From: an uncultured Actinomycetes bacterium
GTDB taxonomy: Bacteria > Actinomycetota > UBA4738 > HRBIN12
DNA length: 64,000 nt
Reading direction: 5' to 3'
NCBI GenBank assembly: GCA_963704725.1
Contig: OY969934.1
Location: 32,001 to 96,000, forward strand
A program made the translations under genes and the position numbers. This document shows, in pieces, positions 1 to 64,000 of the stretch; the first letter of the stretch is position 1; every line of letters starts with the position of its first letter. Below the pieces are notes generated by a model, which was not told the origin of the DNA, ran no database searches, and saw only the letters and a list, made by a program, of their open reading frames with translations.

Positions 1-1023
1 GTCGCCGACCTGGTTGAGCCGCCGATGCAGGAGCGCGGCAGCAACGGCGGGCTCCCCGCGGAGGAGGTGGAGCCTCGCCGTGGCGCGCAGGGCGTCGGCC
101 CGGTCCTCGTACCCGGCGAGCAGGCGCTCGGCGTCCTCGACGCGGCCCTGGAGCATCCGGAGCTCGGCGAACTTGGCCGCCGGATGGATGCAGCGCGCTC
201 GGTGGCCCGTGCCCTCGAGCTCGCGCAGCGTCCGGGCGAGCCATCCCTCGGCCTCCGCGAGCTGGCCGTTCGCGATCAGCACCTCGGCGCAGCACGTGCC
301 ACAGAACTCGAGCAGCCCGGCGTGGCCCGAGCGCTCCATGAACGCCATCACGACCTCGTTCCACCGCATCAACCGGCTCACGTCGCCCGCGTCCTCGGCG
401 GCGCGGGTCACGAGGCAGCACACGTCGCCGAACACGGCCGGGTCGGCGACCTCGCCGCCGGTCGCGGCGGCCATCGCCTCGTCGAGGCGCGCGAGACCCT
501 GCTCGACGTCGCCGCGGTCGACCAGGGCGAGCCCGAGCAGCGCGATCCCGCTCGCCTCGAGGTCCGGGTCCCGCCGCTCGCGTCCCATGGCGATCGCGGC
601 CTCGGCGTCATCGACCGCGTCGGCGGGGTCCGGACGCAGGCGCCCGCGCGTGAGCGCGAACCATCCGGTGTGCGGGCCGTCCGGGAGCTCGGGCAGGAGG
701 CCCTCGGCCCGGGCGAGCCACCCCCGGCTCGCCGGCTCGTTGCCGACGGCCTCCAGGTACTCGGTCGCGAGCCAGAGCGCGATGCGCAGCGCTGCCGCGA
801 GGTCGCCCCGCTCCCGGAAGGTCGCGTACGCCTGCTCGCGATGGGCGATCGCGGCGTCGACGTCGCGGAGCCACCAGAGCGAGAGGCCGAGCCCGTCGTG
901 GGCCTCGGGCGTCTCGGCGGTGGCCAGCGCCTCCTCGAACGCGATCCTCGCGACCTGCCAGTCGCGCTCGGCGAGCGCCGTCGCGCCGCGCCCGAGCGGG
1001 TCGGTCCCGACCTCGGAGGCCAT
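1..1023 (-). CDS. TPR/MalT-like LuxR-family transcriptional regulator, 3' end runs off the window
   Basis: Not in ORF track; manual translation from ATG at 1023 gives MASEVGTDPLGRGATALAERDWQVARIAFEEAL...GLGLSLWWL...AIAHREQAYATF...GWLARAEGLL, clearly similar to the N-terminus of 2299..3918. Confidence 0.8.
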   Translation of the reverse strand, partial: MASEVGTDPLGRGATALAERDWQVARIAFEEALATAETPEAHDGLGLSLWWLRDVDAAIAHREQAYATFRERGDLAAALRIALWLATEYLEAVGNEPASRGWLARAEGLLPELPDGPHTGWFALTRGRLRPDPADAVDDAEAAIAMGRERRDPDLEASGIALLGLALVDRGDVEQGLARLDEAMAAATGGEVADPAVFGDVCCLVTRAAEDAGDVSRLMRWNEVVMAFMERSGHAGLLEFCGTCCAEVLIANGQLAEAEGWLARTLRELEGTGHRARCIHPAAKFAELRMLQGRVEDAERLLAGYEDRADALRATARLHLLRGEPAVAAALLHRRLNQVGD

Positions 1024-1070
1024 CGTGCGCAGATCATGGCACGCCGGACCGGGACGAGCTCCCCCAAGAG

Positions 1071-2180
1071 CTACGCGGGGATCAACACCTCAGGCCGGCG
1101 CGTCGCGTCCTCGCCTCGGCGCACGAGGTGCCGGACGACGTACTCGGCGTCCCGGCTCACGCCGGGGAGGACCTCCGAGGCTAGCGCGTACTGGAACGGC
1201 AGTCCGACGAAGTACACGCCGGGCTCGCTCGTCGAGACGCCGCGCTCGTGCACCGGCATCCCGTCCTCCCCGAAGATCGGGAGGGCGATCCAGGACAGGT
1301 CGTGCCGGAACCCCGTGCACCAGATCACGTTGGCGACCTCGAGGACCGTCCCGTCCTCGAGCACGGGGCGGCCGTCTTGCACGGCGACCGTCTTCCCCAC
1401 CCGTCGGATGCCGGCCGCCTCGAGCCACTTCGGCTTCACGCGGACCAGTTGATCGCCCTGCGTCGCAACCTTCGCGCGCAACTTGCGGCCCATCGGCGTT
1501 CGGATCGTGAAGACGTGCATGAAGAGGAACCGGACAACGCGAAACCCGACGCGGCGCGCGAACGGCTTGTCGATGTCGAACGGGATGTGCCCGCGGACCG
1601 GCCCGGAGAGCCACGTCGGATGCGTCCTCGACAGCTCGAGCGAGATGTCGGCGCCTGAGTTGCCCGACCCGACGACGAGCACGGCGCCCTCGCGGAGCTG
1701 GGACGGGTTCCGATAGGCGGTCGAGTGCAGCTGCACGATCGTCGGATCGAGATCGCCCGCGATCGCAGGGACCCTCGCGTCCCTGTTTGCCCCCGTGGCA
1801 ACGATCACGTTGACGGCGCGGAACCAGCGATCGCCGGCCGTCACCACCAGGCCCTCGCCGTTCCGCCGGACGCCGTCGACGCGGACGCCGTTCTCGACCG
1901 GGAGCGAGAACCTCGCCGCATAGGCCTCGAGGTAGTCCGCCAGCTCGTCCTTCGTCGGCGTGGTGACGCCCTTGTGGGGGAACCGCCACCCGGGGAGCTT
2001 GATCGCCCACGCCGGCGTGAACAGCCGGAGCGAGTCGTACCGCTGGCGCCAGTTGTCGCCGACGCACGCGTTGCCGTCGAGGATCACGAAGGTTCGCCCC
2101 GCCTTCCGCAGGAAGTAGCCCGCCGCCAGCCCGGCCTGTCCCGCCCCGATCACCACGGTGTCGAACGTCTCGGGTCCCAT
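1071..2180 (-). CDS. Flavin-containing monooxygenase / CzcO-like NAD(P)/FAD oxidoreductase
   Basis: GAGQAG FAD motif, GDNW..RYDSL, LHS..Y, second VGSGNSG motif, WCTGF; start trimmed to MGPETF. Confidence 0.85.
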   Translation of the reverse strand: MGPETFDTVVIGAGQAGLAAGYFLRKAGRTFVILDGNACVGDNWRQRYDSLRLFTPAWAIKLPGWRFPHKGVTTPTKDELADYLEAYAARFSLPVENGVRVDGVRRNGEGLVVTAGDRWFRAVNVIVATGANRDARVPAIAGDLDPTIVQLHSTAYRNPSQLREGAVLVVGSGNSGADISLELSRTHPTWLSGPVRGHIPFDIDKPFARRVGFRVVRFLFMHVFTIRTPMGRKLRAKVATQGDQLVRVKPKWLEAAGIRRVGKTVAVQDGRPVLEDGTVLEVANVIWCTGFRHDLSWIALPIFGEDGMPVHERGVSTSEPGVYFVGLPFQYALASEVLPGVSRDAEYVVRHLVRRGEDATRRPEVLIPA

Positions 2181-2272
2181 CGCGCACCCCTTCCGTCGGT
2201 CGTGGGCCGGACGGTATGCGGGCGGCTCCGGCGGCTCATCGCCGGAAGGCACCATCTTGGTCATGGGCGGCG

Positions 2273-2290
2273 ATGGTGCGTTCGCACCAT
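2273..2290. promoter_or_regulatory. Palindromic operator candidate upstream of the monooxygenase
   Basis: ATGGTGCG-TT-CGCACCAT perfect inverted repeat between the LuxR gene and the FMO gene. Confidence 0.55.
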
Positions 2291-2298
2291 GCCGGGCC

Positions 2299-3918
2299 CT
2301 AGGCCAGGCCGTGCTCGAACGCGAAGGCGGTGGCCGCGGCCCGGGAGGAGACCCCGAGCTTGGCGAAGATGTTCTGCAGGTGCCGCCCGACGGTGTGCTC
2401 GCTGAGCACGAGCTCGACGGCGATGTCACGGTTCGTCTTCCCCGTGGCGACGAGCCGCAGGACCTCGGCCTCCCGGGCCGTGAGGCCGGCCGGCAGGGGC
2501 CGCCGGTCCGCGAGGGCGGCGGTCACCTCGGCGACGTCGCCGGCCGCGCCGAGGCGCTCGAACGCGGCGAGCGCTCCCCTCAGCTCCCGCCTCGCGCCGT
2601 CCTCGTCCCCACCAGCGAGGAGAGCCCGGCCGAGGACGGCTCGCGCCCGGGCCGTCTCGTACGGGAGCCGGAGGTCCTGCCACTTCGCCGTGGCGCGCCG
2701 GAGCGCGTCGAGGGCCGCCGACGCGTCGCCCTCGGCGAGCGCGAGGGAGCCCTCGGCGGTCGCGGCCGTCGCCGAGAAGGCCGGCAGGTCGACGACCTCG
2801 GCCATCGCCCGGAGCTCGTGCGCGGCCGCCTGGGCCTCCTCGGTCGCGCCGGCGGCGATGCAGGCCTCGACCTGCGCAGCAAGGAGACGGGCGCGAGTGG
2901 GTGGATAGTGCGGCGCCGACAGGGCGAAGCGCAGCGCGGAGCGCGCCGCGTCGACTTCGCCCTGAGCGAGCCGGACGAGCGCCAGGCCAGGCTGTGGGTC
3001 ATCCCCGAGCTCCTGAGCCCGCTCGAATGCGTCCTCGGCGCCGGCCAGGTCGCCGAGCCGCCGTCGGATCTCGCCCAGCTGGACGTACGCCGAGGCGACC
3101 AGCCCGGGCTCTTGGCCAACGAGCTCGTCGGTCGCGAGCATGGCCTCCGCCTCTGCCTCCGCCCACGATCCGCGCAGCCGCGCCACCTCGGCCCGGTTGA
3201 CCCGGCACCGCGGGGTGAACGGCGTGCCCGGCGGCAGGGTGTCGCACCAGGCGACCGCGGCGTCGCTCCATTCGCCCGCACGACGGAGGTCGCCAAGCCC
3301 GAGGCAGGCGCCGATCACGGCGCAGTAGATGATCCCGGTGAAGTACGGGCTCAGCTCGCCGGTGAGGACCGCCGCCATGGCCTCGTCCAGCAGCGCGATG
3401 CCCTCGGGCACCCGGCCGGCCGCCAGGAGGGCCAGCCCTTCGTTGTGGACGGCCATCGCGACGAGGTCGCTCACGCCATGACGGCGGCCGATCTCGATCG
3501 CGCGCTCGGACAGCTCCACGGCGCGGTCGGGATCCCCGGTGTGCAATGCGACGGCCGCCTCGACCATGGCCAGGAACCCGGCCTCGGGCCCGTTCGCGAT
3601 CCCCTCGGCGTGCCGCTGCGCGCGCATCAGGAAGCCGGCGCCGACGGAGACCTCGTCCCGGATGAAGTGCTCGATGGCGAGGCGCGCCGCCACGGCGGCG
3701 GCACCCCGCTCGTCGCCGGCGGCCGCGTAGGCCGCGTAGGCCTTGTGTCGCAGGTCGAGGGACTCATCGAGCTTGGAGAGCCACCACGCCGCGTCGGCGA
3801 GCCCCTCGAGGTCCCGGGCCGAGAGCTCCGAGGCGTCCACCGCCCGAAAGCCGGCGTACGCGTCCGCCCACGCCCCCGCCGCCATCGCCGTCCGCGCCCG
3901 CTCGATCTCGATGCCCAC
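2299..3918 (-). CDS. TPR-containing LuxR-family transcriptional regulator
   Basis: C-terminal LTAREAEVLRLVATGKTNRDIAVELVLSEHTVGRHLQNIFAKLGV HTH; Ala-rich helical repeats. Confidence 0.92.
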   Translation of the reverse strand: MGIEIERARTAMAAGAWADAYAGFRAVDASELSARDLEGLADAAWWLSKLDESLDLRHKAYAAYAAAGDERGAAAVAARLAIEHFIRDEVSVGAGFLMRAQRHAEGIANGPEAGFLAMVEAAVALHTGDPDRAVELSERAIEIGRRHGVSDLVAMAVHNEGLALLAAGRVPEGIALLDEAMAAVLTGELSPYFTGIIYCAVIGACLGLGDLRRAGEWSDAAVAWCDTLPPGTPFTPRCRVNRAEVARLRGSWAEAEAEAMLATDELVGQEPGLVASAYVQLGEIRRRLGDLAGAEDAFERAQELGDDPQPGLALVRLAQGEVDAARSALRFALSAPHYPPTRARLLAAQVEACIAAGATEEAQAAAHELRAMAEVVDLPAFSATAATAEGSLALAEGDASAALDALRRATAKWQDLRLPYETARARAVLGRALLAGGDEDGARRELRGALAAFERLGAAGDVAEVTAALADRRPLPAGLTAREAEVLRLVATGKTNRDIAVELVLSEHTVGRHLQNIFAKLGVSSRAAATAFAFEHGLA

Positions 3919-3969
3919 CCTGGTTCCTCCAACCGCGGCCGAAGCTAAGGGTAGAGCGCCCCGCGCGGC

Positions 3970-4905
3970 TCAGAGACGGCCGAGCGCAGGTGCCACCTCC
4001 TCGCCGAACCGCTCGAGCTGCTCCACGCCGTCCCCCACGGGCCAGAGGAATACGCGCCGGACGCCCGCCTCCGCGTACGCGGCCAGCCGTTCGGCGCACC
4101 GGTCGGCGGGTCCGACCAGGAGCCGCTCGGCCAGCTCGTCGGGGTCGCGGCCGACGGCTGGACTCACCCACTCCTCGAGCACGCGGCGCGCGGCCGCCGG
4201 GTCGTCCTCGAGACGGAACCACATGGTGGCAAGCGCGTTCGGGAACGTCTCCGGGTCCTTGCCGTGGAGCGGGAGCCGCTCGCGGAGCACGGCCCAAGCC
4301 CCGGCGAAGCCCTCCGGAGTCGTGTTGTACGCCGACGCCAGCCACCCGTCGCCGAGGCGCGCCACGCGGCGGAGACCGGCGTCCGAGCCCCAGCTCCCCA
4401 CCCAGATCGGCGGGCCGCCGGGCTGCGCCGGTGCGGGCTCCAGGCGGACGCCGCGGGTGGAGTAGAACGTGCCCTCGAACGGCTCGCCCTCCGGACGCCA
4501 TAGGGCCCGCAGCGCCTGGATCGCCTCCTCGAACCTCGGCCAGCGCTCGTCCCAGTCGAGCTCGGCGGCCTCGTAGTCGGGGCGGTACGAGCCCGGGCCC
4601 ACGCCGACCACCAGCCGGCCGCCTGACAACAGGTCGATCGCGCCGAGGGACTTCGCGAGCGGGATGGGGCCCCGGACGACGGCGAGCGCGATCGTCGTCG
4701 CGACCGTCATCCCACCCGTCGCCCCGAGAACCGACGCCAGCGCGGTCGGGCCGTCGAGCCAGGGCCGGCGGAACTGGAGGTGGTCGTTGACCGAGACGGC
4801 CGCGAAGCCGAGGCGCTCGGCCGTCCTGACGTACTCGATCAAGGTCGTCAGGTCGTACCGCGGCTCGTCCCAAGAGAGCAGCGGGAGATGCACGCCGAAG
4901 TCCAC
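3970..4905 (-). CDS. LLM-class (luciferase-like) flavin/F420-dependent oxidoreductase
   Basis: AERLGF..V.V.DH, DLLSGGRL..GVG.G, PPIWVG, GDGW motifs. Confidence 0.9.
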   Translation of the reverse strand: MDFGVHLPLLSWDEPRYDLTTLIEYVRTAERLGFAAVSVNDHLQFRRPWLDGPTALASVLGATGGMTVATTIALAVVRGPIPLAKSLGAIDLLSGGRLVVGVGPGSYRPDYEAAELDWDERWPRFEEAIQALRALWRPEGEPFEGTFYSTRGVRLEPAPAQPGGPPIWVGSWGSDAGLRRVARLGDGWLASAYNTTPEGFAGAWAVLRERLPLHGKDPETFPNALATMWFRLEDDPAAARRVLEEWVSPAVGRDPDELAERLLVGPADRCAERLAAYAEAGVRRVFLWPVGDGVEQLERFGEEVAPALGRL

Positions 4906-4947
4906 CCTCGCCTCCTCGTCGCGGGACCGGCAGCGTACGCAGACCGG

Positions 4948-5331
4948 CTAGATCAGGCTCTCCCACAGCCCGAGCGTGTTGCCCTCGGTGTCCCTGAAGT
5001 AGGCGAACGCGCCCATGTCCGGGATCTCCTGCCGGGGCTGGACGACGCTCCCGCCGGCCGCCTCGATGCGCTTCAGCGCGTCGTCGATCGAGTCCACGTT
5101 CACCGTGACGACCGGAGACGGGATGTCGGGCGAGCGCAGCATCATGCCGCCGTTGATCGCGCCGGGCTCCTTCGGCATCATCTTGTCGTCGACCGGGACG
5201 GTGGTCACCGTCGTGTACGTCCCCTCCCCGAACTGCATGTCCTGCAGGTCCCACTCGAACGACGAACCGTAGAACTCCTTGGCCCGGCCGAGATCGTCGA
5301 CCGTGATCTCGAAGTGCACGACCTTGTCCAT
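4948..5331 (-). CDS. VOC/glyoxalase family protein
   Basis: MDKVVHFEI...FYG..F.W...GAINGG...FAYFRDTEGN.LGLWE. Confidence 0.9.
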   Translation of the reverse strand: MDKVVHFEITVDDLGRAKEFYGSSFEWDLQDMQFGEGTYTTVTTVPVDDKMMPKEPGAINGGMMLRSPDIPSPVVTVNVDSIDDALKRIEAAGGSVVQPRQEIPDMGAFAYFRDTEGNTLGLWESLI

Positions 5332-5476
5332 CGCCCACGCTCCTTCCCGACGCCGCGGCTCGACGGTCCGAGCCGCGCCCTCGGTTGTACCCGGGTCGAA
5401 GGCGCCCGCGCAAGGCACCGATCGGCCGACAGGAGGGAGTCCTCCTGCTTCCGGATCGGCCCGCAGGGCGCCGGGG

Positions 5477-6133
5477 TTACCAGCTCGCGCCGACCGCGGC
5501 GGCGAGGAACCTCATGAGCGGCGAGATCTTCTCGCAGCTGCGGACGAAGACCTTGGGGAGATCGGACCGCTGCATCTGCGCGTCCGTCAGCGGGACCGAG
5601 GCGGTGAAGCTCTTCCGCTTGATGTCCTCGATCATTGGGTGGCCCGCGTCGAACCCCCGCGGCGGGCGCTTCAGCGCGTCCTCGGAGGGGTTGAGCGTGC
5701 CGCGGACCTTCCTCCAGTCGGACGGGCGCTCGACGATCCGCTCGCGGATCCGTTGGAGGGCGGCCGGCTCGGGCATCCACATGCCGCCCGCCACGAAGCA
5801 CTCCCCCGGCTCGACATGCAGGTAGTAGCCGGGGCCGTGCACGCCGGCCCCGAGCGGGAAGTGCGCGCCCGCGTGCGTCTTGTACGGGCTCTTGTCTTTG
5901 GAGAACCGGACGTCACGGTAGATCCGGAACAGCGAGCCGCCGACGGGCCGGGGATCGGCCACGAGGTTGCGGCTCAGCTTCCGCAGCTCGGGGCCGACGT
6001 CGGAGATGAACTGGAGGAACGGCTCCTTGAGGGACTCCTCGTACCGCTCCTTGTTCTTCGCGAACCACTCCCGGTCGTTGTGGCGCTTCAGCTCGCGAAG
6101 GAACGCGAACGTCTCGGCATCGAAGTACGCCAT
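5477..6133 (-). CDS. DUF2461 family protein
   Basis: FL.EL..HNDREWF, FRIYRDVRFSKDKSPYKT signature; AGGAG RBS. Confidence 0.9.
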   Translation of the reverse strand: MAYFDAETFAFLRELKRHNDREWFAKNKERYEESLKEPFLQFISDVGPELRKLSRNLVADPRPVGGSLFRIYRDVRFSKDKSPYKTHAGAHFPLGAGVHGPGYYLHVEPGECFVAGGMWMPEPAALQRIRERIVERPSDWRKVRGTLNPSEDALKRPPRGFDAGHPMIEDIKRKSFTASVPLTDAQMQRSDLPKVFVRSCEKISPLMRFLAAAVGASW

Positions 6134-6293
6134 GGTGTCCTCTCCTGCTCCGGGCTCGATCGAACCTCCGCCTAGTCTCCCTCACCGGCGGGATCGGTGG
6201 GACCAACAGCCCGGCCGGCGCGCGTCGCTCGACCCGGGATCCTCCCGCCGGGCGGCACTAGCCTCAAGCCGAGGCCGACGGAAGGGAGGTCCC

Positions 6294-7016
6294 GTGCGCA
6301 CGAACGCGATCGCCAGAATCATCGTCGCGTCGTCGCTGGTCATGCTTGGCGTCGCCTGCACGAAGACCGACACCGTGACCGGATCCGGGAATATCGTGGA
6401 ACGGGTCATCCGGACCACAGGGTTCGATCACATCAAGGCGATGACCGCCTTCCAGGTTCACGTCACGCTCGGCGGGCCCGAATCCGTGACGGTGCGGCTG
6501 GACGACAACCTCGTCGACCTGCTGGACGCCGGCGTCGCCGACGGGACGCTCCATCTCGGACTGGAACCGAACACGTCCTTCCGGGACGTCACGCTCGAGG
6601 CCGACGTCGTGGTGAGCGAGCTGTCCGGTATCGACGTCGAGGGGGCGTCGAGCGTCCGCCTCACCGGGCGGCTCGCCGGTGATGCGCTCGAGCTCATGGC
6701 TTCGGGCGCCGGCACCCTCGATCTGCTCGTCGACACCCGGTCGATCGACCTACGGCTGGAGGGTGGCTCGACGGCCACGCTCAGGGGGATCGTGTCCGAT
6801 CTCACCGTGCGAGGCGAGGGCGCGAGCCATCTGAACGCCCGCGGTCTAACGGCGAGCACGCTCGATCTCGACCTGGCGGGGGCGTGCACGGCCGCGCTCG
6901 AGGTCACGGGATCGATCTCGGCTCGACTCTCGGGGGCCTCAACGCTCCGATACGGGGGCACCCCGCAGTTCCTCCGTCCCGACGTCTCCGGCGCCTCGAC
7001 GATCACCCCTCTGTAG
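6294..7016 (+). CDS. DUF2807 (GIN-domain) beta-solenoid lipoprotein
   Basis: GTG after GGGAGG; lipobox GVAC; GSGN, DDNL, repeated xGAS turns. Confidence 0.85.
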   Translation: MRTNAIARIIVASSLVMLGVACTKTDTVTGSGNIVERVIRTTGFDHIKAMTAFQVHVTLGGPESVTVRLDDNLVDLLDAGVADGTLHLGLEPNTSFRDVTLEADVVVSELSGIDVEGASSVRLTGRLAGDALELMASGAGTLDLLVDTRSIDLRLEGGSTATLRGIVSDLTVRGEGASHLNARGLTASTLDLDLAGACTAALEVTGSISARLSGASTLRYGGTPQFLRPDVSGASTITPL

Positions 7017-7135
7017 CCGCCGCACCGTTGTCGGCACCGAGCACGTGGCCGGTGAAGGCGACCGTCCCGCCGACGCGAACATCCGCCGCTCCACGGCTCT
7101 TCGTCCCCACCGATCCCTCTCCTCTCGGGGAATCC

Positions 7136-7165
7136 TTGACCCGACCGCTCCCGCCCGCCTAGTGT
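7136..7165 (+). promoter_or_regulatory. SigA-like promoter for the amidohydrolase
   Basis: TTGACC-N18-TAGTGT, 26 bp before GTG at 7192. Confidence 0.55.
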
Positions 7166-7191
7166 CGGCCCGCCCGAGGGAGGGAGACCCG

Positions 7192-8550
7192 GTGCGAACG
7201 ATCACGAACGCCGCGATCTCGATCGCGCTCGTGGCCCTGTGCAGCGTCGCGGTCGCACCGGCCGCCGCCGCCGATGAACCCGACCTCATCTTGCACGACG
7301 CCGTGGTGATCACGATGGACCCCGGCATCCCGCACGCGTCGGCGATCGCGATCTCGGGTGCCCGGATCGTTGCGGTCGGGAGCGACGACGAGGTCCTCGC
7401 GCTCGCCGGGCCGAACACCACGGTGGTCGATCTCGACGGGTTGACGGTGACGCCGGGGTTCATCGACTCACACGGCCACTGGATCGGCGACCGGGACCTC
7501 TACGGCGTGACGGATCCGCACGACGCGATCGAGATGGCGCTGGAGGGCGGCTGGACGAGCCTCGACGAGCTGTTCGTGAACCAGGACCGCCTGGACGAGC
7601 TCACGGCGCTCGACGCCGCGGGCGAGCTCCGCGTGCGGGTGAACGCGTACCTGCCCGTCAACTTCGGCCCCGACCAACGGTTCGGCATGTGGTTCTCGGA
7701 CCACACGCCGGGCGAGATCGTCGGCCCGAGGCTCCGACTGGCCGGCGTGAAGTTCTTCATCGACGGCTGCGGTCCGGACACGTACTACCTGAGCGAGCCG
7801 CACGCCGACGACCCGACGAACGTCGGACAGTTCGACTGGACGCGACGCGAGCTCCGTCGGATGGTCCGCCGCGTGCACGACGCCGGGTGGCAGATCGCCG
7901 CCCACTCGTGCGGCGACGCCGCCACCGACGAGATCCTCGACGCGCTCCGGCTCGCGTACCGGCACAGCGGCGTGGGCTCGCTCCGCGACCGGATCGAGCA
8001 CCTGATCGCCCTGCGCGACGACCAGATCGCCCGGATGCGGCGCCTGCACGTGCTCCCCTCGTTCCAGCTCACGTTCGTCGACTCGACGTGGGCGGCGGAC
8101 CTGCAGCGCGCGTTCGACCCCGGCAGGTTCGACCTCCTCGGGCGATGGCGCGACCTGGCGAGCGACCCACGGCTCCACGCGGTCGGCAGCACGGACAGCC
8201 CGTATGGCGAGGGCGCGCCCCTGCGGCCGTCCACGGTGATGGAGGCGCTCGCGGAGGCGACGACGCGGGTCGGCGCGCCCGGCGTCGCGCCGACCACGTA
8301 CATGCTCGACCAGCGCCTGACGGTGATGCAGGGGCTCCGGCTCCTCACGATCCGGGGTGCGTACGCGATCTCCGCCGAGGACGACCTCGGCTCCCTCGCC
8401 GTGGGCAAGCTCGCCGACCTCGTCGTGCTCTCCGACGACCCGCGGGCGGTCCCGCGCACCGAGCTCGGACAGGTCGACGTGGCGATGGTGTTCGTCGGCG
8501 GCGGCCTCGAGGTCTGCGCCGCCGGCTACGAGACCCGCTGCCCGGGCTGA
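7192..8550 (+). CDS. Secreted amidohydrolase-3 (YtcJ-like)
   Basis: Signal peptide (..VAPAAAA-DE); PGFIDSHGH, KFFIDG, HSCGD, RIEH, STDSP, GSL.VGKLADLVVL. Confidence 0.88.
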   Translation: MRTITNAAISIALVALCSVAVAPAAAADEPDLILHDAVVITMDPGIPHASAIAISGARIVAVGSDDEVLALAGPNTTVVDLDGLTVTPGFIDSHGHWIGDRDLYGVTDPHDAIEMALEGGWTSLDELFVNQDRLDELTALDAAGELRVRVNAYLPVNFGPDQRFGMWFSDHTPGEIVGPRLRLAGVKFFIDGCGPDTYYLSEPHADDPTNVGQFDWTRRELRRMVRRVHDAGWQIAAHSCGDAATDEILDALRLAYRHSGVGSLRDRIEHLIALRDDQIARMRRLHVLPSFQLTFVDSTWAADLQRAFDPGRFDLLGRWRDLASDPRLHAVGSTDSPYGEGAPLRPSTVMEALAEATTRVGAPGVAPTTYMLDQRLTVMQGLRLLTIRGAYAISAEDDLGSLAVGKLADLVVLSDDPRAVPRTELGQVDVAMVFVGGGLEVCAAGYETRCPG

Positions 8551-8700
8551 GGCCAACCCCACCCCTCGACCCGAGGCAGCCCCACTCGAAGTCTGCAACC
8601 CGCACCAATGGAACCCCGCTCCGCTCTCCCTAGCGTGGCGCTCGACGGAGAAGGCGCGCCGCGGCGTCACCGCCGGGCCGACACCCAAGGGAGGGAGCTC

Positions 8701-10992
8701 ATGAAGCTGAACCCGGAATCCATGGCCAGAGCGAGCAGCCGCCACCCGTGGCGGACGCTCGGGCTCTGGGTGGTGCTGATCGTGGCGATGGGCGCGGTCG
8801 GCTCCCGGCTGCTCTCCGGTGTCCTGAGCGAGGACGCCGAGTTCACGAACAATCCGGAGTCGGCGCGGGCCCAGGCCGTGCTCGACGCGAAGTTCGGCGG
8901 CGCGAGCACGGACACCGAGTACGTCATCGTGCAGTCGGGCTCGCTCACCGTGGACGATCCGCGGTTCGAGGCGGCCGTCGCGAAGGTCCGCGGCGCCGTC
9001 GCCGCCATCGACCACGGCGCTCTCGCGAGCCCTCCGACGACCTACTACGACCTGGCCGACCGTTCGCCGGAGCAGGCCGCGAACCTCGTGTCCGAGGATC
9101 GACGCACCACGCTCGTCCCGGTCGAGCTCGCCGACACCGATGACGCCACGATCGAACGCCTGCGCGAGGCCGCGGCGTCCTCGGGGACCGACGGGTTCAC
9201 GGTGCAGGTCGCCGGCGAAGGGGTCCTCGGCGTCGACATGACGAAGATGGCCGAGGAGGACCTGGCGAGGGGCGAGATGGCCGGCATCGGCGTCGCCCTG
9301 GTCGTGCTGGTCGTCGTGTTCGCGGCCGTCGTGGCCGCGGTCGTCCCGGTCGTCCTGGCCCTGGCCGCCGTCATGGTGGCGCTCGGCCTGGTCGCGCTGA
9401 TCGGTCAGCTCTTCAGCTTCAACCTGTTCGTCGAGAACATGGTGACGATGATCGGTCTGGCGGTCGGCATCGACTACTCGCTGTTCATCGTGTCGCGCTA
9501 CCGCGAGGAGCGGAAGAAGGGGTTCGCCAAGCTCGACGCGATCGGCGCGGCCGGCGCGACGGCCAACCGCGCGGTCTTCTTCAGCGGGCTCACGGTCGTG
9601 CTCGCGCTGCTCGGCATGATGATCATCCCCGTCTCGATCTTCCGCTCGCTCGCCGGCGGCGCGATCCTGGTCACGATCGCCGCGCTCGCCGCGTCGATGA
9701 CCCTGCTCCCCGCGCTGCTCGCCCTCATCGGCGATCGCGTCAACTGGCCGCGCCTCGCCCGGCGCGCCCGCGTGGACTCGAGCCACGACCGCCCCGGCGG
9801 GTTCTGGGACCGCCTGACCCGCGGGGTCATGGCCCGGCCGGTGGTCTTCCTGGTGGCGAGCGTCCTGGTGCTGGGCGGGCTCGGCTCCTTCTACTTCCAG
9901 CTCAACCGGGGCTCGACGGACGGGCTCGCGCAGCTCCCCGACGACCTGCCCTCGAAGCAGGCGTTCGTGACCCTCCAGCGCGAGTTCGGGGGCGACCGGA
10001 CCTCTCCGGCCAGGATCGTTCTCACCGGCGACGTCGCCTCCCCCGACGCGCAGAAGGCGATCGGACGGCTCCAGGCAGGCATCGCCGCCGACCACACGTT
10101 CGCGCCGCAGACCCTGCCGCAGACGAGCGGCGACGGGAGCGCGATCGTCCTCGACGCCTACTTCCGGGGCGACCCCTCCGACGAGGTGACGGTTCGGGGC
10201 ATCCGCGACCTTCGCGAGACCATCGTGCCGACGGCGTTCGACGGCGTGGGCGGCGTCGAGGTCCTGGTGGGAGGCGATCCCGCCATGTGGACCGACTTCC
10301 TCGGCATCACGGACCGCTATCAGGGGATCGTGCTGGTCTTCGTGCTCGGGTTGTCGTTCCTGCTCCTGACCGCCGTCTTCCGCTCGATCGTCGTGCCGAT
10401 CAAGGCGATCGCGATGAACCTGCTCTCGGTCGGCGCCGCGTACGGCGCGCTCGTCCTCGTGTTCCAGAAGGGCGTGGGGGCCGGCGTCTTCGACGCGATC
10501 GGGCTGCAGTTCCACCAGACGGACGCGATCGTGGCCTGGCTGCCGCTCCTGATGTTCTCGGTCCTGTTCGGCCTGTCGATGGACTACCACGTGTTCCTGC
10601 TCACGCGGATCCGCGAGGAGTACGACAAGACGGGCGACAACACGGAGGCGGTGGCGTACGGCCTGCGCACGACGGCGGGGATCATCACCGGCGCGGCGTT
10701 GATCATGGTCGCCGTCTTCACCGGGTTCGCCGCCGGCGGCGTCACGGAGCTCCAGCAGATGGGGTTCGGGCTGGGCGTGGCCATCCTCATGGACGCCACG
10801 ATCGTCCGGACGCTGCTGGTCCCGGCGAGCATGCGGCTGCTCGGCGACTGGAACTGGTACCTGCCGAGATGGCTCCGCTGGCTCCCCACGATCAACGTCG
10901 AGGGACACGAGCCCACGCAGCACGTGCTCGAGCCCCGCATCGAGCCCGTCGTGCTCGGCGACGTCGCGGTGGTCCCGGCCGGCGACCGATGA
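8701..10992 (+). CDS. MMPL family (RND) transporter
   Basis: GLAVGIDYSLFIVSRYREE and FGLSMDYHVFLLTRIREE motifs; two TM bundles; GGAGGGAG RBS. Confidence 0.95.
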   Translation: MKLNPESMARASSRHPWRTLGLWVVLIVAMGAVGSRLLSGVLSEDAEFTNNPESARAQAVLDAKFGGASTDTEYVIVQSGSLTVDDPRFEAAVAKVRGAVAAIDHGALASPPTTYYDLADRSPEQAANLVSEDRRTTLVPVELADTDDATIERLREAAASSGTDGFTVQVAGEGVLGVDMTKMAEEDLARGEMAGIGVALVVLVVVFAAVVAAVVPVVLALAAVMVALGLVALIGQLFSFNLFVENMVTMIGLAVGIDYSLFIVSRYREERKKGFAKLDAIGAAGATANRAVFFSGLTVVLALLGMMIIPVSIFRSLAGGAILVTIAALAASMTLLPALLALIGDRVNWPRLARRARVDSSHDRPGGFWDRLTRGVMARPVVFLVASVLVLGGLGSFYFQLNRGSTDGLAQLPDDLPSKQAFVTLQREFGGDRTSPARIVLTGDVASPDAQKAIGRLQAGIAADHTFAPQTLPQTSGDGSAIVLDAYFRGDPSDEVTVRGIRDLRETIVPTAFDGVGGVEVLVGGDPAMWTDFLGITDRYQGIVLVFVLGLSFLLLTAVFRSIVVPIKAIAMNLLSVGAAYGALVLVFQKGVGAGVFDAIGLQFHQTDAIVAWLPLLMFSVLFGLSMDYHVFLLTRIREEYDKTGDNTEAVAYGLRTTAGIITGAALIMVAVFTGFAAGGVTELQQMGFGLGVAILMDATIVRTLLVPASMRLLGDWNWYLPRWLRWLPTINVEGHEPTQHVLEPRIEPVVLGDVAVVPAGDR

Positions 10993-11014
10993 CGCCGTCT
11001 CGCGAGCTCTCCTT

Positions 11015-11042
11015 GGGGAGGGGCCTTCCGGGGCCCCTCCCC
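11015..11042 (+). terminator. GC-rich hairpin after MMPL gene (no U-tract)
   Basis: GGGGAGGGGCC-TTCCGG-GGCCCCTCCCC. Confidence 0.55.
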
Positions 11043-11142
11043 GTTCCGCGTCCACGACGCACGAGAGTGCGGTTATCCCCAGGCAGATCGTGCCGAGCGC
11101 CCCATTCTCGCGGCGGCGCGCCGTGGCTAGGGTGAGGTCATC

Positions 11143-12402
11143 GTGATCCAGACACTCTTCGGTCCGTGGCGTCGAGCCGGCACCTGGTGGGGGCTGGCCT
11201 TCGCCCAGCTCGGGATCGTCCTGTCCACCGTGACCTTCACGTTCGTCATCACGCTCCTGTCCGTGACGGTGGGTCTGCTCATCGTCCTGCCGCTCGCCGT
11301 CCCCTTCGCGTGGCTGCTGTTCTGGCTGTCCGCCGCTCTCGGCCGCCTCGAGCGCTCGCGCGTCCGGGCGCTCCTCGGGATCGAGCTCACCGATCCGCAC
11401 GGGCCTGCGCCGTCGGGATCGTGGTGGTCGAAGCTCAAGGCCCGTGCCGGCAGCGGGAGTCGGTGGCGGGAGATCGGCTACCACCTGGCGAGCCTTCCCG
11501 TCTCGGCGGTCGGCGTGGTCGTCACCACCGGGGCCTGGTGCGGGTCCGCGGCGCTCCTGTTCCTCCCGGCCTACCTCGGCGCGCTGCCCCACGACACGGC
11601 GCGGTTCGGGCTGTTCGACCTGACCTGGGGACCGGAGGTCGCGCTCGCGGCGGTGGTGGGGCTCGTGGGGCTCGCGCTGCTCGCGCCCTGGGCCACGGTC
11701 GCGACGGCGACCGTGGAGGGTGCGATGGCCCGCCGGCTGCTCGGCCCGCCGCGCCGCGAGGAGCTCTCGCGCCAGGTCGAGCACCTCGAGGCGAGCCGGA
11801 CGGCGGCGGTCGACAGCGCCGAGGCGGAGCGGCGGCGCATCGAGCGCGACCTCCACGACGGCGCGCAGCAGCGCCTGGTCTCCCTGGCCATGGACCTCGG
11901 GCAGGCCACCGAGCGGTTCGACACCGACCTGGACACGGCCAAGGAGCTGGTCGTCGAGGCGCACCAGGAAGCCAAGGCCGCCCTGACCGATCTCCGGGAC
12001 CTGGTCCGGGGGTTCCACCCGGCGATCCTGGAGGATCGCGGGCTCGACGCCGCGCTCTCGGCGGTGGTCGCACGCTCGCCGGTCCCGGTCACGCTGAACG
12101 TGGACGTCGCCGAGCGCCCGCCCTCGATCATCGAGAGCACGGCCTACTTCATCGTCTCGGAGGCCCTGACGAACGTCGCCAAGCACGCCAAGGCGACGAG
12201 GGTCGCCGTCGCCATCGCCCGGCGCAACGATCGCCTCGTCGTGGAGGTCACCGACGACGGCGTCGGCGGCGCGGACCCGGCGACGGGAACCGGGCTCCGG
12301 GGTCTCGTCGAACGGGTGTCCGCCGTCGACGGTTGGATGCAGGTCCTGAGCCCGACCGGTGGGCCGACCACGATCCTGGTGGAGATGCCGTGCGGATCGT
12401 GA
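11143..12402 (+). CDS. Membrane sensor histidine kinase (HisKA_3 type)
   Basis: ERDLHDGAQQ H-box, EALTNVAKHA N-box, DDGVGG, GTGLRGL; N-terminal TM sensor. Confidence 0.95.
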   Translation: MIQTLFGPWRRAGTWWGLAFAQLGIVLSTVTFTFVITLLSVTVGLLIVLPLAVPFAWLLFWLSAALGRLERSRVRALLGIELTDPHGPAPSGSWWSKLKARAGSGSRWREIGYHLASLPVSAVGVVVTTGAWCGSAALLFLPAYLGALPHDTARFGLFDLTWGPEVALAAVVGLVGLALLAPWATVATATVEGAMARRLLGPPRREELSRQVEHLEASRTAAVDSAEAERRRIERDLHDGAQQRLVSLAMDLGQATERFDTDLDTAKELVVEAHQEAKAALTDLRDLVRGFHPAILEDRGLDAALSAVVARSPVPVTLNVDVAERPPSIIESTAYFIVSEALTNVAKHAKATRVAVAIARRNDRLVVEVTDDGVGGADPATGTGLRGLVERVSAVDGWMQVLSPTGGPTTILVEMPCGS

Positions 12403-13034
12403 TCGCGGAGGACTCGGTGCTGCTGCGCGCCGGGCTGACCCGGCTGCTCACCGACGCCGGCGAGGACGTCGTCGCCGCGGTCGGCGACGGGGAGGCCCTG
12501 ATCGAGACGGTCGAGCGTCACCGGCCGGACCTCACGGTCGTCGACGTGCGGATGCCGCCCACGTTCACGGACGAGGGGCTGCGCGCCGCGATCCAGATCC
12601 GGGAGCGGTGGCCGGAGGTCGGCGTGCTCGTGCTCTCGCAGTACGTCGAGGAGCGGTACGCGGCCGACCTGCTGGCGAACACGACGCGCGGCATCGGCTA
12701 CCTCCTGAAGGACCGGGTGGCCGACGTGTCCGAGTTCGTCGCCGCCGTCCGCCGGGTCGGCGAGGGCGGGACGGCGCTCGACCCCGAGGTGGTCTCGCAG
12801 ATCCTGGCCCGGAGCCGGCACCGGGACCCGCTCGATCGGCTCACCCCGCGCGAGCGCGAGGTGCTCGGCCTCATGGCCGAGGGCCGCTCGAACGCCGCGG
12901 TGGCCGAGCAGCTGTTCCTCAGCGCCAGCGCCGTGGAGAAGCACGTGAGCAGCATCTTCGCCAAGCTCGACCTCCCCCCGACCGAGCAGGACCATCGTCG
13001 GGTGCTGGCGGTCCTCAGATGGTTGGGAGAGTGA
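12390..13034 (+). CDS. NarL/LuxR family response regulator
   Basis: VRIVIAEDSVLLR, DVRMPP, LSQY, LTPREREVL..MAEGRSN; overlaps kinase stop. Confidence 0.95.
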   Translation: MRIVIAEDSVLLRAGLTRLLTDAGEDVVAAVGDGEALIETVERHRPDLTVVDVRMPPTFTDEGLRAAIQIRERWPEVGVLVLSQYVEERYAADLLANTTRGIGYLLKDRVADVSEFVAAVRRVGEGGTALDPEVVSQILARSRHRDPLDRLTPREREVLGLMAEGRSNAAVAEQLFLSASAVEKHVSSIFAKLDLPPTEQDHRRVLAVLRWLGE

Positions 13035-13039
13035 GCGCC

Positions 13040-13843
13040 ATGATCGAGACGCAGGGTCCGACGCGAGCCGGCGGCAGAACTGCCTGGCGGATCGCCGGGA
13101 GCGTCCTCGCCGTCCTCATGCTGGCGTTCGGGACGGCCAACGCCGTCGGCGCGCTCGCCCACGACACCACGCGGGTCCATCGCGTCGTCACCGACGCGGT
13201 GAAGCTCGTCGACGTGGACACCCCTACGGGCGGCTCGATCCGGGTCGTGGGCCGGGACGCCGCCGGCCCGGTGACCATCGACATGACGGTGAGCCGCGGC
13301 CTGGAGACGCCGTCGCACTCCGAGACGGTCGAGGGCGACCGCCTCGTCGTGCGGAGCCGATGCCTGTGGGTCGTGTCCGCTTTCTGCCAGGTCGACTACG
13401 TCATCCGGATCCCCACGGGCGTGTCGGTGATCGCGCGCAGCGACGGCGGCGACGTCTCGGTGTCCAACGTCCACGGCACCCTCGATCTCGGTTCCGACGG
13501 CGGCAAGGTCTCGGTGCTCGGCGGCGAGTCGCAGCGGGTCCGGCTCGAGTCGGACGGCGGCGACGTCACGGCGACCGAGCTCTCCGCCTCCTCGATCGAG
13601 GCGTCGTCCGACGGCGGGAGCGTGCTCCTCGCGCTCGAGACGTCGCCGACGTCCGTCGACGCCTCGTCGGACGGCGGCGACGTCGAGATCGTCCTGCCCG
13701 ACACGCTCGACACGTACCGGGTCGACGTGTCGTCGGACGGCGGCGGGACCGAGTCCGCGGTCCGGACCGACCCCACGAGCGACCGGGTCATCACCGCGAG
13801 CTCGGACGGCGGCGACGTGACCGTCCGATACAGCCCCGCCTGA
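13040..13843 (+). CDS. DUF4097 beta-strand repeat membrane-anchored protein
   Basis: N-terminal TM, seven SDGG(D/K/S/G) turn repeats; directly follows response regulator. Confidence 0.8.
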   Translation: MIETQGPTRAGGRTAWRIAGSVLAVLMLAFGTANAVGALAHDTTRVHRVVTDAVKLVDVDTPTGGSIRVVGRDAAGPVTIDMTVSRGLETPSHSETVEGDRLVVRSRCLWVVSAFCQVDYVIRIPTGVSVIARSDGGDVSVSNVHGTLDLGSDGGKVSVLGGESQRVRLESDGGDVTATELSASSIEASSDGGSVLLALETSPTSVDASSDGGDVEIVLPDTLDTYRVDVSSDGGGTESAVRTDPTSDRVITASSDGGDVTVRYSPA

Positions 13844-13858
13844 CGCTCGAGCTCGACG

Positions 13859-14644
13859 ATGTCGCTCGGGGTCTCGACGTGCGTGCGTTCGATGCCGTTG
13901 AATCCCGTCATGCTGGATCGGGCGGTCGCCAACTGCGCGGGCGCGTACCGGACGTGGGCCGAGCGCCTCGGGAAGCCGACGCGGATCTGGGAGGACCTCT
14001 CGTGCGGGGACCTCGGGCTCTCGGTCAACCTGCCGCCGAACAACGCGACCCTCCTGCGGGAGCCCACGAAGGGCGGGGTCGACGGCGTGCTCGAGCGTGC
14101 GGCGGACTTCTTCTCCGACCGTCCGGGGGGCGGCTACGAGGTCTGGAGCCTGTGGCCGCTCCCGGACGAGCCACCGCCCGGAACGCAGGTCTGGACGTGT
14201 CCGTGCATGATCCGGGAAGCGGCAGGCACCGGGCGTCCGCCTCCCGTCGAGCTCGAGATCGTCGAGGCGAGCGACGGGCCGAGCGTTCGGGAGGCCGAGG
14301 CGCTCATCGATGAGGTCTACGGAGCCGAAGCTCCCATCGGATCGCTGCTGACGGTCGCGTGCCTCGGCGAGGACTTGCGGGTGTGGGTCGGCCGGGTCGA
14401 CGGCAGACCCGTGACCACCGCGACCGCCTACGTCGCCGACGGCTTCGTCGGCATCTACGCGGTGGCCACGTCCGACGAAGCTCGCGGACGAGGGTACGGC
14501 GAGGCCGTGACGTGGGCGGCCACCCTGTGCCGACCGGACCTACCGGCGACGCTGCAGGCGAGCCCGATGGGGCGGCCGATCTACGAACGGATGGGATACC
14601 GGACCGTGGCCGAGTTCACCGTCTGGGACCGCGACCGCGCCTAG
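13859..14644 (+). CDS. GNAT family N-acetyltransferase
   Basis: VAT...ARGRGYG, LQASPMGRPIYERMGY; start uncertain. Confidence 0.85.
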   Translation: MSLGVSTCVRSMPLNPVMLDRAVANCAGAYRTWAERLGKPTRIWEDLSCGDLGLSVNLPPNNATLLREPTKGGVDGVLERAADFFSDRPGGGYEVWSLWPLPDEPPPGTQVWTCPCMIREAAGTGRPPPVELEIVEASDGPSVREAEALIDEVYGAEAPIGSLLTVACLGEDLRVWVGRVDGRPVTTATAYVADGFVGIYAVATSDEARGRGYGEAVTWAATLCRPDLPATLQASPMGRPIYERMGYRTVAEFTVWDRDRA

Positions 14645-14767
14645 CCCGCTCGTGCGGGAGCACGGCGGAGATCCGGCGAGCGCGTCGAAACGCCGGAACA
14701 GGAGGTCGCCGCCCACCCTTGCGTCGTGCCGCACCAGTGTTGGTCGCTCGACCTCAACGAGGAGAGC

Positions 14768-15004
14768 TCAGGGAGGCGTTCCGGCCTCCACCCACCGCCG
14801 GAACGTCGCGACCTGGTCCTCGGGCCAGGCGCCGTCGCACGGCATCGAGCCACCCTCGAGGACGCCGAGGATCGAGGCGGCGTTCTCCTTCACCGCCTCG
14901 TACGACCACAGATCGAAGGACTCCAGCATGGACTCCCGGTCCAGCTCTCGGAAGAGCGGCTTGACGTCGCCCTCGTAGCTCACCCCGGTCGATTCCGTCT
15001 GCAT
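14768..15004 (-). CDS. Small conserved-looking protein (78 aa, F/Y..DVKPLFR..D...M...MPCD..W motif)
   Basis: GAGGAG RBS before ATG 15004; typical codon usage; globular acidic sequence. Confidence 0.7.
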   Translation of the reverse strand: MQTESTGVSYEGDVKPLFRELDRESMLESFDLWSYEAVKENAASILGVLEGGSMPCDGAWPEDQVATFRRWVEAGTPP

Positions 15005-15104
15005 CGCATCTCCTCGGGCATCTTCGCGATCGTGTCCGGTCTTTCCGGCCCGTCCTTCATACCCACAAGGGCGAGTCTGAGGCAAGCCACGGGGAGATCG
15101 CCTG

Positions 15105-15223
15105 CACGCGCCCACCGAGGACGCGCGGACGGCGACTCGGACCTCGCCCGGCCCGACGTCGGGCACCGGCACCTCGATCGTCGCCGCGGATGAACCATCG
15201 CCGGCCAACCCGAACACCTTCAT
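15105..15223 (-). pseudogene. N-terminal remnant of an MDR-family (GroES-like, quinone reductase type) oxidoreductase
   Basis: MKVFGL...IEVPVPDVGPGEVRVAVRASSV then similarity ends; GGGAGG RBS; divergent from HxlR regulator. Confidence 0.55.
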
Positions 15224-15256
15224 CGCCGGCCCTCCCAGACTCGTGCATGCTTGTGG

Positions 15257-15271
15257 CTACGGATTCCGTAG
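15257..15271. promoter_or_regulatory. Operator candidate for the HxlR-family regulator
   Basis: Perfect palindrome CTACGGA-T-TCCGTAG in divergent intergenic region. Confidence 0.55.
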
Positions 15272-15315
15272 TTCCAACAAGGGTCACAGCCCCGGTCGTA
15301 AGAGTAGGAGCTGTC

Positions 15316-15666
15316 ATGAGCGATCGGGATCCCGCCGTCTTCGACGAGGCGCTCACTCGCGTGTTCGGCGTGCTCGGCAAGCGGTGGACCGGCGTCATCA
15401 TCGGCTCGATGTGCGGCGGGCCGGCCCGGTTCGCCGAGATCGCCCGGGCCGTTCCGGGCATCACCGAGGGGATGCTCTCGACGCGCCTGCGCGAGCTCCA
15501 GCACGTCGGGCTCGTCGAGCGCGAGGTGCTCGAGGGACCGCCGCTCGCCACGGTCTACCGGCTCACCGAACGGGGCCGAGCGCTGGAGCCGGCGCTCCTG
15601 GAGCTCGCGCGGTGGGCCGAGGGCAACCTCGAGCCTCCGAACCGGGCCGCCGCGGGCGGGCAGTGA
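15316..15666 (+). CDS. HxlR/DUF24 winged-helix regulator
   Basis: LGKRWT, RF.EI...VPGIT..MLS.RLREL, YRLTERG; AGGAG RBS. Confidence 0.92.
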   Translation: MSDRDPAVFDEALTRVFGVLGKRWTGVIIGSMCGGPARFAEIARAVPGITEGMLSTRLRELQHVGLVEREVLEGPPLATVYRLTERGRALEPALLELARWAEGNLEPPNRAAAGGQ

Positions 15667-15784
15667 CGTCGATCCCGGTCTGACTCGCCCGACGGCGCCC
15701 ACCTGCTTCCGCCGCCAGACGAACCGGGATCCGTTCGTCCGTCGGGCGTCGTAGTGTTTCAGGCTCGTCGAAAGGAGCGGGGGC

Positions 15785-16786
15785 GTGGGGGAGTCGATCG
15801 CAGGTCGGGGCACGGCCACGCGTGGGTCCGACGAGTTCGAGATCAGGACCGAGCAGCACCGCTCCGAGCTGACGGCTTACGCCTACCGCATGCTCGGCTC
15901 GGCGTTCGAGGCGGAGGACGCCGTCCAGGAGACCATGCTGCGCGCGTGGCGGAGCTTCGACCGGTTCGAGGGCCGCTCGTCCCTGCGCTCGTGGCTCTAC
16001 ACCATCGCCACCAACGTCTGCCTCGACATGCTGGGCGGCGCGGAGCGCCGGGCCCGGCCCATGGACCTCGCGCCGGCCAGGACGGCGGACACGCCGCTCC
16101 CCGACCCGCTGCCCGAGGCGACCTGGATCCTGCCGGTCCCCGACGACCGCGTGCTGCCGGCCGAGGGCGACCCGGCCGAGGTCATCGAGTCCCGCGAGTC
16201 GATCCGTCTCGCGTTCGTCGCCGCGCTGCAGCACCTCCCGCCGCGGCAGCGCGCCGTGCTGATCCTCCGCGAGGTCTTGCGGTGGAAGGCCAGCGAGGTG
16301 GCCGAGCTGCTCGAGACCTCGGTGGCCTCGGTCAACAGCGCGCTCCAACGGGCGCGCGCGACGCTCGAGAGCGTCGACGCCGAGACCGCCCGTCCGATCG
16401 AACCGGCGGACGAGGCGCAGCGTGCGCTCCTGGAGCGCTACGTCGACGCGTTCGAGCGCTACGACATGGACTCGCTCACCTCGCTGCTCCACGAGGACGC
16501 GACGTGGTCGATGCCGCCGTACGAGCTGTGGCTCCAGACCCACGACGACATCCGCCGGTGGTGCCTCGGTCCGGGCATCGGTTGTCGCGGCTCCCGTCTC
16601 GTGCCGACCACGGCCAACGGATCGCCCGCGTTCGGGCAGTACAAGCCGGGCCCCGACGGCGGGCTCGAGCCGTGGTCGCTCCAGGTCCTCGAGATCTCAC
16701 AGGGCCGGATCGCCGGGATCAGCTTCTTCCTCGACACGCAGAGGCTCTTTCCCCTCTTCGGGCTGCCCCCGCGCCTCGATCCCTGA
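15785..16786 (+). CDS. ECF sigma factor with C-terminal SnoaL-like domain (SigG-like)
   Basis: YRMLGS.FEAEDAVQET, FEGRSSLRSWLY.IATN, RLAFVAALQHLPPRQRAVLILREVL, SMPP, ANG.PA. Confidence 0.93.
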   Translation: MGESIAGRGTATRGSDEFEIRTEQHRSELTAYAYRMLGSAFEAEDAVQETMLRAWRSFDRFEGRSSLRSWLYTIATNVCLDMLGGAERRARPMDLAPARTADTPLPDPLPEATWILPVPDDRVLPAEGDPAEVIESRESIRLAFVAALQHLPPRQRAVLILREVLRWKASEVAELLETSVASVNSALQRARATLESVDAETARPIEPADEAQRALLERYVDAFERYDMDSLTSLLHEDATWSMPPYELWLQTHDDIRRWCLGPGIGCRGSRLVPTTANGSPAFGQYKPGPDGGLEPWSLQVLEISQGRIAGISFFLDTQRLFPLFGLPPRLDP

Positions 16787-17155
16787 CGACGGGCCGCACG
16801 GCAGCACGTCGTCGAGCCCGGCCAGCGCGAGCAGCTGCTCGAGCTCGCCGCACGCCCGGCGGAACCGGACGCGGCGGCCCAGCCGTCGGGCGATCAGCTG
16901 GATCCGGGCCAGGGTGTCGATCGTCAGGGCGTCCGGATCGGCCAGGCCTTCCACGTCGCAGACCACGAGGTCGGCGTCGCATCGCTCCAGCAGCGCCCGG
17001 GCCCGATCGCACAGCGCCGGGACGTCGGCAGTGACGATCGCCCCGGACAGGATCAGGACGCTCGAACCCGCGCCGGGCGGCGGGCACGGATCGGGGACCG
17101 GAGCACGGGGCGGCTCCCGCCGGAGGACGAGCCGCGGTCGTTCGTTCACCCCCAT
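16697..17155 (-). CDS. STAS domain protein
   Basis: VVCDV.GL..PD..TIDTLARIQL.ARRLG....L.LAGL; 3' end overlaps the sigma gene by 90 bp. Confidence 0.75.
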   Translation of the reverse strand: MGVNERPRLVLRREPPRAPVPDPCPPPGAGSSVLILSGAIVTADVPALCDRARALLERCDADLVVCDVEGLADPDALTIDTLARIQLIARRLGRRVRFRRACGELEQLLALAGLDDVLPCGPSSGIEARGQPEEGKEPLRVEEEADPGDPAL

Positions 17156-17165
17156 CCGAAAGGAT

Positions 17166-17192
17166 GACCGGCCGGCCGCGCGGAACTCATCG
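17166..17192 (-). promoter_or_regulatory. SigG-type ECF promoter upstream of STAS gene
   Basis: Minus strand CGATGA-N18-GTC, 10 bp before ATG. Confidence 0.6.
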
Positions 17193-17247
17193 CCCGCTCC
17201 GGGTCGGCTGATCGAGCGCGACCGAGCCGTCGTGACTCGGCGGTAGC

Positions 17248-18435
17248 GTGCAACCCGTGCGACGGATCGGGGTCCAGGAGCGACGCGCCCGGCTCGGGCT
17301 CCACCACCGCCTGGCGCGGCCCGCCGCCGCACCGGAGGGGGTCGCCGCCGGCCTGGTGGGCCTGCACTCGAGCGACCCCACCACGGTCTTCCTCTCCGCT
17401 CGAGCCCGGGTCCGCGAGTTCGTCCCCGCCGCGCTCGAGGACGCCCTGTACGAACGCCGGTCGCTCGTGCGCATGCTCGGGATGCGCCGCACGCTGTTCG
17501 TCGTCCCACGGGACGTCGCGGCCGTGATGGACGCCGCGTGCACGAAGGCGCTCGCGCCGCGAGAGCACGCCCGAACCGTGCGGATGCTCGAAGAGCAGGG
17601 CATCGCCCTCGCCGGCCGCGGTGCGTCGTGGCTCGATCGGGTGGCGGATCGAACCTACTCGGCGCTGTCCGCCCGGGGCGAGGCCACCGCGCGGGAGCTC
17701 ACGAAGGACGTCCCCGAGCTCGGTGCCAAGTTCAGCTTCGGCGAGGGCAAGACGTGGGCCGGGACCGTCGGCGTGTCGACCCGCGTGCTGTTCCTGCTCG
17801 CGACGCAGGGACGGATCGTGCGGGCCCGCCCACTCGGCGGGTGGACCTCGGGGCAGTACCGGTGGGCCACCACGGAGACGTGGCTCGGCGGTCCGCTGCC
17901 CCAGATCGATCACGCCGAGGCGTGCGCCGACCTGCTCGGGCGGTGGCTCCGGGCGTTCGGGCCCGCGACCTCGACGGACATCCGGTGGTGGACGGGATGG
18001 ACGGCCAAGCTCGCCGCGACGACGCTCGAGGCCATCGGCGCCGTCCCGGTCGAGCTCGACGAGGGCGTCGCCTACGTGCTGCCCGACGATCTGGGCGCGG
18101 TGGGCCGGACGGGGCCGTGGGTGGCGCTGCTTCCGGGCCTCGACTCCACGGTCATGGGGTGGAAGGAACGCGACTGGTACCTGGGCGGGCACGCATCGAT
18201 GCTCTTCGACCGCAACGGCAACGCCGGCCCCACGGTGTGGGCGAACGGTCGCGTCGTCGGCGGCTGGATCCAGACCCGCGACGGCGAGATCGCGGTCGAG
18301 CTCCTCGATGAGGTCGACGCTCGCACCCGTGCCCGCATCGATGCCGAGCGCGAACGGCTGCGGGAGTGGCTCGGCGACGTGCGCATCACGCCGCGTTTCC
18401 GAACCCCGCTGGAGCGGATCCTGACCGACCGGTGA
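17248..18435 (+). CDS. AlkZ/YcaQ-like (HTH_42) DNA glycosylase family protein
   Basis: LHSSD motif, MRRTLF, WL..FGPAT..D..WWTG, LLP.LD, G.VVG.W. Confidence 0.85.
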
Positions 18436-18513
18436 CGCGAGAGCACCGATGCATCCCCGCGTCCTCGCGCCGTCGCCGGGCGATCCGAGGGCGACCCCCT
18501 ACCATGGGCCTCG

Positions 18514-20349
18514 ATGCCAACGCGCTCCGACATCCGCAACGTCGCCATCGTGGCCCACGTGGACCACGGCAAGACCACGCTGGTCGACGCGATGCTGTGG
18601 CAGTCCGGCGCGTTCCGCGCCAACCAGGACGTGGCCGAGCGCGTCATGGACTCGACCGACCTGGAGCGCGAGAAGGGCATCACGATCCTGGCCAAGAACA
18701 CGGCGGTCCGCCACGGCGAGATGAAGATCAACATCGTCGACACGCCGGGGCACGCGGACTTCGGGGGCGAGGTCGAGCGCGGGCTGACGATGGTGGACGG
18801 CGTCCTGCTGCTCGTCGACGCGTCCGAGGGCCCGCTGCCGCAGACGCGGTTCGTGCTCCGCAAATCGCTCGAGGCGCGCCTGCCGGTGATCCTCGTCGTG
18901 AACAAGGTCGACCGGCCCGATGCCCGGACGAAGGAGGTCGTCGACGAGGTCTACCAGCTCTTCCTCGACCTCGACGCGGACGAGCACCAGATCGAGTTCC
19001 CGATCCTGTACGCGGACGCGCGGGCGGGGCGCTGCGGCCCTGATCCCGAGCACCTCCCACCCGATCTCGAGCCGCTGTTCGACGCGCTGCGCACCAACAT
19101 CCCCGCGCCCTCGTACGAGGCGGACCATCCGCTCCAGGCCCTCGTGACGAACCTCGACGCCTCGCCCTACGTCGGACGCCTCGCGCTGTGCCGCGTTCGC
19201 CACGGCACGATCCGACGAGGGCAGGCGGTCGCCTGGTGCCGGGCAGACGGCACGATCGAGCCGGCCAAGATCACCGAGCTCTTCGTGAGCGAGGCGCTCG
19301 ATCGCGTGGACGCCGAGGAGGCCGGGCCCGGCGAGATCGTCGCCGTCGCCGGGATCGAGGAGATCACGATCGGCGAGACGCTCGCCGATCCGGACGACCC
19401 CCGTCCGCTGCCGGTCACCCACGTCGACGAGCCGTCCCTGTCGATGACGATCGGCATCAACACCTCGCCGCTGTCCGGGCGCGACGGCACGCGGCTCACC
19501 GCCCGCCAGGTGAAGAACCGCCTGGACGCCGAGGTGGTCGGCAACGTCTCCATCCGCGTCCTGGACGGCGACCGTCCCGAACGGTGGGAGGTGCAGGGCC
19601 GGGGCGAGCTCCAGCTCGCGGTGCTCGTCGAGACGATGCGGCGCGAGGGCTTCGAGCTCACGGTGGGCAAGCCCCAGGTCGTCACCCGGACGATCGACGG
19701 TGCGCTGAACGAACCGGTGGAGCGCGTGTCCGTCGACGCCCCCGAGGAGTACCTCGGCGTCGTCTCGCAGCTCCTCGCCCTCCGCAAGGGGCGGATGGAG
19801 AACCTCGTGAACCACGGCACGGGATGGATCCGCATGGAGCACCTCGTCCCGGCCCGGGGCCTGATCGGCTTTCGGACCGAGTTCCTCACGGAGACCCGAG
19901 GCACCGGCCAGCTCCACCACGTGTTCGAGGGATACGAGCCGTGGCACGGAGACCTCCGGACGCGCCCGACCGGCTCGCTCATCGCGGACCGCATCGGGAT
20001 GAGCACGGCGTTCGCCCTCCTCACCCTGCAGGAGCGCGGCTCGTTGTTCGTCGGTCCGGGCGAGGAGATCTACGAGGGCATGATCGTCGGCGAGAACTCT
20101 CGCGCCGAGGACATCGACGTCAACCCGGCCAGGGAGAAGAAGCTCACGAACATCCGTCAATCGACGGCCGAGGAGTTCACCCGTCTCATCCCGCGGCGGA
20201 CGCTGACGCTCGAGCAGGCGCTCGAGTTCATCCGCGAGGACGAGTGCGTCGAGGTCACCCCCAACCACGTCCGCCTGCGCAAGGTCCTGCTCCCGCAGCA
20301 GGAGCGCTGGAAGGCCGCCCGCCGCGGGCGGCCCGCGACCGAGCGCTGA
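18514..20349 (+). CDS. typA: Translational GTPase TypA/BipA
   Basis: [44 protein letters not shown]. Confidence 0.98.
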
Positions 20350-20413
20350 GCCCCGCCAGATTCCGGCCGTAGGCGCTTCAGGGGAGGCCCGATCGGCCGA
20401 TACCTCAACGAGG

Positions 20414-20971
20414 ATGTCCTTCTCGCTTGGGTTCGCCGAAACCCTCGCCGCCGCGCGCGCCGGCCACGGGTCGGCTCTCGGCGACCTGTTCCACGATCTC
20501 CATCCTCGGATCTACCGGTACCTCCGGGTCCTCGAACCGGGAGAAGCCGAGGATCTCGCGTCGGACGTGTGGCTCGACGTCGCGGCCGCCCTCGACCGGT
20601 TCGAGGGAGACGAGCGTGGATTGCGCATGCTCGCGTTCACCATCGCCCGGCGAAGGATGACCGAGGCGCAGAGGCGGGGCAGCCGCCATCCCTCCTTCCC
20701 GGCGGAGGTCGACCACTGGCACGAGGAGCCTGCCTCGAGCGAGGCTGACGAGGAGGCGATGACCGAGCTCGCGACCGAGGAGGCGTTGGCGCAAGTCGCC
20801 GGACTCTCCGATGACCAGGCCGAGGTGCTCCTGCTCAGGGTCCTGGGTGGCCTTCCCGTCGAGGACGTGGCTCGGGTCCTGTCGAGGCGGCCGGGCACCG
20901 TTCGACTCATCCAAGACCGGGCCCTTCGCAAGCTGGCGGAGCGCTCGATGCAACAGGAGGTCACGGCATGA
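20414..20971 (+). CDS. ECF sigma factor
   Basis: AEDLASDVW, RFEGDE...FTIARRR (sigma2); LSDDQAEVLLLRV..GL..EDVA...GTVR...RAL..L (sigma4). Confidence 0.9.
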   Translation: MSFSLGFAETLAAARAGHGSALGDLFHDLHPRIYRYLRVLEPGEAEDLASDVWLDVAAALDRFEGDERGLRMLAFTIARRRMTEAQRRGSRHPSFPAEVDHWHEEPASSEADEEAMTELATEEALAQVAGLSDDQAEVLLLRVLGGLPVEDVARVLSRRPGTVRLIQDRALRKLAERSMQQEVTA

Positions 20972-22020
20972 TCCGCGCCGACGACGACCACCCCGGCCTG
21001 CGAACCGTTCGAGCCCTGGACGAAGGTACGGCGGCACGGCTGCTCTCGGGCCGGATGCCGCCGGGCATCGCCCCACGGGGATACGAACACGTGGCGGAGA
21101 TCGTCCGAGCGCTGGCCGCCCCGGCGACGGCGCTCGAGCTCGTAGGGAAGGACACGGCCGTCGCGGCGGCGGCGGCCGTGATCCAGCGGCCGGTCGCCAT
21201 CTCACCATCACGGCGGCGACGGGCGATGCCCTTCAAGGCGAAGGTTGCGTCCCTGGCATTCGCCGGCGGCCTCCTCGGAACGACCGGGCTCGCAGCGGCG
21301 GGTGTCCTGCCCGCGCCCATCCAAGACGCCGCACACCAGATCCTCTCGAAGGTAGGGATCGACGTTCCAACGTCACGCGAGCACCGCCTCGACGACGGGG
21401 AGAACGGCGTTCCATCTCCGGCCCACCGGGAGCTGAACACGAGCGGCACCGACGACGGCCAGCACCATGCCGACGGCGTAGAGGTCCCGCGCACCACAGC
21501 CACCGGCACCGGCCAAGGCGCTGGGAGCGAGGGGATCGACAACTCCGGCGGGAGCTCGGACGACAACCCCGGCAACTCCGGCGGGAACGGCGGCGGGAGC
21601 TCGGACGACAACCCCGGCAACTCCGGCGGGAACGGCGGCGGGAGCTCGGACGACAACCCCGGCAACTCCGGCGGGAGCTCGGACGACAACCCCGGCAACT
21701 CCGGCGGGAGCTCGGACGACAACCCCGGCAACGGCGGCGGGAACGGCGGCGGGAGCTCGGACGACAACCCCGGCAACTCCGGCGGGAGCTCGGACGACAA
21801 CCCCGGCAACTCCGGCGGGAGCTCGGACGACAACCCCGGCAACGGCGGCGGGAACGGCGGCGGGAGCTCGGACGACAACCCCGGCAACTCCGGCGGGAGC
21901 TCGGACGACAACCCCGGCAACGGCGGCGGGAGCTCGGACGACAACCCCGGCAACTCCGGCGGGAACTCGGACGACAACCCCGGCAACGGCGGCGGGCACT
22001 CGGAACACCCGAGCGAGTAG
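20968..22020 (+). CDS. Putative single-pass anti-sigma factor with G/S/N/D-rich repeat tail
   Basis: ATGA-coupled to the sigma gene; RRRR then TM (VASLAFAGGLLGTTGLAAAGVLP); 12 DDNP repeats. Confidence 0.75.
   Translation: MIRADDDHPGLRTVRALDEGTAARLLSGRMPPGIAPRGYEHVAEIVRALAAPATALELVGKDTAVAAAAAVIQRPVAISPSRRRRAMPFKAKVASLAFAGGLLGTTGLAAAGVLPAPIQDAAHQILSKVGIDVPTSREHRLDDGENGVPSPAHRELNTSGTDDGQHHADGVEVPRTTATGTGQGAGSEGIDNSGGSSDDNPGNSGGNGGGSSDDNPGNSGGNGGGSSDDNPGNSGGSSDDNPGNSGGSSDDNPGNGGGNGGGSSDDNPGNSGGSSDDNPGNSGGSSDDNPGNGGGNGGGSSDDNPGNSGGSSDDNPGNGGGSSDDNPGNSGGNSDDNPGNGGGHSEHPSE
21541..21996 (+). repeat. Coding tandem repeat, 12 units of 33 or 45 bp (GN[S/G]GG[NGGG]SSDDNP)
   Basis: Core GGCGGGAGCTCGGACGACAACCCCGGCAAC repeated with essentially no synonymous change. 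Confidence 0.97.
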
Positions 22021-22100
22021 CCCCGGCCGGGAGGGTGTGCCAAGCGCCCGAAAGCCGGGCATTCCTCTCCAGCTACCCACCCTCTCGGAACCGGCTCACA

Positions 22101-23186
22101 ATGAGCCCACTCCGACGCCGGGATGGGGTGGGAACGACCGTGAACGACGCCACCACCGAGTACGACCTCCTGTTCTCGGGCGAGTACCCGGCCGTCGCGA
22201 GGTCCGTCTTGATGATGGTGCAGGACGCCACCCGGGCCGAGACGATCACCCAGGACGCGTTCGTCCAGCTGCTTCGAAGGTGGCGAAGGGTGGCTCGAGC
22301 GGGTCAGCCCGAGAAGTGGGTGCGCCTGTTCGCCATCAAGATCGCGTCGAAAGCCGAACGGCACGGGCGGCTTCGCTCGCTTGCCCGGCGCGCTCGCCCA
22401 CCGGGACCGACCCCCGGCGACGGGCGGGTCCCCACGGCGATCCGCGATCTGCCGCTGATGGAACGCGTCGTGCTCGTTCTGTTTCTCGTGGAGGACCGGT
22501 CTCTGCCCGAGGTCGTCCACCTCATCGGCGGCTCGAGCGCCTCGGCGCGACATCACCTCCTCCGCGCTCGCGAACACCTGGCGAGCGCGCTCGGGGATGA
22601 GGACCCACAGACCCTGGACGCCCGCGTTCGAGAGGCCCTCGAGCGCTCGGCGCCGCAGGCCGACGCTGACGCGGGACGGGCGCTCTCGTCGGTCCGGCGT
22701 CGGACCGGTCGCGTCGTGCTCCGGCGCCGGGCGGCCGGCGTGCTCGCACTCGGTGGCCTCGCCCTGGCGGCCGTCGTCCTCGGCCCGCGGGCCCTCGACA
22801 CAGGCGGGACCGATGGTCGTGCTCCCGCGCCGTCGCCGTCGGTCCGATTCGCCGGGTTCTTCAACACGGACCTCGCCGAAGCGGGCGAACCGCTCGCGAG
22901 CGCGGGCCTATCGGGCCGGTGGATGCTCGCCTTCAGGGGCGACGGGCAGGTAGGGTGGCGCGCGCCGAGGCGCTCGGGGCTCTTCGAGGGCCTGCCGCTC
23001 GACACGTTCGAGGCATCGGGTCGCCGCATCGTGACCAACCTGTTCTCCGCGGCCCTGTGCGACGGCGGCCCACCCGCGACCTACGCGTGGTCGCGGGTGG
23101 GTTCCACCCTCACGTTCGTCGCGGTGGACGACACGTGCGAGCTCCGCCGCGCCGTCCTCACGACGCGCGACTGGGCCGTCGGCTGA
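22101..23186 (+). CDS. ECF sigma-like domain fused to anti-sigma-like helix, TM and extracytoplasmic domain
   Basis: AETITQDAF..L..RW.RV, P..WV (sigma2); LP..ER.VLVL...EDRSL.EV...G.S...R..L.RAR..L (sigma4); LDARVREAL; RRR plus TM; two Cys in C-terminal domain; alternative start GTG 22140. Confidence 0.75.
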   Translation: MSPLRRRDGVGTTVNDATTEYDLLFSGEYPAVARSVLMMVQDATRAETITQDAFVQLLRRWRRVARAGQPEKWVRLFAIKIASKAERHGRLRSLARRARPPGPTPGDGRVPTAIRDLPLMERVVLVLFLVEDRSLPEVVHLIGGSSASARHHLLRAREHLASALGDEDPQTLDARVREALERSAPQADADAGRALSSVRRRTGRVVLRRRAAGVLALGGLALAAVVLGPRALDTGGTDGRAPAPSPSVRFAGFFNTDLAEAGEPLASAGLSGRWMLAFRGDGQVGWRAPRRSGLFEGLPLDTFEASGRRIVTNLFSAALCDGGPPATYAWSRVGSTLTFVAVDDTCELRRAVLTTRDWAVG

Positions 23187-23201
23187 GCGCCGCGAGCTGC
23201 C

Positions 23202-24572
23202 TCAGGGCTTGATGTTCTGGTTCAGGTGGAGCAGGTTGCCGGGGTCGTACGCGCGCTTGACGTCGACGAGCCGATCGTAGTTCCCGCGGTAGTTGGCCTT
23301 GATCCGATCCTGGTCGTCGTCGGCCATGAAGTTCACGTACCCGCCCTCCTCCGAGAGCGGAGCCGTCGCTTCGTAGTACCGGCGCACCCAGGCGATGTTC
23401 GCCTCGTTGTGGCCCGGCTCCGGCCACATGCCGGCGATGACCGTGGCGAAGTTGGCGTCTCGGTACGCGAACGCCGTCGCATCTGACGCCACGCGGTGCA
23501 CAGCCCCGTTGATCGGGTAGATGTGCACAGTCGAGTTCACGACCGGCACGTCCGGTCCGTTGGCTGCGTGGGCGGCGATCGCCGCGTCGGTCAGCTCGGT
23601 CACGAAGTTGGCCTTCCAGTAGTGTTGGAGCCCCGCGGGCACGAGCGCGTCGAACGCGCTGTTCAGTGCGGGATACGGCATCGGGCCGACGTGCTCCGCG
23701 ACCACCGGAGCCACGTCGTGGAACGGCTTCAGCGCCTTCTCCCCCTCCTCAAGCGGCCCCGCCCAGCAGGCGACCATCGCGATGAACGTGTCGCCGTGGC
23801 GATCCTCGGGGATGAACGGGAGGGGCGGCGCGATCTGGAACGCGGGGAACGCGCCCATCTGCTCCGGAGCGTCGGCGATGTAGTCGCGATAGAAGCGCAG
23901 GACGTTCTCGACCTCGCTCAGCTCGAAGAACATGGGGCCGCCGTAGATGTCCTTCACCGGGTGGAGCCGGAACTCGAGCGACGTGACGACGCCGAAGTTC
24001 CCGCCGCCGCCCCGCAGCGCCCAGAACAGGTCCGCGTGCTCGTCCTCGCTCGCCACCAGGAACCGCCCGTCGGCCGTCACCACGTCGGCCGAGATCAGGT
24101 TGTCCAGCGACAGGCCGCAGCTCCGTGCGAGGTAGCCGATGCCGCCCCCGAGCGTGAGGCCGGCGACGCCGGTCGTCGAGATGATCCCACCGGTCGTGGC
24201 GAGACCGAACGGATACGTCGCGGCGTTGAAGTCGCCCCACGTGGCCCCGCCTTCGGCGCGCGCCGTCTGGGTGACGGGGTCCACTCGGACGCCGCGCATC
24301 CGCGACAGGTCGATCACGACACCGTCGTCGCACGTGCCGAACCCGGGCACGCTGTGGCCGCCGTCGCGCACCGCGAGGTCCACACCGGCCTCGCGCGCGA
24401 GGTTCACGGCGGCCATGACGTCGCCGGCGTTCGCCGCCCGAACGACCACCGCCGGCCGCCGTTCGATCATGGCGTTGTAGACGCGACGGGCCTCGTCGTA
24501 GCGCTCGTCGTCGGATCCGATCACGTCACCCCGCACCTGAGCGCGGAGCTCGTCGATCGCCAGCGTCTGCAT
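23202..24572 (-). CDS. FAD-linked oxidase (berberine-bridge/6-HDNO-like)
   Basis: GGHS covalent His motif, TGVAGLTLGGG, DLFWALRGGGGNFGVV, YVNF, K..YDP.N; GGAGGAGG RBS. Confidence 0.93.
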   Translation of the reverse strand: MQTLAIDELRAQVRGDVIGSDDERYDEARRVYNAMIERRPAVVVRAANAGDVMAAVNLAREAGVDLAVRDGGHSVPGFGTCDDGVVIDLSRMRGVRVDPVTQTARAEGGATWGDFNAATYPFGLATTGGIISTTGVAGLTLGGGIGYLARSCGLSLDNLISADVVTADGRFLVASEDEHADLFWALRGGGGNFGVVTSLEFRLHPVKDIYGGPMFFELSEVENVLRFYRDYIADAPEQMGAFPAFQIAPPLPFIPEDRHGDTFIAMVACWAGPLEEGEKALKPFHDVAPVVAEHVGPMPYPALNSAFDALVPAGLQHYWKANFVTELTDAAIAAHAANGPDVPVVNSTVHIYPINGAVHRVASDATAFAYRDANFATVIAGMWPEPGHNEANIAWVRRYYEATAPLSEEGGYVNFMADDDQDRIKANYRGNYDRLVDVKRAYDPGNLLHLNQNIKP

Positions 24573-24620
24573 GCGAAGCCTCCTCCAACTCGGGCCCGGG
24601 CGGCACCGTACGGCCGCCTC

Positions 24621-24670
24621 GTGTGAGCCGGGGTGTGAAGCTAGGTGTGAACCGTCGTGAGAGTCGGTGA
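24621..24670. promoter_or_regulatory. Direct-repeat array, candidate SARP-type binding sites
   Basis: GTGTGA at 24621, 24633, 24645, then TCGTGA 24655 and CGGTGA 24665, between divergent oxidase and regulator. Confidence 0.55.
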
Positions 24671-24720
24671 CGCGCGTCACCCTTGTCCGGATCCGGCCGA
24701 ACCCCCAGGATGGGCCGGTC

Positions 24721-26574
24721 ATGCCGGTCACCGCACACCTGCTCGGCCCGCCGCTCGTGGTCCGGGACGGGGTCGTGTACGCCGCCCCGAAGGGTCGCAA
24801 GGCCTGGGCCATCCTGGCCTACCTCGCGCTCGCCGAGCGCCCGCCGAGCCGGCAGCAGCTCATCGACCTGCTGTTCCCCGACGCGGAGGACCCCGGCGGG
24901 GCACTGCGATGGAACCTGTCCGAGCTGCGCCGGCTGCTCGGCGGGCCGAACACCGTCGGCAGCGCGACCACCGTCCAGCTTCGCCTCCCCGAGGGATCGG
25001 TGGTCGACGTCCAGGTCCTCATGGCGGGGAGCTCGGTCGAGGCCGTCGACCTGCCCGGCCTCGGCCGGGAGCTGCTCGAGGGCGTCGAGGTCGAGGCGAG
25101 TCCGGGGTTCGCGGCGTGGCTCCTCGGCGAGCGGCGGCGGCTCCAAGCGCTGAGCGAGGCGGTGCTCCGCGAGGGTGCGCTGCGCGCGCTCGCCTCGGGC
25201 AACGCCCGGGCGGCCGTCGAGCTCGCCACGCGTCTGGTCGCCGCGAGCCCGCTGGACGAGGACGCCCACGCGCTCCTGATCCGCGCGTTCGCCGGGACCG
25301 GGGACGAGATCGCCGTTCGGCGCCAACTCTCGGCCTCGGCCGAGCTGTTCCGGCGGGAGCTGGGTGTGGAGCCCGGACCCGAGCTCGCCGAGGCGGCGCG
25401 GATGGACGGGAGCGAGTCGCGCGGCGGCGCGGGAGGTGGGCTCGTCGCGCTGCGTGCGCTCCTCGAGTCCGGTGAGGCCGCTGTGAACGCCGGCGCGATC
25501 GGGCCGGGGATCGAGATCCTCCGCAACGCCGTGGCCGGATGCAGCGAATCGGACGAGACCGCGCTCGAGGCCGCCGCCCTGCTGGCGCTCGGCACCGCCC
25601 TGATCCATGCGACGAAGGGCAAGGACGAGGAGGGCGCCGCCGCGCTCCACCGGAGCATCGCCGCCGCCGAGACGGCGGGCGAGCGAGCCATCGCCGCCTC
25701 GGCCCACCGGGAGCTCGGGTACGTCGAGCTGCTACGCGGGGACTACGTGCGCTCGCGAACATGGCTCGAGACCGCCGAGGAGCTCGCCGACGGCGACGCG
25801 GTCGAGCTCTCGAAGATCCACGCGATGACGGGGACCCGGCTCGCCGACGCCGGCGCCCACGACCGGGCGATCGAAGCCTTCGCCCATTCGATCCGGCTCG
25901 CGTCCCGGTCGGGGCAGGCCAAGCAGGAGGCGTGGTCCACGGCCGTCCTCGGTCGCACGCGGTTACTCCGCGGCGAGCTCGACCTGGCCGAGGAGTCACT
26001 CAGCCGAGCGCGCGAGCTGACGAAGGCCGAGCGCTGGACGGCGTTCCTCGCATATCCCGAGGCGTTGCTCGCCGAGGTGTGGGTCCGCCGGGGCGACCTG
26101 ACCCGGGCGGCCGAGGCGTTCGAGCACGCGTTCGCGCTCGGCTGCCAGGTCGACGACGCCTGCTGGGAGGCGTACGGCGTCCGAGGCTTCGGCCTGCTCA
26201 AGGCGGCCCGGGGCGACCTCGACGGAGCCGTGGAGAGCATGGACGAGGCGATCACCCGGTGCGCGCGCCAGCGAGACACACACCTGTGGCTGCGCGCCTA
26301 CGTGCTCGACGCGCTGTGCGCGGTAGCCGTCAGGGCCGGCCACCCCAAGGCCGGACGTTGGGTCACCGACCTCGCCTCGCTCACGGGCCGGTCGGGGATG
26401 CGAGAGCTGTCGGTCCGCGCATACCTGTACCGGCGGGAGCTCGGCGACCCCACGGCGATCGAGGGCGCCCGGGCGCTCGCCATCGGCGTCGAGAACCCCC
26501 ACCTGCTGGACCTCGTCGCGCTCGACGGGCCCTCGCTCCTGGACGACCTGCTCGGCAAGGTCGCCCGCCCCTAG
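24721..26574 (+). CDS. SARP/BTAD-family transcriptional activator with TPR repeats
   Basis: LLGPP, LAYLAL...SR..L..LL, LRW.LS.LRR.LG, PLDEDAH..LIR, ELGVEP. Confidence 0.85.
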   Translation: MPVTAHLLGPPLVVRDGVVYAAPKGRKAWAILAYLALAERPPSRQQLIDLLFPDAEDPGGALRWNLSELRRLLGGPNTVGSATTVQLRLPEGSVVDVQVLMAGSSVEAVDLPGLGRELLEGVEVEASPGFAAWLLGERRRLQALSEAVLREGALRALASGNARAAVELATRLVAASPLDEDAHALLIRAFAGTGDEIAVRRQLSASAELFRRELGVEPGPELAEAARMDGSESRGGAGGGLVALRALLESGEAAVNAGAIGPGIEILRNAVAGCSESDETALEAAALLALGTALIHATKGKDEEGAAALHRSIAAAETAGERAIAASAHRELGYVELLRGDYVRSRTWLETAEELADGDAVELSKIHAMTGTRLADAGAHDRAIEAFAHSIRLASRSGQAKQEAWSTAVLGRTRLLRGELDLAEESLSRARELTKAERWTAFLAYPEALLAEVWVRRGDLTRAAEAFEHAFALGCQVDDACWEAYGVRGFGLLKAARGDLDGAVESMDEAITRCARQRDTHLWLRAYVLDALCAVAVRAGHPKAGRWVTDLASLTGRSGMRELSVRAYLYRRELGDPTAIEGARALAIGVENPHLLDLVALDGPSLLDDLLGKVARP

Positions 26575-26933
26575 AACGGCGGCTCAGGCGGCTTCGTCGA
26601 GGCCGGCGCTAGGCCCCCCGGCGGACGGTACGCCACGGCCTTCTTCGCCGCGGCGTCCACCTCTTCCGGTGTGAGCAGCACCGTCGTCTTCACCCGGACG
26701 GCCCCGGAGGCGGCCACGGTCAGGCTGATGGCCGCGGCGGTCTCGGCGTCGGGAACGTCCGCGATCACGTACACATCGTGCTCGCCGAACGCGAAGTAGA
26801 AGGCCTCGACCACGCCGCCGAAGTCCTCCACGGTGACCCGCTCGATCGCCGAGAGCCGACCGGTCCCGCCCTCCTTGAGGATCCCGCGGATGCCGTCCGG
26901 TGTGTACGAGGCCTGCCACAGGTACCGCGTCAC
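26571..26933 (-). CDS. GYD domain protein
   Basis: YL..ASYT..G..G, YFAFGEHD, T..LLT.EE, YRPPG. Confidence 0.85.
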   Translation of the reverse strand: MTRYLWQASYTPDGIRGILKEGGTGRLSAIERVTVEDFGGVVEAFYFAFGEHDVYVIADVPDAETAAAISLTVAASGAVRVKTTVLLTPEEVDAAAKKAVAYRPPGGLAPASTKPPEPPF

Positions 26934-27028
26934 GACGCCCCCCTTCTCGCGCCCGGGCTTCGGGCCGGATCCGGGAAGGATGACGCATCCCCCGGCCCGC
27001 CGGATCGCGTTCGGGACCTGCGCCGGGA

Positions 27029-27325
27029 TCAGGGCTCGACGCGAGGCCCGTCGGGGTGCGCGAACACCACGCCGGCGGCGGCCTTGCGGGCGCGGCACCG
27101 GATCACGACGCCCGGGACGATGTCCGGACCGACGCCGGCCCTGGACACCCGAACGTCGAGCGAGGTCCCGACGCGGTCCTCGAGGAGGTTCGGGGAGCCC
27201 TCGACGGGATCGACGCGCTCCACGGCCACACGGATCGTCGCGAACCCCGACTCCGACGCCGGATCCGGCTCGATCGCCGTGACCGATCCGGTGACGTCGG
27301 CCCAGTTCTCGACGACCTGCGCCAT
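27029..27325 (-). CDS. Hypothetical 98-aa beta-rich (OB-fold-like) protein
   Basis: ORF with typical codon usage downstream of protease; TAGCCT 8 bp before ATG. Confidence 0.65.
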   Translation of the reverse strand: MAQVVENWADVTGSVTAIEPDPASESGFATIRVAVERVDPVEGSPNLLEDRVGTSLDVRVSRAGVGPDIVPGVVIRCRARKAAAGVVFAHPDGPRVEP

Positions 27326-27388
27326 CCCGTCGAAGGCTACCCCGAGTAGGCCGAGGGGGGCTCTCGACCTAATCCTGTGGGCCCCACG

Positions 27389-28813
27389 TCAGCGCTCGAT
27401 CGGCACCGCCTCCTCCGATCCCGCGTCCTCGGCGCACGAGACCGTCACGCGCACGATCGCCTTCGGGCCCGCGGCCGGCACCTCCGTGATCGACACGCAC
27501 GTCGGCGCGCCGGCGAAGGAGAGCGAGCTCGGCGTCGTGGTCGCGTCGAGCGCGGTGTTGCCCAGGGCGCCGGGGTACGGATCGCCCGCGTCGCCGCGGT
27601 TCCTCGCCGACTCGAGATCCCGCGTCCCGTCGGCCTGCAGCAGCCCGACGCGGTAGTGGAGCTCGTTGGAGTTGTCCTCCATCGCGTCGTCCACGTGGTA
27701 GACGAGGAGGCCCTCGCCGGGCAGCCCGGCGTCGAACCGGTCTCGGAGCCGGTTCTCCACCAGGAAGTACTCCTCGCCCCCCAGACCGTCCTTCCACAGC
27801 CGGAAGACCGTGGTGGTGTCCTTCACCTCGACCACCTCGATCACCCCGTTCGTGGTCGGCGTCACCACGGTGACCCACCCCTGCGTCGCCTTGCACCAGG
27901 CGGACGGGTGCGCGGGGACGTCGCCCTCCCCGTTCCAGCTCCCGCCGGCCATGAGACACCAGTTCCCCAGTCCCTCCGAGCTGCCGTCGACGTCGTACAG
28001 GTCCGGCCACCCGAACAGCAGGTGACCGAGCTCGTGGCAGCACACGCCCGCGCGGCAGTTCTCGGCGACGGTCAGGTACGCGAACGCCTTCGTCCCGTCG
28101 AGCGGGAGGGCACCGCCCTCGAGGACCCATTTGTGCGCCCAGATGTCGCCGGACCGGCCCGTCTCGGCGGCCTCGGCCCCGGCGTGGATCACGACGAAGG
28201 CGTCGACGAAGCCGTCGCCGTCGTTGTCGTACGCGGTGAAGTCGATGTCGGCGTCGGCCGCGGTCGCCGCGTCCCGGGCCATGGTCCGGGCGTTCGGACC
28301 CTCCGCGCTCATGCCCGACTCGCCATGCGCGTACTCGGCGAGCGTCCTGGGCATGCGGTAGGGGCCGACGACCTGCCCCTCCACGTCGACGAGGCCGTCG
28401 CTGACCTCCCGGTAGTACTCGCGGACGCTGCCGTGCTCCAGCGATCCGATCGAGAAGAAGAGATCCTCGATCTCGGCCTTCGGGCGGGTCAGCTGCCGAT
28501 CGTCGAAGTCGGCCAGGACCACGATCACGCGGATCGTGCCGCGGAGCGGCGCCCGTTCGAGCGACGCCCGCCGCACGGCCTGGAGCGAGGTCCCCACGGG
28601 GAACTCGGTACCGGGGATCAACACGCCGTCGTTCAACCCGGGCCGAGCGGGCTCGCGGATGCGGAGGAAGTTGAACAGCGTGCCGAGCTCGCCGTTCGCC
28701 GAGGATCGGATCGAGTCAAGACGATCCCGCATCCGGCGCTTGAGCTCTGGGTGTGGCGGCACTGGGGACGGACCTCGGATCCCCGCGCCGGCCATCGGCC
28801 TTCGATGCATCAT
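27389..28813 (-). CDS. M6 family (immune inhibitor A-like) zinc metalloprotease
   Basis: SV..YY.EVS, DF..YDNDGDG.VD, IHAG, IWAHKW, HELGH..GWPDLYD, CLM..GSW, EYFLVENR; GGAGG RBS before ATG 28813. Confidence 0.92.
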   Translation of the reverse strand: MMHRRPMAGAGIRGPSPVPPHPELKRRMRDRLDSIRSSANGELGTLFNFLRIREPARPGLNDGVLIPGTEFPVGTSLQAVRRASLERAPLRGTIRVIVVLADFDDRQLTRPKAEIEDLFFSIGSLEHGSVREYYREVSDGLVDVEGQVVGPYRMPRTLAEYAHGESGMSAEGPNARTMARDAATAADADIDFTAYDNDGDGFVDAFVVIHAGAEAAETGRSGDIWAHKWVLEGGALPLDGTKAFAYLTVAENCRAGVCCHELGHLLFGWPDLYDVDGSSEGLGNWCLMAGGSWNGEGDVPAHPSAWCKATQGWVTVVTPTTNGVIEVVEVKDTTTVFRLWKDGLGGEEYFLVENRLRDRFDAGLPGEGLLVYHVDDAMEDNSNELHYRVGLLQADGTRDLESARNRGDAGDPYPGALGNTALDATTTPSSLSFAGAPTCVSITEVPAAGPKAIVRVTVSCAEDAGSEEAVPIER

Positions 28814-28967
28814 CCACCTCCCGCTATGGGGTCTCACGGGCAGCCGACTCCTACGCGAGAACGTCCGAACGGATCCGCTAGGCCTCACCTTCCCCGGACC
28901 GAGCGGGCGGTGGGATGGCTTCCGCCCGTTCGCCCCTACCCGCGGCGCCCTCGGCGCCGAGACGCGA

Positions 28968-28997
28968 ACTGTCACCCGCGCTTGCGCTTCCTGTCAA
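28968..28997 (-). promoter_or_regulatory. SigA-like promoter about 150 bp upstream of the M6 protease
   Basis: Minus strand TTGACA-N18-GACAGT. Confidence 0.5.
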
Positions 28998-29081
28998 CTC
29001 CCGAAGCGCGCGCCACGCACGGCTGTAGGCCGAATGGGCGTATGACGATTCCCATCAAGGAAACGAGCGGTCGCTCGAGCG

Positions 29082-29996
29082 CTACGCGGGGGCCGGCGGC
29101 GGGGGGATGAGCGCCGGCCCCGGCACGGCCGGTCGCCGCCGCGACGAGACGGCGAGGAGGCCCAGGCCGAGGATCGACGCGAGCAACCACGCGAGGCCAC
29201 CGGCCACCGGGATCAGCCCGATGCCACGCAGGATCGCCCATCCGGCCAGGTACGCGGCGAAGCGCGACGAGGGCGGCTTCACGAGGAGCCGGCCGATGCC
29301 GTGGGCCCCGGCCACGTACCCCACGGTGTACAGGAGCGCCAGGCCGAGCAGGACGAACACGCCGAGGGGGATCCCCACGATCGTGACCAGGAGCACGACC
29401 GCCCCGATCGGGACGAGGAAGAACAGAGCGGCGCCGACGCCGAACCCCGCGCCCATCCGGTTCCGGGCGGCCCCGGCGAGCGCGCCGTCGAGCGCCGGCG
29501 CGAACGCCAGCAGGAGCCCGCCGAGGACGAGGGTCGAGACGGAGTAGGCGATCCACCACGCGAACCGCGTCGCGAGGCCGAGGCCCTTGACGTCGAATCG
29601 CGCGGCGATGCCGCGGACGGCGCCGCGGACGACCGCGCCGTCCTCGATCGTGGGATCCTCGCGGCTGCGAACGTCGCCGCCGACCTCGGCGCCGGACCGG
29701 ATCACGACCGATCCGTTGACGACCACCACGTCCCCGCCGATGGTCCCCGCGATCTCCGTTCGGCCGTTGAGGACGACCAGCGTCTCGCGCACGGTGCCCT
29801 CGATCGTCGCCGGCCCGTTCAGGATCACGGCGGTGTCCACCGTCTCGCCTGAGGGGACGTCCAGCGTTCCCGTGATCACGATCTGATCGCGGACGTCGTC
29901 GGCCGACTGCCCGGCGGCGACCTGCGCGAACAGCCCGACGAGGAACAGCCCGACGACCGAGACCAGCACCGCCGCGCGCCGTGTGATCCCTCGCAT
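29082..29996 (-). CDS. Membrane protein with beta-helix (bactofilin-like) N-domain and about 5 TM segments
   Basis: Signal peptide, repeated V.GDVVV.NG.V.I units, hydrophobic C-half with TIVGIPLG. Confidence 0.7.
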   Translation of the reverse strand: MRGITRRAAVLVSVVGLFLVGLFAQVAAGQSADDVRDQIVITGTLDVPSGETVDTAVILNGPATIEGTVRETLVVLNGRTEIAGTIGGDVVVVNGSVVIRSGAEVGGDVRSREDPTIEDGAVVRGAVRGIAARFDVKGLGLATRFAWWIAYSVSTLVLGGLLLAFAPALDGALAGAARNRMGAGFGVGAALFFLVPIGAVVLLVTIVGIPLGVFVLLGLALLYTVGYVAGAHGIGRLLVKPPSSRFAAYLAGWAILRGIGLIPVAGGLAWLLASILGLGLLAVSSRRRPAVPGPALIPPPPAPA

Positions 29997-30077
29997 CGCG
30001 ACCTCCTCGCCCGAGCGCCCTTCCCGCCTCCAGCCTATGGCAGCGGGCGGCCTCGAGCGGCGGGTCGCGCTGCGCCG

Positions 30078-30944
30078 TCAGATCGATGCGCCCGAGAGCT
30101 GCTGCGCGATCGGCAGCGCCTGGTCGATCGCGATGGCGAACCCGATGTTCTCGGCGGAAGACGCCGATGCGCCCGCGGTGTTGATCCCCACGAGCCGGCC
30201 GTTCGCGTCGATCAGAGGGCCTCCCGAGTTGCCGGGGTTGATCGCGGCATCGGTCTGCAGCAACCCCTCGAGGTGCTCCACGGCCTGCCCCGTCGAGACG
30301 TCGATCGAGCGATCGAGGCCGGACACAATGCCGGCGGTCGCGGTGCTGCCGAGCCCGAGCGGGTAGCCGAGGGCCACCACCGTGTCACCGAGCTCGAGGC
30401 CCGAGGACGACCCGATGGTGATGGCCGGCCTCCCGCCGGTGTCGACGGAGAGAACCGCGAGGTCGTGCGTCGCGTCGGTCCCCAGGACGGTCGCGGTGCT
30501 CCGACCGCCCTCGTCGCCGAAGGAGACCGTGACCTGCGAGGCGCCGTCCACGACGTGGGCGTTCGTGAGGACGATGCCGTCCGCCACGATGACGCCAGAA
30601 CCCTGGCTCTCGGCCTGAGCCGAGCCCCCGAACGGGGTCGCCACCGTCGAGGTGGCACGGACGGCCACGACGGATCGCAGCGCCGTGTCGATCACGCCGG
30701 GCAGGGTGCTCGAGGTCGAGCTCGCCGCCGTGCTCTCCAACCGCGAGCCGACGGTGTCGCTCGCGGCGTCGGTCCCGCCGCTCGCCCGGCCGACGATCAC
30801 CCCGCCCTCGATCAGGCTCACCGCCGCGAGGGCGACGACGAGTGGATCGAGCCACCTGCGCGCCCGGCGTCGGCGAGGGGGCGGCTGGGGAAGGCTCGCC
30901 GGGATGTCGGCACGGTTCTCCCCGAGCGGTTCGAGTTCGTCCAT
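30078..30944 (-). CDS. Membrane-anchored S1C (HtrA-like) serine protease without PDZ
   Basis: TNAHV, DLAVL, QTDAAINPGNSGGPL; N-terminal TM; GGAGG RBS; ends right after protease domain. Confidence 0.92.
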   Translation of the reverse strand: MDELEPLGENRADIPASLPQPPPRRRRARRWLDPLVVALAAVSLIEGGVIVGRASGGTDAASDTVGSRLESTAASSTSSTLPGVIDTALRSVVAVRATSTVATPFGGSAQAESQGSGVIVADGIVLTNAHVVDGASQVTVSFGDEGGRSTATVLGTDATHDLAVLSVDTGGRPAITIGSSSGLELGDTVVALGYPLGLGSTATAGIVSGLDRSIDVSTGQAVEHLEGLLQTDAAINPGNSGGPLIDANGRLVGINTAGASASSAENIGFAIAIDQALPIAQQLSGASI

Positions 30945-30995
30945 GGCGAGACCTCCGATCGTCCGTCGCATGTGCGGACAGCTCACATCGCGCAG

Positions 30996-31034
30996 ATGTG
31001 GGCTCGCTGGGAAGGGCATGAAGGTTCACTGAGA
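30996..31034 (-). promoter_or_regulatory. MprA/OmpR-type direct-repeat box upstream of the HtrA-like gene
   Basis: Plus-strand ATGTGG 30996, CTGGGA 31007, ATGAAG 31018, CTGAGA 31029 at exact 11-bp period. Confidence 0.6.
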
Positions 31035-31132
31035 CCTGCGCCGCCCGTACGACGCAGACGCCGCCGGGAGCACCGGCGGCGTCTGCGTCGTCCTCGCGCC
31101 ACGCGCTCGGGAACCGACGGGGAGCGAGGGGC

Positions 31133-31489
31133 TCACGTCGGAGCGTCGGTGGCCGAGGGACCCGGATCGCCCCGGGCCGGGACCTCCGGCGCCGGGGAGG
31201 CGGCGGCGTCACCGCCGGGGGTGGCGAGATCCGCGGCGGCCGAGAGGTAGACGTCGCGCTCGACCTCGCCCCGCGCGTACCGGAGCCGGAGCGCATCGAG
31301 CGCGGGGTCCCGGGGGACCGCGGGGAACGAGCGGGATCCGGCCGCGACGGCCGGGACGCGATCTCGAGAGCGCAGCAGCATGACGACCACCGCGGCCATG
31401 AGGCCGGCGAGCAGAACGATCGGCACGATCCCCCACAGGAACCACCACCCGTCCGAGTGCCCGGCGACGTGGTACGGGAACCGGTTCAT
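31133..31489 (-). CDS. SHOCT domain membrane protein
   Basis: TM then ALDALRLRYARGEV.R..Y; AGGAGG RBS. Confidence 0.85.
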   Translation of the reverse strand: MNRFPYHVAGHSDGWWFLWGIVPIVLLAGLMAAVVVMLLRSRDRVPAVAAGSRSFPAVPRDPALDALRLRYARGEVERDVYLSAAADLATPGGDAAASPAPEVPARGDPGPSATDAPT

Positions 31490-31767
31490 CCTCTGGACCT
31501 CCTTTCCGTACTCATCCCGTATGAGAGCGCCGCGCCCTGAGAGGGAGCCGTGAGCACGCTGAGAACGCGCGATGAGTCCGGCGCGAGCGCGAAGCGTTTC
31601 GTCAGGACGCACCGGGGGTCGCGTCGGACGACGGAGACCTGTTAACGTGTCGCCCGAGGGCACCGATCGCGGTCTTGGCTACGAGCAGTCCCTCGCCCGG
31701 CTGTCACGGCCGGCGCCGTGAAGGGCAGCATCCAGGCCCGGACGGCGGAAGGAAGGAGGGATCGCAC

Positions 31768-31971
31768 GTGGCAACTGGAACCGTGAAGTGGTTCAGCCCC
31801 GAGAAGGGCTTCGGCTTCATCACTCCGGAGGACGGGACCGCCGACGTGTTCGTGCACTTCAGCGCGATCACGGGTGAGGGGTACCGCAACCTGGAGGAGA
31901 ACCAGCGGGTCGAGTACGAGGTGACTCAGGGGCAAAAGGGCCCCCAGGCCGCCAACGTCCGGGCCGTCTAG
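31768..31971 (+). CDS. Cold-shock protein (CspA family)
   Basis: [32 protein letters not shown]; AGGAGG RBS. Confidence 0.98.
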
Positions 31972-31986
31972 AGAGGCCGGAACGAC

Positions 31987-32022
31987 GAGAGACCCGGCGC
32001 ATCGCGCCGGGTCTTCTCTTTT
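31987..32022 (+). terminator. Rho-independent terminator after csp
   Basis: AGACCCGGCGC-ATC-GCGCCGGGTCT followed by TCTCTTTT. Confidence 0.85.
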
Positions 32023-32054
32023 GCCCCGTGTTCGCGAGCGCGTCGCGCGCCGCG

Positions 32055-32276
32055 TCAGACGGTGTCGGTGGCCTCGACCTCGGAGGACTCCTCCAGCTCG
32101 TCGCGCCCCGGAAGCCATTCCTGCTGCTCGGCCGGGCCGATCGGCGGGCCGGGCTCGATCAGGCCGGCCTCGCGATCGCGGCGGCGGCCGGCGCGCGCCA
32201 CGCGGCGCTCCTCGCGGGCCGCGTGCTTCCTCGCCGTGACGTCACGGCGTTTGCGCTTCCCCATGCTCTCGGGCAT
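32055..32276 (-). CDS. Small protein, basic N-half and acidic C-half
   Basis: GAGGAGGAG RBS; MGKRKRR...REERR...EELEESSEVE-type composition. Confidence 0.65.
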   Translation of the reverse strand: MPESMGKRKRRDVTARKHAAREERRVARAGRRRDREAGLIEPGPPIGPAEQQEWLPGRDELEESSEVEATDTV

Positions 32277-32325
32277 ACGCTCCTCCTCGGCGGATCGGTG
32301 TCTCCCCGGACCCTCCGAGCCTCGC

Positions 32326-32517
32326 TCAGAGGGACCGCTGGAGCGGCGGCGCCATCGTCGGCGAGGTGTGTAGGTAGCACCTCACGGACGGGTTGTACGT
32401 CGACAGGACGGTGCTGCAGCCGGGCTCGTCACACCGCCGCCCCCGCCTCGCCGCCTTCGGCGGCCCCTTGCCGCGTTCCGGGGCTCCGAACACGACGCCG
32501 TTGCTCGGTCTGGCCAT
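32326..32517 (-). CDS. Small putative zinc-finger protein (C-x4-C-x12-C-x2-H)
   Basis: GAGGAGG RBS; RRCDEPGCSTVLSTYNPSVRCYLH. Confidence 0.7.
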   Translation of the reverse strand: MARPSNGVVFGAPERGKGPPKAARRGRRCDEPGCSTVLSTYNPSVRCYLHTSPTMAPPLQRSL

Positions 32518-32730
32518 CTCGCCTCCTCGCTGGCGATCACTCGATCTGCGCGAGAGGCGAGTGCACCCAACCCGGGGCCATCCGTCGGTCGCTCGACGCG
32601 AGTCCGGGCGGCGCCCGGTCCACTCCAGGGTACCCGACGAGCCCGGACACCGCGAGAGTCGGCCCGGCGCAACCCTCCTGCGGCTCGACGAGCCGAGGCC
32701 GGGTCGGCGGCCGCCTCCCCCGGGTCGCTC

Positions 32731-33246
32731 CTAGTGCGAGATGCCCACGCCCCCGGGCGTGTCGGCGCCGTACCGATCCTTGTCGCGCTCGAGCTGGAGG
32801 CGTCCGATGCGCTTGCGGCCTTCCAGCGCGGCGTCGTCGAGCAGCTCCTTGGGGATGATCCACGCGACCTCGAACTCGAGGCCGTCGGGGTCGCGCCCGT
32901 AGAGGCTCTTCGTCGTCCCGTGGTCGCTCGCGCCGGTGAGCGCACCGTGCTCGGCGAGCGCCTGGGCCAGCCGCTCGAGCTCGGCCAGGGTATCGACCTC
33001 CCAGGCCAGGTGATAAAGGCCGACCGTGGTTCGTTCCGCGGGCGAAGGACCGGCCTGGGCTCCCATCTCGAACAGCCCGAGATCGTGATCGTTCGTCGAG
33101 CCGGGCGCCTGGAGGAAGGCGGCTCCGGCGAATCCCTCCGGGCCCATCGGGATCACGCGGAACCCGAGAACGTCGGTATAGAACGCGACGCTGCGGCCGA
33201 GTTCGGAGACGTAGAGCACGGCGTGGTTCAGGCGGGTGATCGGCAT
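32731..33246 (-). CDS. VOC family protein
   Basis: LNHAVLYV, FY..VLGF, HDLGL, GLYHLAWEV, SLY..DPDG.EFEV. Confidence 0.9.
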   Translation of the reverse strand: MPITRLNHAVLYVSELGRSVAFYTDVLGFRVIPMGPEGFAGAAFLQAPGSTNDHDLGLFEMGAQAGPSPAERTTVGLYHLAWEVDTLAELERLAQALAEHGALTGASDHGTTKSLYGRDPDGLEFEVAWIIPKELLDDAALEGRKRIGRLQLERDKDRYGADTPGGVGISH

Positions 33247-33355
33247 GCCGTCACGGTATCGAACGAGGCCGGAGCCGGGAAGCCTCACCCGTGAGCCCAT
33301 GGTCCCCCTCCGGCCCTCGGTGGCGCGACCGCCGGACGGGGTACGTTCGAGACCG

Positions 33356-34270
33356 ATGGAGCGGCGCCGGCTGGGACGTCTGGGACACGAGAGCAGCGTG
33401 CTGATCTACGGTGGGGCGGCGCTATCCGACGTCTCGCAAGAGGTGGCCGACCGGTCGATCCGACTCGCGCTCGAGGCCGGGATCAACCACGTCGACACCG
33501 CCGCCGGCTACGGAGAGTCCGAGCTCCGGCTCGGCCCGTGGATGCGGAGGATCCGGGATCGCATCTTCCTGGCCACGAAGACCGGCGAGGCCTCGGCGGC
33601 CGGCGCGTACGAGGGCATCCGCCGCTCGCTGGAGCGGCTGCGCGTGGATCGCGTCGACCTCATCCAGCTTCATTCCGTGGGCGATCTCGACGACCTCGAC
33701 CGTCGCACCCGAGCCGGCGGGGCGCTCGAGGGCGCGATCCGGGCGCGGGACGAGGACCTCGTCGGCGGGATCGGCATCACGGGCCACGGCATGCGGGTGC
33801 CGGCCGTCCATCTCGAGGCGCTCCGGCGATTCCCGTTCGACACCGTGCTGACCCCGTACAGCTACCGGCTCTCGCGATTCCCCGAGTACGTGCGCGACTT
33901 CGAGGCGCTGGTGCGAGAGATCCGGCGGCAGGACGCGGCGCTGATGCTCATCAAGGCCGTGGCCCGCAACCAGTGGCGAGCGGGACAGGAGCCGACGTTC
34001 TCCACGTGGTACGAGCCGCTCGACGAGCAGCGCTCGATCGACGCCGCGATCGCGTTCGCGCTCGGTCGCCGCGAGGCGACGGGGCTCTGCACGGCGGGCG
34101 ACGTCCGGCTCCTGCCGATGCTGATCGAGGCGGAGCGGCGGGTCGCCTCGATCTCGCCCGAGGAGGCCGAGGCCGTCCTCGAGCGGGTGCCCGAGCTCGA
34201 ACCGCCGTTCCTGCGGCTCGAGGGGCGGGTCGCCCCCGATTGGCTCGAGCACCTCCTCGAGAGCCGGTAG
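33356..34270 (+). CDS. Aldo/keto reductase
   Basis: RRLGR.G, GIN..DTA..YG.SE, LATK, SL.RL..D.VDL.QLH, IGITGH. Confidence 0.92.
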   Translation: MERRRLGRLGHESSVLIYGGAALSDVSQEVADRSIRLALEAGINHVDTAAGYGESELRLGPWMRRIRDRIFLATKTGEASAAGAYEGIRRSLERLRVDRVDLIQLHSVGDLDDLDRRTRAGGALEGAIRARDEDLVGGIGITGHGMRVPAVHLEALRRFPFDTVLTPYSYRLSRFPEYVRDFEALVREIRRQDAALMLIKAVARNQWRAGQEPTFSTWYEPLDEQRSIDAAIAFALGRREATGLCTAGDVRLLPMLIEAERRVASISPEEAEAVLERVPELEPPFLRLEGRVAPDWLEHLLESR

Positions 34271-34290
34271 CTATCCGACCGGCCGGGGGT

Positions 34291-34764
34291 CTAGCGACCG
34301 GCCGCCGACAGCCCGAATCGCACGACCGCCCGGTTCGCCGCCGCGACCAGGAGGTCTTCGCGGGTCGGCGCCCGATCCTCGGGAAGGCCAAGGTAGAACC
34401 GGCGGGCGAGACCGGGTCCGAAGCGCCGGAGGAATTCGTCCAGGAGGGCGGCTCGCTCCTCGACGTCCTCCACGACGGTGGGCACGGCGTCGAGCCACCG
34501 CCCTCGGATCCGCAACCGGACGGGACCCCCGTCGCGCAGGCTCCGCCACCATCCCGCCGAGCTGAACGCGACGACCGTGTTCTCGTCCCACCGGAAGTAG
34601 CCGACCGGCGTCGTGTACTCGCGTCCGGACCTGCGACCCGTGTACTCGAGGAGCATGAGGCGGCCACTCAGGATGCGATGCAGCGGAGACCGAAGCACTG
34701 GGCGCACGAACGGGTTGATCGCCTCCAGGAGGCGCAGCGGAGGCCGCCGGGGCGAGGCGGTCAC
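34291..34764 (-). CDS. Nitroreductase/deazaflavin (DUF385-like) split-barrel protein
   Basis: NP.VR..LRSPLH, L...GRRSGR.Y.TPV, WWR.L; GTGA-coupled to XRE gene. Confidence 0.75.
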   Translation of the reverse strand: MTASPRRPPLRLLEAINPFVRPVLRSPLHRILSGRLMLLEYTGRRSGREYTTPVGYFRWDENTVVAFSSAGWWRSLRDGGPVRLRIRGRWLDAVPTVVEDVEERAALLDEFLRRFGPGLARRFYLGLPEDRAPTREDLLVAAANRAVVRFGLSAAGR

Positions 34765-35447
34765 GGCTCTCGTCGGGCTCGCGGCCCTCCTCGAGGCGTT
34801 CCCGTCGGCGATCTCCGGCGTGGAGATGGCGGCGGAGCCTGCTCGAGCGGGCCGACCGAGCCCCCGCCGGGTGGCTCGAGCACCACCATCACCATCCCCA
34901 GCCGGCCCCGTCCGGCGTTGCGGTAGGCGTGCGGCGCATGGGCGGAGAACCGGACGGCCGTCCCCTCCTCGATCACGTGACGCTCGCCCGACACCCGGAG
35001 CTCCAGGGTGCCGTGACGGACGTGGACGATCTCCCACGTCCCGGCGCGGTGGGCGTCGCTCTCGAGCGAACCGCCGCGCTCGAGCGACCAGTCCCACAGC
35101 TCGACGTGCGACCCCGCGATCCACTCGGCCACGGCGACCAGGGACAGCTCTCCCGACTCCCCCGTCCGCAGGCGGGGGGCCCGCTCGGGGGGGAACAGGG
35201 TGACGGCCGCGGCCGCGGGCCGCTCGAGCAGCCGCGTGAGCGGGATGCCGAGGCCGTCGGCCACCTTCAGCAGCGTGCCGATGCTCGGATTGGCCCGGGC
35301 CTGCTCGATCTGCACGACGATGCCTTTGCTCACGCCGCTGCGGGCGGCGAGCTCGTCGAGCGACCAGCCCACCCCGGTCCGGGCGCGATGCACGTTGTCG
35401 GCGATCGCGCGCCCGACGTCTCCCTCCTCCCTCGTGGCTCCGTTCAC
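34761..35447 (-). CDS. XRE-family HTH plus cupin regulator
   Basis: SLDELA.RSGVSK....QIE....NPSI.TL; cupin H..G..E...H.Y.N. Confidence 0.9.
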   Translation of the reverse strand: MNGATREEGDVGRAIADNVHRARTGVGWSLDELAARSGVSKGIVVQIEQARANPSIGTLLKVADGLGIPLTRLLERPAAAAVTLFPPERAPRLRTGESGELSLVAVAEWIAGSHVELWDWSLERGGSLESDAHRAGTWEIVHVRHGTLELRVSGERHVIEEGTAVRFSAHAPHAYRNAGRGRLGMVMVVLEPPGGGSVGPLEQAPPPSPRRRSPTGTPRGGPRARREP

Positions 35448-35453
35448 CGTTCG

Positions 35454-35467
35454 GTCATTATACTGAC
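35454..35467. promoter_or_regulatory. Palindromic operator containing back-to-back -10 boxes
   Basis: GTCA-TTATAC-TGAC; TATACT on plus, TATAAT on minus, between divergent XRE and EamA genes. Confidence 0.6.
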
Positions 35468-35499
35468 TGCATGGTCATCCCCATGGCGATCGGAGCAGC

Positions 35500-36336
35500 G
35501 TGCTCGCGGTCCTGATGTCCGCCGCGGCCGCCGCGATGTACGGGGCGGCCGACTTCCTCGGCGGCCGGTCCGCGGCCCGGTGGAACGCGCTGCGCGCCAC
35601 CGCCGTGTCCCAGGTCTCGGGGGTGCCCGTGCTGATCGCCGGCCTCGCGCTCGTCGACGCGCCCGCGGTTCGGGCGGCCGACCTGTGGTGGGGAGCCGCG
35701 GCGGGGGTTTCGGGGATCGCCGGCATCGCGCTGTACTACCACGCGCTGTCGATCGGCCCGATGTCGGTCGCCGCTCCCGTCGCGGCGGTCGTGTCCGCGG
35801 TCGTCCCGCTCGCCACCGGCGTCGCGGGCGGAGAGCGACCGGGCTCGGCCGCGCTCCTCGGCGTGGCCGTCGGCGTGACCGCGGTCGGGCTCCTCAGCGC
35901 GCCACCGCGCCGGAGGTCGGAGCGCGCGAGCCGCCGGGCGGTCGTGCCGGCCCTGCTCGGCGGGGCCGGCTTCGGCGGCTTCTACGCGCTGCTCGCACAC
36001 GCGTCGGCGAGCTCCGGGCTCTGGCCGCTCCTGCCCGAGCGCATCCTGGCCCTCGTCGTCCTCGTCCCGATCGCCGTCGCCCTGCGGCCCGCCGCCTCGG
36101 CCGGCGGAGCGCTCACCCTCGCGGTCGGGGCCGGCCTCACCGACATGGCGGCGAACGTCCTGTTCCTGCTCGCCACGCACCGCGAGCTGCTCTCGATCGT
36201 CGGCGTCATCGTCGCCATGTACCCGGCGAGCACGGTCGTGCTGGCCCGATGGGTCCTGGGGGAACGGCTGCACCGGCTCCAGCTCGCCGGGATCGCGCTC
36301 GCCGGCGCGGCCCTCGCCCTCATCGCCGCATCCTGA
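35500..36336 (+). CDS. EamA/DMT family transporter
   Basis: YGAADFLGG, GPMSVAAP, GERP, YPA.TV.LA..VLGERL; about 10 TM. Confidence 0.88.
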   Translation: MLAVLMSAAAAAMYGAADFLGGRSAARWNALRATAVSQVSGVPVLIAGLALVDAPAVRAADLWWGAAAGVSGIAGIALYYHALSIGPMSVAAPVAAVVSAVVPLATGVAGGERPGSAALLGVAVGVTAVGLLSAPPRRRSERASRRAVVPALLGGAGFGGFYALLAHASASSGLWPLLPERILALVVLVPIAVALRPAASAGGALTLAVGAGLTDMAANVLFLLATHRELLSIVGVIVAMYPASTVVLARWVLGERLHRLQLAGIALAGAALALIAAS

Positions 36337-36964
36337 GCCATCGGGCGAACGGCATCGGCGACGACCCGCCGAGCCCAACTACTCCACGGGCCCCGGCCGC
36401 ACCGCCGATCGCGAAGTGGCGGCGGCACCGCGCCTGGTACTTCTCGGCGCCGCCGATGTTGTCCGGGACCAGGCCGACGTCGCGACTCTCGTCCGCCACG
36501 CGGGTGTGGAAGATGGCCTCGGCGCCGCAGATCACGCAGATCGCGGTCAGCTTGTCCACGCGCTCCGCGAGCGCCATGAGCGAGGGCAGCGGCTCGAACG
36601 GGCGGCCCTCGAACGTGACGTCGAGCCCCGCCACCACCACGACGATCCCACGAGCCGCGAGCTCGCCCACCGCCCCGACGAGGTCCGGCCCGAAGAAGTG
36701 GGCTTCGTCGATCGCGACCATGTCGACGTCGGGTCCCGTGGCCGGCCCGATCTCGCCGGCCGCGGAGATCGCTCGGGACGGCGCCGCCCGTCCGGCGTGC
36801 GAGGCGATCCGATCGGTGCCGGCGCGCGTGTCGAGGACGTGCGTCAGGACGAGCACGCGCTGCCCGGCGATGACCGCTCGCCGCACCCGGCGGAGGAGCT
36901 CCTCGGTCTTGCCGGCGAACATCGGGCCGGCGACGACCTCGACCCGCCCCCTCGTCTCGCTCAC
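36320..36964 (-). CDS. tdk: Thymidine kinase
   Basis: GPMFAGKTEEL, IDEAHF, AGLD..F...PF, KL.A.C..C, GG.E.Y.ARCR.H. Confidence 0.93.
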   Translation of the reverse strand: MSETRGRVEVVAGPMFAGKTEELLRRVRRAVIAGQRVLVLTHVLDTRAGTDRIASHAGRAAPSRAISAAGEIGPATGPDVDMVAIDEAHFFGPDLVGAVGELAARGIVVVVAGLDVTFEGRPFEPLPSLMALAERVDKLTAICVICGAEAIFHTRVADESRDVGLVPDNIGGAEKYQARCRRHFAIGGAAGARGVVGLGGSSPMPFARWLRMRR

Positions 36965-36981
36965 GGCCCCATCTTCCCCGG

Positions 36982-37029
36982 TTGACGGACGGAATTCAAC
37001 AGTTGTAGAGTTCATCCTGCGTTGAATTC
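36982..37029 (+). promoter_or_regulatory. Promoter plus TetR operator for ABC operon
   Basis: TTGACG-N18-TAGAGT; inverted repeat GAATTCAAC(36992)...GTTGAATTC(37029) and AGTTCA-N8-TGAATT overlapping the -10. Confidence 0.7.
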
Positions 37030-37057
37030 AGCGACAACCTCGGAAGGGAGCCACGCG

Positions 37058-38134
37058 ATGTGGGCGATGATCGTGAAGGAGTTCCGGCAGCTGCGGCGCG
37101 ACCGCCGCACGCTCGCGATGATGGTCTTCCTGCCGATCCTCATGCTCGTCGTGTTCGGCTACGCCGCGAGCTTCGACGTCTCCTCGATCGCGGCCGACGT
37201 CGTGGGCCCGCAGGCCGAACGCCTCGCTCCCATGCTCCCCGATCCGTTCGAGGTCCGGAACGTCGACGCCTCGGCCGGCCGGGGCGAGGCGGTCACGGCG
37301 CTTCGCGACGGCGACGTCCCGGTGGCGTTCGTGACGAGCGACACGGGGGTCACGATCCTGCTGGACGGGTCCGAGCTGTTCATCGCCAACGCCGCGAAGG
37401 CGTCGCTGTCCTCGCTCGCCGAGCGCATCCCTGCCGGGATCTCCGCGGAGATCCAGGTGCTGTTCAACGAGAAGCTCGAGACCTCCGCGATCATGGTGCC
37501 CGGCCTTGCAGCGATGATCCTGCTGTTCGTCGGGACCGTCATCACGAGCCTGGGAGTCGTGCGGGAGCGACAGGCCGGCACGCTCGAGCAGCTCGCGGTG
37601 ATGCCGCTGCGGCCCACGGACGTGTTCCTCGGCAAGATCGCCCCCTACTTCGTGGTCGGCGTGGTCGACCTGGCCGTCATCGTCCTCGCCGGGATCTGGC
37701 TCTTCGACGTGCCGTTCCGCGGGTCGGTGCTCGTCCTGGCGCTCGGCGCGCTGCTCTTCATGTTCGTGACGCTCGGGATCGGCGTCCTCATCTCGAGCGT
37801 CTCGCAGAACCAGGGGCAGGCCATCCAGCTCGCGCTCATGACCCTGCTCCCGCAGGTCATGCTGTCCGGGCTGATCTTCCCGCTCTCGTCGATGGCGGCC
37901 GGGGTGCGGTGGATCGGCTACGTGCTGCCGCTCACGTACTTCATCGAGATCTCCCGCGGCGTGATGCTCCGGGGCGCGCCGATCGGCGCCCTGTGGGCGC
38001 CCTTCCTGTACCTCGCGATCATCGGCGCGGTGGTCTTCGGCCTGGCGACGATGCGGTTCCGCCGGTCCCTGGCCCCGGCCCGGACGAGCCGCCGACACAC
38101 GCTCGAGCCCGCGGTCGAGGGGACGGCGCGATGA
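37058..38134 (+). CDS. ABC-2 type exporter permease (YbhS-like)
   Basis: KEFRQL.RDRR, VRER..GTLEQL...P, LSG.IFP, PLTYF. Confidence 0.92.
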   Translation: MWAMIVKEFRQLRRDRRTLAMMVFLPILMLVVFGYAASFDVSSIAADVVGPQAERLAPMLPDPFEVRNVDASAGRGEAVTALRDGDVPVAFVTSDTGVTILLDGSELFIANAAKASLSSLAERIPAGISAEIQVLFNEKLETSAIMVPGLAAMILLFVGTVITSLGVVRERQAGTLEQLAVMPLRPTDVFLGKIAPYFVVGVVDLAVIVLAGIWLFDVPFRGSVLVLALGALLFMFVTLGIGVLISSVSQNQGQAIQLALMTLLPQVMLSGLIFPLSSMAAGVRWIGYVLPLTYFIEISRGVMLRGAPIGALWAPFLYLAIIGAVVFGLATMRFRRSLAPARTSRRHTLEPAVEGTAR

Positions 38135-38976
38135 CCTGGGGCGTGAGGGACGTCACGGTTCGGCTCGGCGGACACATGGCGCTGCAGGGTGTGACGCTCG
38201 AGGCTCCCGGCGGCCGGGTGACCGGCGTGGTGGGAGGAGACGGCGCCGGGAAGACGACGCTGCTGCGATGCCTCGTCGGTGTGCTCTCGCCGGACGCCGG
38301 CGAGGTGCGCCGGCCCGAGCGCCCTCGCATCGGCTACCTGTCCTCGACCTCCGGCACGTATCCCGACCTGTCCGTGCAGGAGAACCTCGCGTTCGCGGCG
38401 TCGGCCTACGGGGTCCCACCCGCCGAGGCGCGCGACCGGGTCTCCGAGTACCTCGAGCGGACGGGGCTCGAGGCCGCCCGGGACCGCCTGGCCGGCAACC
38501 TGTCCGGCGGGATGCGACAGAAGCTCGGCGTGATCCGGGCGATGGTCCACCGCCCCGAGCTCCTGGTGCTCGACGAGCCGACGACCGGCGTGGACCCGGT
38601 GAGCCGGGCCGACCTGTGGTGGCTGATCGCCCGCGCTGCGGCGGACGGAGCGGCGGTCGTGTTCGCCACCGCATACCTGGACGAGGCCGAGCGCGCCTCG
38701 TGGGTGCTGGCCCTCGACGAGGGCCGGGTGCTCGCGGAGGGCACGGCGGACCGCATCGCCGACGGCGTCCCCGGGACCATCCGGACCGCGTCGGCCCGCC
38801 CCGCGGGTGACGCCGGGGCGCGCGCGTGGCGCCGCGGCGCGAGGTGGCGCGTCTGGTCGCCCGAGGAGCCCACGGAGGCGGACGTCGATCGCGTGCGCCC
38901 CGACCTCCACGACGCCGTGACCGTGGCCGCCCTCCGGCGCGAGCTGCCCGGCGAGCTGGGAGGGGAAGCGGCATGA
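38131..38976 (+). CDS. ABC transporter ATP-binding protein
   Basis: GGDGAGKTT, LSGGM, LDEPT; ATGA-coupled. Confidence 0.92.
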   Translation: MTWGVRDVTVRLGGHMALQGVTLEAPGGRVTGVVGGDGAGKTTLLRCLVGVLSPDAGEVRRPERPRIGYLSSTSGTYPDLSVQENLAFAASAYGVPPAEARDRVSEYLERTGLEAARDRLAGNLSGGMRQKLGVIRAMVHRPELLVLDEPTTGVDPVSRADLWWLIARAAADGAAVVFATAYLDEAERASWVLALDEGRVLAEGTADRIADGVPGTIRTASARPAGDAGARAWRRGARWRVWSPEEPTEADVDRVRPDLHDAVTVAALRRELPGELGGEAA

Positions 38977-39839
38977 CTGCGCTCGCCGAGAGCCGGGCCG
39001 TCACGCGGCGCTTCGGACGCGTGGTGGCGGTCGACGCCGTCGATCTCGTCGTGGAACGGGGCGAGGTCGTGGGACTGCTCGGAGCCAACGGCGCGGGCAA
39101 GACGACGCTGATCCGGATCCTCCTCGGGCTCCTGTCGCCGTCGGGCGGCGCGGTTCGGCTGTTCGGGACGGCGCCCTCGCGCGAGACGCGGCGGCGGATC
39201 GGGTACGTGCCGCAGGGCCTGGGGCTGTACGACGACCTCACGCCGGAGGAGAACCTGGCGTTCGCGCACGCCGCGTTCGGGGGCGAGCGGGCCGAGCTCC
39301 CGGCGGGCCTCCGCTCCCTGGCCCGCGTCCCGGTGGGGCGGCTGTCGCTCGGCGTCCAGCGCCGGGTGGCGTTCGCGCAGGCGTTGGCGCACCGGCCCGA
39401 CCTGCTCGTCCTCGACGAGCCGACCTCGGGCGTCGACCCGCTCGCTCGGGCCCGGCTGTGGGAGACGATCCGGGAGGCGGCCGACGAGGGAGCCGGCGTG
39501 CTCGTCACGACGCACCACATGGACGAGGCCGAGGAGTGCGACCGCCTGGTCGTGATGGCCGACGGCCGCGTCGTGGCCGAGGGCACCGTCGCCGAGATCG
39601 TCGGCCGGGCGCGCGTCGTCGTGGTCGAGACGGATGCGTGGGGGCGCGCGTTCGAGGCGATCGAGCGGGCGGGTCGCTCGGCCGCCCTCGTGGGACGGAC
39701 CCTGCGCGTCGTCGACGCGACCGTCGCCGACGTGGAGCGTGCGCTCCGGGGCGTCGATGCCCGGATCCGCGAGGACGCGGCCACGCTCGAGGAGCGCTTC
39801 CTGGAGCTGACGGTCTCGGGCCGCCGGGGCGCGGCATGA
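38973..39839 (+). CDS. ABC transporter ATP-binding protein
   Basis: GANGAGKTT, LSLG signature, LDEPT, TTHHMDEA; ATGA-coupled. Confidence 0.92.
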   Translation: MTALAESRAVTRRFGRVVAVDAVDLVVERGEVVGLLGANGAGKTTLIRILLGLLSPSGGAVRLFGTAPSRETRRRIGYVPQGLGLYDDLTPEENLAFAHAAFGGERAELPAGLRSLARVPVGRLSLGVQRRVAFAQALAHRPDLLVLDEPTSGVDPLARARLWETIREAADEGAGVLVTTHHMDEAEECDRLVVMADGRVVAEGTVAEIVGRARVVVVETDAWGRAFEAIERAGRSAALVGRTLRVVDATVADVERALRGVDARIREDAATLEERFLELTVSGRRGAA

Positions 39840-40513
39840 GCCCGGCCGCCGGACGGACCGGTCGGCGCGCCGGCGACAGCGGCACGCGCGAGGCGATCCT
39901 GGAGGCCGCCCGCGGCCGGTTCGCCGACCACGGCTACGACGGGGCCACGATCCGCGCCATCGCCGCCGACGCCGGCGTCGATCCCGCGCTGGTGCACCAC
40001 TTCTACGGGACGAAGGAGCGGCTGTTCGTCGCCGCGATGCGATTCCCCATCGTCCCCAGCGAGGTGATCGGCCGGGTTGCGGCCGTCGAGCGGGGGCACC
40101 TGGGCGAGACGATCGTGCGGACCGTGCTCGGCGTCTGGGAGCGGGAGGAGACGCGCGCGCAGTCCGTCGCGCTCTTGCGCTCGGCCGTCACGAACGAGCG
40201 GGCCGCCGACATGGTCCGCGGGTTCGTCACGAGCGCGATCCTCGGCTCGATCGCCACGGTCGCCCACGACGACGAGCCCGAGTACCGCGCCTCGCTGGTC
40301 GCGAGCCAGATCCTCGGCCTGGGGATCGCCCGCTACGTCGTCCGCCTGGAGCCGCTCGCGAGCGCCGGCGAGGAGGACCTCGTCGCGGCGATCGCGCCGA
40401 CCTTGCAGCGGTATCTGACCGGCAAGGTTCGGAGCTCCGCCGCCGGGCGGCGGCCGGCTCGGGCTCGGCCGGCCGGCCACGGCCGCGCCGAGTCCCGGCC
40501 GGCGACCCGCTAG
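39836..40513 (+). CDS. TetR family regulator
   Basis: TREAILEAA..RFA..GY...TIRAIA.DAGVDPALVHHFYGTKE.LF; APTLQRYL. Confidence 0.92.
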   Translation: MSPAAGRTGRRAGDSGTREAILEAARGRFADHGYDGATIRAIAADAGVDPALVHHFYGTKERLFVAAMRFPIVPSEVIGRVAAVERGHLGETIVRTVLGVWEREETRAQSVALLRSAVTNERAADMVRGFVTSAILGSIATVAHDDEPEYRASLVASQILGLGIARYVVRLEPLASAGEEDLVAAIAPTLQRYLTGKVRSSAAGRRPARARPAGHGRAESRPATR

Positions 40514-41693
40514 ACCGACCGCAGCGCCTCCGTGGGCGACAGGCGGGCCGCCCGCCAGGCCGGGTACAGACCCGCGACCGCCCCGATCACGAGCGCCGCG
40601 GCGACGCCCGCCCCGAGCCCGGCGACGGGGACCACCACCGACCAGTCCCGGGTGCCGGCGTAGACCGCCGTCACCCCGGCCCCGAGCGCCGCCCCCGCCA
40701 GGCCTCCCACGGCCGACAGGATCAGCGACTCCGTCAGGAACTGCGCCCACACGTGGCGCTTCGTCGCGCCGAGCGCCCGTCGCAGACCGATCTCCTGGCG
40801 CCGCTCGAGGACCCCGATGACCATCACGTTCGCGATGCCCACCCCGCCCACGAGGAGCGCCACCGCGCCGAGACCGAGAAGGAGCGACGTGAACGCGTCG
40901 TCGGCCGCCGCCCGCGCCTCGAGCGCGTCGGAGGGCCGGGCCACCGAGACCTCCTCCGGGCTCTCGGGGTTCACCGTGGACGCCAGCACGCCGCGGACGG
41001 ACTCGACGTCCTCGGGATCGGCCCGGACGTAGATCTGGCTCGCGCTCTCGTCCGCGTCGAACAGTCGCTCGGCGGCGGGCCGGCCGATGATGGCGCTGCG
41101 GTCGAGGTCGGGCGAGAGCGGCAGCGCCTCGAGGATGCCGACGACCGTGAACCACCGGTCGCCGACCCACACGGCCACCCCCGTCCGCGTGATGCCGAGC
41201 CGTTCGGCCGCGACGCTCCCCAACACGACCGCGGGGTATCGCGCCGTGGCCTCGTTGAGGAACGCGCCCTCGGCCACCGTACCGCTCAACGTGTCGAGCA
41301 GGTCGACGTCGGCCGCCACCACCGAGAGGCCGTTCGTCTCGGTCTCGGGGACGGCGTCGGACCGGTAGACGTTCGCGCTCACGCTCGTCGTCCCACTCGC
41401 CGCCTGGACCGGGCCGATCCGCCGCACCATCTCCTCGGAGGGCTCGGGCAGGCTCGAGCTCTCGCCGAACACGGAGTTGCCCGCGCTCACGGTGAGCAGG
41501 TTCGTGCCGAGCTCATCGAGCTGGGCCAGCAGGTCCGCCCGGCTCGAGTCGCTGATGCCCAGGACCGCCACCATCGACGCGATCCCGATCGCGATGCCGA
41601 GCGCCGACAGCGCGGCCCGGAGCCGGCGCGTGCGGAGCCCCACCGCTCCCACGCGGAACAGGTCGGCCAGCGACAGCGTGGTCGAGGCCGCGC

Positions 41694-41697
<4 letters not shown>
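40510..41697 (-). CDS. MacB/FtsX-like ABC permease
   Basis: LSALGIAIG, LG.NLL.V, VGGVGIANVM...VLERR.EIGLRRALGA, P.EALR. Confidence 0.93.
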
Positions 41698-42409
<712 letters not shown>

Positions 42410-42413
<4 letters not shown>

Positions 42414-43477
42414 GAGGCGGTCACCACCTCGAGGCCCTCCGAGACGCCATCGCCGGTCACCTCGACGAACCCGTCAGCGAAGTCGCCGGTGTCGACGGCG
42501 ACGAGGTGCGTCGCACCGCCGCCGTCCACGACCTCGAGCGCGAACCCGCCCTCGGCCAGCGCGAGGAGCCCCTCGACCGGGACGGCCAGCACGCCCTGGG
42601 CCCGGGAGGTCTCGACGTCGACGTCCACGGGAGCTTCGTCGAGGTCGGTGTCGACGTCGCCCGCGAGGCGGATCGTCACCTCGACGGTCGGATCCGCCGT
42701 GGGATCGTCAGGGTTGGTCTCCGCGACGCGCGAGACGAACGACACGCGTCCGCCGATCCGCTGGCCGCTCGGCAGCTCGACCCGGACCCGATCCCCCTTG
42801 GCGACGAGGTCCTGATCGGTGGCATCGAGGTCGAGCGTCACGACGCGCTCGAGGGACGACGTCGTCGCGACCTGGACGGCGGCCGCCACGCCCTGGCCGA
42901 TCTCGAGCGTGTGCGACCCCATGCGGCGGGCGGTGGGGAAGAACGCCACGTCTCCGAGCTCGACCACACCGGTCCGGTCCAGCCCGAGATCCTCCTGCCA
43001 GTCGCGGACGGCCTCGGCCGTGTCCGAGTCGAACTCGCCCGTCACCTCGAGGTCGCCGCCATCGTCGAACCCCAACGCGAGCAGGTTGCGCTGGAGCTGT
43101 CGGACGTCGAGCCCTTCATCGCCGGACGACAGCGCCCGGTACGCCGGCATCTCGCCGATCATCAGCACCACCGGCCGGTCGTCCACCTCGTACAGGACGT
43201 CCCCCCGGCGGAGCTCGGCGCCCTCCTCGGCGATCCACGTGAGGGTTCCCGAGCGCCCGGCGGTCAGGGCTCGCTCGTCCGCGTACCCGAGCGACCCGTC
43301 GAACGTCTCGCGCTCGACGAGATCGCGCCGCTCCACCGCGGCGGTCGCGAGGTCGTTGGAGTCCTCGGCGGCCGCCGCCTGGCTCGAACCGTCGCCGGAG
43401 AAGGCGAACCACCCGACGGCGCCGGCGGCCATCACCGCCACCGCGCCGGCGGCCAGCCACCGCTTAGTTGCCGTCAT
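42410..43477 (-). CDS. Membrane-fusion adaptor with peptidoglycan-binding domain
   Basis: N-terminal TM; G.DV.QLQ.NL..LGF...G.F...T..AV..WQ..LGL..TG; VLAVPV..L. Confidence 0.85.
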
Positions 43478-44069
43478 CGCCGTTCACCACCCTCTGGCCG
43501 CCGCCGGGAAGGACGTCGTCGAGGATCGGGCGGCACGCCTCGTCGGCCACCTGGAAGTCCGAATCCTGCGGATCGATGCCGTCGCCGCCCTGCTGGATGA
43601 ATCCGCCGTTGCCCGAGAAGTCCGGGTCGGGCATGTCGATCCCGTGATCGCGCATGCACTGCGCGTACTCGACCATCGCGTCCTGGAAGGCGGCCTGGTC
43701 CTCAGGCGAGATCTGCCCCGGCCCCTCGCCCCGCGGCAGCAGCTCCTGGCACGCGTCCATCGCGTCCGCGATCTGCTCGCGGTCCGCGTCGCTGGGCGGC
43801 CCCCCGCCGCCGCCGCCGACGCCGATCGTGATCCCGCCGTCCTCGCCGATCGTCGGGTCGGGGAAGTCCTCGATCCCGTTGTCGCGCATGCACTGGGCGA
43901 AGTCGGCGAGCGCGTCCTCCGGGTCGACCGACGGGCTCGCGCTCGGCGAGCTCGAGGGGTCCTCGCCTCCCTGCAGCGTCGCCACGCCGTCGCCCTGCTC
44001 GCTCCCGCACGCGACGAGCGCGAGCGACAGTGCCGCGACGAGCGCGAGCGTCTTCCACACCTTCCTCAT
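43464..44069 (-). CDS. Lipoprotein with two (F/Y)AQCMRD.GI..PDP...C repeats
   Basis: Lipobox LVAC; duplicated Cys-pair motif; GAGGAGG RBS. Confidence 0.85.
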   Translation of the reverse strand: MRKVWKTLALVAALSLALVACGSEQGDGVATLQGGEDPSSSPSASPSVDPEDALADFAQCMRDNGIEDFPDPTIGEDGGITIGVGGGGGGPPSDADREQIADAMDACQELLPRGEGPGQISPEDQAAFQDAMVEYAQCMRDHGIDMPDPDFSGNGGFIQQGGDGIDPQDSDFQVADEACRPILDDVLPGGGQRVVNGDDGN

Positions 44070-44118
44070 GCGGGCGTCCCTCCTCGTTCGGATTCCACCG
44101 GCAGTGAACCGGGCATGC

Positions 44119-44157
44119 GTGAGCGCTCGATGAAGCGGGGCTGAGAGGGGGCTGAGA
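44119..44157 (-). promoter_or_regulatory. MprA-type box upstream of lipoprotein/ABC operon
   Basis: Minus strand TCTCAG-N5-TCTCAG-N5-CTTCAT-N5-GCTCAC. Confidence 0.75.
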
Positions 44158-44167
44158 CGGGGCGCGG

Positions 44168-45499
44168 TCAGGGGGGAGGCGGGAGCTCCGTGCCCGAGGC
44201 GGGAAGCTCGACCCGGACGATCGCCCCACCGTCGTCGGCGTTCGTCGCGAAGACCCGGCCGCCGTGTGACTCGACGACCTGTCGCACGATCGCCAGCCCG
44301 AGCCCGGAGCCGGGCTTGGAGCGCGCCGCGGTGGATCGGTAGAACCGATCGAACACGTGCGGCAGGTCCTCGCGCGGGAACCCCGAGCCGTGGTCACGAA
44401 CGGTGAGCACGCCGTCGCGCACCGCGACCTCGATCACCCCGTCCGGTGGACTCCACTTCTCCGCGTTGTCGAGCAGGTTCCGCGCGGCTCGATCGATCCG
44501 GGAGGCGTCCCCGACCACCACACAGGGGTCCAGGTCGGAGACGACCCGCACGTCGCGGACGCGACGCTCGAACGCCCGCACCGCCCCCGCCACCACCCGG
44601 TCGAGCCGGACGTCCCCGAGCACGGCCGGTTGCGCGCCGTCGCGTGCGAGCTCGACGAGGTCGTTCACGGTCGTGGTCAGCTCCTCGAGCTGGTCCGTGA
44701 GATCACGGAGCAGCCGCTCGCGCTCGGCCGGCCCGAGCTCGGCGCCGCTGGCCAGCACGTCGATGTTCGTCCGGATGCTCGTGATCGGCGTGCGAAGCTC
44801 GTGCGACGCGTCGGCCACGAGCTGCTTCTGCGCGCCCACCGACGCCTCCAGCGCCGCCAGCATCCCGTTGAAGGTCGTGGCGAGGCGGCCGATCTCGTCG
44901 TCCCCGGCCGGCGGCGCGTCGATCCGGTGCGAGAGGTCGCCCGTCTCGGTGACCCGCTCCGCCGCCTCGGTCAGCCGCCGGACGGGACCGACCGCCGCAG
45001 CCGAGACCCCACCGCCCAGAGCGACCGCAAGGGCGACTCCCCCGCCGGCCACCACGAGGAGGATGAGCGCGAGCCGACGGAGGGACCGGTCGACGTCGGT
45101 GAGCGGAGCGGCAAGCGTGAGCGTGAATCCGCCGATGCCCTCCGTGTACACGCGGTAGTGAATCCCCGAGACGTCCTGGTCGTTCATCGTGGGGGGGCCG
45201 GGCGAGGCGGCCGGGAACTCCGGCCCGCCGCCGACGCGGATCACGGCACCCCGCGGCGTCTCCACCTGCATGTAGAAGACGCGGTCGCCGGCGAGCGGCG
45301 CCGGCACCGAGACCGATCCGCCGACCACCTGCGGCAGCGGCGCGCGTTGGTGGATGAGGTCCGCTCGCGCCCGGAGCTCGTCATCGACCTCGCCCCGGAG
45401 CTGCGCCCGGACGACGAACCACGATGCGAGGGAGGCCAGCACGACCGCGACGGCGACGGCCGCGGCGGCCGACACCGTGAGCCGGCGGCGGAAGGTCAC
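44168..45499 (-). CDS. MprB-like HAMP sensor histidine kinase
   Basis: [39 protein letters not shown]; GTGA-coupled to regulator. Confidence 0.95.
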
Positions 45500-46176
45500 G
45501 GCGCCTCCTTCATCACGTAGCCGACCCCCCGGACGGTGTGGATCAGGCGCGGCTCTCCGTTCGCCTCCGTCTTGCGCCGCAGGTACCCCACGTACACCTC
45601 GAGCGCGTTCGACGTCGGCCCGAAGTCGTAGCCCCACACGCGATCGAAGATCACCTCTCGCGTGAGCACCCGGCGCGGGTTGAGGAGGAAGAGCTCCAGG
45701 AGCAGGTACTCGGTCCTCGTGAGGTCGATCGCCCGGTCGTCGCGACGGACCTCGTGGGTCACCGGATCCAGCGTGAGCCCGGCGAACACGAGCGGCTTCT
45801 CGTCGGCGTTGGGCACCGTGCGCCGGAGCAGGGCGCGGATCCTCGCCAGCAGCTCCTCCAGGGCGAACGGCTTGACCAGGTAGTCGTCGGCCCCGGCGTC
45901 GAGGCCCTCCACGCGGTCGCCGACCGCGTCGCGGGCGGTGAGCATGAGCACCGGCGTCCGATCGCCCGAGGCGCGGAGCTCACGGCAGGCCCCGAGACCG
46001 TCGAGCCGCGGCATCAAGATGTCGAGCACGACGACGTCGGGCGCGTCGGCCGCCATGCGTTCGAGCCCGTCGCGCCCGTCGACCGCGGTCGTCACGCCGT
46101 ACCCGTTGGAGCGGAGCGCGCGCTCGAGCGCATCGCGCACGGCCGGCTCGTCGTCGACGACCAGCACCTTCATCAC
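45496..46176 (-). CDS. MprA-like OmpR-family response regulator
   Basis: [64 protein letters not shown]. Confidence 0.95.
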
Positions 46177-46198
46177 GGCTCCAGTGTGCCCGAACGCG

Positions 46199-46220
46199 CT
46201 GAGAGCGGAATGAGAGCGGA
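46199..46220 (-). promoter_or_regulatory. MprA-type autoregulatory box
   Basis: Minus strand TCTCAT-TCCGC-TCTCAG (TGAGAGCGGA twice at 11-bp period); CACACT 6 bp before the GTG start. Confidence 0.7.
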
Positions 46221-46226
46221 CACGGA

Positions 46227-46258
46227 GCGATCCCCGGCCGCGGGTCGCCGGGGATCGC
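46227..46258 (-). terminator. Hairpin downstream of 46290..47126
   Basis: GCGATCCCCGGC-N8-GCCGGGGATCGC, no U-tract. Confidence 0.5.
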
Positions 46259-46289
46259 GTTCGGAGCGCCCTGGGGGAGAGGGAGGCAG

Positions 46290-47126
46290 CTACAGGGACG
46301 ACTCCGCCGTGTCGGTGGTCGAGCGGTCGAAGTGCCCGCCGAACATCCCGCGGCCCGGACCGCCCGGCATGGGGGGGAAGGGGAACGGCGCGAGATCTCC
46401 GTTCACGATCGCGCCCGCCTGGTCGTGGAGGTCCGCCGCGCGCTCGTCGGCCTCGTCGCTAGTGATCCACCCGTTCCGGGTGGCCGCGTCGAGCCGGTCC
46501 TGGAGCGCGCCGACGATCGCGTCGACCACGTCCGACACCGCGACCCCGTGGTCCTCGGCGACCTCGGCCACCGTCGCGCCGCTCGCGACCTCCGACAGGA
46601 GCTCGGCCGGCCTGATGCCGATCGCGTCGGCGGCCGCGGCGAGGGGCCCGTCGGCGAACCCCCACAGGCCGGGATGACCGACGATCGGCATCCGGACGTC
46701 GGGCATCGGGAGGTCGCCGTTCACGAGATCGGTCACGCGCTGCTCGAGATCGGCCGCGCGCTCGTCCGCCTCCTGTTGGCTGAGCACGCCGTCCTGCACG
46801 AGCCGGTCCAGCCGGGCGCGCTCGTCCGCCACGATCGCGTCGACCACGTCGGCGGGATCGATGCCGTGCGCCTCCGCCACGTCGGCGATCGTGCGACCGT
46901 CGCGGAGGGCCGAAACGAGGGTGGCCGGCTCGACGCCGATGGCGTCCGCGGCGGCCGCGAGCGGCCCGTCCCCGAGGAAGCGGTCGCAGATGGCCGTCAC
47001 CGGCCCGTCGCCAGCCGGGGATGCGGCCAGCCCGAGCCCCGGGGTGAAGACGACGGCGCCGACGACCATGCCCACGGTCACCGAGCCCGCCACCATCCCC
47101 GCCATCACCAGCTTCCGACCGGCCAT
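46290..47126 (-). CDS. Exported helical protein with two about 90-aa repeats
   Basis: N-terminal TM/signal; [14 protein letters not shown]...G.T.A.VAE.HG...DVVDAIV...EADERAADL...VNGDL twice; AGGAG RBS. Confidence 0.8.
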
Positions 47127-47182
47127 CGAGGGCTCCTTCCTCCGGTGGATCGATCCGTTCACACCCAGGGTCCCCCCGACGT

Positions 47183-47221
47183 GTGAGGAGAGCCTGAGAG
47201 GGGGGTGAAGGTTCGCTGACC
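47183..47221 (-). promoter_or_regulatory. MprA-type direct-repeat array in divergent intergenic region
   Basis: Plus-strand GTGAGG 47183, CTGAGA 47194, GTGAAG 47205, CTGACC 47216 at 11-bp period. Confidence 0.65.
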
Positions 47222-47320
47222 GCCTCACTCACAGCGGACGCCCAGGGTCCTCCTCGTGCGCTCCCAGCTCCGGGTGGTGCCATCGGTCGAGAGACGGAGC
47301 CGACGACGGAGGACCACGAG

Positions 47321-47665
47321 ATGAACGACCGATCGACGAGCATGCCCGGTGGGGCGACCGCCCTCCGGCTGCCCCCGCCCCCGAGGCCCGCGAACCCCGC
47401 ACCACGGCGGCGACCCCGGCGGCGACACCCCGCGGCGCGCTCGAGGCTCGTCACCGGCGCGATCAGCGCTCTGGCGTTCCTCGGACTCGGCGGCGCCATG
47501 GCCGCGAACGCCGTCCCGAGCGGGACCACGAGTCAGGAGCGGGCCGGCGGAGCGGACGCCGCGACCGGCGAAACCACGGTCTCGTCCCAGGATCTGCTGA
47601 CGGGAGCTCAGCCCGCGGCTCCCGTCTTCGGCCAGACACCGACGAGCACCAGCGGTGGCAGCTGA
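47321..47665 (+). CDS. Small Arg-rich/TM protein with disordered tail ending in SGGS (candidate flavinylation substrate)
   Basis: GGAGG RBS; RRRPRRR then hydrophobic helix; stop overlaps ApbE start. Confidence 0.7.
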   Translation: MNDRSTSMPGGATALRLPPPPRPANPAPRRRPRRRHPAARSRLVTGAISALAFLGLGGAMAANAVPSGTTSQERAGGADAATGETTVSSQDLLTGAQPAAPVFGQTPTSTSGGS

Positions 47666-48581
47666 GCGCCGCTTCCGCGCGATGGGCACCGACGTCCACG
47701 TCGTGGTCGTGGGCGGCGCTGCGTCGCTCGGGGATCGGGCGGTCGGGCACATCGAGCGACTGGAGGAGCTGTGGAGCCGGTTCCGCCCCACCAGCGAGGT
47801 GAGCCGTCTGAACGCGATGGCCGGCCGGCCGGTGACCGTCTCGAGCGAGACCCTGACCCTGGTGATGCGAGCGCTCGAGGGCGCCCGCATCACGGCCGGC
47901 CGGTTCGACCCCACGGTCCTGGGGGCGGTCATCCGCGCCGGCTACGACCGCTCCTTCGAGCTGCTGGACGACGCCTCGCCGCCCGGCACCTCGCTCCTCG
48001 AGCTGGGGTGGGAGGCGATCCTCGTCGACGAGCGCGCCTCGACCGTCACGGTGCCACGGGGAGTCGGCTTCGACCCCGGGGGCATCGGCAAGGGCTACGC
48101 CGCCGACCTCGTCGTCGACGAGCTGCTCGCGGAGGGCGCGGCCGGCGCCTGCGTGAACGTCGGTGGTGACCTGCGGGCGGAGGGCGCCACCGAGGACGGG
48201 GAACCCTGGGCGTTCGCCATCGATCCCGAGCGCTCCGGGAACGAGATCGCCCTCGTGGGGATGTACGGGGGCGCGGTGGCGACGAGCACCCGGACCCGCC
48301 GGACGCTCGGCCCGGCCGCCGAGGGGCGGCACCACCTGATCGACCCGTCGACCGGAGATCCCGCGGCCGCGGGCGTCCGGTCCGCCAGCGTGGTTGCGGG
48401 TCGGGGGTGGCAGGCGGAGGTCGCCGCGAAGGCCGCGTTCGTGTCCGGCGTCAAGGACGGGACGGCGCTCCTGCACGCCTTCGGCCTGGACGGGGTGCTC
48501 GTGGACGACGACGGACGCCTGCACCCGACACCCGGCCTCGCCCGGTTCACCGGACCGCGGACCGTGGGAGCAACGCCGTGA
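47655..48581 (+). CDS. apbE: FAD:protein FMN transferase
   Basis: FRAMGT, SEVSRLN, GRFDPTV, DPGGIGKGYAAD, VNVGGD, ATS, HHLIDP; no signal peptide. Confidence 0.93.
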   Translation: MAAERRFRAMGTDVHVVVVGGAASLGDRAVGHIERLEELWSRFRPTSEVSRLNAMAGRPVTVSSETLTLVMRALEGARITAGRFDPTVLGAVIRAGYDRSFELLDDASPPGTSLLELGWEAILVDERASTVTVPRGVGFDPGGIGKGYAADLVVDELLAEGAAGACVNVGGDLRAEGATEDGEPWAFAIDPERSGNEIALVGMYGGAVATSTRTRRTLGPAAEGRHHLIDPSTGDPAAAGVRSASVVAGRGWQAEVAAKAAFVSGVKDGTALLHAFGLDGVLVDDDGRLHPTPGLARFTGPRTVGATP

Positions 48582-49147
48582 GCGGGCAGCTGCTCTGGTA
48601 CTCGGCCCGGGCGAGCGGCATCGTCGCCTGGTCGCTCGCCGCCGGCTCGGTGCTGTGGGGGCTCGTCCTGTCGACCGACGTGATGCGCCGCCGGTCCCGT
48701 CCCGGGTGGGTGCTCGACCTCCACCGGTTCCTGGGCGGTGCGGCCATGTCGTTCACCGGCCTGCACGTCCTGTCGGTCCTGCTCGACGGGTACGTCCACT
48801 TCGGTCTGGTGAACGTGCTCGTCCCGTTCACGGGCTCCTGGCACCCGGTCGCCGTGGCCTGGGGCATCGTGGGCTTCTACGCCCTGCTCGCGGTGGAGCT
48901 CACCTCGCTCGCCCGGCGTCACGTGCCGCACCGCCTGTGGCGGCGGGTCCACTTCGGCGGCTTCGCGGTGTTCGCCGCGACGACGGCCCACGCGCTCACG
49001 GTCGGCACCGACCGGGGGGTGCACGCCTACGTCCTGGTCGTGCTGGCGGTCACGACGGTGGCGGCCGCCATGACCGCGGCCCGCGTGGCGCGACGGCGGT
49101 CTCGCCGCCGGGTCCCGGCCGCGGTGCTCGGCACGCGTCCGGTCTAG
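48578..49147 (+). CDS. Ferric reductase-like (MsrQ-like) transmembrane cytochrome b
   Basis: W...RASG, LHRFL, LHVL, TS..R...WRRVH, AHAL..GTD: four His in TM helices; GTGA-coupled. Confidence 0.88.
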   Translation: MSGQLLWYSARASGIVAWSLAAGSVLWGLVLSTDVMRRRSRPGWVLDLHRFLGGAAMSFTGLHVLSVLLDGYVHFGLVNVLVPFTGSWHPVAVAWGIVGFYALLAVELTSLARRHVPHRLWRRVHFGGFAVFAATTAHALTVGTDRGVHAYVLVVLAVTTVAAAMTAARVARRRSRRRVPAAVLGTRPV

Positions 49148-49181
49148 CATTCGCGACGACCGCCACACGAAGGAGCCTCCC

Positions 49182-49754
49182 ATGGCCGAGTTCCATGTCC
49201 TGTCCGACGGTTACCTCTCCGACCACGACGACCGCGTGGGCTCGACGGTGAGCTTCGTCCGCGACGGCGAAGCGCTCGTGGTCGTCGATCCGGGCCTGGT
49301 GGCCTCGCGTCGCTCGATCCTCGATCCGCTCGCCGCCCTCGGGGTGGCGCCCGAGGCGATCACCGACGTCGTGATCTCCCACCACCATCCCGACCACACG
49401 CTGAACGTCGCGCTGTTCCCGAACGCGCGTCTGCACGACCACTGGGCGTGGTATCGCGACGATCTGTGGACGTCGCGACCGGCCGAGGGGTTCGAGATCT
49501 CCGGCGGCGTCCGGCTGATCGAGACGCCCGGCCACACCCCGCAGGACATCTCGACGCTCGTCGACACGGACGAGGGCCTCGTCGTCGCGACGCACCTGTG
49601 GTGGACGGCGACCGGCCCGGAGGAGGACCCCTACGCGCCCGACCCGGCTCTGGTCCACGAGAACCGGGCCCGGGTGCTCGCGCTCCCCGGCCTCGTCCGC
49701 ATCGTGCCGGGACACGGGCCGAGCTTCGTCCCCTCCGGGGACACGCCGGGCTGA
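49182..49754 (+). CDS. MBL-fold metallo-hydrolase
   Basis: VDPG, SHHHPDH, TPGHT, VPGHG; AGGAG RBS. Confidence 0.9.
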   Translation: MAEFHVLSDGYLSDHDDRVGSTVSFVRDGEALVVVDPGLVASRRSILDPLAALGVAPEAITDVVISHHHPDHTLNVALFPNARLHDHWAWYRDDLWTSRPAEGFEISGGVRLIETPGHTPQDISTLVDTDEGLVVATHLWWTATGPEEDPYAPDPALVHENRARVLALPGLVRIVPGHGPSFVPSGDTPG

Positions 49755-49757
49755 CGG

Positions 49758-50441
49758 CTACGAACCGGGTGCCCTGAGCGACGCGAGCGGGGGCCGTGCT
49801 CCCGCCGGCGCCGCGAGCCACCGCTCGAACGCCGACCGCACCGCCGGCCATTCGCGATCGAGCATCGAGAACCACGCCGTGTCGCGGTTGCGCCCCTTCA
49901 CGATCATGTGCTGGCGGAACACGCCCTCGAACGTGAACCCCAGGCGGAGCGCCGCGGCGCGGGAGCGCGCGTTCAGCGCATCGCACTTCCACTCGACCCG
50001 CCGGTACCCGAGCGCATCGAAAGCCTCGGCGAGCATCAGGGCGACCGCCTCCGTGTTCGCCTCCGTCCGCTGCGCCACCGGCGCGTGCCAGATGTGACCG
50101 AGCTCTATCCGGCGCATCGCCGTGTCCACGTTCAGGTAGCTCGTCATGCCGACGGGGCCGCGGCCGCTGCAGACGGCGTAGAACCGCGGATCCTCCGAGG
50201 GCGCGATCGACGCGATCCACGCGCGCATCTCCTCGGCTCGGGCGAACGGTCCGTACGGCATGTACGTCCACAGCCGCGCCGCCTCGTCGCTTCCGTCGTG
50301 GGCGGCCCGCCACAGCGCGTCGCCATGCGCCTTCGCGTCGATGGGCTCGAGTCGCACGTAACGGCCCCGGAGCGTTCCCGGGCCCGGCCGGCGCGCCCGG
50401 CCTTCCTCGACGCGCTCTCCGACCTGCGGTTCCGTTCCCAT
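49758..50441 (-). CDS. RimJ/RimL-type GNAT acetyltransferase
   Basis: GRYVRLEP, IELGHIW, GYRRVEWKC.ALN..S..AA.RLGFTFEG.FR, KGRNRDT.W. Confidence 0.92.
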   Translation of the reverse strand: MGTEPQVGERVEEGRARRPGPGTLRGRYVRLEPIDAKAHGDALWRAAHDGSDEAARLWTYMPYGPFARAEEMRAWIASIAPSEDPRFYAVCSGRGPVGMTSYLNVDTAMRRIELGHIWHAPVAQRTEANTEAVALMLAEAFDALGYRRVEWKCDALNARSRAAALRLGFTFEGVFRQHMIVKGRNRDTAWFSMLDREWPAVRSAFERWLAAPAGARPPLASLRAPGS

Positions 50442-50524
50442 CCCGGCGAAGCATGCCACGGGGTTCCGGGTGCGCCGTCGTGGGTACCGCTTCAATCGTC
50501 GGCGGCACGAGGGAAGGAGACGCC

Positions 50525-50932
50525 ATGAGCGCGACCGACACGATGAAGTGGATGGGCAAGAGCGCCAGGAACCGGGCGAGCGCCGTGGGGCACTCGATGA
50601 AGGATCGGGCGCTGGAGAAGCGGCTGGAGCACCTGTCCGAGGAGGCCCACCGGCTGCGGTTGGAGAACGACGTGCTCCGCGACGAGGTCTCCGAGACGCG
50701 GCAGGAGCACCATCGCATCCTCGATGCGCTGGAGACACGCCTGTCGGAGCCGGAGGTCGAGGCGGGGGTCGAGAAGCGGAGGCACCGCGGGCGCTGGCTC
50801 CTGTTCGTGATGGCGCTCGGCGGCGGGGCCTTCGCGTGGATCCGGGCCCGCACCACGGGCGACGGGCAGGGCGAGTGGATGGGACGGGCGGACGTGCCGA
50901 CGGTCACGGAGACCGGAACGCCCACCATGTGA
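50525..50932 (+). CDS. Hypothetical coiled-coil protein with C-terminal TM
   Basis: AAGGAG RBS; heptad-like LEKRLEHL..EAHRLRLEN; RRHRGRW plus TM. Confidence 0.7.
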   Translation: MSATDTMKWMGKSARNRASAVGHSMKDRALEKRLEHLSEEAHRLRLENDVLRDEVSETRQEHHRILDALETRLSEPEVEAGVEKRRHRGRWLLFVMALGGGAFAWIRARTTGDGQGEWMGRADVPTVTETGTPTM

Positions 50933-50975
50933 CGGGCGCCTCGGCGGTTCCCGGCCTGGCGGCTATCCTCGCCGC

Positions 50976-51833
50976 ATGGCCCTGCTGGAGGTGCACGAGC
51001 CCGACGAGCCCCTGGTGGCCCCGGCCATCGTGGCCGCCTTCGACGGGTGGATCGACGCGGGCGGCGCCTCGACGGCCGCCGCCCAGCTCCTGAGCCGGGA
51101 CGCCGGACCGCTCGTCACCTTCGCCTGCGACCTGCTGTACGACTACCGTTCGCGCCGCCCCGTCCTGGACGTGGTCGACGGCACGCTGACGCAGCTCAGC
51201 TGGCCCGAGATCTCGATCAAGCGCTCCCGGATCGGGGCTCGCGACGTGCTCGTGCTGACCGGCGCCGAGCCGGACTTCCGCTGGCGCGAGCTCGGAGGCG
51301 ACCTCCTCGAGGCGTCGGTGCGCCTCGGCGTGGTCGAGTGGATCAGCCTGGGCGCGATCCCCGCGGCGGTGCCGCACACCCGGCCCGTTCCGATCCTGGC
51401 CACCGCCTCCGGGCCCGGCCTCCTCCATGCCGACGAGCAGGTCGGCCCCCAGGGACTCCTCCGAGTGCCCGCCGCGGCCATCTCCACGCTGGAGCACACG
51501 GTGGCCGGCAGCGGGATCCCGGCCGTCGGGTTCTTCGCGCAGGTCCCCCACTACGTCGGCGGCAACTACACGGGGGCCACGATCGCCATCCTCGAGCACA
51601 CCGCCCGCCATCTCGGCGTGGAGGTCCCGCTCGGCGACCTCCCCGACGAGGCGATGGCGCAGCGCGAGCGTCTCGACGCGGTCGTGGCGGCCGACGAGGA
51701 CTCGCGGACCTACGTGGCGCGGCTTGAGACCGCCGTCGACACGCAGCAGGTTCCCACCGGCGACGAGCTCGTGAGCGAGATCGAGCGGTTCCTGCAGCAG
51801 CGCGAGGGCGGCGGCCAGGCGCCGATGGCCTGA
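50976..51833 (+). CDS. PAC2 family protein
   Basis: AF.GW.DAG.A, DYR.RRP, G.EPD.RW, VPHTRP, QVPHY, EIERFL. Confidence 0.9.
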   Translation: MALLEVHEPDEPLVAPAIVAAFDGWIDAGGASTAAAQLLSRDAGPLVTFACDLLYDYRSRRPVLDVVDGTLTQLSWPEISIKRSRIGARDVLVLTGAEPDFRWRELGGDLLEASVRLGVVEWISLGAIPAAVPHTRPVPILATASGPGLLHADEQVGPQGLLRVPAAAISTLEHTVAGSGIPAVGFFAQVPHYVGGNYTGATIAILEHTARHLGVEVPLGDLPDEAMAQRERLDAVVAADEDSRTYVARLETAVDTQQVPTGDELVSEIERFLQQREGGGQAPMA

Positions 51834-51834
51834 C

Positions 51835-52497
51835 ATGGCCTCGCCACCACCGTCGGACCGGACCCGGGTCCGGCGCCACCCCGAGCGCGGCGCCTACGAC
51901 CGCGAGACGATCGACCAGGTCCTGGACGAGGCCCTGATCTGTCACCTGGCGTGGGTGGGACCCGACGGGGGTCCACGCGTGATCCCCACGATCCACGTCC
52001 GGGTCGGCGATCTCGTCTACGTCCACGGCTCCGAGGCCTCCCGCACGCTCCGGGCGCTCCGCACCGGCATCGAGTGCTGCCTCGAGGCCACGGTGATCGA
52101 CGGCATCGTGCTCGCGCGCTCGACGCCGCTGCACTCGCTGAACTACCGCTCCGTCGTCGTGTACGGGGTGGCGCGCGAGGTGACCGACCCGGACGAGATG
52201 GACCTCGCGCAGCGCGCGCTCGTCGAGCACGTCGTCCCCGGCCGGACCGCGGAGGTCCGGATGCCGAACGACAAGGAGCTGAAGGAGACCTCGATCCTGG
52301 CGATCACGCTCGACGAGGCCTCCGCCAAGGTCCGCACGGGCGACCCCAAGGACCCCGAGGAGGACCTCGACGCGCCGGTGTGGGCGGGGGTCCTGCCGCT
52401 CCGCCTTGCGACGGGGGACCCGGAGCCGGCGGCCACCCTCCGACCGGGGATCGCACCGCCCGCCTACCTCACGGGCTACCTGCGGTCTCGCCGCTGA
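51835..52497 (+). CDS. Pyridoxamine 5'-phosphate oxidase-like flavin-binding protein
   Basis: RR.PERG.YD, Y.HGS..SR, DG.VLARS...HS.NYRSVV, SAKVR.G, WAGV.P. Confidence 0.92.
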   Translation: MASPPPSDRTRVRRHPERGAYDRETIDQVLDEALICHLAWVGPDGGPRVIPTIHVRVGDLVYVHGSEASRTLRALRTGIECCLEATVIDGIVLARSTPLHSLNYRSVVVYGVAREVTDPDEMDLAQRALVEHVVPGRTAEVRMPNDKELKETSILAITLDEASAKVRTGDPKDPEEDLDAPVWAGVLPLRLATGDPEPAATLRPGIAPPAYLTGYLRSRR

Positions 52498-52541
52498 GGC
52501 CCTCAGGGGTCGTCGGGACGAGCCCGTAGGCTGGGTCGGCG

Positions 52542-53801
52542 ATGGACGGACCCGACCGACCGAACCTCCTTCGGAGCATCCGCACGATGCCGCCGCAGGC
52601 CTGGGTGCTGTTCGCGGGCTCGTTCGTCAACCGGCTCGGCACCTTCGTGCTCCCGTTCATGACCTTGTACCTGACCCGTACCGGGTACTCGGCCACCCAG
52701 GCGGGCGTGGCGATCGCCGCGTACGGGCTCGGCGGGCTCATCGCGATGATGGGCGGCGGGTTGATCGCGGACCGGATCGGGAGGCGGAACACGATCGCCA
52801 TCTCGATGTTCGGGGCGGCCGCCGTGACCGTGGCCCTGTGGCGCGCCGGATCGCTGGCCGAGATCTACCCCCTGATGTTCGTCCTCGCCGCGACGGCGGA
52901 GCTCTACCGGCCTGCCTCGGGCGCGCTGATCGCCGACCTGCTGCCGAGCGAGCGGCGCGTCACCGCGTTCACCCTGTACCGGCTCGCGGTGAACGTCGGC
53001 TGGGCGTGCGGACTGGCCATGGGCGGCTTCCTGATCGACCGGTCGTTCGCCTTCATGTTCCTGGGTGACGCCGCCACCTCCGCGGCCTTCGGCGCGATCG
53101 CGCTGGTCGCCCTCCCGCACGGACGGCGCACCGCGCGGCACCAGGAGACGCACCTTGTCTCCGCACGCCGCTCGATCCTGGCCGACCGCGGGTTCCTGCT
53201 GTTCCTCGGCGCCGTCCTCGTCACGGGGTCGGTCTACTCGCAGAACGTGGCGACCTTCCCGCTCCACATCCACCTGTCCGGACACCCGGCCTCGGTCTTC
53301 GGCCTGCTCCAGTCCCTGAACGGCGTCCTCGTCGTGCTGTTCGAGCTGCCCGTGATCGCGTGGTCGCAGCGACACGACCGGCTCCTCGTCGTCGCCGGGG
53401 GCGAGCTGCTCATCGGCCTGGGGTTCTTCTCGCTCCTGGTGGCGCACAGCGTCCCGGCGCTTGTGGCGATGGTGGTCGTGTGGTCGGCCGGCGAGATGCT
53501 CGAGTCCCCGGTCGCCTCGGCCATCGCGGCCGACCGGGCGCCGGGCCACGCGCGCGGCCGCTACCAGTCCGCGTACGGCTCGATGTTCGGCGCGGCCTGG
53601 ATGATCGGTCCCATCGTCGGCACCGCGGTGTTCGAGCACGGGGAGAGCACCTTGTGGGTGGGGTGCGGCGTCCTCGGGCTTGTCGCGGCGAGCCTGGCCG
53701 TCTTCGCCAGGCGCTTCCCCGTCCCCGTCCACGAGAACGCCCCGCCGCCGCCCACGGCCTCGCCGGTGGAGTCGGGGGCGCTTGACGCCCCCACCCCGTA
53801 G
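52542..53801 (+). CDS. MFS transporter (MdtH-like)
   Basis: G.IADRIGRR motif A, about 12 TM, AP...RGRY. Confidence 0.92.
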   Translation: MDGPDRPNLLRSIRTMPPQAWVLFAGSFVNRLGTFVLPFMTLYLTRTGYSATQAGVAIAAYGLGGLIAMMGGGLIADRIGRRNTIAISMFGAAAVTVALWRAGSLAEIYPLMFVLAATAELYRPASGALIADLLPSERRVTAFTLYRLAVNVGWACGLAMGGFLIDRSFAFMFLGDAATSAAFGAIALVALPHGRRTARHQETHLVSARRSILADRGFLLFLGAVLVTGSVYSQNVATFPLHIHLSGHPASVFGLLQSLNGVLVVLFELPVIAWSQRHDRLLVVAGGELLIGLGFFSLLVAHSVPALVAMVVVWSAGEMLESPVASAIAADRAPGHARGRYQSAYGSMFGAAWMIGPIVGTAVFEHGESTLWVGCGVLGLVAASLAVFARRFPVPVHENAPPPPTASPVESGALDAPTP

Positions 53802-53807
53802 CGGTTA

Positions 53808-53843
53808 GATATATCGAAGCGATATATGGAGCCGATATATCGA
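53808..53843. promoter_or_regulatory. Triple AT-rich palindromic repeat, candidate PadR operator
   Basis: GATATATCGA 53808, GATATATGGA 53821, GATATATCGA 53834 (13-bp period). Confidence 0.75.
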
Positions 53844-53911
53844 GGCGCAACACGCCGCTCCGGATACCGGCTCCCGCGGGCGGGTGGCCCGCGGCAGGAG
53901 AAGGGAACGAG

Positions 53912-54496
53912 ATGCTGGAGCTGGCGATCCTGGGGCTGCTCAAGGAGCGGTCCATGCACGGCTACCAGCTCTCGAAGCGCCTGACCGACACGCTCGGCGG
54001 GTTCTGGCGGGTCTCCTACGGCTCGCTGTACCCGTCGCTCAAGCGTCTGGAGCGCCACGGAGCGGTCGAGCAGGTCTTCGACGAGCAGGAGGTCGGCCGG
54101 CGCAAGAACGTCTACCGGATCACCGAGCCGGGCGAGGTGCTGTTCCGCGAGCTCCTCGAGGAGGCGGGCTCGGACGCGTCCGGTGAGGAGAACCGATTCC
54201 GCGTGCGGTTGGCGTTCTTCAAGTACCTCGCGCCGGAGTCGCGGATCCGGCTGCTGGAGCGACGCCGCGCGTTCCTCGAGGAACGGCTCGCCACGCTTCG
54301 GACCTCCCTGGCCGGTCACCACGACACGTACACGCTCTCGTTGGTGGAGCACGGCCGCGAGACCACCGAGCAGGACATCGCGTGGCTCACCGGCCTGATC
54401 GCGGCGGAGCGCCGGACCACCGAGACGATCACCACTGCGAACCATCCCAAGCGCCGGGCACAGCGGGCGCTTCGGAGGAAGGAGCGCGCCACATGA
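53912..54496 (+). CDS. PadR family regulator (Rv0047c-like, upstream of ino1)
   Basis: LELAILGLL....HGY.L, S.GSLYP.L.RL, VY.IT..G. Confidence 0.93.
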
Positions 54497-55632
54497 GCAA
54501 GGTCAGACTCGCGATCGTCGGCGTCGGGAACTGCGCCTCGTCGCTCGTGCAGGGCCTCGAGTACTACAAGGACGCGGACCCGAAGGACACGGTGCCCGGT
54601 CTGATGCACGTCGACCTCGGCGGCTACCACATCCGCGACGTGGAGATCGTGGTCGCGTTCGACGTCGACGCGAAGAAGGTCCACACGGACGTGTCGGACG
54701 CGATCGTCTCCGAGCCCAACAACACGATCCGGTTCGCCGACGTTCCGCACCTCGGTGTCGAGGTCCGTCGCGGGCCGACGCTCGACGGGCTCGGCCGGTA
54801 CTACCGCGAGACGATCGAGGAGTCCGACGCCCCGCCGGTCGATGTGGCGCAAGCGCTTCGGGACAGCGAGGCCGACGTGCTCGTCAGCTATCTCCCCGTC
54901 GGCTCGGAGGAGGCGGCCAAGCACTACGCGCAGGCCGCGATCGACGCCGGCGTGGCGCTCGTCAACTGCCTGCCGGTGTTCATCTCTTCGGACGAGACGT
55001 GGGCGCAGAAGTTCGTGGCCGCGGGCGTGCCGATCGTGGGCGACGACATCAAGAGCCAGGTCGGCGCGACGATCGTCCACCGCATCCTGACCAAGCTGTT
55101 CGAGGATCGCGGCGTGAAGCTCAACCGGACCTACCAGCTCAACTTCGGCGGCAACATGGACTTCATGAACATGCTCGAGCGCGACCGGCTCGCTTCGAAG
55201 AAGAAGTCGAAGACGCAGTCGGTGCAGTCGCAGATGCGCAAGCAGCTCGACGGACACGACATCCACATCGGCCCCTCCGACTACGTGCCGTGGCTCGACG
55301 ACCGCAAGTGGGCGCAGATCCGTCTCGAGGGGCAGAACTTCGGCGACGTGCCGCTGAACATCGAGCTGAAGCTCGAGGTGTGGGACAGCCCGAACTCGGC
55401 CGGCATCGTGATCGACGCGATCCGGTGCGCGAAGCTCGGGCTCGACCGTGGCGTGGCCGGCCCGCTCATCGGCCCCAGCGCCTACTTCATGAAGTCGCCA
55501 CCGGTGCAGTTCAGCGACGAGGCCGCCCGCGAGATGGTCGAGGAGTTCATCATCGGCAACGGCCAGAGCAAGGCCGCGGACTGGACCGCGTTCTTCGACG
55601 TCCATCCGGAGGAGGCAGACGCGTCGGCCTGA
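54493..55632 (+). CDS. ino1: Inositol-3-phosphate synthase
   Basis: [52 protein letters not shown]; ATGA-coupled. Confidence 0.97.
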
Positions 55633-55714
55633 GGTCCGACGGCCGTTCCGCACACCCGGACCAGGGCCGATGGTCCCGATGCCGTCCAACCCCCTCTGAG
55701 AGACTGACGGCGCG

Positions 55715-56713
55715 ATGACCGTTCCCCCGCCACCTCGATTCGCCGACGACGACGAGTACGAGCGGTCGCTCCGCGACGCCGGGTTCTGGGCTCCGTACGC
55801 GCGGGCGGCGCTGCGCATGTCGGGCCTGGAGGACGACGGCGAGGTGCGGACTCATTTCCCCACGACCCACGTTGCGGCGTTCGTGGGCGATCGGTACGTC
55901 GTCAAGCTCCATCACGAGGACTGGTTCGGCGAGGATTGCTTCCAGACCGAGCGCGAGGCGTATCGGATGCTCGCCGACCGCGGCCTGCCCGTCCCCGAGC
56001 TGCTGGCCGAGGGCGCGCTGTACGACGAGGCGTGGCGGTGGCCCTTCCTCGTCACCACGGCGATGGGCGGACGCTCGTTGCGGGAGGCGGACGGCGGCGT
56101 GATGCCCGAGGATCGCCACCGCGTGGCCGGCTGGCTCGGGAAGGCCGTCCACGATCTCCACGGTGTTCCCATCCACGACGGCGAGCGCATCAGCCACGAG
56201 GTCTACTGCGACCTGATCCAGGTCCGGATGCAGCGGGCGCATCGCGACCACGAGCAGTGGGCCTCGCTCCCGGACCTGCTCGTCGGACAGATCCGCGACT
56301 ACCTGTGGAACGCCCGCTCCCTGATCGACCCGGAGCGCCAGAAGCCGGTGTTCCTACATGGCGATCTGCACGAGGGCAACGTGTTCGTCGACGGCGAACC
56401 CGGCACCCTCGAGCCGCACGGGATCGTCGACTTCGACGACGCCTACGAAGGGGACCCCCACTACGACCTCGTGGCGATCCACGCGAGGACGTTCGGCACG
56501 GACAAGGCGCTGCTCCGGGCGTTCCTGGAGGCCTACGGGTGGGGCGAGCTCGGCAAGCGGTGGCCCCGGCGGATGATGGCGCTCACCCTGGCGCACGACT
56601 TCGACATGGTCGGCCCGTTCGCCGACCGGATCCCCGCGGGCGTCGAGACGTTCGACGATCTCGCGACGCTGGTGTGGGACCTCGACGCGCCGGGGCTGCC
56701 GACCGCCGGTTGA
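55715..56713 (+). CDS. APH/choline-kinase-like phosphotransferase
   Basis: VVKL, E..AY, VP.LL..G, HGDLH..N, IVDF.D. Confidence 0.88.
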   Translation: MTVPPPPRFADDDEYERSLRDAGFWAPYARAALRMSGLEDDGEVRTHFPTTHVAAFVGDRYVVKLHHEDWFGEDCFQTEREAYRMLADRGLPVPELLAEGALYDEAWRWPFLVTTAMGGRSLREADGGVMPEDRHRVAGWLGKAVHDLHGVPIHDGERISHEVYCDLIQVRMQRAHRDHEQWASLPDLLVGQIRDYLWNARSLIDPERQKPVFLHGDLHEGNVFVDGEPGTLEPHGIVDFDDAYEGDPHYDLVAIHARTFGTDKALLRAFLEAYGWGELGKRWPRRMMALTLAHDFDMVGPFADRIPAGVETFDDLATLVWDLDAPGLPTAG

Positions 56714-56804
56714 GCCCGGCCGGTCAACTCACCGTCTCCTCTACCATCGTGGACCGGTGACGGCGCCACGCCCGGCGCCCGCCGACCCGACGGAAGGAGA
56801 GGCC

Positions 56805-57206
56805 ATGCGCACGTCCCGCCTGAACCCGCCCACCGTCGCGCCGCCGATCGGCAGCTACTCGCACGCCGTTCGCGTCGAGACGCAGGATGCGGTCTGGATC
56901 CACGTCTCCGGGCAGATCGCGCTCGACCCCGACGGGAACCTGTCCGGGCCGGGCGACCTGCCCGCCCAGACCGAACGGGTCTTCGAGAACCTAGCCAGTG
57001 TCCTGGAGGCGAACGGCGCGACCTTCGCCGACGTGGTGAAGATCCAGACCTACCTGACCACGCTCGACGGGCTTGCCGGCAGCCGGGAGGTCCGCGCCCG
57101 GTACCTGCCCGCCGAGCCCCCGGCGAGCACCGCGGTGCAGGTGGTGGCACTCCTGCACCCCGAGGCGCTGATCGAGGTCGACGTCGTCGCGGCGGTGCCG
57201 GCATGA
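56805..57206 (+). CDS. RidA family protein
   Basis: YSHAV, VSGQI, DVVK, PAST.V.V..L, IEVD; AAGGAG RBS. Confidence 0.9.
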   Translation: MRTSRLNPPTVAPPIGSYSHAVRVETQDAVWIHVSGQIALDPDGNLSGPGDLPAQTERVFENLASVLEANGATFADVVKIQTYLTTLDGLAGSREVRARYLPAEPPASTAVQVVALLHPEALIEVDVVAAVPA

Positions 57207-58054
57207 CCCGCGTGGCGTTCCTCGGACTGGGGGCCATGGGGCGGCCGATGGCCGGCCGGCTCCTGGCGGCGGGCCACGACCTCCGGGTCTGGAACCGGAC
57301 GCCGGCACGGGCCGACGAGCTCGTCGCGTCGGGTGCGGCCCGGGCGGCGACCCCGGCGGAGGCGACGCGCGACGCCGAGGTCGTGATCACGATGCTCGCC
57401 GACCCGGCGGCCCTTCGGGACGTCCTGATCGGCCCCGGAGGCGTCGCCGAGACGATCGCGCCGGAGGCAACGCTCGTCGAGATGTCCACCGTCGGCCCCG
57501 GTGCGATCCGGGAGGCCGCCGAGTCGCTGCGACCGGTCGCCGTCGTCGATGCGCCGGTGCTCGGGAGCGTCCCGCACGCCGAGAGCGGCACCCTGACGAT
57601 CCTGGCGGGAGGCGACCCCATCGTGATCCGGCGTCATCTGGAGCTGCTCGGCGCGATGGGCTCCGTCCGCCACGTGGGCGCCTCCGGAGCCGGCGCCGCG
57701 CTGAAGCTCGCCAACAACGCCGCGGTGATGTCCGCGCTCGTGGGCCTGGGGGAGGTCCTCGCGTTCACCGACCGGCTGGGGATCGATCCCGAGGTCGCGC
57801 TCGACGGCATGAGCCAGGGACCCATGGCCTCGCTCATCGAGCGCTGGCGCGACAAGATCACCGGCAAGGTCAGCCGGGTCGACTTCAGGCTGGCCTTGGC
57901 CCGCAAGGATCTCGGGCTCGCGATCGACGAGGGCGCCGGGGTCGGCGTCTCGCTGTCCGTCCCCGCCGCAGCCGTGGCGCGATGCGATGAGGCGATCGCC
58001 GGAGGCAGGGCGGACGACGACAACACGGCCGTGGTCGCGGCGGTGCGAGGCTGA
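57203..58054 (+). CDS. Beta-hydroxyacid (3-hydroxyisobutyrate-type) dehydrogenase
   Basis: FLGLGAMG.PMA, WNRT, EMST, DAPVLG, KLANN, KDL; ATGA-coupled to RidA gene. Confidence 0.92.
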   Translation: MTRVAFLGLGAMGRPMAGRLLAAGHDLRVWNRTPARADELVASGAARAATPAEATRDAEVVITMLADPAALRDVLIGPGGVAETIAPEATLVEMSTVGPGAIREAAESLRPVAVVDAPVLGSVPHAESGTLTILAGGDPIVIRRHLELLGAMGSVRHVGASGAGAALKLANNAAVMSALVGLGEVLAFTDRLGIDPEVALDGMSQGPMASLIERWRDKITGKVSRVDFRLALARKDLGLAIDEGAGVGVSLSVPAAAVARCDEAIAGGRADDDNTAVVAAVRG

Positions 58055-58116
58055 ACGCGCCGGTTGCCCGGCCTCGGATTCGACAGGAGACCCCGTGGCG
58101 GGATAGAACCTCCCCG

Positions 58117-59478
58117 GTGGATGCCGGACGTGGAGATTCGCGTCCGGGGGCTCGCCGCCGCTGGCCGTTCTTCGATCTCGCCTCCGAGGGCATGCTGCTC
58201 GTGGGGCCGGGCGATGGCGTTGTCGTCGCTGTGAACGACGCCTGGTGTGAGCTCACCGGATACGAACGCGCCGAGGTCGAAGGGCGGGCGTGGTCCGACC
58301 TCGCCCTCACCGCGGCTTCGGATCCCCAGGAGGAGCACGACCCCTCGTCGACGCGCCGGGAGGTGGAGCTGCGCACCCGCTCGGGAGAGTTCCGCATCGT
58401 CGACGAGCGCGCCAGACCGGTCGAGGTCGACGGCGAGCCGCTCCTGCTTCGAAGCATCACCGACCTGACTCACGAGCGGCAGCTCCTGGTCGAGCTCGAG
58501 CGCAGCCGGGCCGACCTGGCCAGAGCTCAGGCCATCTCCCGGACCGGGAGCTTCGTGTTCGACCTGCGGACCAACGAGGTCCTGCCCTCGGACGAGCTTC
58601 TCCGACTGCTCTCGATCGACTCGGCCACGTTCGACGGGACGCTCGCCGACGCGCTCGAGCGGATCCACCCCGACGACGTGCCGACGATCGCATCGACGAT
58701 CGACCACATCCTGCAGGATCGCGTCGTCCCCTCCGTCCTGATCCGTGTGCTCGGACCCGGGGACGAGATCCGGTGGGTCCAGGCGCAGGGCGAGCTGGAG
58801 GTCGACCCGGAGGGTGCGCCGATGCGCGTGGTCGGCACGGCCCAGGAGGTCACCGAGCGGGTCCTGCTCGAGGAGGAGGCCCGGCGCCTGCTCGCCCGGG
58901 TGGTCGAGATGCGGGAGGCCGATCGGCGGGAGGTGGCCGAGATCCTGCAGGACGGCCTCCTGCAGATGCTCTCGGCGCTCCTGCTCCGGCTCGACCTCAT
59001 CGGCTCCCGGATCGCCGCGCACGACGCCCAGGAGCTCGCGCGCGTCACCGAGGCCGTCCGCGGATCGATGCAGCGGGTTCGACAGGTGGTCTTCGACCTC
59101 CGGCCGACCGCACTCGACCACGGTGTCGGTCCCGCAGTGGAGGAGCTCGCGGCGCGGATGCTCGCCGCCTGGGATCTCGAGGTGCACGTCGAGGACGCTG
59201 CAGGCGTCGCGCTGTCCGACGAAGCCCGCTCGGTCGCGTACCGATTCGTGCGCGAGGCGCTGGCCGCGCTCGCGCCGGGGACGGCCCAGGTGCGCGTCGT
59301 GTGGGAGGACGGTCTCCTCGTCGAGGTGTGCCACCGCGGCCGGGGTCGCCTCGCCGACGCCGACCGGCCCCTGCTGGAGGAGGTCGCGGAGCTCGCCGGC
59401 GGCACGCTCGACGTCCGGAGCAACGGCGAGACCTGCCTCCGGCTGCGACTGCCCGATCCACGCCCGCTCTCGGTGTAG
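58117..59478 (+). CDS. Soluble PAS-PAS protein with degenerate HisKA_3/HATPase domains
   Basis: VND..CELTGY...E..G; IHPDD, RWV...G; EILQDG at H-box; LRPTALD; degenerate N and G boxes. Confidence 0.8.
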   Translation: MDAGRGDSRPGARRRWPFFDLASEGMLLVGPGDGVVVAVNDAWCELTGYERAEVEGRAWSDLALTAASDPQEEHDPSSTRREVELRTRSGEFRIVDERARPVEVDGEPLLLRSITDLTHERQLLVELERSRADLARAQAISRTGSFVFDLRTNEVLPSDELLRLLSIDSATFDGTLADALERIHPDDVPTIASTIDHILQDRVVPSVLIRVLGPGDEIRWVQAQGELEVDPEGAPMRVVGTAQEVTERVLLEEEARRLLARVVEMREADRREVAEILQDGLLQMLSALLLRLDLIGSRIAAHDAQELARVTEAVRGSMQRVRQVVFDLRPTALDHGVGPAVEELAARMLAAWDLEVHVEDAAGVALSDEARSVAYRFVREALAALAPGTAQVRVVWEDGLLVEVCHRGRGRLADADRPLLEEVAELAGGTLDVRSNGETCLRLRLPDPRPLSV

Positions 59479-59508
59479 CCGGGCCGGCGGGCCCCTACCA
59501 TCGCTCGT

Positions 59509-60966
59509 ATGGAGGGAACGCTCGGCCGGGCCCGCGGGGCGCTCCGAAGCCCCGACTTTCGCCGGCTGTTCGCGATCCGCCTCGTCTCGCAGTCGGCCGA
59601 CGGGCTGTTCCAGGCCGCGCTGGTGGCCTCGGTCGTGTTCTCGCCCACGGACCAAAGCACCACGACCGGGTTCGCCATCGCCACCCTGGTCGTCTCCCTC
59701 CCCTTCTCGGTCCTCGGCCCGTTCACCGGCGTGTTCATCGACCGGTGGTCGCGCCGCCGGATCCTGATCGTCGCGCCGCTGCTCCGGGTGGCCCTCGTGT
59801 GGCTGGTCCTGTTCGAGCCTGAGACCGCCGCGCTCCCGTTCTACCTGGGCGCGCTGTGGGTGCTGTCCGTCAACCGGTTCTACCTCTCGACGGCGGTGGC
59901 CGTGGTACCCCGACTGGTGCCGATCGAGGACCTGCTCATCGCCAACTCGATCTCGATCGTCGGGGGTACGGTCGCGTTGCTCGTCGGCGTCTTCGTCGGC
60001 GGCTGGCTCCACGATCTCGCGGGGGGGAACACGCCGGTGATCGCCCTGGCGGGAGCGCAGTGGCTGATCGCCTCCGGGATCGCCGCCCGGATCGGCTCAC
60101 CGCTCGTTCCGCACCAGCTGCCCGAGGCGCCGATGCGCGACGAGCTGCGGCGTGTCGCGCACGAGTTCGCCGACGGCGCGTCGCGGCTGTTCCACACGCC
60201 GCGAGCGCTCGGACCCATCGTCTCGATCACGCTCGACCAGATGGGGCAGGGGATCATCCTGGTCCTGTCGCTGTTCTTCTTCCGGGAGCAGTACAAGCAG
60301 GGCGTGGCCTCGTTCTCGAACCTGATCGGCGCCGGGGGCGTCGGCGTGCTGGTCGGGATCTTCACCGTCGGCAAGCTCGAGGAGCGCTTCGCCAAGGAGC
60401 GCATCGTCGCCGGGTCGTTCGCGATCGGCGGCCTGGTGCTCGTCGCCCTCTCGCTCGCCATCACGCAGTGGACGGTGCTCCTGGCGAGCTTCGGCGTCGG
60501 CCTGACGTTCGCGTGGAAGAAGATCCCGGTCGACACGTTGGTGCAGGAGGCCGTGCCCGACGGGTACCGGGGCCGGGTCTTCGCCGTGTACGACGTGTCC
60601 TACAACCTGTCGCGCGTGGTCGCCGCGTTCCTGGCCATCCCGATGCTGCCCGCCCTGGGCGAGGCCTGGTCCGTCGCCGTGGTCGGTGTCGCGTTCGTGC
60701 TGTGGTCGCCCGTGCTCCCCCGCTGGATCGGGCGCTCCCCGGGCATCCGCATCCGGTTCTACGAGGGGGCGAGGGCGGAGGAGGAGCCCCGCGCCGTCGT
60801 GTGGGGGGGCGTGGAGGAAGACGTCGAGGTGGAGCGGCGGTGGCTCGACGAGCGCGACGGGGAGCGGCGCATGCGGTACCGCCTCGCCATGCGCGACGGA
60901 ACCGTCATCGACGTGTCGAAGGCGGAGTCCGAGTCCGACTGGCGACTGGACCGCGAGTCGGACTAG
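59509..60966 (+). CDS. MFS transporter with fused C-terminal soluble domain
   Basis: G.FIDRWSRR motif A, VPD.YRGRVF..YD; hydrophilic 74-aa tail. Confidence 0.88.
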   Translation: MEGTLGRARGALRSPDFRRLFAIRLVSQSADGLFQAALVASVVFSPTDQSTTTGFAIATLVVSLPFSVLGPFTGVFIDRWSRRRILIVAPLLRVALVWLVLFEPETAALPFYLGALWVLSVNRFYLSTAVAVVPRLVPIEDLLIANSISIVGGTVALLVGVFVGGWLHDLAGGNTPVIALAGAQWLIASGIAARIGSPLVPHQLPEAPMRDELRRVAHEFADGASRLFHTPRALGPIVSITLDQMGQGIILVLSLFFFREQYKQGVASFSNLIGAGGVGVLVGIFTVGKLEERFAKERIVAGSFAIGGLVLVALSLAITQWTVLLASFGVGLTFAWKKIPVDTLVQEAVPDGYRGRVFAVYDVSYNLSRVVAAFLAIPMLPALGEAWSVAVVGVAFVLWSPVLPRWIGRSPGIRIRFYEGARAEEEPRAVVWGGVEEDVEVERRWLDERDGERRMRYRLAMRDGTVIDVSKAESESDWRLDRESD

Positions 60967-62240
60967 GCCGGGAGTGCGTCCGCCGCCGGCTCGGGCCCCA
61001 CCGGGGCGAGCTCCGCAGACCCGCGGGACTCCCGCCGCGCGACGAGCCACAGTCCGACGATCCCGGTCACGACGGCGATCACGCCGCCGCCGGCGAACCC
61101 GGCCCGCGCGCCGAAGCGCTCGGCGACCCAGCCCGCGACGGGACCGCCGATCGGCGTCGAACCCAGGAACACGATCCCGTAGAGCGCCATCACCCGGCCG
61201 CGCATGTCGGGGCGCGCCGTGAGCTGGAGGGTGGCGTTCGCGGTGATGAAGAAGACGATCGACGCGATCCCGAGCGGGACCATCGACACCACGGCGAGGT
61301 CGAGGGTCGGCGCGATCGCGACGAGCGTCGTCACCACGCCGACGACCGCGGCCGAGATCGCCAGGCGGCGCTCGCCGAAGCCGCTCCGTCCGGCCATGAC
61401 GAGCGCCCCCAGGAGCGATCCGACGCCGGTGACCGAGAAGAGCAGGCCGAGCGTGCCGGCGTCGCCGCCGAAGGTCCGACGAGCGAACAGCGGCATCAGC
61501 ACCGTGTAGTTGAACGTGAACAGGAACAGGACCGACATCAGCAGGAGCGGCCGGCGCAGCTCGCCGGTCCCCCATACGTACCGCAGGCCCTTGCGGATCG
61601 CGCCGGCCTCCCGCGGCGCCCGCAACGGACGGAGCTCGGCGGGGCGCATGGCGAGCAGACCGGCGATCACGCCCAGGTACGAGACGGCGTTGACGAGGAA
61701 GCACCACTGCATCCCGACGCCGTGGATCAGCAGGCCGGCCAGCGCCGGACCCACGATCCTCGTGCCGGTCATCACGGCGCTGTTGAGGCTGACCGCGTTC
61801 GTCAGGTCCCGCGGCTCGACCATCTCGGCGAAGAAGCTCTGCCGCGTGGGCTGGTCGATCGACGTCACCACGCCCTGCAGGAAGGACAGCGAGTAGACCA
61901 TCCACAGCTCGACGACGCCGGCCGCCACCAACCCCCACAGCGCCAGCGCGAGCAGGCCAAACGCGACCTGCGTGGCGAGGAGGATCCGCCGCTTGTCGTG
62001 GCCGTCCGCGAACGCCCCGCCCAGCGATCCGAACAGCAGCATCGGGCCGAAGGCGAGCGCCGTGTCGATGCCGAGCGCCACGCCACTGCCGGTGAGACGG
62101 AACACCAACCACGCCGCGGCGACCATCTGCATCCAGGTTCCGCTGACCGAGACGGCCTGGCCGATGAAGAACAGGCGGAAGTTCCGGGAGTGCCCGATCG
62201 AGTGGAACGTGCGGTGGACGACGCGGCGGACGGGACTCAC
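60963..62240 (-). CDS. MFS transporter (MFS_3 type)
   Basis: NFRLFF.GQ..S..GTWMQ, D.PTRQSF, NAV.LNS, RIVGPA, MRGRVM; GTGA-coupled to MarR. Confidence 0.92.
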   Translation of the reverse strand: MSPVRRVVHRTFHSIGHSRNFRLFFIGQAVSVSGTWMQMVAAAWLVFRLTGSGVALGIDTALAFGPMLLFGSLGGAFADGHDKRRILLATQVAFGLLALALWGLVAAGVVELWMVYSLSFLQGVVTSIDQPTRQSFFAEMVEPRDLTNAVSLNSAVMTGTRIVGPALAGLLIHGVGMQWCFLVNAVSYLGVIAGLLAMRPAELRPLRAPREAGAIRKGLRYVWGTGELRRPLLLMSVLFLFTFNYTVLMPLFARRTFGGDAGTLGLLFSVTGVGSLLGALVMAGRSGFGERRLAISAAVVGVVTTLVAIAPTLDLAVVSMVPLGIASIVFFITANATLQLTARPDMRGRVMALYGIVFLGSTPIGGPVAGWVAERFGARAGFAGGGVIAVVTGIVGLWLVARRESRGSAELAPVGPEPAADALPA

Positions 62241-62677
62241 GACTGACCCTCGGTGAGCCGCTCCAGGAGGCCCGCCGCGGCCTCGAGCGTGTCGATCTCC
62301 CCCGGCTCCAGCGACCGAAGGGCCTTCGCCAGGTAGGCCTCCTTGCGGCGCCGGCTCCGATCGAGGAGGCGCCGGCCCTCGGCCGTGACCCGCACCCAGA
62401 CCACCCGGCGGTCCGCGGGATCGTGCTCTCGGACGACGAGACCGACCTCGACGAGCGCGGCCACGACCCGCGTCAGGGTCGGCGGCTGGACCTGTTCGGC
62501 CCCGCACAGCTCGCGCATCGTGAGGGGCCCCAGCCGGTCCGCCGACGACAGCGCGGACAGCATCGTCGGCGTGATGCCGGTCTCGGCCTGCTGCCGCAGC
62601 CGTCGCGCGAGCCGCGTGACGCCCAGGCGGAGCCGGGCGGCCAGGGCGGCGGTGTCTGCGGGGGCGGTGGTCGTCAC
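62237..62677 (-). CDS. MarR family regulator
   Basis: RL.RRLR, EL...EQV.PPT.TR.V..L...GLV.R..DP.DRR....T.EG; TATCCT 7 bp before GTG. Confidence 0.92.
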   Translation of the reverse strand: MTTTAPADTAALAARLRLGVTRLARRLRQQAETGITPTMLSALSSADRLGPLTMRELCGAEQVQPPTLTRVVAALVEVGLVVREHDPADRRVVWVRVTAEGRRLLDRSRRRKEAYLAKALRSLEPGEIDTLEAAAGLLERLTEGQS

Positions 62678-62690
62678 GATCCGCAGGATA

Positions 62691-62717
62691 CTACGCAATG
62701 CTAATTAGCGCAGCGAA
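62691..62717. promoter_or_regulatory. MarR operator candidate
   Basis: Palindrome GCTAATTAGC at 62700-62709 just upstream of the MarR -10. Confidence 0.5.
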
Positions 62718-62820
62718 GGACTCCGCCGCACCGGCCGGATCCCCGACCGACGGGAACCGAGGGCGTGCGCCTCGCGTCGGCTCGGTGGCGGGGGTGCCAC
62801 ACTCGATCCCGGAGGTCCGG

Positions 62821-63597
62821 ATGGGACGACCACGATCGATCCTGCTGCTGCTGATGCTCCTGGCGTCGGCCTGCACCGCGTCGAGCGCCGCCGATCACGC
62901 CCGCCCCGCTGCGACGGCGTCACCCTCGCCGCCGTCGAGCGCGTCCCCGTCCCCGTCGCCGTCCCCGGCGGTGCCGGAGACCGCAGAGGCGGCTCGGACC
63001 CGGTTCGGGGGCCGGGTCTCGGCGCTGCCCGGACCCATCGCCGACGAGATGCGCGGGACGACCTGGAAGCCGGGCTGCCCCGTCCCCCTGCAGGACCTGC
63101 GACTCCTTCGCTTCAACTACTGGACCCCGCGCGGCGACGTGGAGCGCGGACCGATGGTCGTCAACGCCTCGGTCGCGACCGACGTGCTCTGGGTGTTCCG
63201 GCGGCTGTTCGAGGCTCGGTTCCCGCTGCAGCGCGTCGGCCTGGCGCGGGGGTTCCGCGAGTCGCGACTTGAGACGCACCCCGACACGAGGCGGAGCGTG
63301 ACGGCGTCGTTCAACTGCCGCCCCGTCGTGACGCCTGCCGGCGCGGGCGACGAGTTCTCCCAGCATTCCTACGGCCTTGCCGTCGACGTGAACCCCCTGC
63401 AGAACCCGTTCGTGCGCACCGACGGGTGGGTCCGCAACCGGTTCGCGCGCCCGTTCGTCGACCGCTCGCGGTACCGGCCCGGCATGGTCCACGACGGCGA
63501 CGTCGTCGTGCGGTCGTTCGCGGCCATCGGGTGGGAGTGGGGCGGGCGCTGGAGCGGCGACCGAGACTACATGCACTTCTCACTGCTCGGCCGCTGA
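62821..63597 (+). CDS. M15 family metallopeptidase lipoprotein
   Basis: Lipobox ASAC, SP-rich linker, GCPV, FNCR, SQHSYG.A.D.NP..NP, WGG.W....DY.HF; GGAGG RBS. Confidence 0.9.
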   Translation: MGRPRSILLLLMLLASACTASSAADHARPAATASPSPPSSASPSPSPSPAVPETAEAARTRFGGRVSALPGPIADEMRGTTWKPGCPVPLQDLRLLRFNYWTPRGDVERGPMVVNASVATDVLWVFRRLFEARFPLQRVGLARGFRESRLETHPDTRRSVTASFNCRPVVTPAGAGDEFSQHSYGLAVDVNPLQNPFVRTDGWVRNRFARPFVDRSRYRPGMVHDGDVVVRSFAAIGWEWGGRWSGDRDYMHFSLLGR

Positions 63598-63610
63598 GAT
63601 ACTCGGCCCC

Positions 63611-64000
63611 GTGCCGCGGGACTGGGACGCCGCGACGTACGACAGGATCGCCGACCCGATGTTCCGATGGGGCGGCATCGTGGTCGGCCGCCTCGAGCTG
63701 GAGGGCCAGGAGACCGTGCTCGACGCCGGCTGCGGTTCGGGGCGGGTCACGGAGCTCCTCGTCGAGCGACTCCCTCGAGGGCGTGTCGTGGCCCTCGACG
63801 GTTCGCCCTCGATGCTCGAGGGGGCCCGGGGCCGGCTCCGGCGCTTCGGCGACCGGGTCGAGTTCGTCCTGGCCGACCTGGCCCTGCCACTCCCGCTCGA
63901 CCGGCCGGTCGACGCGATCCTGTCCACCGCGACGTTCCACTGGGTCCGGGACCACGACGCGCTGTTCCACAACCTCGCCGCGGTGCTTCGGCCGGGCGGG
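63611..64000 (+). CDS. SAM-dependent methyltransferase (trans-aconitate methyltransferase-like), runs off window
   Basis: Not in ORF track; manual translation VPRDWDAATYDRI...VLDAGCGSGRVT...VVALDGS...STATFHWV.DH. Confidence 0.88.
   Translation, partial: MPRDWDAATYDRIADPMFRWGGIVVGRLELEGQETVLDAGCGSGRVTELLVERLPRGRVVALDGSPSMLEGARGRLRRFGDRVEFVLADLALPLPLDRPVDAILSTATFHWVRDHDALFHNLAAVLRPGG

Follow-up and report, generated by a model that had tools for sequence, protein, structure and literature searches.

A small membrane protein with a conserved terminal serine, encoded with a signal-less ApbE variant and a putative di-heme cytochrome b, as a candidate flavin carrier

In the accessible parts of the survey of Meheust et al. 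(2021, eLife, PMC8238504), MsrQ-like gene clusters are described as normally comprising apbE and an FMN-binding gene. According to the same source, genomes with an orphan apbE amount to 4% once DUF2271 and DUF3570 are added, and signal-less ApbEs were deliberately excluded from flavinylation surveys. Cytosolic ApbEs are known, and flavin-tags seven residues long are most effective when placed at the end of a protein (PMC12052999, in the portion available). FMN_red proteins receive their flavin on a C-terminal extension that is unstructured (Huang et al. 2024, bioRxiv 10.1101/2024.03.13.584918, from the available text), and FAD pyrophosphatase relatives of ApbE, with an activity switch by one residue, are documented in the accessible part of PMC4767422.

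The window, the whole 64-kb stretch of DNA that was analysed, contains three overlapping genes on the + strand at 47321–49147 (g1, ApbE and g3; ORF list and sequence). It is proposed that these may work as one module, a pared-down version of the MsrQ-like transmembrane electron-transfer systems in which FMN would be carried on Ser114 of g1. Judged from the sequences, this reading is given somewhat less than even odds (a probability of roughly 0.45). No account of a system combining a terminal-motif g1, ApbE and g3 was found in the literature, and the system, apparently undescribed so far, is placed among the known MsrQ-like flavinylation systems. The features referred to below are the following.

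47321–47665, + strand: g1, small membrane protein of 114 aa, family unannotated, proposed flavin carrier
47405–47446, + strand: N-terminal motif of g1, RR-x-H-P-A-x-x-x-R, R29 to R42 (alignment A2)
47447–47515, + strand: single hydrophobic helix of g1 with the near-invariant S49 (AF2 model and A2)
47516–47644, + strand: low-complexity S/T/A/G linker of g1, including DAATGET (pLDDT and alignment A3)
47645–47662, + strand: C-terminal hexapeptide of g1, STSGGS-COOH, with Ser114 as the proposed FMN acceptor (A3 and representatives)
47655–48581, + strand: ApbE, 308 aa, without signal peptide, from a variant clade, putative FAD:protein FMN transferase
48417–48431, + strand: E255...K259 of ApbE, the metal-site-1 ligand positions (HMMER alignments)
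48578–49147, + strand: g3, 189 aa, putative di-heme cytochrome b with five helices, ferric-reductase-domain (NOX/STEAP/MsrQ) superfamily
45496–46176, − strand: OmpR-type response regulator (Pfam domains)
44168–45637, − strand: HAMP histidine kinase (Pfam domains)

The three overlapping genes, with the features ascribed to them in a preliminary description of this DNA, were all present in the sequence. g1 and ApbE overlap by 11 nt, and the ApbE stop and the g3 start share GTGA. An Rfam scan of 46000–50000 gave no match at E<=1, and the interval thus holds no FMN riboswitch; a scan of 46900–49400 for consensus promoters and terminators found none. The GC3-based gene caller overlooked g1, g3 and the response regulator, and served for control sets only.

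As in the MsrQ-like clusters, apbE has a gene for a di-heme membrane protein of ferric-reductase type beside it, chiefly in Actinobacteria (PMC8238504; bioRxiv 10.1101/2024.03.13.584918), a C-terminal NAD-binding module is present in some relatives, and the proposed electron path would start in the cytosol or membrane and end at a flavin carried outside the cytosol by a membrane-anchored protein. Where those clusters, as the accessible parts of these sources present them, include a gene for an FMN-binding-domain protein, the window has the domain-less g1 with its terminal motif; also unlike MsrQ-like systems, the window g3 is below detection by Pfam PF01794. The window ApbE would fall to the filter of the 2021 survey, as that filter is described in the available text, because it has no signal peptide (PMC8238504).

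g1 carries APRRRPRRRHPAARSR, with R29 to R42 encoded at 47405–47446, and its only hydrophobic stretch is LVTGAISALAFLGLGGAMAANAV (47447–47515). DAATGET (47555–47575) lies inside the S/T/G/A-rich tail, which ends in TSTSGGS before a TGA stop, so that the Arg cluster, single helix, tail, DAATGET and terminus reported earlier were all found. Searches of g1 against Pfam and NCBIfam gave no match at E<=0.01, and 30 of 30 matches in the ESM Atlas fell in clusters that carry the automatic name 'hypothetical protein' and share no Pfam family. A word-index search with g1 yielded 2 relatives among 197 candidates, so few that an exhaustive profile search was necessary. With a profile of the N-terminus and helix only (E<=1e-3), the family comprised 756 representative clusters at 50% identity, so the module is not rare; the representatives have a median length of 112 aa and the hosts are soil and water Actinomycetota and Chloroflexota. 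The domain-less partner of the ApbE/cytochrome pair that the preliminary description had supposed is real and conserved, and it recurs in related loci.

In alignment A2 (41 sequences) A38 and R42 are invariant and H36 is kept in at least 90%; by the positive-inside rule this conserved N-terminal motif is probably cytoplasmic. The Tat consensus is S/T-R-R-x-F-L-K, placed immediately ahead of the hydrophobic region. The A2 sequences have instead RR followed by x-H-P-A-x-x-x-R, and the hydrophobic stretch begins ~9 residues past the Arg pair, with a single Arg kept next to it in several members, an arrangement that departs from this consensus and lends no support to the Tat export that had been suggested for g1. 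The AF2 model of residues 25–114 has one helix (fragment residues 13–39, pLDDT 86–97), which includes the near-invariant S49 (S25 of A2) and would serve to anchor g1 in the membrane or, with AMA/ANA, be the h-region of a signal peptide. The tail, with a block-mean pLDDT of 48–64 and no predicted secondary structure, was predicted to be unstructured, in agreement with the disorder first ascribed to it. The linker varies in length and sequence and is without conservation in A3, the tails of g1 relatives being composed of A 19%, T 19% and S 16%. DAATGET, singled out at first, is conserved neither in the closest relatives nor in A3 and was therefore ruled out as a flavinylation site.

The extreme C-terminus is conserved. 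GS or AS ends 38 of the 43 g1-like ORFs (window and loci), and in A3 the last Ser is invariant, with Gly at −1 in at least 90%. Of the 756 representatives found with the profile of N-terminus and helix, which leaves out the C-terminus, the best 148 include 102 with the ending [ST]x[GA]S-COOH; the same motif occurs at 128 of 8090 internal windows of the tail (1.6%). A by-product of composition was rejected on this comparison, the motif being present at 99 of 141 termini. Across the family the motif reads T-x-[ST]-[H/R/..]-[G/A]-S, with SHGS and TRGS commonest. In the 102 motif-ending representatives (from the best 148 of 756), position −2 is His in 44 and Arg in 25 and is mostly not Gly, Asp stands at −6 in eight, and the SGGS of the window is found once; the canonical [ST]GA[ST] ending was found in none of the best 148 of 756. 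The conserved C-terminal (S/T)GGS anticipated for such proteins thus held for its position at the very end of the chain but not for its letters, SGGS being rare. Compared with the canonical D-x-x-[S/T]-G-A-[S/T], the window end T-S-T-S-G-G-S has G for A and no Asp. Positions −3, −1 and 0 agree with the canonical flavinylation motif, and bridging endings occur at loci L039 and L040 (SGAS), L068 (TGAS) and L034 (..SGATVQC).

The codon of the terminal Ser is AGC in 34, AGT in 4 and TCN in 2 cases (AGY 38), and that of the preceding Gly is GGC in 13, GGG in 10 and GGA in 9. Because the third base of Gly varies while the Ser codon class stays frozen, g1 is selected at the protein level. The terminal motif is kept whichever gene lies 3′ of g1. 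That the terminal GS merely reflects the overlapping ApbE start or a ribosome-binding site was rejected, since the same ending precedes g3 or nothing and the Gly third base varies.

In having a proposed site on a disordered C-terminal stretch, with apbE adjacent, g1 resembles FMN_red (Huang et al. 2024). In FMN_red, as presented in the available text, the extension carries the canonical motif and folds back against a flavodoxin-like domain that has a flavin pocket, whereas g1 lacks folded domains altogether and would be modified at its final residue. For the engineered flavin-tag, too, a short unstructured terminal peptide suffices for ApbE (Tong et al. 2021, as excerpted in PMC12052999); that tag is artificial and has the canonical D-x-x-[S/T]-G-A-[S/T], whereas in g1 the motif differs and the tag would be natural.

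Linkage was analysed in 80 loci picked by ApbE similarity, and for this reason linkage from the g1 side comes only from three fused or frameshifted representatives of the N-terminal profile, in which ApbE or Ferric_reduct fragments lie in the same predicted protein. g3 was also encoded in 71 of the 80 loci. A TM ORF ending in [ST]x[GAS]S(R/H/G)? adjoined ApbE or g3 in 51 of 80 (43 with the strict motif), against 4 of 305 non-adjacent TM-like control ORFs under the same criteria. By eye, a g1-like ORF was recognized in 7 further loci, and 6 of the 80 were cut by a contig end. At eight loci g1 lies directly upstream of g3, with ApbE ~2.5 kb off.

The window ApbE matched Pfam PF02424 over residues 10–275 with 184 bits (cut-off 25.6; E 5e-54), and its PDB relatives include 1vrm, 4ifu and 6nxi (E down to 1e-27). 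A stop in the ApbE frame lies 18 codons upstream of the GTG, and the intervening RELSPRLPSSARHRRAPA is non-hydrophobic. Since only these 18 non-hydrophobic residues could be added, a signal peptide or lipobox is impossible, which bears out the signal-less enzyme of the preliminary description, and by its sequence the window ApbE is cytoplasmic. In this it resembles the ApbE of Klebsiella pneumoniae, a cytoplasmic enzyme without signal peptide (PMC12052999); the substrate of the latter, in the accessible part of that source, is a soluble cytoplasmic fumarate reductase with an FMN_bind domain, whereas g1, the substrate proposed here, is a small protein of the membrane whose tail would be exported.

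In E. coli Ftp the ligands of metal site 1 are D280 and T284, four residues apart (PMC4767422 Table 3), and in Vibrio cholerae numbering the active site is Ser241/His257/Asp285 (PMC12052999), both as given in the available portions. HMMER alignments to 1vrm and 4ifu set their ADalxTA against AEvaaKA in the window ApbE, which has E255...K259 in place of the Asp...Thr of metal site 1. The substitution is common to the clade: among 81 sequences the pair is E..K in 61, D..K in 10 and E..T in 7, with Lys for Thr in 71 and Glu at the Asp position in 68. The FAD-binding GGIGKG motif is retained in the clade, and the window enzyme has Ser211 (ATS) and His226/227 (HHLIDP), the position of the catalytic Asp being Glu255. 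Its chemistry may differ because Glu occupies the position of the conserved Asp285, as that residue is described in the available source. A covariation of Lys or Thr in ApbE with the type of g1 ending was considered and set aside for too few independent cases; of the seven Thr-type loci, L048, L080, L073 and L079 (two close pairs) have non-terminal endings, and L033, L043 and L065 do not.

The g3 ORF opens at 48407. All 54 of 54 relatives start at the position of GTG 48578, and on this evidence, together with the GTGA overlap there, g3 was assigned to 48578–49147 (189 aa). The start first given was moved accordingly; the four helix His and the lack of an FMN-binding or reductase domain stood, the latter in a Pfam search of the window g3. 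H49, H63, H125 and H138 lie in helices and are invariant across 55 sequences (A1), and the pairs H49/H63 and H125/H138 are on two helices at a spacing of ~13–14 residues. Against PF01794 (cut-off 28 bits) the window g3 had no match at E<=0.1, and the orthologues of L030, L031 and L040, which are fused to FAD_binding_6, NAD_binding_1 and Fer2, scored 28.2–32.8 bits. A profile of the 55 sequences matched SpNOX 8qq7 at a marginal E of 0.0034, with both His pairs aligned. The AF2 model (pLDDT 92.8) has five long helices plus short ones, and in a Foldseek search with it ranks 1–14 were all STEAP, NOX or DUOX chains; STEAP4/2/1, SpNOX 8qt6 and NOX5 5o0t had a probability of 1.00 and TMq 0.53–0.64. 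Sequence and model together suggest that g3 has the ferric-reductase fold of NOX, STEAP and MsrQ and is a putative cytochrome b with two hemes. With NOX, STEAP and SpNOX it would share the two His pairs on two helices, aligned to those of SpNOX, and the fold of STEAP4, STEAP1, NOX5 and SpNOX; it may differ from them in helix number, the g3 model having five long helices besides the short ones, against six, and the window copy has no dehydrogenase domain. The majority of the invariant non-His residues in g3 (W7, R11, P83 and G143, with D70, P90 and D145 kept in at least 90%) lie on what is probably the outward face. A complex prediction of g3 with two hemes and g1 (A1, A3) scored 0.29 against a mark of 0.32 and argues neither for nor against binding.

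Other substrates for the ApbE were sought in the window and the 80 loci, where the screen covered ORFs with [ST]GA[ST] that passed a GC3 filter. Of 68 ORFs with [ST]GA[ST], 15 in the window and 53 in the loci, and of 35 further window ORFs, none matched FMN_bind or another known substrate family. g1 likewise lies outside the known substrate families (FMN_bind, NqrB/RnfD, DUF2271, DUF3570, FMN_red, Flavodoxin_4), yet it adjoins apbE, and no FMN_bind protein was found in the screened ORFs, in line with its initial designation as the only candidate substrate. An SGAT in the upstream divergent gene (46293–47228) is present in one of two internal repeats only and was judged to be chance. Two other possible acceptors, the conserved G-[T/S]-D loop in g3 and the helix residue Ser49 of g1, were rejected, neither being closer to the motif than the terminus; the loop, moreover, would meet the same compartment problem as the g1 tail.

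From these sequences the terminal Ser of g1 is a good candidate for flavinylation, against which stand the non-canonical motif and the Glu and Lys at the metal-site positions of ApbE. In the proposed module, g3 would pass electrons across the membrane, receiving them in this organism from quinol or a separate reductase and in some relatives from a fused NAD(P)H/FAD/2Fe-2S module; the fused orthologues of L030, L031 and L040 speak for this direction of flow. g1 would have its Arg-rich N-terminus in the cytoplasm, one membrane helix and a 50-aa disordered tail outside. ApbE would use FAD and join FMN through a phosphoester to the hydroxyl of Ser114. Here the compartments conflict, ApbE being cytoplasmic by sequence and the g1 tail outside by charge distribution. 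An admittedly ad hoc answer is that flavinylation would occur in the cytoplasm, ahead of post-translational export of the tail, the flavin crossing the membrane last. Outside, the tethered flavin would act as a swing-arm, taking electrons from the outer g3 heme to an extracytoplasmic acceptor.

A more specific form of this proposal is possible but doubtful. It holds that FMN sits on the last residue of a disordered protein, that the Lys-variant cytoplasmic ApbE reads T-x-[ST]-[H/R]-[G/A]-S-COOH, and that the flavin is exported as the trailing end. As a redox arm or a released flavopeptide it would then carry electrons from g3 across the cell wall in Acidimicrobiia and Chloroflexota, which are monoderm, with a two-component system in control. 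Passage of the flavin as the trailing end would make FAD export needless.

The alternative that survives best, although we regard it as unlikely, is that g1 is an unflavinylated accessory subunit or assembly factor of g3 and that ApbE serves a canonical flavoprotein encoded elsewhere. The C-terminal peptide of g1 would then serve g3 docking, metal or heme binding via His, kinase sensing or a protease cut. The eight loci with g1 beside g3 and ApbE not adjacent would fit such a role, but ApbE is still within ~2.5 kb there. The near-invariant G-x-x-S49 small-residue pattern in the helix is typical of helix packing, His is commonest at −2, and the terminal motif departs from the canonical one; an invariant terminal hydroxyl after small residues is nevertheless what a Ser/Thr transferase needs. 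Since the window is 64 kb of a genome of ~3.45 Mb, a canonical substrate may lie elsewhere in the genome. No FMN_bind protein, however, was found in the screened ORFs near 80 clade ApbE genes, and so many loci in which an ApbE lacked a substrate nearby would be surprising, since a substrate gene is typically part of MsrQ-like clusters in the accessible part of PMC8238504.

It is improbable that the g1 helix is a cleaved signal peptide and that the product is a free flavopeptide of 45–60 residues (a lipoprotein in the Cys subfamily), released or trapped in the wall as a redox shuttle. The h-region is abundant in G, A and S, and AxA-like sites (AMA, ANA) lie past the helix; against this reading, RR-x-HPA-xxx-R is conserved more than a signal n-region requires. 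A lipobox-like L-T-G-C at that site is found in 17 of 141 g1-family representatives, but Cys is not general in the family.

Quite improbable is a variant ApbE that no longer transfers FMN, whether as an FAD-binding or FAD-hydrolysing flavin trafficker for the cytochrome or as an enzyme that adds another nucleotide part to the terminal Ser. The E255/K259 substitutions shared by most of the clade and the one-residue switch of the FAD pyrophosphatase relatives (PMC4767422, in its accessible part) would allow it. GGIGKG is retained, however, as are the Ser of ATS and the His of HHLIDP; Asp to Glu is conservative, and a conserved terminal Ser encoded next door favors a protein acceptor.

That g1 is a chance ORF, as long ones are frequent in GC-rich DNA, or the detached anchor of a frameshift-split ApbE, as the in-frame continuation of a g1-like N-terminus into the ApbE domain at L070 and the link between g1 and ApbE parts in P0011 and P0054 might suggest, is very improbable and largely refuted, given the stop and preceding residues conserved in 38 of 43 ORFs (including ones without ApbE downstream), the third-base variation expected of protein-level selection, the 756 clusters of median length 112 aa and the out-of-frame junk between both parts in P0011 and P0054. 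A programmed frameshift from g1 into ApbE (ApbE in the +1 frame, fused at L070) was set aside, as no slippery context was found and loci with g1 before g3 would be unexplained.

Should the proposed flavinylation of g1 be correct, the module would possibly be one missing substrate class behind the orphan apbE genomes of PMC8238504, within what the accessible part of that survey describes, and g1 would be the first natural substrate without a flavin-binding fold. A second recognition motif with a matching enzyme variant would be of use in protein tagging, and how a chain end that bears a cofactor passes the membrane would become a testable question. A flavin on the tip of g1 would provide a new route for electrons out of the cell, in hosts that include many soil bacteria, and the three genes (~600 aa) a very compact, portable component for electron transfer outside the cytosol in cells of the Gram-positive type.

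Regulatory genes recur near the module. Within flanks of ~4 kb, a response-regulator homologue was found in 36 of the 80 loci and a histidine-kinase homologue in 33, and the OmpR-type regulator and HAMP kinase of the window are thus recurrent neighbours and the probable regulator of the g1/ApbE/g3 module.

Three overlapping genes were located on the plus strand at 47321-49147, in a window with a GC content of about 73%:

47321-47665, plus strand: g1, a small tail-bearing membrane protein, 114 aa
47655-48581, plus strand: ApbE, a flavin transferase homologue, 308 aa (Pfam ApbE, 184 bits), with a GTG start within the last codons of g1 (overlap 11 nt)
48578-49147, plus strand: g3, a putative di-heme cytochrome, 189 aa; the ORF opens at 48407 and the GTG at 48578 overlaps the ApbE stop codon as GTGA

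The GTG at 48578 was preferred to 48407 as the start of g3 because 54 relatives all begin at that position. A signal peptide on ApbE, already thought absent in the preliminary description, was ruled out because a stop closes the frame 18 codons upstream and the intervening residues are not hydrophobic. The features described for g1 were likewise seen: an Arg cluster, a single hydrophobic stretch running to AMAANA, and an S/T/G/A tail that contains DAATGET and ends TSTSGGS-stop. Searches of Pfam and NCBIfam with g1 and g3 returned no match for either, and the nearest relatives of the window ApbE, at no more than 63% identity, came from genomes labelled Actinomycetota or Acidimicrobiales. Long antisense or off-frame ORFs with GC3 >0.9 are abundant in the window (e.g. 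48547-48867, minus strand, and 45662-45883, plus strand); GC3-based gene calling is misled by them, and ORF lists in the window need homology support.

A word-index search with g1 recovered 2 relatives among 197 candidates, both with the N-terminal motif and a ..S-x-G-S ending. DAATGET was absent from both and thus plays no conserved part. A small model of the g1 N-terminus then identified 43 ORFs in the window and 39 of the loci fetched around ApbE relatives, ending in GS (32), AS (6), SS (2) or otherwise (3); 591 further ORFs from these loci gave 5 GS and 6 AS ends. The last serine was encoded by AGC in 34, AGT in 4 and TCN in two, and the preceding glycine by GGC, GGG and GGA about equally. 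The frozen serine codon class fits a serine that can never be lost, since a switch of class needs a non-Ser intermediate.

As an independent test, a profile of only the 44 N-terminal residues (motif and helix, alignment A2) was searched against 1.84 billion representative proteins and matched 756 representatives at E<=1e-3. Among the best 148 of these, with the window protein and its two known relatives left out, 102 ended in [ST]x[GA]S and 9 more in close variants; the commonest endings were SHGS (24), TRGS (14) and SHAS (11), and Thr stood at position -5 in 81 of the 102. The expectation of a conserved C-terminal (S/T)GGS was thus borne out for the terminus as such and not for its exact sequence, as the SGGS of the window occurred once; a canonical [ST]GA[ST] ending was found in none of the 148. 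Inside the same tails the pattern matched 128 of 8090 sequence windows (1.6%), against 99 of 141 termini. That g1 is a chance ORF or a split ApbE was rejected, as was the idea that the motif is a side effect of the tail's composition or of the start codon overlapping it, given the codon and internal-window counts. By sequence comparison, g1 belongs to a genuine protein family whose final residue is conserved.

Family members have a median length of 112 aa, and ESM Atlas matches to g1 were confined to 'hypothetical protein' clusters of Actinomycetota. The AlphaFold2 model of residues 25-114 consisted of a single helix followed by an unstructured tail (block-mean pLDDT 48-64). A lipobox-like LTGC was present in 17 of 141 relatives and AxA sites lie 3′ of the helix; from sequence, the helix could be either a retained anchor or a cleaved signal. 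In many relatives a Trp stands some 20-25 residues from the C-terminus (columns ~160-175 of the tail-inclusive alignment A3), as in ..D-W-S-A.., W-G-A-S or W-S-G-A-Q-P-A-A-P. The loose Trp pattern was matched by 18 of the 148 representatives, and the window has Leu there (residues 90-92, LLT, 47588-47596).

The linkage of g1 to its neighbors was examined in 80 loci, the best retained from 262 confirmed ApbE relatives among 602 pattern matches; 71 of the 80 also encode g3. In a family-blind test, a complete ORF with a hydrophobic stretch, adjoining the ApbE or g3 gene on the same strand and ending in [ST]x[GAS]S, optionally followed by R/H/G, was present in 51 of the 80 loci (the strict [ST]x[GA]S in 43), compared with 4 of 305 non-adjacent control ORFs under the same criteria. 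Six loci begin too near ApbE to be judged. Among the 23 misses, seven (L024, L046, L053, L061, L065, L066, L076) hold such an ORF by eye, below the hydrophobicity or completeness filter, and eight also lack g3. The other eight are variants: L034 ends ..CTTPSGATVQC, L035 and L059 end ..CTGSKCH(H), L048, L080, L073 and L079 have a different short protein, and L045 is probably frameshifted.

The genes occurred in the orders g1-ApbE-g3, ApbE-g1-g3 and ApbE-g3-g1, and in 8 loci as g1-g3, ApbE lying behind a histidine kinase at a distance of about 2.5 kb. The versions from Chloroflexota keep the architecture without the HPA motif, ending ..F-R-R-P-I-T-R-[ST]-R-G-S, ..TRSSR or ..TRSS. In 3 of 19 g1 representatives scanned, ApbE or Ferric_reduct fragments lay within the same predicted protein; two of these look like read-through of frameshifted assemblies, and since such fusions occur in contigs not chosen by ApbE, they again tie g1 to both partners. 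We put the probability that g1, ApbE and g3 work together at about 0.85.

Two g1-like genes per locus were seen in L032 (2788-4011), L021 (3661-3993 and 5735-6517) and L023 (3277-3996 and 4734-6320), with differing linkers and the same type of ending (SSSGS and QSHGS; SSHGS twice). Locus L032 belongs to Aquihabitans sp. G128 (NZ_CP077604.1). In L070, which counts among the eight misses lacking g3, a 548-aa ORF (3278-4933) opens with a helix and N-terminus of g1 type and continues in frame, via a stretch rich in Pro, Ala and His, into a complete ApbE domain; it could be a genuine ApbE that is anchored in the membrane and faces outwards, or the result of a frameshift in the assembly.

The four histidines of g3 in the preliminary description proved to be invariant (H49, H63, H125 and H138) in the alignment of 55 sequences. 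The alignment profile matched the Streptococcus pneumoniae NADPH oxidase (8qq7, 8qt6; E 0.0034) with both His pairs aligned, and STEAP4 at E 0.19. The AlphaFold2 model (pLDDT 92.8) has five long helices, and its best structural matches were STEAP4, STEAP2, STEAP1, SpNOX and NOX5 (probability 1.0, TMq 0.53-0.64). From alignment and predicted fold, g3 is a putative ferric-reductase-type cytochrome. Orthologues in three loci of Nocardioidaceae and Propionibacteriales reach the Pfam Ferric_reduct cut-off and carry FAD_binding_6, NAD_binding_1 and 2Fe-2S ferredoxin domains in the same polypeptide:

L030, 4906-6573: fused g3 orthologue
L031, 956-2740: fused g3 orthologue
L040, 4710-6497: fused g3 orthologue

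These fused modules point to electron flow from cytoplasmic NAD(P)H outwards. The g1-like genes 5′ of fused g3 in L030 and L040 end RSRAS and QSGAS, and here fused g3, the g1-like protein and ApbE would make up a full route from NAD(P)H to the outside, encoded by two genes plus ApbE. By the positive-inside rule, the charged loops of g3 predict an outer N-terminus and an inner C-terminus. In the loop after the fourth heme-ligand His, an invariant Gly is followed by Thr/Ser and Asp (G143-T144-D145, window 49004-49012); on the predicted outer face, this loop could be a docking or flavin-phosphate site.

The window ApbE retains the motifs GGIGKG, ATS and HHLIDP, and its sequence A-E-V-A-A-K-A aligns with A-D-x-x-x-T-A of Thermotoga TM1553 and Treponema Ftp. 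The equivalent Asp and Thr of E. coli Ftp are ligands of the site 1 metal (PMC4767422, Table 3), and a 2025 review counts this Asp among three conserved residues (PMC12052999). The 81 aligned ApbEs of the clade had E..K in 61, D..K in 10 and E..T in 7, 3 being truncated; the g1-pairing clade thus has an active-site signature of its own. The lysine may replace the metal or meet the terminal carboxylate of the substrate.

No FMN_bind or other known substrate family was found among 68 ORFs with [ST]GA[ST] (53 in the loci, limited to those passing a GC3 filter, and 15 in the window) or in 35 further window ORFs, a search covering 64 kb of a ~3.45 Mb contig and, in the loci, ~4 kb of flank to either side. 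A published AlphaFold model pairs MsrQ with a membrane-anchored flavinylated protein (bioRxiv 10.1101/2024.03.13.584918); compared with MsrQ systems, g1 would take the place of the flavinylated substrate. Tags of seven residues can be modified by ApbE, most effectively at a terminus, and some ApbEs are cytosolic (PMC12052999); in FMN_red proteins, the modified site lies on an unstructured extension at the C-terminus (bioRxiv 10.1101/2024.03.13.584918). From these precedents and the position of g1, its terminal Ser is the proposed FMN acceptor; flavinylation of that Ser by the window ApbE is rated at slightly under even odds. With FMN on that Ser, the flavin-tipped tail would serve the g3 cytochrome as its outer electron carrier.

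The compartments conflict, as ApbE is cytoplasmic whereas the charge distribution places the g1 tail outside. The tail may be modified before post-translational export, the flavin being the trailing end, which is conceivable because g1 is short and mostly off the ribosome at about the time its helix emerges. Export by Tat, raised earlier, was not supported, as the Arg pair of g1 is unlike the consensus Tat motif.

In the accessible full-text literature, subscription journals apart, searches found no description of a natural ApbE substrate that lacks a domain or is modified at its C-terminus, of the g1 family or of the Glu/Lys ApbE clade. A 2021 survey dropped genes for ApbE and FMN-binding proteins when no signal peptide was predicted, and defined MsrQ-like by PF01794 (PMC8238504), each of which would miss the g1/ApbE/g3 module; its supplementary table might list some module-bearing genomes.

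Genes for a response regulator of the OmpR type and for a HAMP histidine kinase adjoin the module (window 44168-46176, minus strand; L002, L003, L015-L018, L037, L044, L072, L076 and others), with homologues of the regulator in 36 and of the kinase in 33 of the 80 loci, on either side and either strand; in the L015/L055 group ApbE lies directly behind the kinase gene. The module may be induced by, or signal to, the two-component pair. Three genes follow the kinase on the same strand (41697-44069):

43464-44069, minus strand: lipoprotein with two C-M-R-D-x-G-I-[DE]-x-P-D-P repeats, no family match
42413-43483, minus strand: PG_binding_1 protein
41697-42473, minus strand: ABC ATPase

Together with the two-component genes these look like an envelope-related cluster. 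The divergent neighbor (46290-47228, minus strand) encodes a 312-aa membrane-anchored protein with two ~95-aa helical repeats (..IG..PA.L......G.T.A.VAE.HG....DVVDAIV..) and no convincing family match; weak relatives occur in L060, L071 and, by eye, L046. An SGAT in one repeat was judged a chance occurrence rather than a flavin site. In Chloroflexota loci the g1-like ORF is often preceded by a gene for a PepSY-domain protein whose tail is acidic and rich in His (…DDHEDEHEDE…). Genes in this position were:

L069, 2618-3535
L037, 3034-3555
L078, 2757-3566
L071, 2108-2668, a Haem_bd (PF14376) protein

The PepSY and Haem_bd neighbors hint at metal or heme handling around the module.
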